Positions 1 to 64,000 of a DNA stretch of 64,000 nt are shown here, piece by piece. The DNA lies in contig CAWBZV010000004.1 of NCBI GenBank assembly GCA_963793305.1, positions 96,001-160,000 of the forward strand, written 5' to 3'. The stretch is from an uncultured Gemmatimonadales bacterium. GTDB taxonomy: Bacteria; Gemmatimonadota; Gemmatimonadetes; Gemmatimonadales; Gemmatimonadaceae. Under the pieces are notes generated by a model. The model searched no databases. It was not told the DNA's origin and saw only the letters and a list, made by a program, of their open reading frames with translations. Position 1 is the stretch's first letter. Each line of letters begins with the position of its first letter. Position numbers and translations under genes: made by a program.

Positions 1-1199
1 GTCACGCCTCGCGTGGCGAACACGCGCGCGACCGCCTCGCCGATCTTGTTGTTCGGCGTGCTCGCCCCGGCGGTGAGCCCCAGGCGCACGGGCCGGTCCA
101 ACGGGAGCCAACCCGGCGTCTCGATCTCGTCATGCGCGCCGGCCGGCCGATGGCGGATGGTCCCCCGCTCCACATCCAGGCAGCTCGCGTCCTCGACGTG
201 ATAGGTCGTGACCGTCTTCGCGCAGATCGCCGCCAGCGACAGCGTGTTGCTCGAGTTGTAGCCGCCGACGACCAGCATCACGTCGAGCGGCTCCTTGAGC
301 AGCGCCTCGACGGCGTCCTGTCGATCCTGCGTCGCGCTGCAAATCGTATCGAACGTCCGAAAATTCGCCGCGCGATGCGCTTCGCCGTGCGCGCGCGCCA
401 TGGCTTGCCCGACTTCCTCGCCAATGGCCAGGGACTCGCGCGCGAGCATCGTGGTCTGATTGGCGACGCCGATCCGCGCCAGGTCGCGATCCGGATCGAA
501 GTTCGGCGAGGCGGCCTTGGCGAAGCGCGTCAGAAACGTCGTCCGATCGCCCCGCCCCTCGATGTAGTCGCAGACGATGCGCGCCTCGGCCATGTCGCGC
601 ACCACGAGATAGTGCCGGTCCTGGTATTTCTCGACCTGCGAGGCCGTGGCGCGGGTCTCTTCGTGATAGTACTTGCCGTGGATCAGCGCCGTATACCCAT
701 CGCGCGCGTAGGTGTCGACCCGTTTCCACACGTTGAGCACGGAGCCGCAGGTCGTGTCGACCATGATCGACCCTTTCTCGCGCAGCGTCTCGAAATCGCG
801 CATCGTGACGCCGAACGCCGGCAGGATGACCACGTCCGGCGCCCCGACACCGCTGAAGTCGAACCCATCGCGACCGGACGCGAGGAACTCGATCCCCATC
901 TCCCGCATCTTCGCGTTCACGTGCGGATTGTGAATGATCTCGCCCGCGAGGAAAATCCGGCGCTCCGGGAATTTCGTGCGCGTCTGATACGCGTATTCGA
1001 CCGCGCGCTCGACGCCGTAGCAGAACCCGAACTCGCGCGCGAGGCGGACCGTGACGCCGCCGGCGCTCAGCTCGTAATCGCGCGCGCGCAAGAGATCGAC
1101 CAACCGACCGGAGTAGTCCGCGGTCAGCGAGTCCTGCACCTCGGACTTGAGCCCGAAGCCCTTACGATAGTACGTGGAGGAGGTCTCGGACGCGGGCAT
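1..1199 (-). CDS. ispH: 4-hydroxy-3-methylbut-2-enyl diphosphate reductase (runs off the left edge)
   Basis: Manual translation from ATG at 1199 gives MPASETSSTYYRKGFG...LAREFGFCYGVERAV...GEIIHNPHVN...VDTTCGSV...FDTICSATQDRQ...VVGGYNSSNT, with the three Fe-S cysteines. It is absent from the ORF track because there is no stop in the window. Confidence 0.95.
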   Translation of the reverse strand, partial: MPASETSSTYYRKGFGLKSEVQDSLTADYSGRLVDLLRARDYELSAGGVTVRLAREFGFCYGVERAVEYAYQTRTKFPERRIFLAGEIIHNPHVNAKMREMGIEFLASGRDGFDFSGVGAPDVVILPAFGVTMRDFETLREKGSIMVDTTCGSVLNVWKRVDTYARDGYTALIHGKYYHEETRATASQVEKYQDRHYLVVRDMAEARIVCDYIEGRGDRTTFLTRFAKAASPNFDPDRDLARIGVANQTTMLARESLAIGEEVGQAMARAHGEAHRAANFRTFDTICSATQDRQDAVEALLKEPLDVMLVVGGYNSSNTLSLAAICAKTVTTYHVEDASCLDVERGTIRHRPAGAHDEIETPGWLPLDRPVRLGLTAGASTPNNKIGEAVARVFATRGV

Positions 1200-1208
1200 G
1201 GCCGAAAT

Positions 1209-1871
1209 CTAGTGCGTGAGGTGCGTGCCCGAGATCTGTGCCGCCGGATCGATAGTCAATAAGCCGTGGCCGCCAGCGACCAACCACTCGACAATGACCT
1301 TGGAGCAGGGATTCGCCGGCACCAAGAGGTTCTGAAGCGGGGTGAGCACGCATGTTCCGCGACTGCTCAACGCCTCGACCCCAACGCCCGCGGTGCTGTC
1401 GACGAGCAATGTCCCGAGCGTGTCCGTGTACAGCGTCAGGGACCTGGCGAGCGTATCGGCCTGCCCGGCCCCGGCCGGCACGAACCGCACTCGCAGGTCG
1501 ACGAACTCGTTCGGCCTGGTGCTTGGGGCCCACGCCGCGAGCCGGTAGCTCGAGTCGGTGATCTTCTTCCCGCCCACGCTGTCGGGGAATGCGTCGACTT
1601 CGGTCAGCACCTCGAAGACCGCCAGCTCGCCCCGCGCCTGGGCCGAGAGCACGGTCGGATTCGCGCCACGGGCGAGGATACTGGCGATATCCTGGTACCA
1701 TCGCAGGCGGACGTCGGCAGGGTTCGACGCCTGGAGCTCACCCGCCAGGGTGTCGAAGTGCAGCGCCAGCGCCGCCGCCGTTGGGGGCGGCGGAGTGCTA
1801 TTGGTCGATTGATCGCTACTACACGCCACGGCGGCCAGTACCCCCGCCGCGAGTACCACCCGGCGCATCAT
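1209..1871 (-). CDS. Hypothetical lipoprotein (LALHFD paralog 3)
   Basis: MMRRVVLAAGVLAAVAC lipobox and ALALHFDTLA motif; ATGA overlap with the upstream paralog. Confidence 0.75.
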   Translation of the reverse strand: MMRRVVLAAGVLAAVACSSDQSTNSTPPPPTAAALALHFDTLAGELQASNPADVRLRWYQDIASILARGANPTVLSAQARGELAVFEVLTEVDAFPDSVGGKKITDSSYRLAAWAPSTRPNEFVDLRVRFVPAGAGQADTLARSLTLYTDTLGTLLVDSTAGVGVEALSSRGTCVLTPLQNLLVPANPCSKVIVEWLVAGGHGLLTIDPAAQISGTHLTH

Positions 1872-2536
1872 CGCTCGGCGACCTGAGTCCCAGCGACAGG
1901 CGCCTCCTTCGCGGCCCCCAGATCCAGCCGAACACCTTGAATCGATTGCACCGGCATCTCGATTCGGCCGCCCCCGGCGAGGCGAACGTTGAGGGCCCAC
2001 TGGAGCGTCTGGTGCACGCACCGGGCGCCTGGCCCGAATGGGTCGGAGTGGAGCGCGGAATACGCGCAACCGCCTCCGAGCGCGGACCGCGTCACGCTCA
2101 CGGCACCCGAGTCGCTCTGCCGAAAACCGGCCGCGCCGGTCGTGTAGGTGACGATTCCGGTCGCCGACCCGCGCATCGCGACGACCCCCAGCACGAATGC
2201 CGACGGGTCCCACCCGTCCCATGCGATGACGACGAACTCCGAATCCCCCGTCGCGGGCCCCACGACACCCTCGTAGGACAGCGCGTCGAACCGTCGGGCC
2301 GCGCCGTCGGCCGTGATGACCACTGGTGTCGGCCTCAGGCCTCGCGAGAGACCGACGGCGACCTCGCGCAGGTAGCCGGCACGCACGGCGTCACCATCCG
2401 CCGTGGCGCGCTCCGCCAGGTTGTCGAAGTGCAGCGCCAGCGCTCCGGTCTTCGGACCCGTGGCCGAGCCCATGCCGCATGCGCTTAAGCCTATAGTCAG
2501 GGTTAGCGCCAAAGCGGGCCGTCCAAACCGGGTCAT
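1868..2536 (-). CDS. Hypothetical lipoprotein (LALHFD paralog 2)
   Basis: MTRFGRPALALTLTIGLSAC lipobox and ALALHFDNLA motif. Confidence 0.75.
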   Translation of the reverse strand: MTRFGRPALALTLTIGLSACGMGSATGPKTGALALHFDNLAERATADGDAVRAGYLREVAVGLSRGLRPTPVVITADGAARRFDALSYEGVVGPATGDSEFVVIAWDGWDPSAFVLGVVAMRGSATGIVTYTTGAAGFRQSDSGAVSVTRSALGGGCAYSALHSDPFGPGARCVHQTLQWALNVRLAGGGRIEMPVQSIQGVRLDLGAAKEAPVAGTQVAER

Positions 2537-2546
2537 CGCACCGAAT

Positions 2547-3275
2547 CTAGTGTACGACAACAACGCCAGGGGAGTAACCCGACGGGAGACTCCACCGCGC
2601 GGACGGGCTGAACCGCAGGCCGAACTGCCAGAGGAGCAGCTCCCGATTGCACATCTGGCCGCTGACGTTGTCGTTCGCGATCGATGACACGGTGACGAAC
2701 GCGCACACCGCGCCAAAGACGCCGAAGTCTCCCTCGATCGATCCGGAGTCCGCCACGGCAACCGTGTTGCCCGCGACCAGCGCGCCGGAAGTCACGGTGT
2801 CCGCCGCGCTCGTGTCCACCAGGTGATTCGCGAGACCCAGGATGGCGAGCTCACTCTGCACTTGCGGCGCGATCCCCGGATCGCCGGTGCGCACGACGAT
2901 CATCGTGTCCGCGTTCGCGCCCCGCCAGCCTACGAAAACGAGGAGAGAGTCCTTGACGCTGTCGGTCTGCGCGGTGGCGTTCACCGCCACGTTCGCCATC
3001 GTCCACGAGACAGTCGTGTAGGTCGCGGTGTCCTTGGCGCCCAATCCGTTCGACAAGATGAGTAACCCGGGGGTCGTTCCGTCGGCGATTGCGCGCAGCG
3101 CCAAATTGAGCGCGGCGACCCGGTTCGCTTGGCTCGAGGCGCTGGCCTGGGCGGACAGCGAGTCGAAATGCAAGGCAAGGGGCGTATCGGGCCCGAGGAC
3201 CTTCGCTGAGTCGTCGTGCAGACATCCGGCGAGAGCACACACCCCGACGACCGCGACCAACCTCATGTGACGCAT
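2547..3275 (-). CDS. Hypothetical lipoprotein (LALHFD paralog 1)
   Basis: MRHMRLVAVVGVCALAGC lipobox and PLALHFDSLS motif; start is 3275 or 3266. Confidence 0.75.
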   Translation of the reverse strand: MRHMRLVAVVGVCALAGCLHDDSAKVLGPDTPLALHFDSLSAQASASSQANRVAALNLALRAIADGTTPGLLILSNGLGAKDTATYTTVSWTMANVAVNATAQTDSVKDSLLVFVGWRGANADTMIVVRTGDPGIAPQVQSELAILGLANHLVDTSAADTVTSGALVAGNTVAVADSGSIEGDFGVFGAVCAFVTVSSIANDNVSGQMCNRELLLWQFGLRFSPSARWSLPSGYSPGVVVVH

Positions 3276-3328
3276 ATAGATAACATAGCCACTATTGACG
3301 TTTGGTGCCCGAGCGTACGTTTCGGCCA

Positions 3329-4315
3329 ATGCGTGAGGCAGAAGGACCGCCCGAGCTGAGCCGGCCCCCGGCGCTGCTCAAGGGCGATACAATCGGCGTC
3401 GTGGCTCCGTCGTACGCGCCCAGACCCGGGTGGTTGTCCCGCGGTGTGAAGGCCCTGGAGCGTGCGGGATACAGCGTGATCCTCGATTCCGAGCTCTCGA
3501 CGCTCCGTCGATTCCAGCGCGCCGAGGACGAGCGGCGCGCTGAAAACTTCATGGGCATGTGGCTGGAACCACGGGTCAAGGCCGTTATCGGCGGCACCGG
3601 GGGATACGGGGCCGTCCGCATGCTGCCGCACTTGGAGCCCGAGATCTTCCGCCTCAACCCCAAGAGCTTCGTCGGCTACTCTGATGTCACGGCCCTGCAC
3701 TTGTGGCTGATGCGTCGCGCCCATCTGCGGGTCTTTCACGGTCCCACTGTCGATGATCTCATACCGAGTACCCGGGATCCCACGATGTCGTCACTTCTCG
3801 CGGCGCTGACGACACCCCGTCCCACGACTCGCATCGGGCGTGATATCGCGCGCGTGGTTCGTCCCGGTCGCGCGGTCGGCCGACTGACCGGTGGCAATTT
3901 GTCGTTGGTGCAACAGTCGATCGGGACGCCGTACGAGATCGACACGCGGGGCGCCATTCTCTTCCTGGAAGAGACGCGGGAGCCCATGTCCGTGGCCGAT
4001 GAGCGATTGGTGCATCTCCGGGCCGCCGGTCTCATGTCACAGGTCCGTGGCGTTGTATTTGGACAGTTATCGCTCGATCGATCCGAAGAAGACGAGTTCG
4101 AGGATTTTCTCACGGATCTCGTATCCGACCTGGACGTGCCGATCATCACGGACTTCCCGTCCGGACACGAGAACCCCAATTTGACGTTGCCACTGGGGAC
4201 GGAGGTCGAGCTGGTCGCCGACGAGCACACGGGTTGGCTCGTGTACAAGGAAGACGCACTGATTGCGCCACCAGCGTTGGTGGGCGCGAACAGCGCCGCG
4301 GCCGCGGCGGACTGA
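3329..4315 (+). CDS. LD-carboxypeptidase (peptidase S66)
   Basis: GDTIGVVAPS, GGYGA, FVGYSDVT (catalytic Ser), GGNLS, LFLEE and SGH motifs. Confidence 0.9.
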   Translation: MREAEGPPELSRPPALLKGDTIGVVAPSYAPRPGWLSRGVKALERAGYSVILDSELSTLRRFQRAEDERRAENFMGMWLEPRVKAVIGGTGGYGAVRMLPHLEPEIFRLNPKSFVGYSDVTALHLWLMRRAHLRVFHGPTVDDLIPSTRDPTMSSLLAALTTPRPTTRIGRDIARVVRPGRAVGRLTGGNLSLVQQSIGTPYEIDTRGAILFLEETREPMSVADERLVHLRAAGLMSQVRGVVFGQLSLDRSEEDEFEDFLTDLVSDLDVPIITDFPSGHENPNLTLPLGTEVELVADEHTGWLVYKEDALIAPPALVGANSAAAAAD

Positions 4316-4331
4316 GGAGACGCACACACGC

Positions 4332-4907
4332 ATGCGCCTGTGGTTGGACTTCGTCAATACCGCGGCCGGTCGAGCCGATGTCCTCGATGACTTCTCGGCG
4401 TTCCTCGCGTGGCTCTCGGCCATGGGCGCGGTCGATGGCGATCGCGTCGGCGGCATTCTGCGGCGGGCCGAGCAGCAGCCTGCGGGGGCGGGCGCGGTGT
4501 TGGCGGATGCCCGTCGTGTGCGGGCGGCCCTCCGGACGCTGGCCGAATGCGGCGCGTACGTCGAACGCGCGCGCATCGAGGCCCTCTCGGAGATCAATCG
4601 CGTCCTCGGCCGCAGCGCCGGCACACGCCGCGTCGATCTCCGGCCCGATGGCCGATTCGTCCGCACGTTCGCGCCCGTCGGCGACGCCTTCGCCGGCCTC
4701 ATGATTCCGGTCGTCGACTCGGCCGGCGACGCGCTCGTGACCGGCGAGCTGACGCGCGTGCGGCGATGCGTCGGCACCCGGTGCACGCGCGTGTTCCTCG
4801 ACGTCACCAAGAACGGGCGCCGCCGGTGGTGCGACATGGCGACGTGCGGGAACCGCGCGAAAGCCGCGCGGCACCGCGAAAGACTTCGGGAAACTCGCGT
4901 AAGCTAG
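4332..4907 (+). CDS. ABATE/CGNR zinc finger protein
   Basis: LDFVNT at the N-terminus; C-x4-C...RRWCDMATCGNRAK. Confidence 0.9.
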   Translation: MRLWLDFVNTAAGRADVLDDFSAFLAWLSAMGAVDGDRVGGILRRAEQQPAGAGAVLADARRVRAALRTLAECGAYVERARIEALSEINRVLGRSAGTRRVDLRPDGRFVRTFAPVGDAFAGLMIPVVDSAGDALVTGELTRVRRCVGTRCTRVFLDVTKNGRRRWCDMATCGNRAKAARHRERLRETRVS

Positions 4908-4994
4908 GCGCAGCCTAGCGTTCCAACCGACCAGCTTCGTGCAGCGCGCTGTTTGCGCTGCCCCGAAGCGTCAGCTAGGCGCCACGAAGTGCGA
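4901..4994 (+). repeat. AACCGACCAG multi-hairpin element, copy A (divergent)
   Basis: GCTAGGC-GCA-GCCTAGC hairpin, then TTCCAACCGACCA, then a GCTTCG...CGAAGC stem. Confidence 0.6.
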
Positions 4995-6143
4995 CTAGCT
5001 GATCGTTTCGACGATATCGATATCGCGGGCCCGCAGCGCCTCGATGTATCGGCGCGCCGGCATGCTTTCGTCCGGCGTGTACACGCCCGGCTGGCCCGCG
5101 GCGTTGCACGCCTGGAACTGACCGGTAATGGACAGCGAGTAGCCCGTCGTGCGCATCATCGCGCTGATGCCACGCGCGGCATCGTAGTAGTCGATCAGCT
5201 CGAACGCGATGCGCTTCGGCGTGCCCTTGGACGAGCCCTCGACCTCGACGCGGAGCGCGACGAGATCCTTACCCTTGGGGCGGGTCAAGTGCGGGCTCAT
5301 CGCGGCCACCGCGACATTGCGCGGGGCGATCTTCGTCCCCTTCACGTTGAGCGGCGCGAGATCCAGGAGGCCGAGATCGCGAATGGCCTCCATAATATGG
5401 GCGTGACCCGGATAGCGAAGGGTCTTGTACTCCATCTTCGGAATCTTCCCCTCGTACCGGAACGCCATCGTCGAGAGACCGCCGGCCGTGTGGAAGGCTT
5501 CCAACTCGCCGACTGGCGCGGGGAACTTGACCGGCTCGATCTCGGACAACGCTTTCACTTGCTGGCGCTTGCTGTCGCGCAGGACCCACGACAGCGTCGT
5601 GTAGTAATCCAGCACGCCTTCCAGCGAGTAGACGATCTGGTAGTTGAGCGGCGGCTCGGGATTCTGCGGGAGTCCGCCGACGAAGATCTTGACCGACTGC
5701 GTGCGGTCGAGCTGCGAGATACCGTGCTGCGCGAGGATGTTCACCATGCCCGGCGCGACGCCGCAGTCGGGAATCACCGTCACGCCCGCATCCTGCGCGC
5801 GCGCGTGCAGCTCTTTTTGCTGGAACACGATCTCGGTGTTTCCGCCGAGGTCGCAGAAATGAACCTTCGATTCGACGGCGAGACGGGCCAGCTCGAAGTT
5901 GAAGTAGTAGGGGATCGCGCTCATCACCGCGTCACCGTGCTGGAAGAACGCACGGACAGCCGTCGCGTCGCGGACGTCGATACGAGTTGGGATCAGCCTG
6001 TTGCCCACGTATGGCGTGAGAAATTCCGGCAGGCGATCGACGTTCAGGTCCGCGAGGCGGACTTCGGTTACATCCGGATTCTGTAAGAGATCATAGGCGC
6101 ACGCGGAACCCTGGAGTCCGGCGCCGAGAACAAGCATTCGCAT
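4995..6143 (-). CDS. Saccharopine dehydrogenase / lysine 6-dehydrogenase family protein
   Basis: VLGAGLQG Rossmann motif, FCDLGG, DCGVAPG and KTLRYPGH. Confidence 0.9.
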   Translation of the reverse strand: MRMLVLGAGLQGSACAYDLLQNPDVTEVRLADLNVDRLPEFLTPYVGNRLIPTRIDVRDATAVRAFFQHGDAVMSAIPYYFNFELARLAVESKVHFCDLGGNTEIVFQQKELHARAQDAGVTVIPDCGVAPGMVNILAQHGISQLDRTQSVKIFVGGLPQNPEPPLNYQIVYSLEGVLDYYTTLSWVLRDSKRQQVKALSEIEPVKFPAPVGELEAFHTAGGLSTMAFRYEGKIPKMEYKTLRYPGHAHIMEAIRDLGLLDLAPLNVKGTKIAPRNVAVAAMSPHLTRPKGKDLVALRVEVEGSSKGTPKRIAFELIDYYDAARGISAMMRTTGYSLSITGQFQACNAAGQPGVYTPDESMPARRYIEALRARDIDIVETIS

Positions 6144-6153
6144 GACGGCAAAT

Positions 6154-7224
6154 TTAGCCGCGCGTCACGCGATAAATCGCCCCCGCGGCATCATCGGACA
6201 CGAGCACGCTCCCGTCGCGGGCGACGATCACGTCGACGGGTCGTCCCCAGCGACTACCGTTGTTTCGCTGCCACCCAGTGATGAAATCGTCGTACCCGAC
6301 TGGCGTCCCACCATCGAGGTGCACGCGCACGACCTTCGCGCCGGTCGGGATGCGGCGATTCCACGATCCGTGAAACGCCACGAGGATGTCGCCGCGATAA
6401 AACGTGAGCCCGAGGGGAGCGGAGTGCGCTTGGAAGCCGAGCACGGGCGGCGTCTCGCGTTGACACCGCACGGGATCGTGGTACTCGGGATTGGGCACAT
6501 GGTTGCCATAGCAGTATGGCCACCCGTAGTCCCCGCCGTCGGTGACGATGTCGAGCCGATCGGGCGGAAGATTTTCGTGATTCGGCTCGATGTTATCGCG
6601 CTCGTTGACGGTCGCCCACAGCGCGCCGGTGGCGGGCGAGATGGCGAGACCCACGGCATTGCGCAATCCGCGCGCGAATACGCGCCCGTGCGATCCGTCG
6701 GTATCGTACCGCATGACGACCGCCCGATCGGAATCCTTTTCAACGCACAGGTTGCAGGATGATCCGATCGAGACATACATCGCACTGTCGGGCGGCCCGC
6801 CGAACACGATGGTGCGCGTCGTGTGGCCACCGCCGCCGGTATAGTGATTGAGCACCGTGCGCGTGCCGCCGGCGATGCGCACGACACCGGTGTGTCCGGC
6901 GATGTAGAGCGCTCCGCCATGGAACGCGAGCCCGTGCGGCCCATCGAGCCCGGACGCGAAAACGATGATGCTGTCCGCGACCCCGCGCCCGGTGTCGACG
7001 AGTCGCAAGACCTGTCCGAGCTCCGGCTCGCTCACGTAGACGGCGCCGTCCGGCCCCACGGCCATGAACCGCGCGTCGGACACGTGCGCGAACGTGGCGA
7101 CCTGAAACCCCGGCGGCGCGTGCAGCTCATCGCCGGGGACTCTCCGGTGTCGCATCGTGACCCACGCACCGAGCAGCGCGGCGGCCGCGGCCACGCCAGC
7201 TACGACGCGCAGGACTCCCCTCAC
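6154..7224 (-). CDS. PQQ-dependent glucose/sorbosone dehydrogenase family protein
   Basis: Signal peptide; GLRNAVG, YGWPYC, AHSAPLG, FHGSWNR and GRPVDV motifs. Confidence 0.9.
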   Translation of the reverse strand: MRGVLRVVAGVAAAAALLGAWVTMRHRRVPGDELHAPPGFQVATFAHVSDARFMAVGPDGAVYVSEPELGQVLRLVDTGRGVADSIIVFASGLDGPHGLAFHGGALYIAGHTGVVRIAGGTRTVLNHYTGGGGHTTRTIVFGGPPDSAMYVSIGSSCNLCVEKDSDRAVVMRYDTDGSHGRVFARGLRNAVGLAISPATGALWATVNERDNIEPNHENLPPDRLDIVTDGGDYGWPYCYGNHVPNPEYHDPVRCQRETPPVLGFQAHSAPLGLTFYRGDILVAFHGSWNRRIPTGAKVVRVHLDGGTPVGYDDFITGWQRNNGSRWGRPVDVIVARDGSVLVSDDAAGAIYRVTRG

Positions 7225-8753
7225 TTCAGGTCACCCGTCCGCGTCTTCGTCCAGACGATGACGGTCGTGCACGACGCCCCCGGCTTCTGGTACTCCGCCG
7301 GTGTATCGACGTTGCTGTAGACCTCGACCGCCTCGACTTCGTTCGGGTGCATGAAGTCATTGATGTCACCAGGCGTCGCTTCCGTATACGGCGTGCCGTC
7401 GATGACATAACTGACGCACCCGTTCCCCGTTGTGCCGCGCGTGCCGGTCAGCACGGGCTGGCCCGATGAGTAGTCGACGCGGATGCCGGGCATGGTCGTG
7501 AAGATGTCCGTCATGTAGGTCGGGATCTTACTCTCGATCTCGTCGCGACCCAGGAAATGGCCGAGGCCCATCTTCTTTCGACGGTCGTAGCCGACCTGCG
7601 CCAGGCCCTTCGCCGCTCCCGTCGCCTCGATCTTGACGGTCGGCAGCGAAGGCGGCGCGACCGGCAGCACCACCCTGGTCGTGCTCGTGGCCCTCGTCGA
7701 CAGGTCGACCGGCTGTGTCGTCGGGGCGTACGCGACCTTGCGAACGAGGAGCGTCTGTGTACCCGAGGGCAGGTTCCGAAGGAAGAAATTGCCGCTGCTG
7801 TCGGTGATGGTCTTGGACGCGGCGCCAATAACGGTCACGTCCGCGCCGGCCAGCGGCCTCTCCGCCGCGTTGATGATCCGACCGGTGAGCATCGCGTGCC
7901 CGGTGCGGAGGCCGACGACTGCCGGCTTGGGCGCCGCGGGCGCCACCTTGGCCGCCGACGCGACGGCCGTCGCCGACGGGAGGGTGTCGATGACCGGGGG
8001 CGGTGGCGCCGTGTCCGGCTTCGCCGTGTGCAGTGTGACCAGCTGAATGGTGTTCTCGCTGAAATTCACGGGAATATCAGCCGTGGATATGCCGCTGAAC
8101 GTGGCGCGCACGGCTGCCTTGGTGCCAACCGGAATGCCACAGATCCGATAGTTGCCGTTGGCGTCGACGATCGATTCGCGTTGGCGCAGGATCGTGTGGA
8201 GACCGATCTCTTTGCCGACCATGATCTGCGACCATGCCAGCGAGACCTTGGCGCCGGTCGACGGTTGGTCGGTGTCCGCATCCCGCACTTGGCCGATAAC
8301 GGCGCCCGGGCCGGTTTTCTGCTTCTCCGGCGGGCAGAACGTGTTGACGATCGTCGTCGCGCTCGGCGTCGCCAGCGCGATCAGCGCGTAGCGGCCGGCG
8401 GGGAACTCGATCTCGTTCGTCGCAATCACCACACCCAGCGAGTCCAGCAGCGGGTGCGACATGTTGAGCTTGTAGTTCCCTGGCGGGATGCTGTCGATTC
8501 GGAATTTCCCCGTCGAGTCCGTCGTGCCTTTGCGGTCCGTGCCGACGAGCGAGACGACGGCTCCAACCAGGGGGCCACCATGGATACTATCGCCAACCAC
8601 TCCCACCGCTCCCGATACCGGCGCGCCGGCGTTCGCCGCTGGCGCCGGGGCGCTCGCGGGTGGTGGCGGCGCAGCGGTGGGTTTGGTTTTCGACGACTGC
8701 GCCTGGACCAGCATCGGCGCGATGATAAGGGCGGTGAGCCAGCGAGACTGCAT
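7221..8753 (-). CDS. Secreted carboxypeptidase-regulatory-like repeat protein with C-terminal TonB plug-like domain
   Basis: Signal peptide; three GxVxD...GAxV...TDxxGxF beta-sandwich repeats; C-terminal IDG...EVEAVEVY...VIVWTK plug motif. Confidence 0.75.
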   Translation of the reverse strand: MQSRWLTALIIAPMLVQAQSSKTKPTAAPPPPASAPAPAANAGAPVSGAVGVVGDSIHGGPLVGAVVSLVGTDRKGTTDSTGKFRIDSIPPGNYKLNMSHPLLDSLGVVIATNEIEFPAGRYALIALATPSATTIVNTFCPPEKQKTGPGAVIGQVRDADTDQPSTGAKVSLAWSQIMVGKEIGLHTILRQRESIVDANGNYRICGIPVGTKAAVRATFSGISTADIPVNFSENTIQLVTLHTAKPDTAPPPPVIDTLPSATAVASAAKVAPAAPKPAVVGLRTGHAMLTGRIINAAERPLAGADVTVIGAASKTITDSSGNFFLRNLPSGTQTLLVRKVAYAPTTQPVDLSTRATSTTRVVLPVAPPSLPTVKIEATGAAKGLAQVGYDRRKKMGLGHFLGRDEIESKIPTYMTDIFTTMPGIRVDYSSGQPVLTGTRGTTGNGCVSYVIDGTPYTEATPGDINDFMHPNEVEAVEVYSNVDTPAEYQKPGASCTTVIVWTKTRTGDLK

Positions 8754-8797
8754 ACCGAATAGTACCGGTTGTGCCGCGATTCGTGAACGCGGGACGA

Positions 8798-9850
8798 TCA
8801 GCCCCCGCCGCCGAACAATCGCATGATCCGCGACGCGCGATTCGGGGTCGTTAGGGCGGCGTCGGCGAAGGCCTCGGCAAACTCCGGAGCCGTGCGGTAC
8901 CGATGCTCCGGGTCCCGCTCCATCCCCTTGAGCAGCACTTTCTCGACGCCAGCCGAGAAGTTGAGCTCGGGCTTGAGGCGCCGGATGGGGATGGGTGCAT
9001 CGCGCAGCCGCGCGATCATGAGCTCCTGCTGGGATTTGCCCTCGAACGGCAACTTGCCGGTGAGCATCTCGTACGTCATGAGCGCGAGCGCATAGACGTC
9101 CGTCCGCCCATCGAGCGGCTTCCCGCGCAACTGCTCGGGACTCATGAACTCGGGTGTCCCGAGCACGATGCCGGTCGCGGTGAGCTTCTCCAGCTCGGCC
9201 CCGGCGCGACGCTCCTTGGCAAGCCCAAAGTCCATGACGACCGCCTTGTCGTCCGCCGTCGCGATGATCACGTTCTCGGGCTTAAGGTCGCGGTGCACGA
9301 TCTTGAGATCGTGCGCGACTTGGAGCGCGGAAGCGATCTGCTGCACGTACTTGACGACCTCCGCCAACGGCAATTTGCCGAGGCGATACGTCTTGTCGGC
9401 TAAGACCTCGCCCTCGATGTACGGCATGACGATGTAGACGAGCCCCTCGGCCGTCTGCCCGAGGCGCTTGATGTGGCAGATGTTCGGGTGCTCGAGCCGC
9501 TGGCCGACATTGGCCTCTCGTCTCAAGCGGGCCATCGACGTCGCGTCGGTCGACAGCGACGGCGACAAGACTTTAATGGCCACCCGCTCGCCGTTCTCCT
9601 TGTCGACGGCGAGGTAGACGAACGACATGCCGCCTTCGCCGAGCTTGGACTCGACCCGGTAGCGGGCGTCGATGGTGCGACCCGAGAGCGTCGCGTACTC
9701 GTGCGGCGCGGCGCCGCCGCGGGCCGAGCCAATGGCGCCCGCGTTGACTATGGCCGCCGCCCCTTTGGGTTGCAGCTTCGTCCCGTCGCGTGTGCAGAAC
9801 TTCGCGGTATCCGCGTAGGTCGCGCCGCAACTGGGACAACGAAGGGACAA
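8798..9850 (-). CDS. Hanks-type Ser/Thr protein kinase with N-terminal zinc ribbon
   Basis: CPSC...FC at the N-terminus; LGEGGMS, VAIK, HRDLKPEN, DFG and GTPEFMSPE motifs. Confidence 0.95.
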   Translation of the reverse strand: MSLRCPSCGATYADTAKFCTRDGTKLQPKGAAAIVNAGAIGSARGGAAPHEYATLSGRTIDARYRVESKLGEGGMSFVYLAVDKENGERVAIKVLSPSLSTDATSMARLRREANVGQRLEHPNICHIKRLGQTAEGLVYIVMPYIEGEVLADKTYRLGKLPLAEVVKYVQQIASALQVAHDLKIVHRDLKPENVIIATADDKAVVMDFGLAKERRAGAELEKLTATGIVLGTPEFMSPEQLRGKPLDGRTDVYALALMTYEMLTGKLPFEGKSQQELMIARLRDAPIPIRRLKPELNFSAGVEKVLLKGMERDPEHRYRTAPEFAEAFADAALTTPNRASRIMRLFGGGG

Positions 9851-9864
9851 TGGGACTCCGGGTG

Positions 9865-11356
9865 TTACGTTCTCACGCAGTTGCGTCCGTCAGCCTTGGC
9901 ACGATATAACGCGGCGTCGGCCTGAGCAAAAAGATCCTCGGCCGTATCCACCCTGACGGAGGGAAAAGTTGCGACGCCGATGCTCGCCGTCAAACGGAGC
10001 CCGCCACTGGACCCTTCCGCGCCGATCACGGCAAACGGTTGGCCCTCGACCCGTTCTCTGATGCGTTCCGCAAATGCGACAGCACCGGCCTCGGCCGTCT
10101 CTGGGAGGACGACGACGAACTCCTCCCCTCCGTATCGGGCCACCACGTCGACACTTCTCACCGCATGTTGCAGTAAGAGTGCAACCTCCCTCAGCGCGTC
10201 ATCACCGGTCAGGTGACCATAGGTATCGTTGATTCGCTTGAAGTGATCGAGATCGATCATGAGCAGCGTCACCACCGAGTTATACCGCCGCGCGCGGTCA
10301 AGCTCCGACGTCAATCGCAGGGTCAACGCCCGTCTGTTCAATACCTGCGTCAGCGGATCAGTGTGTGCCAAGGCCTCGAGTCGGGCATTGTCGGCCTTGG
10401 TCATCTCGATGACCTGGGCCCGTTGGATCGTCGCCACCGCCGCCTTGATGACGGTGTCCGCAAACTCGACATCTTCGGCCGTCAACGGTGGCTCTTCGCC
10501 CGTACGACGTAAGAAAAACACACCCGCTTGCGTCCGATCGAGACTGAAAGGCAGCGCAATCACTGATCGGATCGAGACCCGGGTACCCTCTTCGATCCAC
10601 GACCGCCGGATGTCTTCGTAGACAGGGCTCGTCGACAGATCCTCGATCAAAATCGGCCGCCCGCTATCGAGGGCGGCGCGGATTTCGGGGTAACGCGCGA
10701 GCTCGATCTCCAAATTGCGCAGCGCCGGATTCTCATACGCCGTAGCAACTATTCCCAGTCGATCTCCTGGCCTGGCCAAGATGACGGAGCAGTGGGAAAG
10801 GCTCAGTGCGCGTGCCACGCGACGAGCCAGGATGTGATAGATCTCGTCGGACGAGAGATCCCCGGTGACCTCGTGGAGGATGTCGACGAGCTTGCGGCGG
10901 CTCTCGGCCTCTTCTCTCGCTCTTCGTAACTCTTGTTCGGTGGTCCGCAGCGCCTCATGCGCCGAGCGCAACGCGGCACGAATGCGGAGTTGCGCTTGGA
11001 TTCGCGCGAGTAGCTCGCGAACACGAAATGGCTTGCGGACGAAGTCCGCGGCCCCGAGGCCCAGAGTCCGAACGGCAGCTTCCTCGGGAGGCAAAGCCGA
11101 AACCATCAGAACGGGCAGATCCCGCCACCGCTCGTCTGACTTGATGCGCTCGAGCGTCTGATAGTTATCGGCGCCTGGCAACGAGAACGTTGAGCAGCAG
11201 CAAATCGGGCGGCAGGTCGTGCTCCAGCCGCTCGAACAGGGCCTGGCCGCCGTGGGCGGCGCTGACATCGTAGCCCTGCTCCTTGAGCACCCAAGCCATA
11301 GTCTGCAGCACCGCTGGATCATCGTCGGCGACGAGGATCCGCGTATTCGTCATCAT
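9865..11356 (-). CDS. REC-GAF-GGDEF diguanylate cyclase (frameshift near 11183, probably a sequencing error)
   Basis: ORF 11165-11356 (ILVADDD) joins ORF 9865-11322 (FVRKPF, GAF, DLDHFKRIND, RSVD...RYGGEEF) when one base is removed. Confidence 0.9.
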
Positions 11357-11476
11357 GAACGACAGCCGCAGAGGCTCACGCGTGCTCTCTCAGGGTCGGG
11401 TGTGCCGCAAGAAGCGACCTCGACTAATACCCCACGAATCTCAATTCGACTAGAGACGTCCGTTTACTGCCGGGCG

Positions 11477-13984
11477 TCACACTGCGTCATCCGGGGCCAC
11501 GGCCGGCGCCTCGTCGGTCTCACCCTCGCCCTCTTCCTCAGGCACCACCCGAGCCACCGCCGTCACGAGATCGCCCTCATCGAGCTGCACGAGCTTGACG
11601 CCCTGGGCAATCCGACCGGTCACACGCACCTGCGCGACGGACGAGCGGATGATCACGCCGTGCTTCGTGATCAGCATGATCTCGTCCTCGGGCAGGACCT
11701 CCATGATCGTGACGACGTCGCCCGTGCGCTCGGTACGGTTGACCGTGATGATCCCCTTGCCGCCGCGCTGCTGCACCCGGTACTCCTCGAGCTTCGAGCA
11801 CTTGCCCATTCCCTTCTCGGTCACCACGAGAATGGTCGCCTCGCGCTTGATGACGACCATGCCAACGACCTCGTCGTCCGTGCTGAGCGCGATGCCTTTG
11901 ACGCCCGTGGTATCCCGACCCATGGCGCGGACATCCGACTCGTGAAACCGAATGGACAACCCATGCCGGGTCGCCAGGATGATATCGTTCGTGCCGCTCG
12001 TGATCTGGACGTTGATCAGCTCGTCGCCCGACTCGACCTTGATGGCCTTGATGCCATTGATCCGCGGATTGGCGTACTCGGACAGTACGGTCTTCTTGAC
12101 GGTGCCGAGCTTCGTACAGAACAACAAGAACGCCTCATCCGAGAACTCGGTGACCGGAAGCAGCGCCGTGATCTTCGTCTCGGGACTGACGTTGATCAGA
12201 TTGACGATGGGCTTCCCCTTGGTGGCCCGGCCGGCTTGAGGGATCTCATGCACTTTGAGGCGGAAGCACCGGCCGTCATCCGTAAAGACGAGGATGTGGT
12301 CGTGCGTCGAGCCGATGAACAAGTGCTCGATGAAATCCAGGTCTTTGAGATCGGCTCCCGACGAGCCTCTCCCGCCACGCCGCTGGCGACGATATGTCGA
12401 GACCGACGTGCGCTTGATATAGCCGGAGTGGGACACGGTGACGACCATGTCTTCCTCGGCGATCAAGTCCTCGATCGTGAACTCCCCCTCGTCGCTCGTG
12501 ATCTCGGAGCGGCGCTCATCCCCGAACTTCTCGGCGACGCTGGTGAGCTCGTCTTTCAGGAGCTTCATGCGCTTCGGGCGCGAGTCCAATAAGGATCGCA
12601 GCTCTTTGATCGTCGCCTGCACTTCTTTCAGCTCCTCTTCGAGCTTCTCGATCTCGAGGCCGGTCAGCTTGGCGAGGCGCATGTTGAGAATGGCCTCGGA
12701 CTGACGCTCGCTCAGCTTGAAGCGCGTTTGCAGCTGCGTGTTGGCCGTGGGCGTGTCTTTGGCCTTGCGAATCAGCTTGATGACCTCGTCGATGTTGTCG
12801 ACGGCGATCTTCAAGCCCTCGAGGATGTGCTCCCGCTCGAGCGCCTTGTCGAGCTCGAACTGCGCCCGGCGCACGATGACCTCGTGCCGGTGCACGAGAT
12901 AGTGATCGAGCATCTCCCTGAGCGCCATGACCTTCGGCACGAGCTGCCGCGTCTGCGGATCGGGCACGAGCGCCAGCATGATCACGCCGAACGTCGCCTG
13001 CATCGTCGTGTGCTTGTACAACTGGTTCAGCACCACGCGTGGAATCACATCGCGGCGCAGCTCCATGACGATGCGGCGGCCCTCCCGCGCCGTCGTCTCA
13101 TCGCGCAGCGCGGTGATGCCATCGAGCTTCTTGTCGTTGACCAGATCTTTGATCTGCTCGACGAGCTTCGCGCCACTCACCTGATACGGGAGCTCCGTCA
13201 CCACGATCTGCGATTTCCCGTTCTCGCGCTCCTCGATGACCGCTCGCGCGCGCATGACAATGCGGCCGCGGCCGGTCTCCTGATAATCCTTGATGCCCTG
13301 CCGGCCGTAGATGTACGCCCCCGTCGGGAAGTCGGGCCCCTTGATGATGCGCCGCAGCTCGGCCGTCGTGAGCTCAGGCGTGTCGATCAACGCCAGACAC
13401 GCGTTGACGACCTCGCGCAGGTTGTGCGGCGGGATGTTCGTCGCCATCCCGACGGCGATACCCGAGGACCCGTTGACGAGGAGATTCGGGAAGCCGGACG
13501 GCAGGACGCGGGGCTCTTGCAGGCGATCATCGAAGTTCGGCGCGAAATCGACCGTATTCTTGTCGATATCCGCCAACATTTCGATGGCCATCGCGGTCAA
13601 ACGCGCTTCGGTGTAGCGATACGCCGCGGCAGAATCGCCGTCCGCGCTGCCGTAGTTCCCTTGTCCGTCGACGAGGGGATAGCGCAGCGAGAAGTCCTGC
13701 ACCATGCGCACGAGTGCGTCGTAGACCGACGAGTCGCCGTGCGGGTGATATTTTCCGAGGACGTCGCCGACGACCGTCGCGGCCTTTTTATACGGGCGAC
13801 CGGGCACCAACCCCAACTCGTTCATCGCAAACAGCACCCGGCGGTGCACAGGCTTGAGACCGTCTCGCACGTCGGGGAGCGCGCGGGAGACGATGACGCT
13901 CATCGAGTAGTTGATGAACGACTCTTTGATCTCGTCGTCGATGAGCCGCGGGAGAATCCGCTCGCGATTGTTCGGTGCTGTCAT
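11477..13984 (-). CDS. gyrA: DNA gyrase subunit A
   Basis: [32 protein letters not shown], GyrA box QRRGGRG and C-terminal pinwheel repeats; ATG at 13984. Confidence 0.98.
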
Positions 13985-14056
13985 AGCCTCGAAACTTAAG
14001 CTTTGTGACTGCCTCGGCGCAACGCGAAGCCGACGCGGCAAACGCCGGTCAGCCAA

Positions 14057-14860
14057 CTACTTAGCGGGTGGCGCGGCTCCGCCGCGCGTCGAGGCAGAGC
14101 GCTGCTCTGCTCGACTAGTCGGTTGGACAACGCTCGGCTCTGCCGAGCGTTCATTCTCGTGTTCGCGCTCCCCGCGGGACCGCTCGGCGCGATAGCGCTC
14201 GTACCAGGCGCGCGTGATCTCACCCGCCAGATCGCGGTTGCCGAGCCCGAACGCCAGGGCCAGCGCCAAAGCGACCGCGCCGAACAGAATCGCGAACGCG
14301 GTCGTCACGATCTGGGTCGCGACGCCGAGCTCCTGCAGCGCCATGAAGACGGCCAGCATGATCACGCTCGCCCGGGCCACGCGGGCGAGCGTCGGCCCGC
14401 CAGCCCAGCGGCCGACGGAGGCCGAGATCAGCCCGCCGACGAAGGCGCCGAGCACGTTGCCGATCATGATGATCACGATCGCGCCGATGATGCTCGGGAT
14501 GTAGCCGACCAGCTCCGTGAACACGCCGGACAGCGACTCGCCGAGGGCGTCCGCGGCGACGAGCAGCACCGCGAACATCACGAACCAGAATACGAGGTTC
14601 GCGGCCACCCGCGTCGGGTCCATGTGCGAGCCGGTGCGCTCGACCGCCTCCATCACGCCGCCGCGCTCCAGCATCGTGTTGAGGCGGATCCGCCGCAGCA
14701 GGCGCAGGGTCACGCGCTCGATCAGCGCGGCGAGCAGGTACCCGACAAACACGATCACGAGCGCGCCGAGCAGCGGCAGGACATGCCGCGACAGCTCGAT
14801 AAAGCTCACTCGGATCCGATCGAGCATCGGAGCCGCTGTTACGCTGTCTGCCTGGATCAC
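14057..14860 (-). CDS. Mechanosensitive-channel TM-helix repeat (CmpX-like) membrane protein
   Basis: Multiple TM helices; YIPSIIGA and ALALAFGLG motifs. Confidence 0.8.
   Translation of the reverse strand: MIQADSVTAAPMLDRIRVSFIELSRHVLPLLGALVIVFVGYLLAALIERVTLRLLRRIRLNTMLERGGVMEAVERTGSHMDPTRVAANLVFWFVMFAVLLVAADALGESLSGVFTELVGYIPSIIGAIVIIMIGNVLGAFVGGLISASVGRWAGGPTLARVARASVIMLAVFMALQELGVATQIVTTAFAILFGAVALALALAFGLGNRDLAGEITRAWYERYRAERSRGEREHENERSAEPSVVQPTSRAEQRSASTRGGAAPPAK
14071..14151 (-). repeat. AACCGAC(C/T)AG multi-hairpin element, copy B
   Basis: + strand reads GCGCGGC-TCC-GCCGCGC, GTCGA-G-GCAGAGC-GCT-GCTCTGC-TCGAC, TAGTCGGTTGGAC, AACGCTCGGC-TCT-GCCGAGCGTT. Confidence 0.8.
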
Positions 14861-15075
14861 GTTCTCGTTCCGCGCTTTATGTCAAAGATCGCACTGCGGC
14901 GGCACGACGGACAGATGAGCCAGTCGCGAGATCTGGCGTATCCGAGCCCAAACGACCCGCCGCCGAGGCGTTTGCGTCGCATGGCGCCGTTGCAGCGGGG
15001 ACAGACCGGATCCTGTCCGGCCGACAGCGCGGCGCGCATGGTGCGCAACTCGGCGACGGTGTACTGATCGGTCAC
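14857..15075 (-). CDS. Small CxxC...CxxC zinc-ribbon protein (72 aa)
   Basis: GTG start overlaps the upstream TGA and its stop overlaps the downstream GTG; CPRC...CPSC. Confidence 0.7.
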   Translation of the reverse strand: MTDQYTVAELRTMRAALSAGQDPVCPRCNGAMRRKRLGGGSFGLGYARSRDWLICPSCRRSAIFDIKRGTRT

Positions 15076-16112
15076 GGTGCTATCCGGAGCACAATCTTCC
15101 CGAATTGCTCGGCGGCCGCCATTCGCTCGTACGCGGCCCGCCCCTCCTCCAGGGGATACACCGCATCGATCGGCGGCAAAAGCCGTCCCTGCGCCAACTC
15201 CTCGGCGACACGGTCGAACTCGCGGTCGTTCCCCATGGTCGCGCCATAAATTTTCCATTGGTACCAGAACAATCGCCGGACGTCGATCTGTACCATCGGC
15301 CCCGACGTGGCGCCACACGTCACGAGCCGCCCACCGCGGCCGAGCGCGAGGAGCGATTTCTGCCAGGTCGCCTCACCGACGCTGTCGAGGACGACATCGA
15401 CGCCACGCTTATTCGTCCGTGTACGGACCTCGCGAGCAACGTCCGTCGTATGGTGATTGAACCCCTCATGGGCGCCGAGGGCCCGGGCGCGGGCGAGCTT
15501 CGCGTCGCTGCCCGACGTGACCCACACGCGGGCGCCGCGAGCCAGCGCGATCATCATGGCCTGAAGCGCGACGCCGCCGCCAATGCCCCAGATCAGCACC
15601 GTGTCGCCGGCCTGCACCTGAGCTTTCGTCACCATGAGGCGCCAGGCAGTCAGCGTCGCCAGCGGGAACGCCGCGGCGACGTCCATTGGGAAGTGTTTGG
15701 GGATGCGGCGCACGTTGAAGTGCGGCACCACGATCTCCTCGGCGAACGTCCCGGGCAGTTGCTCGCCGAGCACGCCGAATTTCACGCACTCGGACTGTTC
15801 GCCAGCACGGCAGTACTCGCACGTGCGATCACTGATGCCGGCGTTGACGATCACATGATCCCCGACCGCGACCGAGTCGACAGCCGCGCCAACCTCGGCG
15901 ATCACGCCGGCGGCGTCGCAGCCGAGGATCCACGGCGGGACGATGTGGACGTTCGGCAGACCGCCGACCACGAACAGATCCAGGTGATTGAGCGCACCGG
16001 CGTAGACGCGGATGCGGACGTCGGTTGGAGCGGTCAGCGCCGGAGAGGGCAAGTCGGTGCGGTACTGAAGCTGATCGAGCCCTCCATGCGCGGAGATCGT
16101 GAGTCCTCGCAC
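15072..16112 (-). CDS. Zinc-binding alcohol dehydrogenase / quinone oxidoreductase (MDR family)
   Basis: ALNHLD, GCDAAG, CEYC..C, GIGGGV and FGKIVL motifs. Confidence 0.9.
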
Positions 16113-16161
16113 CCTGATACTCGTCGGTTATATTTTCAGGCGAAAGCTAGGGGGGAACGCG

Positions 16162-17376
16162 ATGATTGCCATAAAGGTTCCGCCGCTCGGTGAGTCTACG
16201 CCCGAGGCGACTGTGTCCCGGTGGATGAAGCAACCGGGTGACGCGGTGGCCGCGGGAGAGACTGTCGTCGAGCTCGAGACCGACAAGGTGACGGTGGAAG
16301 TGCCCGCCATCCGCGCGGGCGTTGTCGTCTCGCAGTCGCACAAGGAGGGGGACATCGTCAAAGTCGACGAGATCCTCGGCGAGATGGACGATGAGGCGGT
16401 CCCCGCGACGGTCGCGGCTGCCCCGGCTACCCTCGGCGCGACGACACTGGGTGCAGCGCCGGCAGCGCCGGCTGCGCCGGCGATCGCGAGACCCGCACCG
16501 GCGCCCCCTGCGAGCGTGCGCGCGGCACCCTCGGCCCAGCGAGCCGCCGCCGAGCGCGGCATCGATCTCGCGACCGTGAAGGGGACCGGCCGTGGCGGCG
16601 TGGTCAGCAAGCCCGACGTGCTTGAGCAGAAGCCGTCAAAGCCGACAGCGCCTGTGGCGCCCGTGGTGCCGGCGAACGGGGCGCGCGAGACGCGCGAGAA
16701 GATGTCGACGCGTCGAAAGCGGATCGCCGAGAACCTGCTGTTGTCGCAACAGTCGACCGCGCACCTGACGACGTTCAACGAAGTCGACATGTCCGTGCTC
16801 AGTGCCTTGCGCGATCGACAGCGCGACAAGGTCGAGAAAGAATTCGGGGTCCGGCTGACGTACATGCCGTTCTTCGCCAAAGCCGCCTGTCTGGCGTTGA
16901 AACAATACCCCGTGGTGAATGCCCAGATCGACGACGACTCGATCGTCTACAAGCACTACGTGCACTTGGGGATCGCCGTCGCGTCCGATCAGGGCTTAGT
17001 GGTTCCGGTCATCAAGGACGCCGACTCGAAAGGCATTATCGATGTAAGCCGCGAGATCACGGCGGTGGCTGGGCGGGCGCGCGACGGGAAGCTCACGCTG
17101 GATGATCTGGCGGGCGGCACGTTCACGATCACGAACGGTGGGGTGTTCGGCTCGCTCGTCTCGACGCCGATCCTCAACTATCCCCAGTCCGGGATTCTCG
17201 GACTGCACAAGATTCAGGACCGTCCGATCGCGCTCAACGGCCAGGTCGTCATTCGCCCGATGATGTACATCGCGCTCTCCTACGACCATCGTCTGGTCGA
17301 CGGCCAACAAGCCGTGCTCTTCCTGGTCCGGATCAAGGAGCTGATCGAGGACCCCGCGAGCATGCTCATTGACTGA
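16162..17376 (+). CDS. sucB: 2-oxoglutarate dehydrogenase E2, dihydrolipoamide succinyltransferase
   Basis: Lipoyl motif ETDKVT, E3-binding [15 protein letters not shown] and YDHRLVDG. Confidence 0.92.
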
Positions 17377-18763
17377 CGTTGTCATCATCGGGGGTGGCCC
17401 GGGCGGGTACGTCGCAGCACTGCGGGCCGCACAGCTAGGCCTTGAGGTCGTCTGCGTCGAGCAAGACAAAACGCTCGGCGGCACCTGCGTCAATGTTGGC
17501 TGCATCCCGTCAAAGGCGCTGCTCACGAGCTCCGAGCACTTCGAGTTTACGAAGCTGCACGCGGCCGAGCACGGGGTGCAAGCGGGCATTGTCACGCTCG
17601 ATCTGCCTCAGATGCTGCGCCGGAAGGATGACGTGGTCTCCCAAAACACAAAGGGGATCGAGTTTCTCTTCCGCAAGAACAAGATCACATGGGCAAAGGG
17701 CCGCGGCGTGCTTCGCGCGGGCAATCAGGTCGACGTCGCGGCCTCCGACGGCACCGTTACGTCGTACCAGGCAAAAGACGTGATCATCGCTACGGGATCC
17801 GTCGCGATAGAGCTGCCGTTCCTAAAGTTCGATGAGCAGCAGGTACTCTCGAACGTCGGCGCGCTCACCATCCCCCGGGTGCCGGAGCACTTGGTCGTGA
17901 TTGGTGGCGGAGTCATTGGGTTGGAATTGGGATCCGTGTGGCGCAGGCTGGGAGCCAGAGTGACGGTGCTCGAGCTCATGCCGAGCATTCTCCCGGAGTT
18001 CGACGCCGATATCATTCGGGAAGCCGAGAAGATCTTCAAGAAGCAGGGCCTGACGCTCCGGACCGGAGTCCGTGTCACGGGGGCACACCGGCTCGAGTCG
18101 AGCGTCGTGCTGGAGATCGACACTGGCAGCGCGACCGAACAGGTCGAGGGCGACTACGTGTTGGTCTCGGTCGGACGCCGGCCGATCCTCACGGGGATCG
18201 ACGCCGCCGCGCTCGGCCTCGACCTCGGCACGCGCGGCGAGATTCTCGTCGACGAGCAGATGCGCACGAATCTGCCGCACGTCTACGCCATCGGCGACGC
18301 CGTCGGCGGAAAATTGCTCGCGCACAAGGCGATGGAAGAGGGCGTGGTCGCCGCCGATACGATCGCTGGCCGCGCGGCGCGCATGCGCTATCACTCGGTG
18401 CCGAACGTCGTCTACACGTGGCCGGAGATCGCGTCGGTCGGCTGGGCCGAGCACGAGGTCCAGGCGTCCGGGCGACCGTTCAAGGTCGGCCGGTATCCCT
18501 ATTCGGCCAATCCTCGCGCGCGGACCATGGGCGAGAGCGGCGGCGGGTTCGTGAAGTTCATCGCCGACGCCGAGACCGACGAGATTTTGGGCGCGCACCT
18601 CATCGGGCCGAACGCCTCGGAGTTGGTCGCCGAGATCGTCCTGGGCGTCGAGTATCGGGCGACGGCCGAGGATATCGGGACCATGATACACGCGCATCCG
18701 ACGCTGGCTGAGGCCACCAAAGAGGCCGCGTTGGCCGTACACGGCGAGGCCCTGCACATCTGA
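17369..18763 (+). CDS. lpdA: Dihydrolipoyl dehydrogenase
   Basis: [19 protein letters not shown] and [11 protein letters not shown] start overlaps sucB. Confidence 0.97.
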
Positions 18764-19233
18764 CCAGTATTCGGGCGCTCGGGAGTCATGATGAACGAGC
18801 GGCTCGGGCGCTGTTCACCCAAGCGTTCGGGAACACTCTCTACGCCGCGGCGCCGCGATTTGCGTTAGCTCGCGCGCTCGGCGCCGAGTCTCCGTCCGAG
18901 TCGTCGGGATTGGTCGCTGAGGCCGATGGCCGGCTGGTCGGCGTCGCGGTGTTCGGCCTCGTTGCGGGCGCCGAGGGCGCCGCCAAAATGCACGGCATGG
19001 CGGTGGCGCCCGATGCGCAGCGGCATGGCATCGCCCGCGCGCTGATCGAGGCGTTTGTCGGCGAGCTCCAACGCCGGGGCGCGAGGTTTGTGCTGGTGGA
19101 GTTTCCCGATGCGCCCGAGCTCGCGGGCGGCCGCACGCTGCTGCAGCACGCCAAGTTCGTCGAAGAGTCGCGGATGAAAGACTATTTCCGCGACGGCATC
19201 GCGCTCGTGTTTTTGAGACGCGACCTGGCGTAA
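18760..19233 (+). CDS. GNAT family N-acetyltransferase (probable CTG start overlapping the lpdA stop)
   Basis: The frame is open from CTG at 18760 ([19 protein letters not shown]...) into AVAPDAQRHGIARAL; GAGG upstream. The ORF track begins at 18910. Confidence 0.75.
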   Translation: MTSIRALGSHDERAARALFTQAFGNTLYAAAPRFALARALGAESPSESSGLVAEADGRLVGVAVFGLVAGAEGAAKMHGMAVAPDAQRHGIARALIEAFVGELQRRGARFVLVEFPDAPELAGGRTLLQHAKFVEESRMKDYFRDGIALVFLRRDLA

Positions 19234-19239
19234 AACACA

Positions 19240-19267
19240 TAGGCCCACTCGTCGCCGAGCGGGCCTA
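19240..19267. terminator. Hairpin between convergent genes, possible terminator
   Basis: TAGGCCCACTCG-TCGC-CGAGCGGGCCTA. Confidence 0.4.
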
Positions 19268-19285
19268 CTGTTGCGAAACGATTCG

Positions 19286-19726
19286 CTAGCGGCGAATCGT
19301 CGCGCCGATGGCGGCCCCGAGGGCGAGCAAGCTCGTCGCGGCAGCTGCCACGGCGATCGGGCTCATGGCGATCGGCCGGCTCCACCACGGCGTCGCCGTC
19401 GCGGGCGTCGTCGCCGGCAGCGCGTCCATGATCTTCTGCGTCAGGTCGGCGGGCGTCACCAGGTAGCGCCGCTGCTCGAGATCCCGATCGACCCGCTTCC
19501 AGAACTCGACCTGCCGGGTCGCGTCGGCACCAGATACCGCCGTCTCGGGAAGCTCGCCGTCGAGCCACGCATGCACGAGATCCGACGTGCGCGTGCTGTC
19601 CGTGCCGCCGATCGGGACTTCCCGGTCGGAGACGCGGCGCACCGGCTCGCGCGACGACGGGCGCTTTGCCTCGCCGTTGTTCTCGCGCGACTCGGGGGTT
19701 GGCGCGTTCAGGTCATCATGCATCAC
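19286..19726 (-). CDS. Putative membrane-anchored anti-sigma factor
   Basis: Coupled to the ECF sigma stop; LVHAWLDGEL motif and one C-terminal TM helix. Confidence 0.6.
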   Translation of the reverse strand: MMHDDLNAPTPESRENNGEAKRPSSREPVRRVSDREVPIGGTDSTRTSDLVHAWLDGELPETAVSGADATRQVEFWKRVDRDLEQRRYLVTPADLTQKIMDALPATTPATATPWWSRPIAMSPIAVAAAATSLLALGAAIGATIRR

Positions 19727-20379
19727 GCGTATTTCTCCTCTAAAAGGACCTGGAGCGCCTCTCGAGCGCGATGTACGCGCATCTTGAGTGCTCCGACTGT
19801 AGTTCCGAGCAAATCGGCCATCTCTTCGTACGACCGCCCTTCGACGTGCTTCATCACGAACGCCTCGCGAAGCGACGGGGCCAACGCGGCGAGCGCGCGG
19901 TCGAGATCGCTTCTCAGCTCCGTCCGATCGAGATCCTCGTCGGGGGTCGCGTATCCAGACGGTTGATCGTCCTCATCGTAACTCAAATGGGTCCGCCGAA
20001 TGTTCTTCAGCCAGTCCTTGCACCCATTTGCCACGATTCGAAACACCCAGGCATCGAAGCGTCCCCGCACCTCAGCGAGGTGTTGGTACGCTTTGATGAA
20101 AGACATCTGCAGGATGTCTTCCGCAACATCAGGGCTCCCGGTCATGCCTAACGCGTGCCGATACAGCGGATCGCTGTACCGCCCGATGAGCTGGCTGAAG
20201 GCTTCGCGATGCCCCGCCAGGACCCGGGCGATGATCTGCTGGTCTGCTTCCAACTGATCGGCCTGAGCCGCCGTGACCGTTGTTTTCACGGCGTTACCAT
20301 AACCTGTTTGGCTCGTACCGGATAGCCCCACGGACGTGCCTGCGTCCTTGACTGGTGCTGTCACGCCGTGATGACGCAT
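19723..20379 (-). CDS. ECF RNA polymerase sigma factor (start uncertain)
   Basis: AEDILQMSFIKAY, FDAWVFRIVAN and SYEEMA...GALKMRVHRAR. Confidence 0.92.
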   Translation of the reverse strand: MRHHGVTAPVKDAGTSVGLSGTSQTGYGNAVKTTVTAAQADQLEADQQIIARVLAGHREAFSQLIGRYSDPLYRHALGMTGSPDVAEDILQMSFIKAYQHLAEVRGRFDAWVFRIVANGCKDWLKNIRRTHLSYDEDDQPSGYATPDEDLDRTELRSDLDRALAALAPSLREAFVMKHVEGRSYEEMADLLGTTVGALKMRVHRAREALQVLLEEKYA

Positions 20380-20394
20380 TATGCAATACAGAGG

Positions 20395-21483
20395 TCACTT
20401 TCTGATCCGTAAGTAATAGATGAGTTCGGTAACACCCGATGCCCGGTATCGCCGATTCTCTCCATCCTGGTCGGCCCGATATCGTTTGTACAGTTGTTTG
20501 AACTGTCGTACAGGCTCAACAGCCCGTTGACCGAGAATGTCAAGAAACTCGTCATCGGACAGGATTCCTTCAGTGTTGTAGCTCACCAGGACGTGCCGAG
20601 CTCCCGTAGCGCCCAGAAGCTCCTCCAGCGCCCTAGCAGCCCCAGCTTTATTACACCAGAGGCTGGAAGGCGGCCTATCCACGGGAAGCCCTGTCTTTCC
20701 CTTGAGGACGGGCAAAGCCTCGAACCACCCCTTGGCGATGATCTCCGGTATATGGTAGTAGCCAGAGTACTGCCGGGCGTTATAGGGTGGGTCCACGTAG
20801 AGCAGGTCAACGGGTCCCACCTTCCGGGCGACCGTGGTCGCATCATCCCGATGGGCCCTGGATCCCGCAGCACGCGAGACTGGCCTGGCCGGTTGCATCC
20901 GAAATGTCTTCGTCGCATTCGGCTGCCACTTCTTGATGTAGGCGGCGTAGATGCCCGCGGTATTCGCCACCCGATCCGCGGCTTCGATAATCGAGGCCAG
21001 CAAGAGATAGTACGCGTCCTCGCTGACCAACTCGGCCTCTCTCCACCGGTGGAGCGCATGCCGAGCCGCATCGATGCGTCGTGCGTTCTCGTCGGTGAAG
21101 TACATCCGGCCACCGGTGGCCGAGAAATGTTGCGAGATGAATCCGTGCTCGGGCTCCACCCAGGCCGACAAGTACTCGGCGAGCACCGAGAGTCCGTCTC
21201 TCACCACCGGCATGTGCGCGATGGCGCGACGCAGATCGGCATCGCCGGCGGCGGCACGACGCGCATCCGGACCATGGCGGGCGACGACGTACGCGCGCTG
21301 AAACACGTAGGAGTACGTCATGACGTCGCTCGACTCGACGCGCCATCCGGCGGCTTTGAGCGAGCGCGCGACGGATGCGGTTCCCGCGAAGGCATCGTGC
21401 GCTCGACCCGGCGTCACGCCGAGTTGGAGCAAGACATCGCCGAGAAAGGGCAGGAGCTTTGTCTTATTGCCGATATACCGCAC
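20395..21483 (-). CDS. DNA adenine methyltransferase (D12/FokI-like), orphan
   Basis: MRYIGNKTKLL, DAFAGTASV (motif I), YVDPPYN (motif IV) and VSYNTEG. Confidence 0.9.
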   Translation of the reverse strand: MRYIGNKTKLLPFLGDVLLQLGVTPGRAHDAFAGTASVARSLKAAGWRVESSDVMTYSYVFQRAYVVARHGPDARRAAAGDADLRRAIAHMPVVRDGLSVLAEYLSAWVEPEHGFISQHFSATGGRMYFTDENARRIDAARHALHRWREAELVSEDAYYLLLASIIEAADRVANTAGIYAAYIKKWQPNATKTFRMQPARPVSRAAGSRAHRDDATTVARKVGPVDLLYVDPPYNARQYSGYYHIPEIIAKGWFEALPVLKGKTGLPVDRPPSSLWCNKAGAARALEELLGATGARHVLVSYNTEGILSDDEFLDILGQRAVEPVRQFKQLYKRYRADQDGENRRYRASGVTELIYYLRIRK

Positions 21484-21492
21484 GCCGGCAGT

Positions 21493-22435
21493 CTACCACG
21501 TCGCTAGATGCCCGACAATCACAGATCCGACAAACCGCGCGACGGGCCCGCCGCGATACTCGCGGGTCTGGGTCGTGAGCCGGAGCTCCACGGTGTACCC
21601 GAACACGCGCGTCGCGGGCCCGATGTCGTAGGACGAGGTGAATGGCAGTGCGTCGGTGTGGCTGCTCGACCGAAACGTGCTGCCGTCGAGGAAGATGTTG
21701 CGCAGCACCCAGTCCTCGTGCGCGCCCACGACGACATAGAAATCGAACGGCCGCACCGTGGTATCGCCCCACGGCGTCTCGGAATGCAGGCCGAGGCGCC
21801 CGCGCGCGCCGACGCTCGTGCCCGTGCGCACGTTTCCGATGGCCGCGTTCCAATCGGGCGCGAGCTCGAATGACAACCCGTGCGGGAGCGTCGACTCGAG
21901 CAAGAGATACTGCTCGCCATAGCGCACGATGAGCCCAGGCTCGAACGTGAGCTGATTGCGCCAGCCAGGTACGGGGGGCCCGAGTCGCGTGATCTCGTGG
22001 AAGGTGTTCTGCACCCATCCCGCGAGGGACTGCGGACCGATCACGCCCAGGTCGGCGCTGAACGAGCGGAATCGTTCGCCGGACGTGGTCGAACGTCATG
22101 AGCTCGCCGTACAACCATCCCGCGTACGGCCGCTGACCAGGACCAGGATCAACAGGGTATCGCGTCGGTGTGTAGATCTCCTGCCCGAACGCGAATTGCT
22201 GCGAGGCGGGGGACTCGCCATCCCGCGACGAGCCGAGTATCTGGGAGAACAACTTCCACGGGTGCGCGATGCCGGACGTTATCCGGAGACCCTGGGTATA
22301 ATTGTCATCCGACCGTCGATGCGACGGCACCCAGACCGCGAGATTGCCATTGTCTTCCTGCACCGACCATTGCGCCATCCCAACGCTCGGGACGATCAGC
22401 AATGCGCAACATATCAGTCGGTCCAGTCGACGCAT
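21493..22435 (-). CDS. Lipid A 3-O-deacylase LpxR (DUF2219) family protein (frameshift near 22085)
   Basis: Signal peptide; DDNYTQG, GQEIYTP and RPYAGWLY in one frame, GVIGP, GWRNQL and RNIFLDG in the next. Confidence 0.8.
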
Positions 22436-22477
22436 TTTCCGCCTACGTGCAAGCGTTCGGTCGATAGAAGTCGACGC

Positions 22478-23582
22478 TTACGGAATAGGTTCCTCGGCGA
22501 ACGCTCGCCAGCGCGCCGCACGAATGCGCTCGCCATGCTCATCCAGTTTCGGTGGTGGATAACGTACAGCGCCCGGGACACTTGGGCTCACGCCCGAAAG
22601 CGGCGAGCACTCAACGTCCCGTAACGATTCCAAAACCGATTTGACAACTCCGTTCGGAACGCCGGCTCGGTCGAGCCGTTCGATCCAGTCGGTCGCCGAT
22701 CGCTCCCGGAGCCGTGTCGCTATCGTCTCGACAATGCGCGCTCGCTGCTCGAGCCGCCCCGCGTTGGTCGCGAGGTCGGCGTCGGCCGCCAGGTCGCCGA
22801 GCTGCAACGCTTCGGCGCATCGCTTCCATTGGGCATCGCTGCCAACGGCCAGCACGATCGGCCGGTCGGCGGTCTCAAAGAGTTGATACGGCACGAGATT
22901 GGGGTGGGCATTCCCCCAGCGCTCGGCGTCCGTCCCACTCACGAGCGCGTTCTGCGCGACGTTGACCAGCGCGGCGGCGGCGCTGTGGGCGAGCGAGATG
23001 ATGATCCTCCGTGGGCCCGACGTGCGACCGACCAGTGCGCCCAAGATGGCGATGGCGGCGTCTTTGCCGGCGATGACGTCGGCGAGCGCGACGCCCACTT
23101 TCATTGGCTCGCCATGGCGCTCTCCGGTTATGGCCATCCATCCGCGTTCGGCTTGCACCGTAAAGTCGTAGCCCACACGCGAGGACTTTTCACCGAACCC
23201 GCTGATCGTGCACCAGAATGAGGCGCGGGTACTGTTCGAGGATCGTGTCCGGGTCCAACCCACGACGGGCCAAGGCGCCAGGGAGAAAGTTGTCGACGAC
23301 GACATCGGCTTGAGACGCGAGCTCGCGGACTAGCGCCTGATCAGCCGGGTCGTCGAGGTCGGCTGCTACACTCCATTTGTTTCGGTTGACGCTGAGGTAG
23401 TAGGCGCTCTGACCTCGAGCGTCGAAAGGGGGTCCCCATCCGCGGGTATCATCCCCCATGCGCGGGCGTTCTATTTTGATGACATGGGCGCCCATGTCGC
23501 CGAGCATCATAGTACAGAGAGGGCCAGCGAGCACCCTCGTGAGATCGAGTACTTTGATCGAACTGAGATATAACTGATTCAT
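22478..23582 (-). CDS. CaiB/BaiF family III CoA-transferase (frameshift near 23218)
   Basis: VLDLTRVLAGP, NRNK and DNFLPG, continuing as WCTISGFG...GYDF...GNAHP...PPPKLDEH. Confidence 0.9.
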
Positions 23583-23665
23583 TACTGTTGCTATAGAGTC
23601 GTAGCTTTCATGGCAATTCGGCTATGATCGGCATGCTTGCCGCTTGGGCCTCGAGGGAGCGCCGC

Positions 23666-23693
23666 TTGCGTAGATGACGAACAATCATATACT
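23666..23693 (+). promoter_or_regulatory. Putative sigma70 promoter
   Basis: TTGCGT-16 nt-TATACT, about 40 nt upstream of ATG 23736. Confidence 0.5.
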
Positions 23694-23735
23694 TACCGCC
23701 GCGCGTGGGTCTTAACCACACGGAGCACGCTATTC

Positions 23736-24374
23736 ATGGCGGATAAGCCGCATATACCTGACGCGAAATCCTCAGCGGACCCAGCCGCGTCGACGACCAA
23801 CTCGTCGACTCCGGTGGCGCCGAAGCGCAGTCCCGGCCATCGGGGCGCCGACGTTCGGGATACTGTCGCCGAAATGGCGGCCAAAGCTCAGGAGATCAGT
23901 CAGGAAGCCGGCAGCAAAATGGCAGCGGCCATGCGCAATGTCATCAGTGCCGCGGCCGGCATGTCCACGTTTGCCGCGGATTCCGCGCGCGACCTTGTCC
24001 AGTATATGGTGCGGCGTGGGCAGATGACGCAGGAAGAGGCCGACAAGCTCATCCGCGAGGCCGAGGAGGCAGCGGCGAAGCGCAATGTGAACCTGCCGCC
24101 GCCGCCGTCAAAGGTGCCGAAGCCGCCGCCACCACCACCACCGGTTGCGGTGATCTCTGCGCCGGTCGCGATGGTGCCAACTCCGGCCATCCATCACCCG
24201 GTTCCCGTCGTCAAGCCCGCACCGCAACCTGCGCCCGCGGTAGCGAAGCATCCCGCTCCCGTGAAGAAAGCGGCCGCACCCGCGCCCGCGAAGCACGTGC
24301 CCCCGCGGCCGGTCGCGAAGAAAGCAGCGCCGGCGAAGGCAGTCGCGAAGAAGAAACCGGCGAAAAAGCGCTAG
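23736..24374 (+). CDS. Phasin-like protein with Pro-rich linker and histone-H1-like Lys/Ala tail
   Basis: DLVQYMVRRGQMTQEEADKLIRE helix; PPPPP; AKKAAPAKAVAKKKPAKKR. Confidence 0.65.
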   Translation: MADKPHIPDAKSSADPAASTTNSSTPVAPKRSPGHRGADVRDTVAEMAAKAQEISQEAGSKMAAAMRNVISAAAGMSTFAADSARDLVQYMVRRGQMTQEEADKLIREAEEAAAKRNVNLPPPPSKVPKPPPPPPPVAVISAPVAMVPTPAIHHPVPVVKPAPQPAPAVAKHPAPVKKAAAPAPAKHVPPRPVAKKAAPAKAVAKKKPAKKR

Positions 24375-24382
24375 CGATCAAG

Positions 24383-24407
24383 AGGCCAGCTCGCCGCTGG
24401 CCTTTTT
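24383..24407 (+). terminator. Intrinsic terminator
   Basis: AGGCCAGC-TCGCC-GCTGGCCT followed by a T run, just after stop 24374. Confidence 0.8.
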
Positions 24408-24525
24408 ATCGAGAGGGTGACAATCGCACTTTGACGCGCACCGTCGATCCTGCGACTTTGTCCGTATGCCTCAATCATCGCAGGGGGAGGGTAGTATTTT
24501 TGGTATTCCTCTAAGAAGAGGCGGC

Positions 24526-24768
24526 ATGACGACGTATACGGCAATCGTCGAACGCGACCCAGATACTGGACTATACGTCGCCTATATCCCGGGATGGCCG
24601 GGGGCACACACGCAAGCGGCGACCCTCGATGAGCTACAGCAAAATTTGCGAGAGGTCGTCGAGCTCCTTCGCGAGGACGGCGAACCAGAGCTCGAAGCCG
24701 AGTTTATCGGCACCCAGATCGCACGGGATGTCCGGCTGACAGTGGAGGAGTTGCTCGCGGCCAAGTAG
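24526..24768 (+). CDS. hicB: HicB family antitoxin with a HicA-like C-terminal tail
   Basis: MTTYTAIVERDPDTGLYVAYIPGWPGAHTQAATLDELQQNLREVVELL; GAGG RBS. Confidence 0.85.
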   Translation: MTTYTAIVERDPDTGLYVAYIPGWPGAHTQAATLDELQQNLREVVELLREDGEPELEAEFIGTQIARDVRLTVEELLAAK

Positions 24769-24803
24769 CAGTCGGCCAGCACGTCGAGCACGCGCGCGCG
24801 AGA

Positions 24804-25898
24804 TCAACGCGTTGTGGGTAAAGGCCTGTGAGAGGTTGCTGAGGAACTCTTCGGCTGCTTATACTCGAACCGCTGCCCACGGAAATTCCGGAAGACCACG
24901 CGGTCGTCCGTGATCTCCTCGACGTACTCGGGGAGCAACGGCACCTTGCCGCCACCGCCCGGTGCGTCGATCACGAAATGCGGGACCGCGAGCCCCGAGG
25001 TCCAGCCGCGGAGCGCCTCGATGATCTCGAGCCCCTTCTGCACCGTCGTGCGGAAGTGCTCGCCGCCGGCGACCTGGTCGGCCATGTAGATGTAATACGG
25101 CCGCACGCGCGCCTTGAGCAGCGCGTGCATGAGCGCCTTCATCACGACCGGGTCGTCGTTCACGCCCTTGAGCAAGACAGTCTGACATCCGAACGGGACG
25201 CCAGCCTTCGACAGGCGATCGAGCGCCGCCACGGCCGCCGGCGTGAGCTCGTCGGGATGATTGAAGTGCGTGTTCATGAACACGGGATGGTACTTCTGCA
25301 CCATCTCGCAGAACTCGGGCGTGATGCGCTCGGGCAAATGCGATGTGATTCGGCTCCCGATACGAATAATCTCGATATGCGGGATCGCCCGAAGCTGCTG
25401 AAACAGATACTCGAGCCGGCGATCCGAGAGCATCATGGGATCGCCACCGCTCAGAATGACGTCGCGGATCTCCGTGTGCTCCCGGAGATACGCAAACGCC
25501 GAGTCGTATTGATTGAGCGGAATCTTCTCCGGATCGCCGACTTTGCGGCGCCGGGTACAAAAACGGCAATATGACGCGCAGACGGGACTGACGAGGAAGA
25601 GCGCGCGATCGGGGTAGCGATGCGTGATGTTCGGTACCGGCGAGTCGGCATCCTCGTCGAGCGAATCGACGATCCCGTCGACGATATCCAATTCTTCGAC
25701 CGTCGGCACATACTGACGCCACATGGCGTCGCCCGGCGTTTTGATGAGATCAAGCGCGGCGGGCGTGATCCGCATCTGGAAATTGTCGAACGCAGGACCG
25801 AGAGCAGTCACGTCGATCTGCTCCGAGCCGAACCGCTCGGCGAGCTGCGCGAGCGTCGCGACGCTCCGATCCTTCAAGATCTGCTGCCAATCACTCAT
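24804..25898 (-). CDS. KamA family radical SAM / PLP lysine 2,3-aminomutase
   Basis: THRYPDR, CASYCRFCTRRR, SGGDP, THFNHP, RPYYIYMAD and DAPGGGGKVP (PLP Lys). Confidence 0.92.
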   Translation of the reverse strand: MSDWQQILKDRSVATLAQLAERFGSEQIDVTALGPAFDNFQMRITPAALDLIKTPGDAMWRQYVPTVEELDIVDGIVDSLDEDADSPVPNITHRYPDRALFLVSPVCASYCRFCTRRRKVGDPEKIPLNQYDSAFAYLREHTEIRDVILSGGDPMMLSDRRLEYLFQQLRAIPHIEIIRIGSRITSHLPERITPEFCEMVQKYHPVFMNTHFNHPDELTPAAVAALDRLSKAGVPFGCQTVLLKGVNDDPVVMKALMHALLKARVRPYYIYMADQVAGGEHFRTTVQKGLEIIEALRGWTSGLAVPHFVIDAPGGGGKVPLLPEYVEEITDDRVVFRNFRGQRFEYKQPKSSSATSHRPLPTTR

Positions 25899-26395
25899 GC
25901 CGCACCAAACCGTTTGGTGTACAACACCCGATCGTCGTCCGCGGCGTAGAAGCTCTGCACCCGAGCCGCCTCGGCGTACCCGCGCTTCTCATAGAACGCG
26001 CGAGTGGACGCATACGAGGGGCGTCCCGACGTTTCCACGATCAGCATCCGCGCGTTCCACGAAGCGAGGCGAGACTCGACGTCGGCCATGAGCGCGCCCC
26101 CGATGCCGTGGTTTTGGTGCGCGGGATGCACCGCGATCCAATAGAGGTCGTACCCGCGATCAGTGCCGAGCGTCGGCCCGAAGCAGACATAGCCAAACAG
26201 TCGCGCCGGATCCGTCGGATCGAACGCCCCGAGGAAGATGTAGTCGGGATCGCCGTCGCCCTCGTCGGGCGGGAAGGCATCGTCGAACACCTGCATCGCG
26301 ACCTCGGTCTCGGCGGCTGAAAACGCCCCGGTTTCGAGGACGAGTTTCTCCAACGCCTCACGATCAGACCGTCCGAGCGACCTGGCTGGCGTCAC
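25895..26395 (-). CDS. GNAT family N-acetyltransferase
   Basis: YDLYWIAVHP..QNHGIG, ETSG..Y..TRAFYEKRGY; overlaps both neighbours by 4 nt. Confidence 0.9.
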   Translation of the reverse strand: MTPARSLGRSDREALEKLVLETGAFSAAETEVAMQVFDDAFPPDEGDGDPDYIFLGAFDPTDPARLFGYVCFGPTLGTDRGYDLYWIAVHPAHQNHGIGGALMADVESRLASWNARMLIVETSGRPSYASTRAFYEKRGYAEAARVQSFYAADDDRVLYTKRFGAA

Positions 26396-27429
26396 CCGTT
26401 CGCCAGCGCGAGATCGACGCCGGAGAGCCGCTGCGTGAGCGTCCAGTCATCGGCCCGCACGCCGTCGCGCGCCGCCAGTGCATGCGTCGCGATCAGCCGC
26501 ACGAGCGCCGGATAATCGAGACCGGCTGCCAGCGCCATCCTCGAAAGACCGGCACCCGGACTGGCGTCGGGGTTGGCATTCACCTCCAACACCCACGGAC
26601 GCCCGTGCCGGTCTATGCGCATGTCGACCCGGCCGTATCCTGCGCCACCCACGGCGCGCCACGCGGCGAGGGCAATCGACCCGATCTCGGCCGTCAACGC
26701 GTCCCCGAGATCGGCCGGGCATCGCGGCGCGGCGCCCAAGTCCTCGTCCGACCCGGTGACCCACTTGGACCGATAGGAGACGATACGCCACAGACCGCGC
26801 GGCATCGACGTGAAATCGACCTCGGCGATCGGCAGTACCTGGTTGCCGACGATGCCGACGTTCACCTCGCGGCCGTCGATGTAGCGCTGTACGAGCACCT
26901 CGTCCCAACACTCGTGCATTGCATCGACCCGTTCGGCCAGCGCGCGCGCCGTGCGAACCACCGACCGCTGCTCGACGCCAAGCGACGCGTCCTCGGCCGC
27001 CGGTTTGCAAATCGCCGGAAAGCCAACGGCCGGCAGACCCGTGCCGCCATCGCGACGGACGATCGCCCACCGGGGGACCGGCAGCCCCGCACGGTCGAGC
27101 ATCGTGTTCACGAGATGCTTGCGGAGGCAGAGGGTCGTGGTGGCCGAGGAACTGCCGGTGTATGGGAGCCCCATGAGCTCCAGCGCCGCGATCACCGCCG
27201 GCTCGAGCGCGGCGACGCCGTCGACGCCCTCGCACAGATTGAACGCGAGATCGAACTTCGCCTTGCGGACACGCTCCATCCATCGCGCATCCGGGTTGAC
27301 CGGAATCCGCACGGCCTCGTGGCCGTCCTCGGCGAACACCTGCTCCACCGCCTCGACCGCCTCGAGGATCAGCATGTCGGGCGTTTTGCCGAGCGCCGAG
27401 GCGCCGTCGAAGAGGATCGCGACTTTCAT
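26392..27429 (-). CDS. Ddl-like ATP-grasp ligase (non-canonical) 2
   Basis: FNLCE, PYTGS, KPAAEDAS.G, GREVNV, GYGRVDMR and LEVNANP. Confidence 0.88.
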   Translation of the reverse strand: MKVAILFDGASALGKTPDMLILEAVEAVEQVFAEDGHEAVRIPVNPDARWMERVRKAKFDLAFNLCEGVDGVAALEPAVIAALELMGLPYTGSSSATTTLCLRKHLVNTMLDRAGLPVPRWAIVRRDGGTGLPAVGFPAICKPAAEDASLGVEQRSVVRTARALAERVDAMHECWDEVLVQRYIDGREVNVGIVGNQVLPIAEVDFTSMPRGLWRIVSYRSKWVTGSDEDLGAAPRCPADLGDALTAEIGSIALAAWRAVGGAGYGRVDMRIDRHGRPWVLEVNANPDASPGAGLSRMALAAGLDYPALVRLIATHALAARDGVRADDWTLTQRLSGVDLALANG

Positions 27430-28550
27430 GCGGCCCCCCGCGCGGCAAATCGCACGGCGCTCCGGAGCGGGATACCCTGACGCTGCGCCGCCAGCATCGA
27501 ACAGGTCTGAATCAGCTCGTCGTACGACATACCCGCGGCCCGCGCGGCTTTCGGGAAGCAGGAATTATCTGCCGGGTCTGGAAGAATGCCCGGGAGCGGA
27601 TTGATCTCAACGACGCACGGGACGCCATCGGCGTCGAGCCGGACGTCGACGCGCGACCAGTCGCGGCAGCCGAGGACGCGGTATGCGGCCAGCGTGACGC
27701 GCTCGATCTCGAAGCGGAGCTGGTCGTCGATCGGCGCCGGGCAGGCAAAGATGTCGAGCGGATGGTCGGGGCGATCCCAGAGCCACTTGGCTTCGAACCC
27801 GTAGATCGGGAGCGCACCAGCCGGCAGCGCGCTGAAGTCGATGCCGACGATCGGCAGCACCTGAGCATTGCCGCCGTTGCCGAGCACCGCGCAGGTGAAC
27901 TCATCGCCGGGCAGATACTCCTCGACGAGTACGGGCTGCGTGTACTTGTCGAGCAGGAACCTGACCTGAGCGTCGAGCTCCGCCGGAGTCCGGCAGAGGT
28001 TTCGCTCAGTGATCCCCTTTGACGATCCCTCGTGCAGCGGCTTCGCGAACAGCGGGAAGCGGAGGCGGCGAAGACGCGTGAGACCGCCCGACAGGTCGTC
28101 GCCGTGGTTGACGACCTGGAACGCCGCGGTCGGGATGCCGTGGTACGACAGGACCTCCTTGGTCCGCGCCTTATCCAGGCAGAGGGCCAAGGTGAACGGG
28201 TCGCTGCCCGAGTAGGGAATTCCATAGAACTCGCAAATCGCCGGCACCAGCGCCTCGCGATTCGCCCCACCCAGTCCTTCGACCATGTTGAACACGATGT
28301 CGGGGCGCGTCTCGCGCAGCCGCTCCGGGAAATCCATCGTGGCCTCCAGTCGGACTACCTCGCCGAGCGCCGAGAGGGCGTGCTCGACGGCATCGATCGT
28401 CTGCTCGTCGTCCCACTCCGCGAACTCATCGTCGGGTTCGCCCAGACTGGGAGGTTCCTCGGCCCGCGGGTCTCCTTCGTCCTCACCCGCTGGTACGAGC
28501 ATCGCTTCGGCGTCAGGCTTTTGATTGTACGTGAATCCGATTCGCGTCAT
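27426..28550 (-). CDS. Ddl-like ATP-grasp ligase (non-canonical) 1
   Basis: AEWD, FNMVEG, PYSGSD, KPLHEGSSKGI, RVDVR and EINPLPG. Confidence 0.88.
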   Translation of the reverse strand: MTRIGFTYNQKPDAEAMLVPAGEDEGDPRAEEPPSLGEPDDEFAEWDDEQTIDAVEHALSALGEVVRLEATMDFPERLRETRPDIVFNMVEGLGGANREALVPAICEFYGIPYSGSDPFTLALCLDKARTKEVLSYHGIPTAAFQVVNHGDDLSGGLTRLRRLRFPLFAKPLHEGSSKGITERNLCRTPAELDAQVRFLLDKYTQPVLVEEYLPGDEFTCAVLGNGGNAQVLPIVGIDFSALPAGALPIYGFEAKWLWDRPDHPLDIFACPAPIDDQLRFEIERVTLAAYRVLGCRDWSRVDVRLDADGVPCVVEINPLPGILPDPADNSCFPKAARAAGMSYDELIQTCSMLAAQRQGIPLRSAVRFAARGAA

Positions 28551-28619
28551 CCGGTCCTTGCGTGCGTTGAGCCTCGTGCGACCGACGAGCAAGAGCGATG
28601 CCAGTTACGAATTGGCGGG

Positions 28620-28648
28620 AGTATACCGGTCGCGAATTTGTAGCGCAA
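28620..28648 (-). promoter_or_regulatory. Putative sigma70 promoter of the ATP-grasp/KamA operon
   Basis: Minus strand TTGCGC-17 nt-TATACT, about 70 nt upstream of ATG 28550. Confidence 0.6.
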
Positions 28649-28726
28649 TGACCTTTATCACGCGCGCGGCGAAAAAGTTCGCGATGTGCGCGAGAGTCTC
28701 GCGATATGCGAGGCGTCGAGGCTCGG

Positions 28727-29476
28727 TCAGACCTTGTGATAGCCGACGCGCGCGGCTTCGCGACGGTCGCTCGCGTCGTAGATCTCGAAGTCGGAGAAGA
28801 ATCCCGGCGCTTCTTCCCGGAGCAGCTTGAGGACCGCGACGGCCATCCGACGAATTTCCAGATCGGCGCCCTCACCGGCCCGGAGCTCCAGCATCGTCCG
28901 CCAGGCGCGGGCGTTCGCGGTGACCACGATCTTCGTCTCCGTCGAGTTCGGGAGGACGCCACGCGCCGCTTCCCGCGCCATTTTCCGCCGGTGCACGCGC
29001 TCCGGGATCCACGCGTACTGCTCCATGAGCTCCCCGACGAGCTGCACGTACGCGGCCAGCGCCCGATCGATCTCGCCTTTCCAGGTTTTCTCCAGCGCCT
29101 CATCGCCAAGAATTGCCGGAGGGACGACAAACGCGGCGTCCGACTCGTCCACGTACCGCTGGCTGAGTTGGGAATACGCGAATCCCGCTCGGTGGCGCAC
29201 CAGCTCGTGGGTGAGCGAGCGGCTCACGCCTTCCAGGAGCATCGTGTAGTTGGCGTGCTCCAGGACGCTGCCGTGTCCCTGCCTCTTAATGTTCTCGAGG
29301 TAGTCGCGCGTGCTGCGGCCGGCGGGATTCGCCTGACTCATGTAGCACAGCCGGCCGGCAAACTCGGCGAGCCGCTCGCCGTCCGTGCTCGGGCCCAACC
29401 AGTTGACCTCGAGGTGCTCGGGCGCCGAGAAGCTGGGCCGGGCAAGCATCGTCACGATCGGAGCGCGGTAGAGCAC
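28727..29476 (-). CDS. thyX: FAD-dependent thymidylate synthase
   Basis: GHGSVLEH, THELVRHR...SQLSQRY and REAARGVLP. Confidence 0.95.
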   Translation of the reverse strand: MLYRAPIVTMLARPSFSAPEHLEVNWLGPSTDGERLAEFAGRLCYMSQANPAGRSTRDYLENIKRQGHGSVLEHANYTMLLEGVSRSLTHELVRHRAGFAYSQLSQRYVDESDAAFVVPPAILGDEALEKTWKGEIDRALAAYVQLVGELMEQYAWIPERVHRRKMAREAARGVLPNSTETKIVVTANARAWRTMLELRAGEGADLEIRRMAVAVLKLLREEAPGFFSDFEIYDASDRREAARVGYHKV

Positions 29477-29479
29477 GGA

Positions 29480-31009
29480 TCAGGAATTCTCCGCAAGAAG
29501 AGTGAGCCGCGGCGTGGCGTAGGCCCGCTCGCGTTCCACGCGCGCGAGCGCACGCGCCGCGGCCGGGGGCGGCGGCGGGAGCGCGGGGTCGTACTTGATG
29601 TCGCCGAGCGGTTGTTGGCCCGGCAACGGGACCTTCACGCCCGGATTGAGCCGGTGGTCGGGATCGAACCCGCGCTTTACCTCAGCGAAAGCTGCGAGTG
29701 TCTCCCATTGGTGCCAGACTGTGTCCAATAATGGCGTCCGCAGGCGGCCATCGCCGTGCTCGCCCGTCAGCGTTCCGCCGAGTCGGGCGGTGAGCGCCGC
29801 GACGTCGGCGAGCAGCGCGGCGACACGGTCGCGCCAGGATCCGTCGCGGACGTTGATCAGCGGATTGACGTGCACGTGCGCGTCGCCCGCGTGGCCGAAG
29901 ATCACCCCGCGTACGCTCTGATTCGCCAACGCCGTCCGTACGCCCCGCACATAGTCAGCCAGTCGCGCCGGAGGGACGCAGCCGTCTTCGATGAACTGCA
30001 TGGACTTCAAGCCCGGATCCAGCCGATTCAATATGGGGCTGGCCGCGTGTCGCAGCTCCCAGAGTGCGCGCTGCGCCTCCGGCTCGCGCGCAATATCCAC
30101 GCGGGTGGCTTCCGCCAGATCCAGACCGGAACGCGAGGACTCGAACTCGATCAACAACACTGCTTCAGTCCCGGCCGGACATTCGGCTCGGGCGAAATCC
30201 AGGAAAGTCTTGTCGAGCAGCTCACAGGCCGCGGCTCCAGCCTCGCGGGCGACCGTGGCCCCATTGACCGCCGTCTCCAGCGTTGGGAATGCCGCGAACA
30301 TGCTGGTCGTTGTCGTTGGACGGGGGTCGAGGGCCAATTCAATCCCAACGAAGAAAGCGAGCGTCCCTTCGCTCCCGACCAGCAGGTCAATGAGATCGCC
30401 GCCCAAATAATACCCCGACGAATTCTTGCGCACGGCCAGTCGCTCCGTCTCGCTCCATTGGTGCGGCACGCCCCGCTGAATCACCTCACGCCGGCCGTCG
30501 GCGAAAACGCAGTCGAGCGCTGTGACCCACGGGCGCATTGAACCATGACGGAGCGAGTGGGCGCCCGCGGCATTGGTCGCGGTCATCCCGCCGATGGTGC
30601 AAAACGCTCCACTCGATGGATCGACCGGAAAGCGGAGTCCAGCGCCAGCAGCCGCGGCATCGACCCGAGCGCGGATCGCACCTGGGCCAACCATTATGTG
30701 GCCTTGAGCAACAGGGCCGATCGTGTCCAGCCGACCCAGATCGACAATGACACCGTCGCCGACCGCACCGCCGGACATGCTGCTCCCCGAGCCGCGGGGA
30801 ATCAGCAGCGTACCCGTCTCGTGGGACCAACGCGCGAGGGCGACGACGTTGGCCGCGTCAACGGGGACGGCGATCGCGAGCGGCGTCGCGCGGGCGATGC
30901 CAGCCGCCTCGGCGTACACCGCCCGGGCATCCAGATCATCGCGAAACACCCCGCGAAATTCAGAGGGCGGTCGGAGTGGGTGGATCAACGGTATAGTCGT
31001 AGAATCCAC
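29480..31009 (-). CDS. FAD-binding oxidoreductase (GlcD/D-lactate dehydrogenase-like); start uncertain
   Basis: PRGSGSSMSG, DPSS...TIGG, GSEGTL, GHAGD..H, GEHGDG and LNPG. Confidence 0.88.
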   Translation of the reverse strand: MDSTTIPLIHPLRPPSEFRGVFRDDLDARAVYAEAAGIARATPLAIAVPVDAANVVALARWSHETGTLLIPRGSGSSMSGGAVGDGVIVDLGRLDTIGPVAQGHIMVGPGAIRARVDAAAAGAGLRFPVDPSSGAFCTIGGMTATNAAGAHSLRHGSMRPWVTALDCVFADGRREVIQRGVPHQWSETERLAVRKNSSGYYLGGDLIDLLVGSEGTLAFFVGIELALDPRPTTTTSMFAAFPTLETAVNGATVAREAGAAACELLDKTFLDFARAECPAGTEAVLLIEFESSRSGLDLAEATRVDIAREPEAQRALWELRHAASPILNRLDPGLKSMQFIEDGCVPPARLADYVRGVRTALANQSVRGVIFGHAGDAHVHVNPLINVRDGSWRDRVAALLADVAALTARLGGTLTGEHGDGRLRTPLLDTVWHQWETLAAFAEVKRGFDPDHRLNPGVKVPLPGQQPLGDIKYDPALPPPPPAAARALARVERERAYATPRLTLLAENS

Positions 31010-31835
31010 GGCCCGACTTCCGGCCGAACCACCCGGCCAGCACCATGCGCCGCAACAACGGCGGCGGCGCGAACCGTGTCTCGCGATACTCGTCGAACAT
31101 GATCTCGGCGATCCGACACGCCGTATCGATCCCCACGAAATCGAGCAGCGTCAGCGGCCCCATCGGATGCCCGGTACCGAGCCGCATCGCGTTGTCGATG
31201 TCGACCGTGGATCCCACGCCTTGCTCCACGGCTCGCACGGCATCGAGCATATACGGCACGAGCAACCGGTTCACGATAAACCCGGACGCGTCTTTCGCAC
31301 GCACGGGTTCTTTGCCCAGTCTCCGGGCAAAGTTGTCGGCCGCTTCAATCGTCGCGAGACTGGTCCCGATGGTCGGGATGACCTCGACGAGCGGCATCAC
31401 CGGCACCGGATTGAAAAAATGGAGCCCGATGAGGCGATCCGGACGGCCGCTGGCGGCCGACATGGCCGCAATGGTCAGACTCGACGTATTCGAAGCAAAA
31501 ATCGTCTCGGGCTTGGCCAGCCGATTGAGCTCGCGCCACAGATGATTCTTGACCTCGAGGTCCTCGACCACGGCCTCGATGACGATCTTCCCGACGGCCG
31601 CCGCCTGGAGATCGGTCCCGAAGGCCAGACGGGCCAACGCGGCCTGGCAATCGTCGTGGCTCAACTTCCCGCGCTCCACGGCGCGCCCCAGCGACTTCTC
31701 GATCGTCTTGCGGGCCCGGTCGGCCAACTCCGACGAGACTTCGCGCACGTACGTGCCGAATCCCGCGCGAGCGGCCACTTCGGCGATGCCGCTCCCCATG
31801 AGCCCACCGCCTAGGACGCCGACGGAATCGATCAT
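30960..31835 (-). CDS. 3-hydroxybutyryl-CoA dehydrogenase
   Basis: GGGLMGSG, ASNTSS, GLHFFNP, GFIVNR and HPMGPL. Confidence 0.93.
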   Translation of the reverse strand: MIDSVGVLGGGLMGSGIAEVAARAGFGTYVREVSSELADRARKTIEKSLGRAVERGKLSHDDCQAALARLAFGTDLQAAAVGKIVIEAVVEDLEVKNHLWRELNRLAKPETIFASNTSSLTIAAMSAASGRPDRLIGLHFFNPVPVMPLVEVIPTIGTSLATIEAADNFARRLGKEPVRAKDASGFIVNRLLVPYMLDAVRAVEQGVGSTVDIDNAMRLGTGHPMGPLTLLDFVGIDTACRIAEIMFDEYRETRFAPPPLLRRMVLAGWFGRKSGRGFYDYTVDPPTPTAL

Positions 31836-32626
31836 CGGCGGATGTCTCCATGTTCGAGGCGATCGAGCACTTGCTCGAGCGCCAGTTGCGTACGCTCCAC
31901 CGTCTCGCGGTGGCGCCGAGCCAGCGCGTATCCGCCGGCGAGTCCGGCCACGACGGGTACGGCGGCGATGGGAAAGATCGCGAGAACAGCGAAATGGGCA
32001 ATCGACGCGAGGCCGGCCACGACGCCACCGCTCACCACGCCGCCCACGGCCACGCCGGCGCCCTGCTCCAGTCGCTCATTCCGCGTCCGCGACACGTCGG
32101 CATCGAGTCGCACCGTCACGCGCTGCTCGTCGACCGGGATGACCGTGGCCGCGATCTCACTCGCGTGCTGCAGATCGAATCGCCAGCCGCCAATGCGACG
32201 GAACATCGCCCAGAAATCGCGCCGTGGCTCCCACGTCCATCGCTCGGCGTACCGGCGCTTGATGGCAAGGCTTTCCTCGCGGGTCAGCGTCGCATTGAGC
32301 GCCTCGAGCACCGACGCGGGCGTCCCCGCGACCGTTCGACTCGCCGACGCCCAGCCGGCGCCCGCGACCTGCGCGCGAAGGCCCCGCTCCGTCGGAACGC
32401 CTATGCGCGTCCGCTCCTCGGCGATCGCCTGGCGAAGGTGCATGACCGACAGTCCCACCTCGGCGCCGGCGGCGATGACTTGATCGTCGGAGAGCACATC
32501 CGGCGCATCGTCGGCACTGATCGACAGGTTCTGGAGCTGGGCCGCCCGGGCGAGTACGCGCTCGACCGCCGCTCGGTCTAACGCATTGCTCGGGGGTACC
32601 ACCGGGACTGGGAGATCAGAGGCCAT
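31832..32626 (-). CDS. Hypothetical membrane protein
   Basis: ATG start, operonic overlap and two C-terminal TM helices. Confidence 0.7.
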   Translation of the reverse strand: MASDLPVPVVPPSNALDRAAVERVLARAAQLQNLSISADDAPDVLSDDQVIAAGAEVGLSVMHLRQAIAEERTRIGVPTERGLRAQVAGAGWASASRTVAGTPASVLEALNATLTREESLAIKRRYAERWTWEPRRDFWAMFRRIGGWRFDLQHASEIAATVIPVDEQRVTVRLDADVSRTRNERLEQGAGVAVGGVVSGGVVAGLASIAHFAVLAIFPIAAVPVVAGLAGGYALARRHRETVERTQLALEQVLDRLEHGDIRR

Positions 32627-32643
32627 CGTATTCGAAAAGTAGC

Positions 32644-33703
32644 CTATTTCATCTCCAGATCGATCTGGTGACTCAGCGCGTCCCGTATCGCATCAGGGAG
32701 GGGAAACGCCGCGGCCAGGTCGGTCCCCGCCTTCGACGTCCGCAGGTAATAGCGGGCGTAGCCGTCAGCCAGCTCGGGCGCGGCCTTCGTGAGCAGCATA
32801 TACCCGCCGCGAATGCTGAGCGCCTCCGTGTACTGCTCACCGAACCCGTTCCGGCGCTGGGAAATTGTCGTGGCCGCGGCGAGCGCATCGTCGCCGACGG
32901 CCCGCGCCGCGACGTGCGCGAAGACGTAGATCACCTGCGCGGCGTCGGCGACGCTGTCCGGGAACGGCGCGGCCAGCGACGTGCGGCCGTTCGGCTCCTT
33001 GTACGTCACACCGGCGCCATCGACCGGGAGTGACAGGATGATCTCGCCCGTCGGCTGGTGCGTTGCCGCGAGGAAGTGATCGAGCTTGGGCTCGGTGAGA
33101 CGCCACAGCGAGTCCGCCGCCGCGAGCACCGGCCGGCGTCGCCGTTCCTCGGCCACCCACCAGCCGTGATAAAACTGCGTCCGCGCGCCGTCGAGGCCGT
33201 GCGAAAAGTTGAGCAGGAATTCCCGGTCGAACATCGACGAGAAGTAGTCGGCCAGATGCGTCTCGAACGTCGGGTATGACGGTCTTCTTGCTCTTCTTCG
33301 AGTCCGTCGGCGGGTGCAAGTAGAAATCGATGGCCGACTGCATCTCATCCCACGTCCCGGCATCGAGCGCCAGCGCGCGGGCCTCGGCCAGCTTTGGCGT
33401 CTGGTCCCAGCGGGCCTGCAGGCCATCGTGCACCGAGTCGAGCGCGGTCAGGACACTCTGCTGATTCTGGGCCAGCGAGAGTTGGTCCAGATAATCGCGA
33501 CGGTAGACCGGGACCTTGGCCGTCGTATCCTCGCTCAGCTCGGCGAAACCCGTCAGCCAGAGGTCGACGTGCTCTCTCGTCTTTATGGGCCATTGTGCGT
33601 GGACCCGGCTGGACAAGCCAGCCGTGCCCACGCACATGGCCAATCCTATTAGGAGGTCGCGCCCGCAGGCGCGCCCTGGACTACCCGGCTTTCGCGCCTT
33701 CAC
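32644..33703 (-). CDS. Hypothetical exported protein (frameshift near 33280)
   Basis: GTG overlaps the thiolase TGA; signal-like N-terminus, then [12 protein letters not shown]; continues in ORF 32644-33426 ([12 protein letters not shown]...). Confidence 0.6.
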
Positions 33704-34858
33704 GACAGTGCTTCTATCACGACCGCGATGCCTTGGCCGCCGCCAATGCAGGCGGCGCCGAGTCCCCATCGCTTTCCGGCGCGGCGAAGCGCGTAGATGA
33801 GAATGGGTGGTGATCCGCGCGCCGGACGCCGCGAGCGGATGGCTCAGGGCAATGGCTCCGCCGTGCACATTGAGCTTCTCACGCGGGATCTGGAGCTCGC
33901 GCTCGACCGCGCACGTCTGCGCGGCGAAGGCCTCGTTGATCTCGATGAGATCTATGTCGCTCAGCGATCGCCCAGCCCGTTTGAGCGCAATTTGCGCAGC
34001 AGGCACGGGACCGATGCCCATAATCGTGGGATCGACACCAGCGAGTCCCCATGAGACCAGCCGGGCAAGCGGCTTGAGCCCGCGCGATTTGGCGAACATG
34101 TCAGACGCAATGACCAGTGCCGCCGCACCATCGCCGATACCCGACGCGTTGCCCGCGGTGACGACGCCACCCTCTCGAAACACCGGCTTGAGCTTGCCGA
34201 GCCCTTCGAGCGTCGTATCCGGCCGCGGGTGCTCGTCCTTGTCGAACGCCTTGCCTTTCACAGGCACCGGCACGATCTCGTCGGCGAACGACGCCGCCGC
34301 CGTCAGCTGCTGCGACCTGAGCGCGAACTCGTCCGCGCATCCCCGGTCGAGCTTATAGCGCGTCGCCAGGTTCTCGGCCGTCTCCCCCATCGAGCACCCG
34401 GCGTACGCATCCGTCAGCGACTCCCACAGCGAGTCGGCCAGCACAGGTGACGTTCCCAGTCTCGTGCCCCATCTCAGACCGCGCGCCATGTGCGGCGCTT
34501 GCGACATCGACTCGCCGCCGCCGACGAGACAGACATCGGCATGTCCCAGCAGGATCTCCTCGGCGCCGCTGATGACGGCCTGAAATCCCGATCCGCACAG
34601 TCGATTGACCGTGAGCGCCGGGGTCTCGATCGGAGCGCCGCTCTTGAGGGCGACATGCCGCGCGAAGTACGGGCTGTCGGCGGTCGTCGGGATGACGTTG
34701 CCGAAGATCGCCTGCGAAATATCAGTCGGCGCCACGCCTGACCGTTGTATCGCCGCTTTGGCCGCGACGACGGTGAAATCGACTGCAGTGGTGTCTTTGA
34801 GAGCGCCGCCGAATGTCCCGAAGGGCGTGCGCGCCCCCGAGAGAAACACGATATCCAT
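33700..34858 (-). CDS. Acetyl-CoA C-acyltransferase (thiolase); frameshift near 33803
   Basis: NRLCGSG, EINEAF and GGAIALSHP; removing one base gives [34 protein letters not shown]. Confidence 0.93.
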
Positions 34859-34875
34859 AGCCGAGAAAACTAGCC

Positions 34876-34965
34876 GCCGCTCCGCGGCTCGTCGACGCAA
34901 CGCTCGCTGCGCTTCGCGTTGCTCGACTGGTCGGTTGGACAGAGCTCGAAACTACGCCGAGCTCT
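34876..34965 (-). repeat. AACCGACCAG multi-hairpin element, copy C
   Basis: + strand reads GCCGC-TCC-GCGGC, GTCGA-C-GCAACGC...GCGTTGC-TCGAC, TGGTCGGTTGGAC, AGAGCTCG...CGAGCTCT. Confidence 0.8.
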
Positions 34966-35596
34966 CGAGATCGCTCTCCACGAGATCCGAGGCCTGCGTC
35001 TCGACCTCCCGTCCACACACGGGGCAGAAGCTCCAGTCGACCTCGAGCTCGGCGCTGCAGGCGGGACAGAGTTTCACGGTGACGTTCTGCCCACAGTATG
35101 GACAGAAGGTGATGCGACGCCCGTCAGGCAGCGCACCCCCGCAAAACGCGCAGGGCCCGCAGGCGAGAATGGTCGTCGGCGCCGTCGCGCGCGGCGATGC
35201 GACCGGCGAGACGGTCGGCGTGATCGGCCGCCCCGAACGCCGCATGGTCTCGTCGAGCCGCGTCACGGCCTCGGCCGAGATCTCGATGAGCGACGCGGCG
35301 TAGTTGCGATAGCTGATCTTGGATGTGCCGTTGGACGAACCCTTAAGCGCCTGCTGCATCGCGGCATCGCCGGATACGTATTCGCGTTCCCCAGCGAGGA
35401 GCCGGGTCAGCGCGAGCTCGTAGTCATCGTGCATCTCGATGCCGAGCTCATTGCGGTTCGTGCGGTACGGCACGACGCTCTGATAGACCTCGGCGACCGG
35501 AAAGGGGCTCGTCAGGTACTGCGGATATTCGGCGCGGATATTGACGACCAGCCGTCGAAAGAGGCGGTCGAGATCATCCTCAATGTTTTTTTGCAT
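34952..35596 (-). CDS. Double zinc ribbon domain protein
   Basis: CAFC, CPYC, CPAC and CPVC. Confidence 0.8.
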   Translation of the reverse strand: MQKNIEDDLDRLFRRLVVNIRAEYPQYLTSPFPVAEVYQSVVPYRTNRNELGIEMHDDYELALTRLLAGEREYVSGDAAMQQALKGSSNGTSKISYRNYAASLIEISAEAVTRLDETMRRSGRPITPTVSPVASPRATAPTTILACGPCAFCGGALPDGRRITFCPYCGQNVTVKLCPACSAELEVDWSFCPVCGREVETQASDLVESDLESSA

Positions 35597-35771
35597 CGTC
35601 GATCTTTTCCATCTGCGCGTCGACGTCGGTCTTCACGTTGTCGCGGTTATTCCCGCCCACCCGCATGACCAGCCGCGCGACCACGTTCTCGTCGTTTTGT
35701 TTCGCATCCTGAAACCCGAGCCCGTACCCGACGCAGACGCCGATTACGAGCAGGATGACGTATTTCAGCAT
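35580..35771 (-). CDS. Small hypothetical membrane-anchored protein (63 aa)
   Basis: N-terminal TM helix; fills the operonic gap below rnhA. Confidence 0.7.
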   Translation of the reverse strand: MLKYVILLVIGVCVGYGLGFQDAKQNDENVVARLVMRVGGNNRDNVKTDVDAQMEKIDDAKKH

Positions 35772-35774
35772 ACC

Positions 35775-36374
35775 CTAGCGACGCGGCAACTCGCGCGAGG
35801 CAACGAACGCCGTCGCGTCCGGAAACTCCGCCAGCGGCCGTAACTTTCGTTGCGTACCCAACCAGGCATCGAACCCCGACGGCACAATTCCTTGGGACGC
35901 CGATTGATCGGCCGCGGCGCGCGTCGCGAGATGATTCGCGTACTCGTTCTGCGGATGGCCATTGTGCCCTCTCACCCATCTCCAGGCGACGTCGTGTCGC
36001 CCGTCGCACACGGCCTCGATCGCGTCGAACCAGAGGTCCAAATTTTCTATCGGGCCGCCTTTCCGCGTCCAGTCTCGTTCGGCCCAGCCGAACACCCACG
36101 ATGTCAATCCATCGATGAGATATCGCGAGTCGCTCGTAAAGACGACGCGAGCAGGTTTCGAGAGCAGTTGAAAGGTTTCGATGACGGAGCGCAGCGCCAT
36201 GCGATTGTTGGTCGTCGCCGGCTCGGAGACCCACACATCGCGGCGCTCGAGAGCGCCTGACTTCCGACGATACTCGAGGAGCGCCCCGGCGCCCCCGGGG
36301 TTATCCCCCTCCTTTCCGTTGCCCAGGCACGATTCGTCCGCGTAGATCGCGACGAGGGGCTCAGCGGACGACAT
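35775..36374 (-). CDS. rnhA: Ribonuclease HI
   Basis: IYADESCLGN...NPGG, TTNNRMAL, SDSRY, NLDLW and WVRGHNGHPQNE. Confidence 0.9.
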   Translation of the reverse strand: MSSAEPLVAIYADESCLGNGKEGDNPGGAGALLEYRRKSGALERRDVWVSEPATTNNRMALRSVIETFQLLSKPARVVFTSDSRYLIDGLTSWVFGWAERDWTRKGGPIENLDLWFDAIEAVCDGRHDVAWRWVRGHNGHPQNEYANHLATRAAADQSASQGIVPSGFDAWLGTQRKLRPLAEFPDATAFVASRELPRR

Positions 36375-36579
36375 CTATAGAATCGACCTCGTCGATGAAG
36401 AGCGTGATGCGTTCGCCGGTCGTGGGATGACGGGCTTCTATGGATTCGCGGCCGCCGGTGAGGACGAGCCGCGTCGGGACGACGATGAATTCGGTGCCCC
36501 GTCGATACACGACGATCCGCGTGCCATTCGCGATCGCCCGCTCCAGCGCATCATATTGAACGTGAGTAAGCTCGGCCAT
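36361..36579 (-). CDS. Small hypothetical protein (72 aa)
   Basis: ATG ORF with normal composition heading the minus-strand operon. Confidence 0.7.
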   Translation of the reverse strand: MAELTHVQYDALERAIANGTRIVVYRRGTEFIVVPTRLVLTGGRESIEARHPTTGERITLFIDEVDSIDVVR

Positions 36580-36625
36580 TTGCCCTATAACCTAGTGCGG
36601 CACGCGTGTTGCGCGTTACCGATCC

Positions 36626-38125
36626 ATGGCTGACGCCGCCGCCGCGTTCTCGGGCCTGACGCTGATCCTGCTCTCGAACCGGGAGCCGTATGAACACGTC
36701 TCCCGACGCGGGGAGATCGAAACGCGCTACCCGCCTGGCGGGCTCGTGAGTGCGCTCGACCCCACGCTGCGCCGGACCGACGGTGTCTGGATCGCGTGGG
36801 GCTCGGGCTCGGCCGATCGCGTCACCGCCAATGCGTGGGGCCGACTGCAGGTCCCACCGCCGCCGGACGATCCCGCCTATACGCTGCGCCGGGTGTGGCT
36901 CGACGAGGCGGACGTCGAAGGCTATTACCTCGGATTCGCGAACAGCGTGCTCTGGCCGCTGTGTCATCTGCTGGTCCAACATTATCAATTTCGCGCCGAC
37001 CAGTGGGAACGGTATCGCTCGGTCAATATGCGATTCGCGGATGCGGTGCTCGAAGAAGCCCGGCGTGTTGGCGGCCAACCCATCATTTGGATCCAAGACT
37101 ATCATTTCGCGCTCGTTGCCGATCAGGTGCGCTCCAACGCGCCGGAACTCTTCATTCATCAATTCTGGCACATCCCGTTCCCGCCGTCGGAAATCTTGCA
37201 TCTGCTCCCATACGGCGCATACGAGGCCATTCTCCGCGGACTCGTCGGGAACGATCTGCTGGGCTTCCACACCGAGCGATACGCGCAGAACTTCCTGAAC
37301 TGTGTCGCGGATCTCTTGCCAGGAGCGACCGTCGATAGAGAGGCGCGTACGGTCTGCTACGAGGGCCGGACCATGGCCGTCGGCGCCTTCCCGATCAGCA
37401 TCAACGTCGAGCGCTTCGAGCAGCTGAGCGAGGCGCGCAACGTCGCGGCCCATGCGCAGGAGTTGCGTCGTCAGTATGCGACCGGTGGCAAGCAGCTTGG
37501 GGTGAGCGTCGACCGGATCGATTACACGAAGGGCATCCTCGAGCGTCTCCGGGCGCTCGATCTCCTGTGGCAGGAATCGCCGGAGCTTCGCGATCGCTTT
37601 ACGATGCTCCTGGTCGCGACGCCGTCGCGATCCGAGCTCGCGCCCTATTGTGCGCTCCAGGCCGAGACCGTGAGTCTGGTCGACGCGATCAATCGCCGGT
37701 TCGCGACGCCGGGCTGGACACCGATCGTTCTCGTGACGAAGAACGCCGACGCGACCGAGCTCGCCGCCACATATCGGGCCGCGGATCTCTGTCTCGTCTC
37801 GTCGCTCCAGGATGGGATGAACCTCGTGGCGAAAGAATTCATCGCCTGTCAGGCCGACGAGCAAGGCGTGCTCGTCTTGAGCCGGTTTACCGGAGCGGCC
37901 GAGGAGATCAATGACGCCGTGCTCGTCAATCCGTTCAACATCGACGGCTTCGCGGCCGGGATCCGGCGGGCGCTGGAGATGCCGATCGAGGAGCGCCAGC
38001 GGCGCATGCACGCGATGCGGGAGCGCCTGCGCCACGCCACGATCTTCGACTGGCTCCAGTCGATCACCGACCGGGTGCAGGCGTTGATCGCCGCCGGACC
38101 GGACTGCGTTACGCGGTCTCCGTGA
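36626..38125 (+). CDS. otsA: Trehalose-6-phosphate synthase
   Basis: SNREP, GGLV, WIQDYH, HIPFP, VDRIDYTKG and DGMNLVAKE. Confidence 0.95.
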   Translation: MADAAAAFSGLTLILLSNREPYEHVSRRGEIETRYPPGGLVSALDPTLRRTDGVWIAWGSGSADRVTANAWGRLQVPPPPDDPAYTLRRVWLDEADVEGYYLGFANSVLWPLCHLLVQHYQFRADQWERYRSVNMRFADAVLEEARRVGGQPIIWIQDYHFALVADQVRSNAPELFIHQFWHIPFPPSEILHLLPYGAYEAILRGLVGNDLLGFHTERYAQNFLNCVADLLPGATVDREARTVCYEGRTMAVGAFPISINVERFEQLSEARNVAAHAQELRRQYATGGKQLGVSVDRIDYTKGILERLRALDLLWQESPELRDRFTMLLVATPSRSELAPYCALQAETVSLVDAINRRFATPGWTPIVLVTKNADATELAATYRAADLCLVSSLQDGMNLVAKEFIACQADEQGVLVLSRFTGAAEEINDAVLVNPFNIDGFAAGIRRALEMPIEERQRRMHAMRERLRHATIFDWLQSITDRVQALIAAGPDCVTRSP

Positions 38126-38892
38126 ACGTTGATCGAGACGCGATCGCCTCGCGTCTGTCCGGTACGCCGCTCGTCCTCCTCCTCGACATCGACGGCACGA
38201 TCTCGGCCATCGCGCCACGGCCAGTGGACGCCACTGTACTGCCCATGGCCCTCGACGCGCTCAGGTCACTGGTGCGGGCCGATGGCGTTGTTGTCGGGCT
38301 CGTCTCCGGACGAATGGCGGACAATGTTCGCCGGATGGTACGAATCGAACCGGCGTGGGTGATCGGCAATCACGGCGCCGAGATCGTCTCGCCGGACGGG
38401 CAGGAAACGGTCGAGCCGAGTGTTGCCTCGTTCGAGGGGGTCGTCGCCGCCGCGCGCCGATCACTCGAAGCGAGCGGCGTCGCGGTCGAAAACAAGCGGT
38501 GGACCCTGACGGCGCACTATCGAAACGCAGACCCGGAGCGGATCCCGGTGATCAGCGACATTGTCTCGCGCGTGGCGGCCGAGCATGGGCTAGTCGTGGT
38601 AGCCGGGAAAAAAGTCCTGGAGCTGCGACCGCCCGTGACCGTCAACAAGGGAACGGCAGTTGTCGCACTGGCTGATCACGTCGGAGGTTTCAGGTCTGGG
38701 GCATCGATCCTCTATGCGGGAGATGACGCAACCGACGAGGATGCGTTCATCGCGCTGCGTTCGCGCGACCCACGCCCCGTGACGTTGCACGTCGCTGGCG
38801 AGGGATCGCAGCAGACGTGTGCGGAGTATATCGTAGCGGACCCAATGGAGATGGGCAGCGTGCTGGCGTGGCTGGCGGAGTTGCGCGGATGA
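38122..38892 (+). CDS. otsB: Trehalose-6-phosphate phosphatase
   Basis: LDIDGT, GNHGAE, ELRP..NKG and GDDATDEDAF. Confidence 0.93.
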   Translation: MNVDRDAIASRLSGTPLVLLLDIDGTISAIAPRPVDATVLPMALDALRSLVRADGVVVGLVSGRMADNVRRMVRIEPAWVIGNHGAEIVSPDGQETVEPSVASFEGVVAAARRSLEASGVAVENKRWTLTAHYRNADPERIPVISDIVSRVAAEHGLVVVAGKKVLELRPPVTVNKGTAVVALADHVGGFRSGASILYAGDDATDEDAFIALRSRDPRPVTLHVAGEGSQQTCAEYIVADPMEMGSVLAWLAELRG

Positions 38893-40751
38893 CGACGTTC
38901 ACCGGCCGATACGCGGCGATATCCGATTACGGCATCATCGGCGACCTGCACACGGCCGCCCTCATCTGCCGATCGGGGTCCCTCGACTGGTGCTGCTTTC
39001 CCGCGTTCGACTCGCCGTCGGTGTTCGGCGCGATCCTCGACGCCGAGCGTGGCGGGCATTTCGCGATTCGTCCGGTCGGCCAGTACACGGTCGAGCAGCG
39101 CTATCTCCCGGCGACCAGCGTGTTGGTCACGAATTTTCATACCCCGGACGGCGGCATCGTCGAGATGACCGACTTCATGCCGATCGCGCCGAGTGGGGCG
39201 GCGCGGCCGTTTGCCGAGATCCACCGGGGCGTCACCTGCGTGCGGGGCGAGGTGGAGATCGAGATCCGGTTTGCGCCGCGGTTCAACTACGGCGCGGGCG
39301 CGTCCTACGTGAATCCGCGGCGGCACGGGGTCCTGGCGACCGACGCCGAGGACAAGGTGCTGACGTTGGCGGCGCCACAGGAGCTCTGGTGGCAGTTGGA
39401 CAACGGCTCGGCGAGCGCGACGATCAAGCTGGTCGCCAGCGAGTCGACCTGGTTCGTCCTGCGATTCGACGACGACGAGGTTCGGGCCGTCGGGTCCTAC
39501 GAGTCGGAGCGTCGGTTGGCCGACACCGTCTCATTCTGGCGCGAATGGGTCGGGCGCATCACGTACGACGGCCCCTATCGCGCCGCCGTCGAGCGGTCGG
39601 CGCTGACCCTCAAGCTCCTCTGCTACGAGCCGACGGGCGCGATCGTCGCGGCTCCGACGACCTCGCTGCCCGAGGAGATCGGCGGGGTCCGGAACTGGGA
39701 CTATCGCTTCACCTGGATCCGGGACTCGGCCTTCGTGCTCTACTCGCTCAGCATCCTCGGGCACTCCGAGGAGGCCGACCGTTTCATGTCGTTCTTGAAG
39801 CGCGTGGCGCGGAAAACGACCGATACGCACCTGCAGATCATGTACGGGATCGACGGTCGGCGAAAGCTGACCGAGGAGGTCCTGGCCAACCTGGAGGGCT
39901 ACCGCGGCTCGGCCCCGGTTCGCGTCGGCAACGCGGCCTATGCGCAACTCCAGCTCGACGTCTATGGCGAGCTTCTCGAGACGGCGTTCCTCTGGAGCCG
40001 CAGCAACGAGGTCAGCGAAGGGACCTGGGTGACGCTCGAGCGCCTCGTGAGCTGGGTGGCCGCCAACTGGCGGCAGCCCGATAGCGGCATCTGGGAGGTG
40101 CGCGACACGCTCCAGCATTACGTCATGAGCAAGGTCATGTGCTGGGTGGCGCTCGATCGTGGCATCCGTATGGCGAAGGAGTTCTCGCTGCCCGCTCCCA
40201 TCGAGCAATGGGAGGTCGAGCGGGACGCCATCCATGCCGACGTCATGGAGCATGGGTGGAGCGAGGAGAAGCAGAGTTTCGTCCAATACTACGGGACGGA
40301 CGCGCTCGACTCCTCGAATCTCGTCATTCCCATGATGGGATTCTTGCCGCGCAACCACCCGCGCGTGGTCGGCACGGTCAAGGCGGTCCTCCGCGAGCTG
40401 ACGTGCTGCGACGACGAGATGTGCTATCGCTATCGGAACGACGACGGCCTTCCGGGCGACGAGGGCGTCTTCTCGATCTGCACATTCTGGCTAGCCGAGG
40501 CCCTGGCCCTCTCGGGAGAGCGCGAGCACGCCGAGCGGATCTTCAAGCGCATGCTGGGCCACGCGAACCACCTCGGTCTCTACAGCGAGGAGCTGAACCC
40601 TCGCACGGGCGAGTTCCTCGGCAACTTCCCACAGGCGTTCACGCATATCGCGCTGATCAACTGCGCGCACGTGCTCGACGTGCTGGCCGAGCAGGACCGC
40701 CGGTCGTCCGGGTCGACACCGGTGGTGTTGGACGAGCCGGTCCTGCGATAA
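38889..40751 (+). CDS. Glycoside hydrolase family 15 (trehalase/glucoamylase-like)
   Basis: AAPTTSLPE, RNWDYRFTWIRD, QLDVYGE, GIWEVR and LGNFPQAFTH. Confidence 0.93.
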   Translation: MTTFTGRYAAISDYGIIGDLHTAALICRSGSLDWCCFPAFDSPSVFGAILDAERGGHFAIRPVGQYTVEQRYLPATSVLVTNFHTPDGGIVEMTDFMPIAPSGAARPFAEIHRGVTCVRGEVEIEIRFAPRFNYGAGASYVNPRRHGVLATDAEDKVLTLAAPQELWWQLDNGSASATIKLVASESTWFVLRFDDDEVRAVGSYESERRLADTVSFWREWVGRITYDGPYRAAVERSALTLKLLCYEPTGAIVAAPTTSLPEEIGGVRNWDYRFTWIRDSAFVLYSLSILGHSEEADRFMSFLKRVARKTTDTHLQIMYGIDGRRKLTEEVLANLEGYRGSAPVRVGNAAYAQLQLDVYGELLETAFLWSRSNEVSEGTWVTLERLVSWVAANWRQPDSGIWEVRDTLQHYVMSKVMCWVALDRGIRMAKEFSLPAPIEQWEVERDAIHADVMEHGWSEEKQSFVQYYGTDALDSSNLVIPMMGFLPRNHPRVVGTVKAVLRELTCCDDEMCYRYRNDDGLPGDEGVFSICTFWLAEALALSGEREHAERIFKRMLGHANHLGLYSEELNPRTGEFLGNFPQAFTHIALINCAHVLDVLAEQDRRSSGSTPVVLDEPVLR

Positions 40752-40845
40752 CCATCACAATTCGCATCGATCAACCGCGGATTTTTGCCCTTAATACCAC
40801 GCTCTCGCGCCGCATATAATGCGGGTTCACCGCCGGGGGCGCTTT

Positions 40846-41040
40846 ATGAAGGCAGACGAAAAATGGGCTCACGGTATGCGGCGCGTCTCCGAACGACGAC
40901 AGAGGGACCTCGCGGCCCTGGCGGCGTTGCCGGATGACGCGATAGACCTTTCGGATGCACCTGAACTGGACACTTGGGACAGGCCGATCGTGGGGCGATT
41001 CTACCCTCGAGTCAAGAAGATTGCAGGCGCGCGTTTGCCA
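40846..41040 (+). pseudogene. BrnA-like antitoxin relic (N-terminal half only)
   Basis: LAALPDDAIDLSDAPEL...GRFYPRVKK..ARL; the ribbon-helix-helix end is absent; TATAAT at 40815-40820. Confidence 0.6.
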
Positions 41041-41087
41041 GCGATGTCGCGCGCACGACAACGACTCTGTCGTCGGACATCTCCGGA

Positions 41088-41096
41088 TGGTAGAAT
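41088..41096 (+). promoter_or_regulatory. Putative extended -10 promoter of the cassette
   Basis: TGGTAGAAT about 30 nt upstream of ATG 41128. Confidence 0.45.
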
Positions 41097-41127
41097 TCGC
41101 CCATTCCCAGGCAAATCGGCAGCGCTA

Positions 41128-41874
41128 ATGGCGGATGTAGAACACCTCAGAAACGCTCCGATCACCGAAGCCCTGCTGGATTTTCGCTGTGTACTCGCGC
41201 AGGGCGATCACAGCAAGACGTTCTTGGATCTAGCAAGGCAAGTCAGTCCCGAATATCCGATTTTGCAGGAGCGTCGGGCTGTAAGCCTCGCTTTTACGAT
41301 CACGCCAGCAGCGACGCCGAGCGCATCGGCCGCCGGCGACGCGACGCTGCAGGGCGTCGTTTGTGTATCGTCGAACGGAAAGGACATCGTTCAGTTTCGC
41401 GCGGACGGATTTAGTTATCACCGTTTGAGCCCCTACGAGTCGTGGGCGGCAGCGTTACCCCGTGCGCTCAAAGGATGGAAGCTCTATTCAGCCGCATTAA
41501 AACCGACGCTCGTACAAATCGCGGTCCGCAACATCAATCAGATCATTGTACCGGACGACGTGAACGCGAGTGACTACCTCACTAACGCGCCTAGCGCTCC
41601 GCTGAACGAGGGTGCCGCTCTCACTGGCTTCTATTCGCGCGTCACCTTACATGACCCCGCACTGCAAGTAAGTGCAGGTATTGTTCAGTCGAGCCAGCCC
41701 TCACTTCGACAGGAACCCAGCTTCTTGGTCGTCTTAGATATTGAAGTCGTGAAAGCCTCCCCAACCGGGCTGCCGGAAACGGCGATCGACGGAGCATTGG
41801 CTGATTTACACGATTACAAAAATCGGCTGTTCTTCGACAGCCTCACCAAACGAGCACTCGAACCCTACCGATGA
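41128..41874 (+). CDS. TIGR04255-like protein of unknown function
   Basis: LRNAPITEALLDF, VQFRADGFSYHRLSPYESW, IAVRNINQI, VLDIEV and LHDYKNRLFFDSLT. Confidence 0.8.
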   Translation: MADVEHLRNAPITEALLDFRCVLAQGDHSKTFLDLARQVSPEYPILQERRAVSLAFTITPAATPSASAAGDATLQGVVCVSSNGKDIVQFRADGFSYHRLSPYESWAAALPRALKGWKLYSAALKPTLVQIAVRNINQIIVPDDVNASDYLTNAPSAPLNEGAALTGFYSRVTLHDPALQVSAGIVQSSQPSLRQEPSFLVVLDIEVVKASPTGLPETAIDGALADLHDYKNRLFFDSLTKRALEPYR

Positions 41875-42326
41875 CAGCAACTGCGATAGCTCCGGTCCAG
41901 TCCTCAGCCTCGGTAACGGAGGAGCGTGAGGGTAGCGAACCCATCGAGAAAAGCTGGCGAAGCAAGATGTCGGTCACGGCGAAGGATGCCGCGTACCGCA
42001 CGCTAGAAAGGGCATATGCGGAGTCGTCCAGCGCGGTAGCGCCTATTACTGCGGTCCTTGCGTACCGGTTTCTCCAAAGCTTGCCAGCCACCTTCCCGCT
42101 TCCCGAGATCGAAGCAGAGCCCGACGGGCGCATCGCGTTCGATTGGTTTCAAGATGATGGCGGGATGCTGACTGTCAGCGTGGGCAGGCGAAACGTCCTT
42201 GCCTACGCGGCCCGCATTGGCCCTAAGACCTCTTACGGAACCGAGGTGTTCCTTGGTGGCGTTCCTGGCGAAATCATGGAACTACTGCAGTGGCTGTATT
42301 CGCCTCTGGCGGTTTCGGCTTTTTAG
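41871..42326 (+). CDS. Conserved hypothetical protein, cassette gene 2
   Basis: ATGA-coupled to gene 1; FLQSLP...PEIEAEPDGRIAFDW motif. Confidence 0.75.
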   Translation: MTATAIAPVQSSASVTEEREGSEPIEKSWRSKMSVTAKDAAYRTLERAYAESSSAVAPITAVLAYRFLQSLPATFPLPEIEAEPDGRIAFDWFQDDGGMLTVSVGRRNVLAYAARIGPKTSYGTEVFLGGVPGEIMELLQWLYSPLAVSAF

Positions 42327-42726
42327 GCGACCGGTTGCTGCGCACGAAGAGCTGTCTCGATTCATATTCGAAAGCAGCCATCTCAAGACGCGCAACACGA
42401 GGGTACATCGCAAGGCGTTTCGGCCTGATAAGCGTCACGAGGTATCAGTCTACCGAACATCTGGAATTCCTCGAGACTTGGCGTGGCGAATCGGCCAATA
42501 CTTCGTTGAGCCGGCGCACGGCAAACGGTCTATCGCCAGAGCTCGGATTGAGGCTACAGCGGTAGTCTTCGCTGGTCTACGGGTCATTCCGGCTGAACTG
42601 CCACCGCGACACGCCTGTATTGTCGGGTGGCCCGCGGGTAGCGATGACGACCAGCTTGCGGCCCAAAGGCAGGCTTATGAGCAAGCATTGGCGGATGCCG
42701 CTCAGCCGGAAATGCGGACCGCGTAG
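42256..42726 (+). CDS. Putative ADP-ribosyltransferase-fold (R-S-H) toxin, cassette gene 3
   Basis: GAGGT RBS then GTG 42256 (start uncertain); LSRF...AF...VSVYR...HACIVGW. Confidence 0.6.
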   Translation: MAFLAKSWNYCSGCIRLWRFRLFRRPVAAHEELSRFIFESSHLKTRNTRVHRKAFRPDKRHEVSVYRTSGIPRDLAWRIGQYFVEPAHGKRSIARARIEATAVVFAGLRVIPAELPPRHACIVGWPAGSDDDQLAAQRQAYEQALADAAQPEMRTA

Positions 42727-42738
42727 TCATCGCTAAGC

Positions 42739-43173
42739 CTAGCTGGGGATTTCGAGCAGCAGGTCACGGTAGAACTTCCATTCCGGATCAGGCATCAACG
42801 ATAGCTCGATCGGGAAGCTGGGGTCGCCGCCGAGGACGGCGTTGAGCGCGCGCTGGGCTTGATCGCGCGTGTCGCAGTACCAGAGCCAACGCCGTTCTCC
42901 GGACTTCATGTTGACCGAGACGAGGATGGCGTGCCGGCCATCCTCCAGCGCTGGAACGATCCGCTCCTCGAATGCGGCCATCTCCTCGAGTTGCTCATGT
43001 GTCGGCAGACCGTACGCCGCGTGCGACTCGTCAACGAAATACGTCCAACGGATCTCCAGAAGGTTAGGCAATGACCGATCGCCGACGACCGCGGCCAGGT
43101 CGGTTCTGACGCGGATGAAGTACGGGTAGCCGTCCTCCATGCCCTTGAGCAGCGTCCAAAGGCTGTCGTCCAT
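42739..43173 (-). CDS. DUF695-like protein
   Basis: IRWTY...GLPT..LEEMAAFEE...GERRWLWY pattern. Confidence 0.7.
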   Translation of the reverse strand: MDDSLWTLLKGMEDGYPYFIRVRTDLAAVVGDRSLPNLLEIRWTYFVDESHAAYGLPTHEQLEEMAAFEERIVPALEDGRHAILVSVNMKSGERRWLWYCDTRDQAQRALNAVLGGDPSFPIELSLMPDPEWKFYRDLLLEIPS

Positions 43174-43184
43174 GGCCCAACATA

Positions 43185-43219
43185 CAAGGGCCGCCAACGC
43201 GAAGCGTGGCGGCCCTTGG
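43185..43219. repeat. Strong intergenic REP-like hairpin
   Basis: CAAGGGCCGCCA-A-CGC-GAA-GCG-TGGCGGCCCTTG. Confidence 0.55.
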
Positions 43220-43247
43220 TACTACGCGGACGGAAGAGATTGCGGGG

Positions 43248-43778
43248 TTAGTCGCCCTCCGTATCGTACGCCAGGCCGTCGGCCTCGCGCAGCGTGTCGA
43301 GCAGGTGCTCGCCAGTGAGCCACATGGCATCGGTGAGCGGCGTCATGGAGAACCCGATGGCCCGGCGCGAGCCTTCTGGCCAGTCCGGCATGGAGAGCCC
43401 GGCGACCAGTCGCCGGATCATCTGTCCGAACTCACCGAGCAGCCGACCGGCGGTTTCGCGGAGCTGATCGAACGGAATGGCGAGATCTCGCGTGACCATC
43501 TGACCGGTAGTCGAATCCCGCCACGCGGCGTCGCCGACCGCGCCGCGCTCTGGCCAGATGCCGAGATTACGGACCGTACCCGAGTGCTCGTCCGGCGTAC
43601 GGCCAGTTTCGACCGCCGCCGCCAGGGCGAGCGCGAGTGATTCCGGCGTGGGCTGCCCATACAGGGTCACCACGTTGCGCGGCGGCCGCTCGGGGTGCAG
43701 CAGCGCCGGCACGGAGTTCACGTGCGCCAACACAAGTGAGTGCTCTGGGAGATCCTCGAGCATCACGAGGACATCCAT
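43248..43778 (-). CDS. Hypothetical protein
   Basis: GGAGGT RBS before ATG 43778; 176 aa; no recognised motif. Confidence 0.65.
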   Translation of the reverse strand: MDVLVMLEDLPEHSLVLAHVNSVPALLHPERPPRNVVTLYGQPTPESLALALAAAVETGRTPDEHSGTVRNLGIWPERGAVGDAAWRDSTTGQMVTRDLAIPFDQLRETAGRLLGEFGQMIRRLVAGLSMPDWPEGSRRAIGFSMTPLTDAMWLTGEHLLDTLREADGLAYDTEGD

Positions 43779-43859
43779 ACCCCTACCTCCATTTACTAAA
43801 AAGATGACGAACTCCCTCTCTGCATCTACGAGCCGCGCAGGCGAATAGTTCCCGCCTGC

Positions 43860-43940
43860 GCCGCTCCGCGGCACGTCGAGGCTCGCTTCGCTCGCTCGAC
43901 TGGTCGGTTTACCAGTCGCTCGCTTTCGCTCGCTCCGTGA
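43860..43940 (-). repeat. AACCGACCAG multi-hairpin element, copy D
   Basis: + strand reads GCCGC-TCC-GCGGC-AC-GTCGA-G-GCTCGCTTCGCTCGC-TCGAC-TGGTCGGTTTAC. Confidence 0.8.
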
Positions 43941-43953
43941 TGCAGCGCACATT

Positions 43954-44421
43954 CTACGTTCCGCGCGTGTCTATACGGGCAAGAGCTATACCGCCTACGA
44001 ATGCCCCCGTTAAGACTGCGTAGAACAGGGTTGCCTGCGCCGCGAAGGCCGTCAGATCGTTGCCGAACCGCAACACCGATGATGCAAGCCACACATTGAG
44101 CGCCCAGATCACCGCACTGCTCGCGGCCGCGGCAATGATCAGTCGCACGCCGCGCGCACGCGCTGCAAGAGCGACGAACAAGAAGGCCCAAAAGAACGCG
44201 ATCAGCGTGTGGAGGGCGAGTCCCACGAGCGTGGCGGTGGCAACCGACGGCGTGGCAGCCGGCGCGAGCGTCGCCAGTGCTTGGCGTCCCGCGGCGGCAA
44301 AGGGATTGTAGTGCCCGGGCCTCGCGATCCCCAGCATCGCGCCGGCGGTCGCCGACGCCGCCAGGGCGCCGGTGATGAGTCCGGCGCGCACGCGGTTCTC
44401 CGTGTTGACCTCAACGTGCAC
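43954..44421 (-). CDS. Hypothetical membrane protein (about 4 TM)
   Basis: Hydrophobic C-terminal part of ORF 43954-45048; GTG 44421 is the proposed start. Confidence 0.65.
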   Translation of the reverse strand: MHVEVNTENRVRAGLITGALAASATAGAMLGIARPGHYNPFAAAGRQALATLAPAATPSVATATLVGLALHTLIAFFWAFLFVALAARARGVRLIIAAAASSAVIWALNVWLASSVLRFGNDLTAFAAQATLFYAVLTGAFVGGIALARIDTRGT

Positions 44422-44526
44422 GCGGGAAAAGAAAGTCCGGTCAGGCTGTCCGCGCCATGGACGAGTTGTCCCCCTGCCTTCTCGGAAGGGTTGCCGCGTG
44501 TGGGCATCGTTCGCACCTTTCCGGTC

Positions 44527-45268
44527 ATGGCGCAGACTGCGGCATTCCCGGCGACGATCCTCGTCGTCGAGGACCGACCCGAGGTCTTGGAGGTCGTGCG
44601 CCGGACCCTGGCTAGCAACGGGTACACCGTGCGCACCGCGGAGGACGGCGAGGCGGGATTGAACCTCGCGCTCGACCTCCGGCCCGACCTCGTGATCCTC
44701 GATATCGGCCTCCCGAAGCGCTCCGGGTTGCACGTGGCCCGCGAGCTTCGCAATCGCGCGTATCGTGGGCCCGTGCTCATGCTGACCGCGCTCGATACCG
44801 TCTCCGACAAGGTCGTCGGGTTCGACGCCGGCGCCGACGATTACTTGGCGAAGCCGTTCGATTACGAGGAACTCCTGGCGCGGGTCAAGGCGTTGCTCCG
44901 GCGGTCGACCATCCGCGCGGACGACACTGTCATGCGCGTGGACGACCTCACGCTGTCGCCGCTCACCCGAGAGGTCGTGCGAGCCGGCGAGCTGATCCCG
45001 CTGACCGCGAAAGAGTACGCGCTGCTCGAGTACCTCATGCGCAATCAAGGGCGCATCCTGACGCGAGAGCAGATTACGGACGAAGTCTGGAAGTCAGAAC
45101 GTCGACGGGTCTTCGAATGTCGTCAACGTCTATATCTCTTATCTTCGTCAGAAGATCGATACGCCCAATAAGACGCCGCTGCTCCACACTATCCGTAAGA
45201 CAGGGTACTGTCTGAGCACCGAACGGCCGTCGCGCAAAGGGGACCGGGCGTCCGGCGAGCCAGAATAG
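44527..45268 (+). CDS. OmpR-family response regulator (frameshift near 45094)
   Basis: LVVED, ILDIGLP, DDYLAKPF and LTAKEYALL; the shifted frame gives SNVVNVYISYLRQKID...LLHTIRKTGY, with stop at 45268. Confidence 0.9.
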
Positions 45269-45309
45269 GCCAATAGTTAACAGGGGGCCGTGATGCGCGT
45301 CCAACGTGT

Positions 45310-46905
45310 ATGCGCGCTCATGGTCTAGCCGCTGCCTACCTGTGCTTTTTGGTCGGTTGCGCGAACGCCCAGAAACTGACGCCGACGCCGACACCCGACT
45401 CCGGCCGTGAACTGACGGCGGATCAGCAGGTGTACCAGGCGCTGACGCGCTTGTCGTTCGGCCCGCGCCCAGGCAATGTCGCGCGTGTGCGCGGGATGGG
45501 CGTCGATCGCTGGATAGAGGCGCAGCTGGAGCCAGATCGAATCAACGATCGAGCGACCGACGATTTCGTCGAAGAGCACTTCGTGGTCGTCACGCAGGCG
45601 CCGTCGCAGCTCGAAGACGAATTCCCGCGCGGCAAAGCCCAAGCTGACACAGCGGCCCGCAAGCAAGAAGCGATGAAGCGCCGCCAGATCACGGTCGAGC
45701 TGCAATCGGCCAAAGTCGCCCGCGCCGTGATGTCGGACCGCCAGCTCCAAGAAGTGATGGTCGACTTCTGGGAAAATCATTTCAACATCTTCGCCGGCAA
45801 GGGCGGCCCCGAGCAGTACCTCCTGCCGGACTACGACCGGACCGCCATCCGCCCATACGCCCTGGGGCGATTTCGCGATCTCCTCGGCGCCGTGGCCCAC
45901 AGCCCGGCCATGCTCTTCTATCTCGACAACTGGGAAAGCGTGGCCGACAGCGGCCAGCCCACCCTCGGCCCTACCCGTCGCCCATTTCGCGCGCAGCGCA
46001 AGGCGCGTGGCCTCAACGAGAATTACGGCCGCGAGCTCCTCGAGCTCCATACCCTCGGCGTGGACGGCGGGTACACACAGAAGGACGTGATCGAAGTCGC
46101 CCGAGCACTGACGGGCTGGTCGATTGCCGGCCCACGGCAACCGAACCCGGGCACGTTCGTGTTCCGCCCCGAAGTCCACGACGCCGGCGTCAAGCAGGTC
46201 CTGGGACATACGATCCAGGCCGGCGGCGGTGAGCAGGATGGCGAAACCGTGCTCGATATCGTCGCCCGGCACCCATCGACCGCCCGCTATATCGCGAAGA
46301 AACTCTGTATTCGCTTCGTGAACGACAGCCCACCGCCCGCGCTTGTCGACCGCGCCGCGGCGACGTTTACGCGGACCAATGGCGACATTCGCGAAGTCGT
46401 TCGGACGATTATTACGTCGCCCGAGTTTTTCTCGCGCTCCGCCTATCGGAGCAAGGTGAAAACGCCATTCGAAGTAGTGACGAGTGCACTGCGAGCCCTA
46501 GGAGCCGTGGCGGACTCGACCCCACGCTCGGCCCAGGTCGTGGCCCGGCTCGGTGAGCCGCTCTACGGACACCAGGCGCCGAACGGGTACGCCGAGACGG
46601 GCGAGAGTTCGATGAACACGGGCGCGATTCTCGCTCGGATCAATTTCGGGCTCGCGGTCGCGGCCGACCGCGTGCCCGGCGCATCGCTCGAACGCTGGCC
46701 GCTCGCGGCGCAGTTGGCGAGCGCGCCGCGGGAGGCGCAAGTTGATGGCGTGGTCACCGCGCTCCTCGACGGCGACGCGTCACCCGATACGCACCGTATT
46801 TTGTTGACCGGCTCGAACCCGATGCTGACCGAGACACCATCCCAGACCGGCTTTGCCCAGATAGTGGGATTGGCGCTCGGCGCACCGGAATTTCAGCGGA
46901 GGTAG
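45310..46905 (+). CDS. DUF1800 family protein (lipoprotein signal)
   Basis: FLVGC lipobox; FWENHF, PAMLFYLDN, NENYGRELLELHTLG and ARALTGW. Confidence 0.9.
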   Translation: MRAHGLAAAYLCFLVGCANAQKLTPTPTPDSGRELTADQQVYQALTRLSFGPRPGNVARVRGMGVDRWIEAQLEPDRINDRATDDFVEEHFVVVTQAPSQLEDEFPRGKAQADTAARKQEAMKRRQITVELQSAKVARAVMSDRQLQEVMVDFWENHFNIFAGKGGPEQYLLPDYDRTAIRPYALGRFRDLLGAVAHSPAMLFYLDNWESVADSGQPTLGPTRRPFRAQRKARGLNENYGRELLELHTLGVDGGYTQKDVIEVARALTGWSIAGPRQPNPGTFVFRPEVHDAGVKQVLGHTIQAGGGEQDGETVLDIVARHPSTARYIAKKLCIRFVNDSPPPALVDRAAATFTRTNGDIREVVRTIITSPEFFSRSAYRSKVKTPFEVVTSALRALGAVADSTPRSAQVVARLGEPLYGHQAPNGYAETGESSMNTGAILARINFGLAVAADRVPGASLERWPLAAQLASAPREAQVDGVVTALLDGDASPDTHRILLTGSNPMLTETPSQTGFAQIVGLALGAPEFQRR

Positions 46906-46908
46906 ATC

Positions 46909-48150
46909 ATGGAACGCCGGGTTTTCATGAAAGAAGGCGCGCTCGCGCTCGTGACCCTCGGGCTCTCCCCGCGGTTCTTGCGGCGCACGGCGTTCGGCAT
47001 GGAGCTCTCGCACGCGCGCCAGGGAAAGAAGACGCTGATCTGCCTCTTCCAGCGCGGAGCCGCCGATGCGCTCAACATCGTCGTGCCGCACGGCGAGACG
47101 GCGTACTACTCGATGCGGCCGTCGATCGGTATCCCGCAACAAACCGTGCTCGACCTCGACGGCTTTTTCGGCTTCCACCCGTCATTGGCGCCGTTCAAGT
47201 CGCTCTACGACCGCAAGCTTCTGGCCCCTGTTACCGCCGTCGGGTCGCCCAGTACCACGCGTTCGCACTTTGACGCGCAGGACTACATGGAGACCGGCAC
47301 GCCGGACGATAAGAACACGCCGGACGGCTGGCTCAATCGCTACTTGGCCGCCAAGGGGACCTGTGAGGAATGCAAAGTCACGCCGTTCCGCGCGGTCGCC
47401 CTCGCACCCCAAACGCCTCGGATCCTGGAAGGCCCCGCGCCAACCGTGGCGATGAACAGCCTGGCCGAGTTCAGCATTCGGGCAACAGGGAATGACGTCG
47501 AGCGGCTGGAAGCGCTGTATCGCACCGGTTCGGCCGACTTGGTCCATGGGACAGGCGCCGAGATGTTCGACGCCGTGAAGATGCTCAAAGCCGCGAATCC
47601 GCAGTCGTATCAGCCTTCAGGCAACGCGGTCTATCCCAGGAGCCAGTTCGGCCAGCGGCTGCAGCAGATCGCCCAGTTGATCAAGATGGACCTGGGCGTT
47701 GAGATCGCGTTCGCGGACGTTGGCGGCTGGGATACGCACGTCAATCAAGGTGCGGCGACTGGTCAGCTCGCGAATCGGCTGGACGACTTTGCCAAGTCCA
47801 TCGAGGCCTTGGTGAACGATCTCGGTGATCGCATGTCTGACGTGACCATTCTGACGATGTCCGAGTTCGGGCGCATGGCGAAAGAGAATGGGAACGGCGG
47901 GACGGATCACGGACATGCCGGCGCGCTGTTCGTGATTGGTGGCGACGTGAAGGGCGGGAAGGTCTACGGCAAATGGCCCGGGTTGCAGCCCGAGCAGCTC
48001 TACGAAGGACGGGATCTCGCACTGACCACTGACTTCCGGTCGGTGTTCGCCGAAGTCGCCGGGCGACATCTCGGCGCGACGCAACTGGGTGAGATCTTCC
48101 CAGGGTATTCGGGTTCCAAAGGAGACTGGTTGGGCGTCCTATCGGCATGA
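46909..48150 (+). CDS. DUF1501 family protein (Tat-like signal)
   Basis: MERRVFMK; RGAADALN, RSHFDAQ, GGWDTH and SEFGR...GTDHG. Confidence 0.9.
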   Translation: MERRVFMKEGALALVTLGLSPRFLRRTAFGMELSHARQGKKTLICLFQRGAADALNIVVPHGETAYYSMRPSIGIPQQTVLDLDGFFGFHPSLAPFKSLYDRKLLAPVTAVGSPSTTRSHFDAQDYMETGTPDDKNTPDGWLNRYLAAKGTCEECKVTPFRAVALAPQTPRILEGPAPTVAMNSLAEFSIRATGNDVERLEALYRTGSADLVHGTGAEMFDAVKMLKAANPQSYQPSGNAVYPRSQFGQRLQQIAQLIKMDLGVEIAFADVGGWDTHVNQGAATGQLANRLDDFAKSIEALVNDLGDRMSDVTILTMSEFGRMAKENGNGGTDHGHAGALFVIGGDVKGGKVYGKWPGLQPEQLYEGRDLALTTDFRSVFAEVAGRHLGATQLGEIFPGYSGSKGDWLGVLSA

Positions 48151-49016
48151 CCTTGCTCCGCTCGCTCATCATCACCGCCTGCGCGCTCATGCTGCAGGTG
48201 AAGCCGAACATTCACGGGAAAGTCCCGGTACTCGAGTATCACCTGGTCGGCGACCACGAGAGCATGTACTCGATAACGCGAGCGCACTTCCAGCACGATC
48301 TCGAGTTGCTCTACGCGCACGGCTACCGCCCGATCACGGTCTCGCAGCTCGTCGACAAGCAGATCGATGTCCCGCCGGGCATGTCGCCGGTCGTGTTCAC
48401 GTTCGACGATGCCTCGCCGGAACAGTTCCGCTATATCGAGAAACCGGACGGAACGCTGGAGATCGACTCGACGTCGGCGATCGGCATCTGGCTCAAGTTC
48501 CACGCGCAGCATCCGGACTGGCCCAATCGCGCCACGTTCTGCCTCCTGAGCGGCGCGAAAGCCGGCCACAACTTCTTCGGCTACACCGGCGTCCAAGGCC
48601 AAAAGACGTCCTGGCGCTTCAAGAAGGTGAAGTTCCTCGCCGATCAGGGCTTCGAGCTGTGCGACCACACGCTCTGGCACGCGCAGCTCAACAAGTACTC
48701 GGACGCGGTCGTCCAAGAGCAGATCGCGCGCAATCAGCTCGCGATCGACTCGGCGGTACCAGGCTATCATGTACGGACATTCGCGCTGCCACAGGGACTG
48801 TGGCCGAAGAACCGGGACCTCGCGCACGAGGGGACCTGGAAGGACGTCCATTACCAGTTCGACGCGGTCCTGGAAGTCGCGGGTCCACCGGCGCCAAGCC
48901 CGTACGACTCGGCGTTTCATCCCCTGCGGATGCCGCGTATACAAGCCTTCGGCACCGCGGTCGATCGTATGGTGGCGGACCTGGATCGGACGGGCGATCG
49001 ATTCGTCGCCAAATAG
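48147..49016 (+). CDS. Polysaccharide deacetylase (CE4) family protein
   Basis: PVLEYH, FTFDD, HTLWH and FALPQG. Confidence 0.85.
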   Translation: MTLLRSLIITACALMLQVKPNIHGKVPVLEYHLVGDHESMYSITRAHFQHDLELLYAHGYRPITVSQLVDKQIDVPPGMSPVVFTFDDASPEQFRYIEKPDGTLEIDSTSAIGIWLKFHAQHPDWPNRATFCLLSGAKAGHNFFGYTGVQGQKTSWRFKKVKFLADQGFELCDHTLWHAQLNKYSDAVVQEQIARNQLAIDSAVPGYHVRTFALPQGLWPKNRDLAHEGTWKDVHYQFDAVLEVAGPPAPSPYDSAFHPLRMPRIQAFGTAVDRMVADLDRTGDRFVAK

Positions 49017-49078
49017 GTCGAAGAGCCTACGGCAAACAACCTACGCCCAAAGCGCCCGCGAGGTATTAGCGTGGGCGC

Positions 49079-49888
49079 GTGCTCCCCATGCCCCCGCTGG
49101 CGGTGCTGGCGTTCCTCCCGCCGCCACTGCTCGCCCATCTGCGCGTCGTCCTGCAGCCGCACCATACGCTGACGGCCTTCGATGAATGGCCGCCGTTCGA
49201 GCAGGCGGTCCGACAGTCGACATGGGACGCGGTCGTCGCCGATCCATGCGCCGAGGGAGCGCTCAGGACGGATGACTTGGTGGCGCTCATCGAAGCGTAT
49301 CCCTCGATCCCGCTGACGCTGTACTCGTGCGTGAGCCCCGGGACGCTCCGGTCGATCGCCGAGTTGGCGAGGTTCGGGCAGGGGGCGCACCCGATAGTGC
49401 TCCACCGTGTCGATGACGAGCCTCGCCGGTTCTTGGAGCTGCTCGAGCGTCAGCCAGCCAACGCGCTCTCTGCTTCGTTGCTGCGCCGTCTCGAACCGGG
49501 CCTCGACCAACTCGCTCCGCCGCTCGCCCGCGCGGTCGAGCGCTTGATCCGCCGCCCCACGGTCTTTGTGACGGCGGGCGACCTCGCCGCCTCGGCCGAT
49601 CTCACGGTGCGCACGGTCTACCGTCAGTTGGCCGCGGCCGGCTTCGAATCACCACGCACACTGATCGTCGGCGCGCGACTGCTGCGCGCCTATGCCTACT
49701 CGCGCGACCCTGGCCAGTCGCTCGAAAGTGTCGCCTCTCGCGTGGGCTACAGCGCGCCGCGCATGCTCACCCGGCACATGCGCGAGATCGTCGGCGTCAC
49801 GCCACGCGCGGCGCGTCGACGCATTCCGGCCGAGGAGTTCGTGACGACGTTGGCCGGAAGACTGTACGCTAAAGCTTCCAGTTTTTAA
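49079..49888 (+). CDS. AraC-type HTH transcriptional regulator
   Basis: LAASADLTVRTVYRQL and SLESVASRVGYS; start is 49079 or 49088. Confidence 0.8.
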   Translation: MLPMPPLAVLAFLPPPLLAHLRVVLQPHHTLTAFDEWPPFEQAVRQSTWDAVVADPCAEGALRTDDLVALIEAYPSIPLTLYSCVSPGTLRSIAELARFGQGAHPIVLHRVDDEPRRFLELLERQPANALSASLLRRLEPGLDQLAPPLARAVERLIRRPTVFVTAGDLAASADLTVRTVYRQLAAAGFESPRTLIVGARLLRAYAYSRDPGQSLESVASRVGYSAPRMLTRHMREIVGVTPRAARRRIPAEEFVTTLAGRLYAKASSF

Positions 49889-50450
49889 GCGTCGAGATCG
49901 CGTTATCGAGTGCCGTTTCCTGCTCTGGAAGCGTCGCGCGCTTTCGGAGCTCGACGTACGCGTCGAGCGCGATACCGAGGGCGACCGGATCGTGTTCGGC
50001 GCCCGCTAGACTCGCCGCGTTATCTGCCAGGGCCGCCAGGGCCAACTCATCGGCCGGGAACCGCTTGTGCACCTGCTGCCAGCGGGACATGCGATCCCTG
50101 GGGTCTGCCTCGGTGATCGCCCAGAGATGCCAGGCGCCCTGATGACGCGGATCGGCCGCAAGAGCTCGCGCGACCAGCTCCCCGACGGCTTCGGGCCCGC
50201 GCCCCGCCATCCAATACGCGCTCGCCAGAATGACCAGGGCGCGCGCATTATTGGGTTGAGCGGCCACGACTCGCTCGTAGAGGGGACCCGTTACCTCCGG
50301 GATGTCACGAAATGGCTCGGCGGCGGCGATGAGCTCTTCGACGGAGGCTGCTTCCGCCGCAATGGCCAGTTGCTCGTGGAGCGCCGCGACATTCGCGTGG
50401 CGGCGGTAGGCGGACACGGCCGCCGCAACGCTAGGAGTGGCTTCAGGCAC
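49869..50450 (-). CDS. Hypothetical TPR-like helical protein
   Basis: PNNARALVILA...RALAADPRH repeat-like helices. Confidence 0.7.
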   Translation of the reverse strand: MPEATPSVAAAVSAYRRHANVAALHEQLAIAAEAASVEELIAAAEPFRDIPEVTGPLYERVVAAQPNNARALVILASAYWMAGRGPEAVGELVARALAADPRHQGAWHLWAITEADPRDRMSRWQQVHKRFPADELALAALADNAASLAGAEHDPVALGIALDAYVELRKRATLPEQETALDNAISTLKNWKL

Positions 50451-50481
50451 GCGGGAAAAATAGCGGGTGAACGCGCTACCC

Positions 50482-50656
50482 TTGCGATTTTACGGGAGAC
50501 CGGCGATACTCGTATCTTCAGATGGGGGTAAGATTCGAGGATGCCGAATCACCCCGCTCCAAGCTCCATATCGCGCGTGAACGATCCGCGCTCCGAGGAA
50601 ATCAGTAGCGCATTTTCCTGCGCGATACTCGCACGACCACATACCAAGACAGGTGC
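50482..50656 (+). promoter_or_regulatory. Putative rho promoter and structured 5' leader
   Basis: TTGCGA-17 nt-GATACT (50482-50510), then stems GGGGT..GATTCG/CGAATC.ACCCC and TATCGCGC/GCGCGATA. Confidence 0.45.
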
Positions 50657-52234
50657 ATGAACGAACGTCGACGTCCCCATCGTCGCGGCCGTGGGCCTCG
50701 CCCGTACGGCCGTCAGCAACAAGAGGGCGAACCCAATCCCTATCGTGACGCTCCCGATGAAGGGACGAGCCCCGATACAGTTGCTGCAACGGGTGTGAGC
50801 CAACCACCCGATTCCGATCCGTCCCCAAGCGCGAACGAATCCCCGCCGGCGCCCCGAGAGGCTGCCGATGATGCGACGGGATTCGTGTCAGGGCCCGCCG
50901 AGGCGGCCCCCGCTCCCGGACCTTCTACTTCCGAGCCCTCACAGGGCCGGCCTGACGGTGGCTACCAGAGTCACCCCCAGCGCAACCAACACAACAATCA
51001 CCAGCACAATGGCCGCCGCCAGCAGCAGCAGCAGCAAGGTGGCGGACGTGGCCGGCGCAATCGCGGACCGCGGCGCGAGCACGTCGTTCCGCAGGGTCCG
51101 CCGGTGCCGATTACGCCTGACGGCGAGACCGTCGGCTGGTTCGATTCCTCGCGTGACGGTGGCTACATACGACGCGCGGCAAATAGCTATCTGGCCGATA
51201 GCGGCGACGCGTTCGTGCCGACGCACTTGGTGCGGCAGTATGCGCTCCGGCGCGGCGACGCAGTGGTCGGTACGGTTGGCCGCGATCAACGCGGCCGCGT
51301 CACTCTGGTCGAGGCGACCCGTATCAACGATTCCGATCCCGCACTGATGCTGCGGCGGCCGGATTTCAGCTCGCTCACGGCCGAGTACCCGGACCGGAAG
51401 ATGTTTCTCGAGACTGGCCGGCCGGCCAAGGGCGGACCGGAGCTCACCCGGCGAGCGCTCGATCTCATCGCGCCGGTCGGCTATGGCCAACGGGCGTTGA
51501 TCGTCGCGCCGGCGCGAGCCGGCAAGACCATGCTCCTCCAGGCGGTCACGGAGGGCGTGGCGCTCAACCATCCGAACGCCGTGCTGCTCGTGCTGCTCGT
51601 CGACGAGCGGCCCGAGGAAGTGAGCGAGATGATCACGTGGGGCTACGGCGAGGTCGTGGCGTCGAGCTTCGACATGCCGGCCGAGCGCCATGTTGATGTC
51701 GCTGACATGGTCCTGGAAAGAGCCCGGCGGCTCGTCGAGATGGGCAAGGATGTCGTGATCGTGTTGGATTCGATTACACGACTGGCCCGGGCCCATAACA
51801 CCGTCGAGCGGGGGACTGGACGAACCTTGTCGGGTGGTCTCGACGCGACCGCCATGGCGAAACCCAAGGCGTTCTTCGGCTCGGCCCGAGCAGTGGCGGC
51901 AAACGTCGGCGGCGGGTCGCTCACGATTATCGCCACCGCGCTCGTCGAGACCGGCTCGCGGATGGACGACGTGATCTTCGAAGAGTTCAAGGGCACCGGC
52001 AACTCGGAGATCAAGCTGGACCGGTCACTGTCCGAGAAGCGCATTTTCCCGGCCTTCGACATCGCGACCAGCGGGACCCGGCGCGAGGAAAAGCTGTTCC
52101 GGCCCGATCAGCTGGACAGCGTCTATACGCTGCGGCGCGGGCTCCAGCAGATGCCCCCCCAGTCGGCAATGGAATGGCTGATCAAGCGGATCGCCGCGAC
52201 GACAAATAACGACGCCCTGCTAACGGGACTATAG
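50657..52234 (+). CDS. rho: Transcription termination factor Rho with disordered N-terminus
   Basis: GYGQRALIVAPARAGKT, LLVDERPEEV, LDSITRLARA, FEEFKGTGNSE and SGTRREE. Confidence 0.95.
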   Translation: MNERRRPHRRGRGPRPYGRQQQEGEPNPYRDAPDEGTSPDTVAATGVSQPPDSDPSPSANESPPAPREAADDATGFVSGPAEAAPAPGPSTSEPSQGRPDGGYQSHPQRNQHNNHQHNGRRQQQQQQGGGRGRRNRGPRREHVVPQGPPVPITPDGETVGWFDSSRDGGYIRRAANSYLADSGDAFVPTHLVRQYALRRGDAVVGTVGRDQRGRVTLVEATRINDSDPALMLRRPDFSSLTAEYPDRKMFLETGRPAKGGPELTRRALDLIAPVGYGQRALIVAPARAGKTMLLQAVTEGVALNHPNAVLLVLLVDERPEEVSEMITWGYGEVVASSFDMPAERHVDVADMVLERARRLVEMGKDVVIVLDSITRLARAHNTVERGTGRTLSGGLDATAMAKPKAFFGSARAVAANVGGGSLTIIATALVETGSRMDDVIFEEFKGTGNSEIKLDRSLSEKRIFPAFDIATSGTRREEKLFRPDQLDSVYTLRRGLQQMPPQSAMEWLIKRIAATTNNDALLTGL

Positions 52235-52249
52235 ACGATCAGTCGGGAA

Positions 52250-52334
52250 CGCCCGGGCGAGCCGCAGGCGAGCAGGTCAACCGACCAGTCGAGCGGCGCA
52301 ACGCGACGCATCGACGTGCCGCGGAGCGGCACGT
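52250..52334 (+). repeat. AACCGACCAG multi-hairpin element, copy E
   Basis: GCGAGCC-GCA-GGCGAGC, GTCAACCGACCA, GTCGA-GC...GC-A-TCGAC, GTGCCGC-GGA-GCGGCAC. Confidence 0.8.
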
Positions 52335-52372
52335 AGCGGCGGGACCGGCCCACGCCTTGCTAATTTGCCGGC

Positions 52373-54712
52373 GTGATCCGTGTCAGGGGCGTAGCGTTTG
52401 CATTGGTATTGGGTACCGCGGCGGCCGCGCAGCCGCCGCGGACGCTTACGCGTCGTGATCGCCCCGAGGTCACCAGCGTCAAAATCGTTGGCCTGAATCA
52501 CCTCGACGCCGGCGCGCTCGCCGACGGCCTCGTCACGCACGCCTCGCACTGCAAGAATCTGCTGCTCGACCCATTCTGCCTGGTCTGGAAGACGCCGCTG
52601 TTCTACGAGCACGACTACCTCGACCGTACCGAGCTCAAACGCGATGTCCTCCGGACGCTGATCTTCTTGTATCGCCACGGCTATCACGACGCGATTGTCG
52701 ATACCGTTCTGACGCCGCCGGCGGGTCTCACCGTCGCGGTCACATTCAAGGTGATCGAGGGCCCGCCGACGATTCTCACGGCGGTCGAGATCGACACGCC
52801 ACCGCACCTGTTGTCGAAAAAGGAGCTCGGTCCCGACGTTGTCCCGCTCCACATCGGCCAGCCGTTCGATCTCTTTCAGCTCGACTCGGCCATCAACGAT
52901 ATCCAAAGCGCGCTCTGGACGCGGGGATACGCCGATGCGCGCGTAGACACCTCGACCGTGATGTCGCAGGGCGACAGCGGCAAGCCCCACGTCGCGCTGC
53001 GCATGAAAGTCGTGCAGGGCCGGATCAATACGGTGGGCACCATCGCGATTGCCGGCGAAAAGAAAGTCTCGGAGTCGGTCATTCGCCGATCCCTCGGATT
53101 CCACGAAGGCCAGATCTACAAGCGCGGCCAAAGCTCGGCCAATCAGCGCACCCTGTACCAGTCCGGCATGTTCCGAAAGGCCGTGATCACGGCGCCCAAA
53201 GACACGATGCCCGGCCGTGACAGCGTGCGCGACGTGCAGGTCGAGGTCAACGAAGCGCCGCTGCACGATTTCCAAGGACAGTTTGGGTTCAACACCGTCG
53301 AATTCGTGCAAGTCTCCGGCCGTCTCACGACCTACAATTTTCTGGGCGGCGGGCGACAGCTCATCGTGTCGGGCGGGCTCGCCAACCTGTTCGCCCCGGC
53401 ACTCAACGGCCAGCTCTTCTTCACTGACGTCATCCGCCAGTCGGGCGCCGGCAATTTCGGGCTCGACACGAGGCCGTACCTCCAACCGACGTGGCAGATC
53501 GGCGTCGACCTCGTGCAGCCGTGGTTTCTGACGACCGATAATTCCTTGGGCGCCGGCGTGTTCGCGCACCGCCGGAGCGCGCCGGGGGTGTACGTGGACT
53601 ACGGCTACGGCGGGAACGCGACCTTCACGCGCCACGTGTTGGACCGCGGCGATCTCAGCCTCCGCTACCAGTTCGAGGAGACGCGCACGGATGCCGATGA
53701 GGTCTACTTCTGCGTCAACTTCGGTATCTGCGACCAACCCACCCTCGCGACGTTCAATGAGCGATGGCAAAAGCTGTCGCCCGTCTCTCTCGGCCTGAAC
53801 ATTGATCACTCGAACAACCAGTTCTATCCGACCGGATATCCAACCGGCGGCTTCACCATCAAGAGCGAGCTCCAGGACGCGTCGTCGTTCACGGGGTCCG
53901 ACTGGCGGTACGACCGGGCGGCCCTCGACGCGGCGTGGTATCACGCCCTCGGACTCCATCACGCCGTGCTGGCGCTCCATGCGCACGCCGGCTGGGTGCG
54001 GCCGCAGAGCACCACGGGCAAAGCCCTCGGCGAGGACAGCAACGCGGAGCTGCTCAATCCGCGCGTGCGTTTCTACGCGGGCGGCGCGAACTCCGTGCGC
54101 GGATTCGGCGAGAACCTGCTCGGGCCGCGCATCCTGACCATCCCGCCGGACTCGCTGCGCTACAAGACGGTGCAGTTCAGCCCGCACATCACAAAGCTCT
54201 TCGTCTTCTGCAAGCCGTCGATCGCAATCCAAAGCTGTCCGCTGGATCCCGCGCCGATTCCCTTCCCGGAGGGGAACGGAAAACACGGCAACGCGGTCTT
54301 AAGTGACCAGGAGTTCACCGTCCGGCCGCTCGGCGGCAACCAGATCATCGAGGGGAGCGTCGAGTACCGGTTTCCGCTCGTCGGTGCGCTCGGCGCCGCG
54401 ACATTCGTCGACGGCGCGCTCGTCGGCGCCGGTACCGGGAACCAGCTCGAGCCCATACACGCGTCGGGCGCGGTCACGCCCGGTATCGGCGTTCGCTACT
54501 ATTCATTGGTCGGCGCGATTCGCATCGACCTGGGGCTCGACCCGATCACCACCGAGGAGCTCGTGGTCCTGACGCAAACCGGCGTCGGGCCGACCGCGCA
54601 CCTGGTCGAAGTCGGCGGGCGCCGGACCTATGCGCCAGCGCTTACCGAAGCCGGGTTCAACGGGTTCTTCAATCGCGTGACCCTGCACCTTTCGATCGGG
54701 CAGGCCTTCTGA
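52373..54712 (+). CDS. tamA: Omp85 family (TamA/BamA-like) outer membrane protein
   Basis: Signal peptide, POTRA repeats (GY..A.V), FYAGGANSVRGF and C-terminal LSIGQAF; directly upstream of TamB. Confidence 0.85.
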   Translation: MIRVRGVAFALVLGTAAAAQPPRTLTRRDRPEVTSVKIVGLNHLDAGALADGLVTHASHCKNLLLDPFCLVWKTPLFYEHDYLDRTELKRDVLRTLIFLYRHGYHDAIVDTVLTPPAGLTVAVTFKVIEGPPTILTAVEIDTPPHLLSKKELGPDVVPLHIGQPFDLFQLDSAINDIQSALWTRGYADARVDTSTVMSQGDSGKPHVALRMKVVQGRINTVGTIAIAGEKKVSESVIRRSLGFHEGQIYKRGQSSANQRTLYQSGMFRKAVITAPKDTMPGRDSVRDVQVEVNEAPLHDFQGQFGFNTVEFVQVSGRLTTYNFLGGGRQLIVSGGLANLFAPALNGQLFFTDVIRQSGAGNFGLDTRPYLQPTWQIGVDLVQPWFLTTDNSLGAGVFAHRRSAPGVYVDYGYGGNATFTRHVLDRGDLSLRYQFEETRTDADEVYFCVNFGICDQPTLATFNERWQKLSPVSLGLNIDHSNNQFYPTGYPTGGFTIKSELQDASSFTGSDWRYDRAALDAAWYHALGLHHAVLALHAHAGWVRPQSTTGKALGEDSNAELLNPRVRFYAGGANSVRGFGENLLGPRILTIPPDSLRYKTVQFSPHITKLFVFCKPSIAIQSCPLDPAPIPFPEGNGKHGNAVLSDQEFTVRPLGGNQIIEGSVEYRFPLVGALGAATFVDGALVGAGTGNQLEPIHASGAVTPGIGVRYYSLVGAIRIDLGLDPITTEELVVLTQTGVGPTAHLVEVGGRRTYAPALTEAGFNGFFNRVTLHLSIGQAF

Positions 54713-57700
54713 TGCGCGTGTTCCGCTGGGGTCTCATTGCCATCGCGTTGTTGCTCTCGGCCGCCGTCGCGGCAGCGATGATCGCGACCCAGACGGACTT
54801 CGGGCGCGATCTCGTCAAGCGGATCGCGCTCAATGCCGCGAGCAAAGCCATTCATGGGCGCGTGCAGCTCGGGCACCTGAGCGGCGATCTCCTGAGTCAC
54901 GCGACGATCGACACGCTCGTCATCACCGACTCGACCGGCGCGCCCTTCGTGAGCGCACGGCGCGTCTCGGTGCACTACGGCATCCCCAACCTGCTCAAAA
55001 AGCGACTCTGGCTGCGGAACGTCGAGCTCGACGACCCGGTCATTGTGCTCGACCAATCAGCCAACGGCGCCTGGAACTTCTCTCGAATCTTTCCCTCATC
55101 ACATACGGCGAAAGACACGAGCACGCGCGGGTTCGGCGACTGGGTCCAGATTCGGGGTCTGCGCATCGTGAACGGCCGCGTCATCGTTCGGCAACCACGC
55201 AAGAGCGACAATCCGCGACTCGTCATTTTGGGGAATCAACAGATCACCGAGGTCGATCGGCTCAACGCCGAGTTGCCTTTGGTCCGCATCGCCGACCCGG
55301 CGCAGAAATCGAAATTGGCGCAGATCGCGTCGCTCAATGCCGACCTGGCGTTGTTCAAGCCACCCCTCGCGCGAATCGACAACCTCGCCGCTACGATCCA
55401 GATCGACAGCGACTCGCTATGGCTGCACGGCGCCCGGTTGGCGATGCCCGGGTCCAGCGTGCAGGACATCAGCACGCGATACGGCCTCGAGACCGGCGAC
55501 CTCGCGCTCGACCTTCGCGCCGCACCAGTGGCTTTGAATGCGCTTCGATTTGCCTACCCGCCACTGCCGACCGAGGGGACGCTCGCGGCAGGCGTCGACG
55601 TCCGGTGGCGCGGCAAGGCCCAGGATTACGCTGTGCGCGACCTGGACGTCCGATCGGGATCTGCCCACGCGGTGGGTCACGCACAGGCGCACATGGGCGA
55701 CTCGATAGCGGTCCATGACACCCACATCGTGTTCGGCGGTGTCGACACGCGCCTCATCGAGCGCGTCGTCCCCGGCACGCATCTGCCACATCAAGGCATC
55801 GCATCAGGGAGCTTCACCGTCGACGGCAGCGTGCGCGACGCGAAGCTGGACGCCGACCTCGGGTTCGACGATACCGAGTCCGGCATGAGCCACCTGAACG
55901 CCGTCGGCACGATCGGCATGGACAGCTCGGCCCACGGTCGGGTGCTTCACGCGCGCCATCTCGCGCTCACGCTCGACCAGGTACAGGTCGAGCTCGCGCA
56001 GACGTTCGTGAAGAACCTGCCGGTCGGCGGCGCCATCTCGGGCCACATGGACCTCGACGGCGCGACGAACACGGCGATCGTTGCCGACGCCGACCTCACG
56101 CACGTCTACCGCGGGCAAACATTGCACGTGACCGCCACGGCGAACGCGCAATTCGCGGGGCGGCCACGGACGCATCCCTGGCTCGACATCGACGCGACGC
56201 TCAATCCCTTCTCGCTCGTCACGGCGGGACGATTCGTGCCGGCCGCCGGGCTGCAAGGGTCGGTCTCGGGCACGACGCGCGTGACGGGTGACATGGGTGA
56301 CCTCACCGTGCACTCGCACCTCGTCGCCTCCGGTCCGACGCTCAGGCCGCCCGCGCCGCTGATCACGCAACCCATCGCGCCACTCGACACGTTGCCCGCC
56401 CCGGTGCTTCGCACCGAGCGCGCACCAGGCATGACAGCCGCGACTGACTCCGCACGCCACGGTCCGGGCACGACCCTGGCTCAAGCCGTCGCCAACGGGG
56501 AGGTCAGCGAGACCGAGGTGCACCAGGGTCAGCTCGCACCACCCGGGCAGCGCCAGTTCGAACCATTCTCGGCAGCTTCCGTCCACGCAGTTATCGTCGG
56601 ACCAAAACAGTACGCGGTCGCCGCAGGCGCTGCGCTATTCGCTCTACCCGGGGACGCTCGGCGCGAGCCATCCGGATACCGAGGTGGCCGTAGGCGATAC
56701 CGCCGGCCTGATCGCGGTCGATGGCCACGTCGACATGGCGTCGAAAGAACGCACGTACGACCTCATCGCCCGAGCGTATTTGTTCAACGCCAACGCCGTA
56801 ACGACAAAGGCCCCGCCGACGGCGATCACCGCGACGGCGGCGGTGAAAGGCCACGGCACGGACCTGGCGACGATGCAAGCAACCGTCGCCGCGAATCTCG
56901 CTGCTTCGGCGATCGATAGCGTAACCGTAGACTCACTCGTCCTGCGCGGCGCCATCGACAAGGGTGTCGCCCGCGTCGACACCGCGCACGTGAGACTCCG
57001 CGCGGCCTCCGCCGATGTCACCGGCACACTCGGCGTCACCGCCAAGTCGACGGGCCACCTGACGTACGAGATGACGCTAGACTCCCTGTCCGCGCTGCGA
57101 CGGTTCCTTCCGTCAGACACGGGGTCATTCCGCCCCGGCCCGGGCAGACTCGCCCAGGCCTACGCGCGCACCCAGGGTGATACCGGAACCGGCGAGCTGA
57201 CGCCAGAGCGACAGCTGGCCATGGACACGGCTGCCATGCGTCGCGACCTGCTGTCGGGCTGGGCCCACGCCGCGGGTCAAATCGACGGCTCGATCCAAAA
57301 GTTCGACGTCCGCGGCCGACTCGGCGCGTCCAACGTGATAGCGCACGGCAACTCCATACGACGACTCCGCGCCGACTATGCCTGGCTCGGCGCCCCCAAC
57401 ATCGCGGCGCCGCTCATCCTCGCGGCCCAACTCGACACGGTCAGCGTCGGCACGTTCGAGCTCGACAGCATCGACGCCCGCGTCGTCTATCACAAGCCCG
57501 AAGGTTCGGTGCTCTTCCTCGTGCGCCAGCGCGGAATCCCGGAGCAACCCGGCGGCCCGCCGACGCACGACCAGGAGTACGCCGCGAACCTGGATTTCGC
57601 GTTCCGCCCGGAGGAACGACGCCTCCGATTCGACGCCATGTCACTCACGTTCGACACCACGACGTGGACCGCGCCAGGTGCGCCGGCGCCACCGGCCGTC

Positions 57701-59680
57701 GTCGAGTGGGGTGAACAAGGCGTCTCGGTCCGCGATCTCAATCTGTCGAACCGCTACGGCGGTATCATCGCCGTTCGCGCGACCGTCCCCAAATCCGGCC
57801 CGCTCTCGGCCCATGCCGATATCCAGCACCTGAACCTGGGGGAGCTGATCGCGCTCTTCGAGAGCAAGCTCCTCATGCGCGGCGAGCTCTCGACCACGAT
57901 CGATGCGAGCGGCACCACGCACAGGCCACAAGTGACCGGCAGCCTGGCATTCATCAATGGCACCTACAACGGCGTGCCAGTGCCGGATCTCCGCACACGC
58001 TTCCAGTACGATACCACCCTCCTCTCGGCACACGCCGAGCTGGCGACCAACATCGGACCATCACCAGGCCGGGTGTTCATGGTCGCCGACGGGCACGTGC
58101 CGATCGATCTCGCCCTCGACCACGACACGACCTCGCGTATCCCATCCGACGGGCCGCTCGCGCTCACGGTCAAAGCGGACAGCATGCCGCTCGAGCTCCT
58201 CCCGGATCTGGTCACGAGCGTACAGGACGTCCATGGTCTCGCGATAGCGGATCTCACCATGAGCGGCACGCTCAACAAGCCGGTCGCGAACGGCCGGATC
58301 TCGCTCGCGCGCGGCACCTTGCTCCTCCCGGTGATCAACATCCGGCTGACCGACATGGCTGGCGCGATCCGCGTGGCGCACGATTCGCTCACCATTGATT
58401 CGCTGGTGGCGACGAGCCAGGGCAAGATGAAAGTGCAGGGGATGGTCGACCTGACCGATCCCGAGGCGCTGCCGGTCGACATCAGCATTACCGGCAACGA
58501 TCTGCGCATCATGAACACCAAGGAGTACGGCTGGGCGGTCATCGACGACTCGCTCACGCTCGGCGGCTCGCTCCGCGCCCTGAGCCTCTCCAAACCCACC
58601 GCGCGCCTCGTCCTCGGCGGAAAGGTCGACTTGACCGACGGCGTGTTCTACGCCCCCGAAGCCGGCGCGCCGACGCCGATCGATCTCGGCGATCCGACGG
58701 TCTACAAGATCGCCGACACGACGGACCAGGCCACGAAGAATCTCATCCCCAGGCCGAACACGCTGACGCAGCGCATCCTGGCCGATGTCGATGTGAGCGT
58801 CGAGCCACAGGTGTGGGTGCGCAACAAGGAAGCCAACGTCGAGATCTATACCGACGGCCCGCTCACGCTGCACGTCGACTCGCGGCGCAATCGCCTCGTG
58901 CTCGACGGCGTGGCGGCGACCGAGCGCGGGCAGTACACGTACTTCAGCAAGCGCTTCCAGATCACCAAGGGGACGGCGACGTTCATCGGCACGCCCGACT
59001 TGAATCCCACGGTACAGGCGACCGCGGTCTATCCCGTCAGCGTGCCCGGGCGCGAGCCGGTCAACATTCAGATCAACATCGGCGGCACGGCGAAGACACC
59101 GACCGTCGCCTTGACCAGCGACGCGCAGCCGCCCCTCTCGCAGTCCGACCTCATCTCCTACCTGGCGTTCGGCTCATTGACCGCATCACTGCTCCCGTCG
59201 AGCACCGCCGGCGGCGGCGGCACCGGCGCGGGCGCGAGCGGCCTCCCGATCGGCGAAGCCGCGGCTTACGTCCAGCAGCAGCTCGCCAGCGTGGCGATCG
59301 GCACGTTCACCGAATCCTTGCAGGGCGACATTGCGCGCACGCTCGACGCCGACGTCTTCAACATCACGAACAACTCGAACACGCCGATCCAGTTCTCGCA
59401 GGCCGGCGCGCAAGACTTCCTCGCGTCGACCCGCATCGAGTTCGGGAAGTACTGGGACCCGCAGACCTACTTCGCGATCCAAGCCTCCCCACTCTCCTGG
59501 AACATCAGCCCGCCCGGCGCGCTCGTGCAGCGCCGCTTCGGACAGCGGACCTCGATTCTGGCGACGTTCCAGCCGTACTTCTTGCTGCAGCAGCCGACGT
59601 TGACACCGCTGTCCACGACGAGCGGCATCACCCCGACCCCGGTCTTCGGGCTGTTCCTGCTCCGCGACTGGCGCTGGTAA
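54712..59680 (+). CDS. tamB: TamB translocation/assembly module protein (frameshift near 56650)
   Basis: N-terminal TM plus AsmA-like region in ORF 54712-56919; DUF490-type end (GTATFIG...NP, LTSDAQPPLSQSDLISYLAFG) in ORF 56684-59680. Confidence 0.85.
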
Positions 59681-59686
59681 AGTATA

Positions 59687-59701
59687 CCTAGCTAGCTTAG
59701 G
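59687..59701. promoter_or_regulatory. Putative PadR operator
   Basis: CCTA-GCTAGCT-TAGG dyad immediately before the padR ATG. Confidence 0.5.
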
Positions 59702-59705
59702 AAGC

Positions 59706-60044
59706 ATGGGCGCGCGTAAAAATGACGTGCTGCAAGGCACGCTGGCCTTGCTGGTCCTCCGCACGCTGGCCTCGGGGAAGCCGATGCACGGCTACGCGAT
59801 CACCGCGCACATCCAACGCCGTTCCGATCAGTTGCTGCGCGTCGAGGAAGGCTCGCTGTACCCGGCGCTGCACCGCATGGAGCAAGAGGGTTGGGTCCAA
59901 GCGGAATGGGGAACGACCGACAAGAACCGCGAGGCGCGGTTTTACACGCTGACGGCCAAGGGTCGTGGCCAGCTCGCCGCGGAGCGGGAGAGCTGGAATC
60001 GGCTGACGACTGGCGTCGCTCGCGTATTGCGTGGGATGGCGTAA
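59706..60044 (+). CDS. PadR family transcriptional regulator
   Basis: LQGTLALLVL, MHGYAI, EEGSLYPALHR and NREARFYTLT. Confidence 0.95.
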   Translation: MGARKNDVLQGTLALLVLRTLASGKPMHGYAITAHIQRRSDQLLRVEEGSLYPALHRMEQEGWVQAEWGTTDKNREARFYTLTAKGRGQLAAERESWNRLTTGVARVLRGMA

Positions 60045-60049
60045 GGCGT

Positions 60050-62635
60050 ATGGCGTGGATCGATCGGCTGTGGAATGTGCTCAGGCCCGCTCGCTTGCGT
60101 CGCGAGCTCGATCGCGAGCTAGAGTTTCATCTGGCCGAGCGCGCCGATGCGCTGGAAGCGGAGGGCTTGAGCGCGGACGAGGCGAGTCGCGTCGCTCGCC
60201 AACGGCTCGGCAACTATCTCTTGCAACGCGAGCGAACGCGCGATGAGGATGTGAGTCAGCGGGTAGACAATGCGCTCCGGAACCTGCGGCTCGCCGTGCG
60301 GGCGCTGGCGAGGGCACCGGGATTTACCGCGACGGTGGTCGCGACGCTGGCCCTCGGCATCGGCGCCAACAGCACGGTCTTCTCGGCAATCGATGCCGTG
60401 CTCCTGCGGCCCTTGCCGTTCCCGAACGCCGATCGATTGGTGACGCTGACGCAGATTGATCGCAAAGCATCGCAGTCGTTCGTCGCGCCGGTGCGGCTGG
60501 CCGACTGGGATCGGATGAACTCGACGTTTCAGGCCATCTCGGGGTACTACACGCAGGACGAGTCCGAAGTCTCGGGCACGTTTCCGGAGATGGTCACGCG
60601 GGCGTTCGTCGCGCCGCGTTTCCTGGAAGTCTGGGGCGTGGCGCCCGTCATCGGTCGGGATTTCTCACCGGCCGAGGAACAGAACAACGGACCGCCCGCG
60701 GTCATCATCAGCGACGGCCTCTGGCGCCGGCGTTTTCACGCCGATCCGCGCGCCATCGGCGCGATCCTCCACTTCGCGCACTCCTCCGCGCCCATCGTCG
60801 GCGTCATGCCGGCGTCGTTCCGGTTTCCCGTGCGTGGCGTGGACCTCTGGTCACCGAGCCTGTTCGCCAGGAGTCGGGACATCACGTGGTACACGGCCGT
60901 CGGGCGGCTCAAGCCGGGCGTCACGGTCGACCAAGCGCGCGCGAATCTCGCATCCGTGCAGGCCGAGCTGGGCCGCGAATTTCCCAAGCCCGATGCCGAG
61001 ATCACGTGCGCCATCGAGCCGCTCAAAGAAGCGACCATCGCTGGCGTCAGAGGCAGCCTCTGGATGGTGTTCGGCGCCGTATCGCTGTTGTTGCTCATCG
61101 CGTGCACGAACGTGGCGGCGTTGCTGCTCTCGCGAACGGCGGCCCGGCGGCAGGAAATCGCGCTGCGAGTCTCGATGGGCGCATCGCGCGGGTCGGTGGC
61201 GTGGCTGCTGCTCGCTGAGGTCTCGCTCCTCGCGTTGGTCGGAGCGGCGCTGGGACTGGGATTGGCGGGGGCCAGCTTGGCGCTCCTGCGGACCGTGACC
61301 CGGAACCTGCCGCAAGTCGCGGACATCACGCTCGACTGGCGGATCGTCCTCTACTCCCTGGCGTGTGCTCTCGTCGCGATCGTCGTCTGCGGAATCGCGC
61401 CGGTGTCGCAAGCGAATCAAGAGCTCGCCCAGTCAGCCCGGGCCACGCGCGCATCCGGCGGTCGTCGCGCACACGCCGGTCTCGTCGGCGTGCAGGTCGC
61501 GCTGGCGGTGACGCTCCTCGCGGGCGCGGCGCTGCTCGTCAGGAGCTTCCAGGCACTATCGCGGGTGGCACCGGGCTTCGATCCCGACAGCGTCCTGGTG
61601 TTTCAGATGACCGCTTCGTGGGATGAGACGGCGGATCCCGCCAAAGCCCAGCAACGCGCGGACCGGATTCTCGAGCGGTTGCAGTCCCTGCCGGGCATCG
61701 AAGCGGCAGCAGGCGTCACCGGCCTCCCGGGGATCCCGAGCGACTATCAACTGGAGCTGGAGTCGCGGGAGCCGCGCGCCGCGTCCGAGCCCAAGATCAT
61801 TGCCCAGGCTCGTATCGTGTCACCTGAGTATTTCGCCACGTTGCGCATCCCGCTCCTTGCCGGAGATCTCTGCCGCGAGCAGGGCGCGGGCATGACGAAC
61901 ATGACCATGATGGTCAATCGCGCGTTCGCCAACGCGTACTTCCGCGGAACGTCTCCGATCGGGCACCATCTCTCGCAACCCGGGAACATCTACGTTCCGT
62001 CGAGCGAAGTGCGCGGCGTCGTGGGCGACGCGCGCGAGATGGGGTTGGATCGCCAACCGGTTCCGACGGTCTACTGGTGTGCCGCGTTCTTTCAACCCGG
62101 GACGCATTTCCTCGTGCGCGTGCGCGGCGACCCCGGACCGGTCGCCCCGGCGATCCGTACGGCGATCCACGAGATCGAGCCGACTAGGTCGGTCTACGAC
62201 GTGGCGCCGCTGGCCGACCAGATCGCCGACGCCTACGCGACGAACCGCCTGCGGATGATCCTGCTCTCCTGCTTTGCCTCGCTGGCGATGCTGCTCGCCT
62301 GTGTCGGGCTGTACGGAACGATCAGCTACAGCGTCAACGTCCGGCGCGGCGAGATCGGCTTACGGATGGCCCTGGGCGCGGTGCGCGAGCGGATCATTCG
62401 GCAATTCCTGTCGCAAGGGCTCGTGGTCTCGGGCCTCGGATGCGCGGTCGGCATCGCGTTGGCGCTGGCGCTCACGCGATTCCTCTCCGGCATGCTCTAC
62501 GGCGTCTCGGCGACCGATCCGGCGACGCTGGCCGGCGTGGTGGTCATCGTGCTCTTGGTCTCCCTGATGGCGTCGCTCGTTCCGGCTATTCGCGCTTCGC
62601 GCGTGGAGCCGATGCAGGTGTTGCGGGCAGACTGA
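60050..62635 (+). CDS. ADOP-type duplicated MacB/FtsX permease
   Basis: ELDRELEFHL, LALGIGANSTVFS, LLLIACTNVA, EIGLRMALGA and PMQVLRAD; no ATPase nearby. Confidence 0.92.
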   Translation: MAWIDRLWNVLRPARLRRELDRELEFHLAERADALEAEGLSADEASRVARQRLGNYLLQRERTRDEDVSQRVDNALRNLRLAVRALARAPGFTATVVATLALGIGANSTVFSAIDAVLLRPLPFPNADRLVTLTQIDRKASQSFVAPVRLADWDRMNSTFQAISGYYTQDESEVSGTFPEMVTRAFVAPRFLEVWGVAPVIGRDFSPAEEQNNGPPAVIISDGLWRRRFHADPRAIGAILHFAHSSAPIVGVMPASFRFPVRGVDLWSPSLFARSRDITWYTAVGRLKPGVTVDQARANLASVQAELGREFPKPDAEITCAIEPLKEATIAGVRGSLWMVFGAVSLLLLIACTNVAALLLSRTAARRQEIALRVSMGASRGSVAWLLLAEVSLLALVGAALGLGLAGASLALLRTVTRNLPQVADITLDWRIVLYSLACALVAIVVCGIAPVSQANQELAQSARATRASGGRRAHAGLVGVQVALAVTLLAGAALLVRSFQALSRVAPGFDPDSVLVFQMTASWDETADPAKAQQRADRILERLQSLPGIEAAAGVTGLPGIPSDYQLELESREPRAASEPKIIAQARIVSPEYFATLRIPLLAGDLCREQGAGMTNMTMMVNRAFANAYFRGTSPIGHHLSQPGNIYVPSSEVRGVVGDAREMGLDRQPVPTVYWCAAFFQPGTHFLVRVRGDPGPVAPAIRTAIHEIEPTRSVYDVAPLADQIADAYATNRLRMILLSCFASLAMLLACVGLYGTISYSVNVRRGEIGLRMALGAVRERIIRQFLSQGLVVSGLGCAVGIALALALTRFLSGMLYGVSATDPATLAGVVVIVLLVSLMASLVPAIRASRVEPMQVLRAD

Positions 62636-63044
62636 GCCGCTCCATGACCTCGGCCGCACGGCCGAGCAGATCTTGATCGTCGGCGCTCAAGTCCGCCACG
62701 CGCGCGGTGAGCGCAGCCACACGCCGCGCGCGCGCGTTCATGAGCAGCTTGGTCCCCTTGGCCGTCGCGCGAATGCGAATGGCGCGCCCGTCCGACGGAT
62801 CGTCGCGCCGCACCACCAGGCCATCGCCTTCGAGCCCATCGACCAGTCGCGTCATCGTGGGCGGCGTCACGCCTTCGGCCGCGGCCAGATCGCGGAGGGT
62901 GATCGGCCCGGCGAAGACGACGACGGAGAGGGCCGAGAGCCGGGGCGCGGTCAGGCCACTGGTCTCATCCTCGCGGCGAACCAGCCGCAGCACATGGATC
63001 GCCGCGGAGTGCAGCCGGTCGGCAACCCGTTCCTCTTGCGTCAT
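62586..63044 (-). CDS. MarR family transcriptional regulator
   Basis: LAAAEGVTPPTMTRLVDGLE...DPSDGRA. Confidence 0.9.
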   Translation of the reverse strand: MTQEERVADRLHSAAIHVLRLVRREDETSGLTAPRLSALSVVVFAGPITLRDLAAAEGVTPPTMTRLVDGLEGDGLVVRRDDPSDGRAIRIRATAKGTKLLMNARARRVAALTARVADLSADDQDLLGRAAEVMERLSLPATPASAPRAKRE

Positions 63045-63053
63045 TGCATAATA

Positions 63054-63070
63054 TTAGTTAGCCTAACTAA
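63054..63070. promoter_or_regulatory. Putative MarR operator
   Basis: Perfect palindrome TTAGTTAG-C-CTAACTAA in the 28-bp divergent gap. Confidence 0.7.
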
Positions 63071-63072
63071 CT

Positions 63073-63440
63073 ATGATCAACCATTGACGCAAGTGGCGGT
63101 CGTCGTTCAGGACCTCGACCGCGCCGTGCGGTTCTACCGGGACACGCTGGGACTGAAATTTCTCTTCCAGGCGCCGCCGGGCTTGGCGTTCTTCGACCTG
63201 AGCGGCGTGCGACTCATGCTCGACCAGCCGTCCGAGCCGCTGCCGACCGGCGTCGGTACGTCGATCCTCGACTACGGCGTCGACGACATCCAGGCCCAGC
63301 ACACCACCCTCGTCGGGCGCGGCTGAAGTTCGAGGAACCGCCACACCGCATCGCCTCGCTCGGCGACCGCGATATCTGGATGGGCGCGTTCCGCGACAGC
63401 GAAGGGATATGCTCGCTCTCACGAGCGAGGTGCGTCACCC
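63073..63440 (+). CDS. VOC/glyoxalase family protein (several frameshifts, end approximate)
   Basis: VQDLDRAVRFYRDTLGL, VDDI and, in shifted frames, IWMGAFRDSEG..LAL. Confidence 0.75.
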
Positions 63441-64000
63441 TTCCCCATCTGTCCCACAGCGTAGCGACCGCCCGCATCCCGAGCTCGAAGTTCTCGACGC
63501 TCATCGACTCGTCGGGCGCGTGCGCGTTGTCGCCCGGGAGCCGAAGCCCATGAGCAGGACGGGCGCGCCGAGTGTGCGCACGAAGTCGTCGACGACCGGG
63601 ATCGAGCCGCCCTCGCCTTGCACGACGGGCTCGCGGTGAAACGCCGCCGCCAGCGCCCGTCTTCGCGGCGTCGAACACCGGCCCGTCGACTTCGCTCTCC
63701 AGGGGCGGCCGCCATGCAGTTGTTGGATCGTGACGCGTACTCGGCCGGCGCGACGCGCTGTACGTGTTCCCGCATCGAACGTCCGACCGTCTCGGGATCC
63801 TGATCGGGAACAAGGCGGCAACTGACTTTGGCCATCGCCTTCGCTGGGAGCACAGTCGGCGCCCTCCCCGGTGTAGCCACTCAGTAGCCCGTTGATCTCG
63901 CATGTAGGCCGCGTCCAGATCCGTTCTAATGTCGAATATCCAGACTCGCCACCGAGCGCAGGAGCGCCGATGTCACGCGAAACGACGCCTCGTCAATGGC
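63435..64000 (-). CDS. M20 family dipeptidase, C-terminal part (partial, frameshifted)
   Basis: RPTCEING, TVLPAKAMAKVSCRLVPDQD, GEGGSIP and NAHAPDE across three frames. Confidence 0.8.

Follow-up and report, generated by a model that had tools for sequence, protein, structure and literature searches.

A TIGR04255-headed three-gene locus in an uncultured Gemmatimonadales bacterium: a candidate toxin-antitoxin-type module with a predicted ART-fold toxin

Layout of the locus and its insertion site

The window (the whole stretch of 64,000 nt that was analyzed) contains three open reading frames on the plus strand, each overlapping the next. Gene 1 (41128-41874, +) encodes a 248-aa protein of the TIGR04255 family, modeled as a curved antiparallel sheet with helices. 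Gene 2 (41871-42326, +) overlaps the stop codon of gene 1 through ATGA at 41871 and encodes 151 aa with a variable N-terminal arm and a conserved C-terminal domain; it is the candidate antitoxin. Gene 3 (42256-42726, +) encodes 156 aa from a GTG start, with a predicted ADP-ribosyltransferase (ART)-fold domain from approximately 42343, and is the candidate NAD-dependent toxin. It starts inside gene 2, where a Shine-Dalgarno-like GAGGT (42243-42247, +) lies 8 nt 5′ of the GTG. All of these junctions agreed with an earlier, sequence-only reading of the window, which had described a cassette of three overlapping genes.

That reading had also called the cassette AT-richer on the basis of spot counts (33, 33, and 42 GC of 60 nt), which were exact. 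The GC content of the three-gene stretch was 57.8%, compared with 65.2% in the whole window, and was the lowest of any equal-length stretch in the window. The GC3 values of genes 1, 2, and 3 were 0.61, 0.66, and 0.59, respectively, compared with 0.78-0.88 in four neighbors. The whole region was covered by one contig in a run that may share its source with the window. Contigs from two other studies were identical to parts of genes 2 and 3 and to the right junction, and misassembly is therefore excluded.

A promoter belonging to the genes themselves had been proposed as well. Its motif, the extended −10-like TGGTAGAAT (41088-41096, +), was present as a motif match, ends 31 nt 5′ of the ATG of gene 1, and represents the single occurrence of the TGnTAnAAT pattern within the window. 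However, it is absent from the output of the sigma-70 scan, whose one hit lies elsewhere, within the left end of the insert (40791-40820, +), and may itself be due to chance (one found versus 0.7 expected in shuffled sequences). The promoter at 41088 is thus unproven.

The three genes are part of an inserted cassette of approximately 2 kb with 58% GC (40752-42736), located between the stop codons of the convergent GH15 and DUF695 genes. Insertion after the GH15 gene had been anticipated, and the insert proved larger than noted. A genome of the same genus (G805) joins window position 40751 directly to 42737 (93-95% identity), and the cassette was also missing at this site in G802, G804, and G806, of the same genus (G803 was left out because it was unreadable at the site). 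Loss in the congeners would be less economical than gain, and the cassette appears to have been recently inserted here. Both ends of the insert have a short CG.TAA microhomology in common, and no terminal repeats of note were found. TIGR04255 trios were present at other sites in three of five congeners.

Within the left end of the insert, and in the same frame as gene 1, positions 40846-41040 (+) resemble the N-terminal half of a BrnA antitoxin; the comparison is with a protein matching Pfam BrnA_antitoxin (46 residues at 37% identity, per-genome E = 7e-5). The reading frame of gene 1 is open from 40819 to 41874, and the segment may be a remnant or part of a longer fused product with an upstream ATG. 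The surroundings of the window copy are housekeeping genes. A cluster for trehalose synthesis and breakdown (36626-40751, +) is kept in the congeners and includes otsA-like and otsB-like genes, assigned by motif, and a GH15 trehalase, assigned by HMM. The DUF695 gene (42739-43197, −) was found at the site in G805 and not in G802 or G806, and thus the site saw more than one insertion or loss. At approximately 43858-43936, a sequence of 50-80 nt has several 84-92% copies in its own genome and in the congeners and is probably a small intergenic repeat.

The three predicted proteins

Gene 3 matched no Pfam, NCBIfam, or PADLOC family. Its structural model (pLDDT 96) was most similar in VIA searches to Tpt1/KptA (Z 8.5, rmsd 3.0, 92 residues aligned), followed by mouse Tpt1 (7.2), AvrPphF (7.1), Tse2 (6.4), CopC (6.1), TreX (5.8), and Scabin (5.7), with DarT and RES toxins below Scabin. 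Foldseek ranked Tpt1 first, not significantly, and returned nothing at E = 0.001 or better. Although the single Z-scores were moderate, the ART fold of the model is secure because the match list agrees, the top VIA chains all belonging to the ART superfamily. The Arg, Ser, and His residues pointed out by the sequence-only reading were at the places given, each on its own strand: the conserved Arg (42358-42360, +) on the first strand (E9-14 of the model), the invariant Ser (42445-42447, +) on the second long strand (E40-44), and the conserved His (42610-42612, +) on strand E96-100, apparently at the position where R-S-E enzymes have a Glu. Relatives of gene 3 formed 1084 clusters at 50% identity (threshold E = 0.001). 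Among the best 149 of these relatives plus the query, Arg was kept in 143 of 150 sequences and His in 149, Ser was present in every one, and 142 had the complete triad. The fold with its conserved R-S-H is thus well founded in the model, and gene 3 is very probably an ART enzyme, with a predicted activity.

The Tse2 triad is R-S-H, and gene 3 had been likened to the Tse2 family. This assignment was not borne out. PF18648 (Tse2) did not match gene 3 or its relatives among 150 members at E = 0.05, and a profile comparison with eight PF18648 loci was not significant (probability 0.24%, E = 0.25), with the conserved R, S, and H in register. Gene 3 does share the ART fold with the Pseudomonas aeruginosa protein Tse2 (PDB 5ako; 104 residues aligned at Z 6.4), but the latter is secreted as an effector and is paired with one immunity gene, whereas gene 3 sits in a trio. 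The likeness to Tpt1/KptA concerns its C-terminal domain only; the motif of Tpt1/KptA is different and the operon context of gene 3 is toxin-like. A second ART subfamily (L125, L195, L196, and L198) had its R-S-H in register with that of gene 3 (HHalign 95%, E = 3e-8), and its TIGR04255 and gene-2 partners were divergent.

According to the accessible text of two papers (PMC8120803, PMC9503650), the Glu of R-S-E enzymes serves catalysis, and phosphate is the acceptor when Tpt1 and RES domains transfer ADP-ribose. Given a His for the catalytic Glu and Tpt1/KptA as the nearest fold, gene 3 would most likely pass ADP-ribose on to an acceptor that carries a phosphate, for instance the end of a nucleic acid, or destroy NAD+.

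PDB sequence searches with genes 1, 2, and 3 gave nothing significant, and an ESM Atlas search gave unnamed clusters only. Relatives of gene 3 were not found in phage or plasmid records or, using two single queries, in viral contigs (all searches of low sensitivity), nor were longer fused forms found, which is weak evidence. The N-terminus of gene 3 is rich in F, W, and L; this is probably a by-product, since the segment falls within the overlap and loci whose genes meet at ATGA/GTGA do not have it. Fusion of genes 2 and 3 by programmed +1 frameshifting, suggested by TTT TAG at the end of gene 2, was considered and rejected, as the stop contexts were unconserved and each locus had ordinary starts.

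Gene 2 belongs to no named family and has no Pfam match. Its column identity was 0.16 over residues 1-35 versus 0.31-0.33 in the conserved domain, which reaches the C-terminus. Of 401 genomes searched with gene 2, 31 had matches, at 38 places; 30 of these places were fetched, and the 11 previously unseen ones were examined. Three of the 11 comprised gene 1 and the second ART subfamily. The other eight had no intact gene 3: gene 1 was present in three, where gene 3 was truncated or absent, and gene 2 stood alone in five. Conversely, gene 3 was without a gene-2-like neighbor at none of 35 places, one neighbor being a weak match only. Thus, gene 2 persists without gene 3 and not the reverse, the pattern expected of an antitoxin and a toxin, and these distributions make the antitoxin role that had been assigned to gene 2 likely.

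The TIGR04255 call for gene 1 held up well (82.9 bits against a curated cut-off of 30, E = 3e-23, positions 2-249 of 252), and no Pfam family matched at E = 1. TIGR04255 was found in 38 of 301 genomes of the phylum and in none of 14 control genomes; a single scan of genome contigs with gene 1 gave one locus. The C-terminal half of the model (pLDDT 94) consists of four strands followed by two helices. McsB was the top match in two fold searches (Z 8.2-8.9), and the arginine kinase catalytic domain reached Z 9.7 (rmsd 4.3, 187 residues aligned over 4-246). The guanidino-kinase catalytic domain is therefore the best fold match of the predicted structure (Z 8-9.7), a weak one, with 5-8% identity, rmsd of approximately 4.3, and nearly equal scores for AdoMetDC, TBP, and RepDE.

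A SecB-like gene 1 found no support. HHalign against five SecB proteins gave a probability of 0.2%, the best fold matches were other folds, and SecB was absent from the best 50 matches of the fold searches, which does not exclude SecB. Since gene 1 does not look like SecB and its best fold match is a guanidino kinase, the term chaperone is unproven for it. The family keeps E14, R130, R134, N137, D204, D206, K231, and N232 at 77-98%, mostly on model strands, and these conserved Arg, Asp, Lys, and Asn residues leave room for an enzymatic role; on balance we lean toward a binding-type stabilizer or sensor. Relative to the TIGR04255 family, the window copy of gene 1 is atypical at positions 130, 135, and 206 (Gln130 and Glu206), and its gene 2 is without the WDGYG motif of gene-2 proteins; the copy may thus be drifting.

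Conservation of the trio and its genomic neighborhood

Like that of TIGR04255, the distribution of gene 3 is patchy. Of 401 genomes from the phylum of the window, 20 had matches, at 24 distinct places; in another class, 11 of 400 genomes had them, at 13 places. After two places in unpublished genomes were set aside, 35 were retained. Gene 2 was clear and directly upstream of gene 3 in 34 of the 35 loci. The full trio, with gene 1 before gene 2 before gene 3, was present in 32, and the arrangement is thus conserved in other genomes; one of the three loci without gene 1 lies at a contig end. The start of gene 2 was −12 to +30 nt from the stop of gene 1 in 32 of 33 loci, with an exact 4-nt overlap in 23. 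Some trio copies were frameshifted, which may reflect decay or assembly error.

In two loci (L054 and L052), an unrelated, unnamed protein replaced TIGR04255 in first place; TIGR04255 is thus not required every time. The protein of L054 (456-938, +), which precedes genes 2 and 3 with an ATGA overlap, has 160 aa and no Pfam, NCBIfam, or PDB sequence match; we take it, by eye, to resemble YbjN/type III secretion chaperone folds. The protein of L052 (2365-2640, −) has 91 aa, lies ahead of a divergent gene 2 and gene 3, had no match in a Pfam scan, and may be DUF3467-like, judged by eye.

A survey of the neighborhoods of TIGR04255 homologs showed tightly coupled trios with varying third genes. Across the 30 TIGR04255 loci fetched, the third gene, sought within 1.5 kb, was of the ART type in nine, of a family that we call CD in 13, a RES domain in one (L010), DUF7689 in one, and another unnamed type in two; none was seen in four. 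The CD family (L003-L006, L009, L012, L014-L016, L018, L027, L028, and L031) has a conserved Cys-Asp, with QG and S/T-x-x-C-D motifs. A likeness to MazF/PemK, suggested by eye, is unconfirmed: comparison with 23 PemK loci by HHalign yielded 0.4%, and the PDB sequence search gave nothing. Five second genes of other trio types, several of them at CD loci, had HTH matches when scanned, one above the cut-off. In a tree of 55 gene-1 proteins (two rows labeled by eye), 29 of the 30 ART-linked proteins fell in one supported clade, which also contained one DUF7689-linked protein and one of another type. Partner swapping is thus old or rare, not constant.

Genes within approximately 5 kb of 20 trio loci were compared with those of 17 arbitrary regions of the same genomes. 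Toxin-antitoxin or defense genes were near 8 of 20 trio loci and 3 of 17 controls (one-sided P = 0.13); with mobile genes added, the counts were 11 of 20 and 4 of 17 (P = 0.053). Both P-values overstate the difference because the genomes are related. The gene caller was home-made and missed some low-GC genes, proteins were classed by hand, and the scan covered 142 of 182 called proteins near trios and 142 of 176 in controls. Type I restriction-modification, ABC-three-component, or methylase genes stood beside L099, L102, L104, and L085. A UvrD-type helicase gene directly followed the trio in L067, L068/L104, and L072/L102, with ABC-three-component, methylase, or toxin-antitoxin genes nearby, and a trio on a Crinalium plasmid, with a third gene of the L022/L023/L085 family, was near type I restriction-modification genes.

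None of the three proteins matched a named system in PADLOC (DB 2.0.0, 2023) at E = 1, in keeping with the earlier proposal of a candidate undescribed system, and 61 relatives of gene 1 gave one weak, unrelated match. In the part of DefensePredictor Table S4 available to us (PMC13092281), at least eight TIGR04255 proteins are given as 'predicted novel defense gene' (log-odds 4.7-9.3). These rows cover the family of gene 1 as a prediction only, with no operon, partner, or fold, and the name TIGR04255 was not found in the accessible screening tables of that paper. A role of the system in phage defense has indirect support and is slightly favored. Full-text literature searches for TIGR04255 and its InterPro and model names gave no match. 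No description of the operon was found in the mostly open literature searched, including the accessible parts of PMC4899435, PMC12133291, and PMC13069673; an earlier description is possible. As far as this search shows, the three-part toxin-antitoxin-type system is probably previously undescribed.

Relation to known systems, proposed mechanism, and rival readings

The closest parallel is CmdTAC, a toxin-antitoxin-chaperone system whose toxin is an mRNA ADP-ribosyltransferase and in which a phage protein displaces the antitoxin from its chaperone (PMC11618068; bioRxiv 10.1101/2024.02.24.581848, as far as their accessible text goes). Both loci have three tightly linked genes with an ART-fold toxin and are candidates for phage defense, and in both an antitoxin arm of low conservation adjoins the gene of the third component (PMC11618068, accessible text). 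The two also differ. By the same text, CmdT resembles diphtheria toxin and its triad is H-Y-[E/D/Q], whereas gene 3 has R-S-H; CmdC is SecB-like, whereas gene 1 is not recognizably so; and the order is mirrored, the gene of the third component coming first here and the arm being N-terminal. One type of third component likewise serves pairs of unrelated folds in the SecB-dependent TAC systems, HigBAC and MqsRAC among them (bioRxiv 10.1101/2024.02.24.581848, accessible text), but here there is no Pfam or profile match to SecB, and gene 2 is without the C-terminal chaperone-addiction tail. The trio would work like the TAC systems but is not one, as it departs from them in SecB sequence, tail position, and toxin triad. 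In ParA-captured toxin-antitoxin systems, the third component is likewise not SecB and is a proposed switch for several toxin types; it combines a ParA NTPase with sensor domains in one fusion protein (bioRxiv 10.64898/2026.10.19.760177, accessible text), and the trio has nothing comparable.

The reading that we prefer, to which we give an even chance, is a mobile three-part toxin-antitoxin-type module, switched by phage, in which gene 1 stabilizes the antitoxin. Gene 3 would be an NAD+-consuming toxin, predicted from its fold and residues. Gene 2 would be a partner-specific antitoxin, with the conserved C-terminal domain restraining the toxin and the variable N-terminal arm depending on gene 1. 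Gene 1, by analogy, may be a regulator, stabilizer, or sensor; on the model of CmdTAC and HigBAC, it would be a shared non-SecB third component that keeps the antitoxin stable and doubles as the switch. Once gene 1 was occupied by a phage product or by stress, the antitoxin would be lost and the toxin would stop the cell. The core of this scheme, that gene 3 is toxic and is neutralized by gene 2, is likely.

The rival readings differ in how much of the scheme they retain. We consider it rather improbable that the module is an ordinary selfish or stress-responsive toxin-antitoxin trio with no phage role. Nine of 20 loci were single insertions among housekeeping genes, toxin-antitoxin pairs were commoner neighbors than restriction systems, the same insert carries the BrnA-like remnant, and the neighborhood enrichment was not significant. 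The restriction-modification, ABC-three-component, and methylase genes beside four loci argue for a phage role, as do the defensive scores of TIGR04255 (PMC13092281 Table S4, available part) and the anti-phage activity of three-part systems of like logic in the accessible text of PMC11618068. At a marginally lower probability, gene 1 may accompany the same toxin-antitoxin pair as an enzyme that uses nucleotides, or as a sensor of them, with a guanidino-kinase/glutamine-synthetase-like fold. Its part would then be to modify the arm of the antitoxin or to respond to a nucleotide signal, and not to serve as a chaperone. The near full-length match to the arginine-kinase and McsB catalytic domains and the charged or polar residues kept from E14 to N232 speak for such a function, whereas the low identity, an rmsd above 4 Å, and the replacements at 130 and 206 in the window copy speak against it; the similar scores of AdoMetDC, TBP, and RepDE may mean only a common curved sheet.

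Least probable, and in our view very unlikely, is a non-toxic gene 3 that acts as a Tpt1-like enzyme on nucleic-acid ends or in ADP-ribose signaling, with genes 1 and 2 as substrate-binding partners. The closest fold is indeed the C-terminal domain of Tpt1/KptA. However, gene 3 is without the Tpt1 N-terminal domain (the match begins at residue 87 of a 179-residue chain) and without the H-H-h motif given in the accessible text of PMC8120803; a RES toxin domain occupies the same slot at L010, and gene 2 survives without gene 3 and never the converse.

Beyond the preferred module, we advance only tentatively, and as doubtful, the broader view of TIGR04255 as a control hub that is widespread and independent of SecB. 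With its kinase-like fold, this one protein would sense phage infection, possibly through nucleotide-dependent chemistry, and would gate toxins of unrelated folds through the N-terminal arms of their antitoxins. The toxins gated would be the two ART subfamilies, RES, DUF7689, and unnamed families. If true, this would define a new class of three-part immune systems. The locus gives a testable role to the unannotated TIGR04255 family, found in approximately one in eight genomes of the phylum sample, and adds a large R-S-H ART family that has no Pfam model. It also suggests that three-part control of toxins arose a second time, without SecB and in mirror arrangement. The third genes of L022, L023, and L085 represent another unnamed family; the L022/L085 family gave no alignment with gene 3. 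The TIGR04255 head gene offers a handle for finding more toxin families without a name at the third position.
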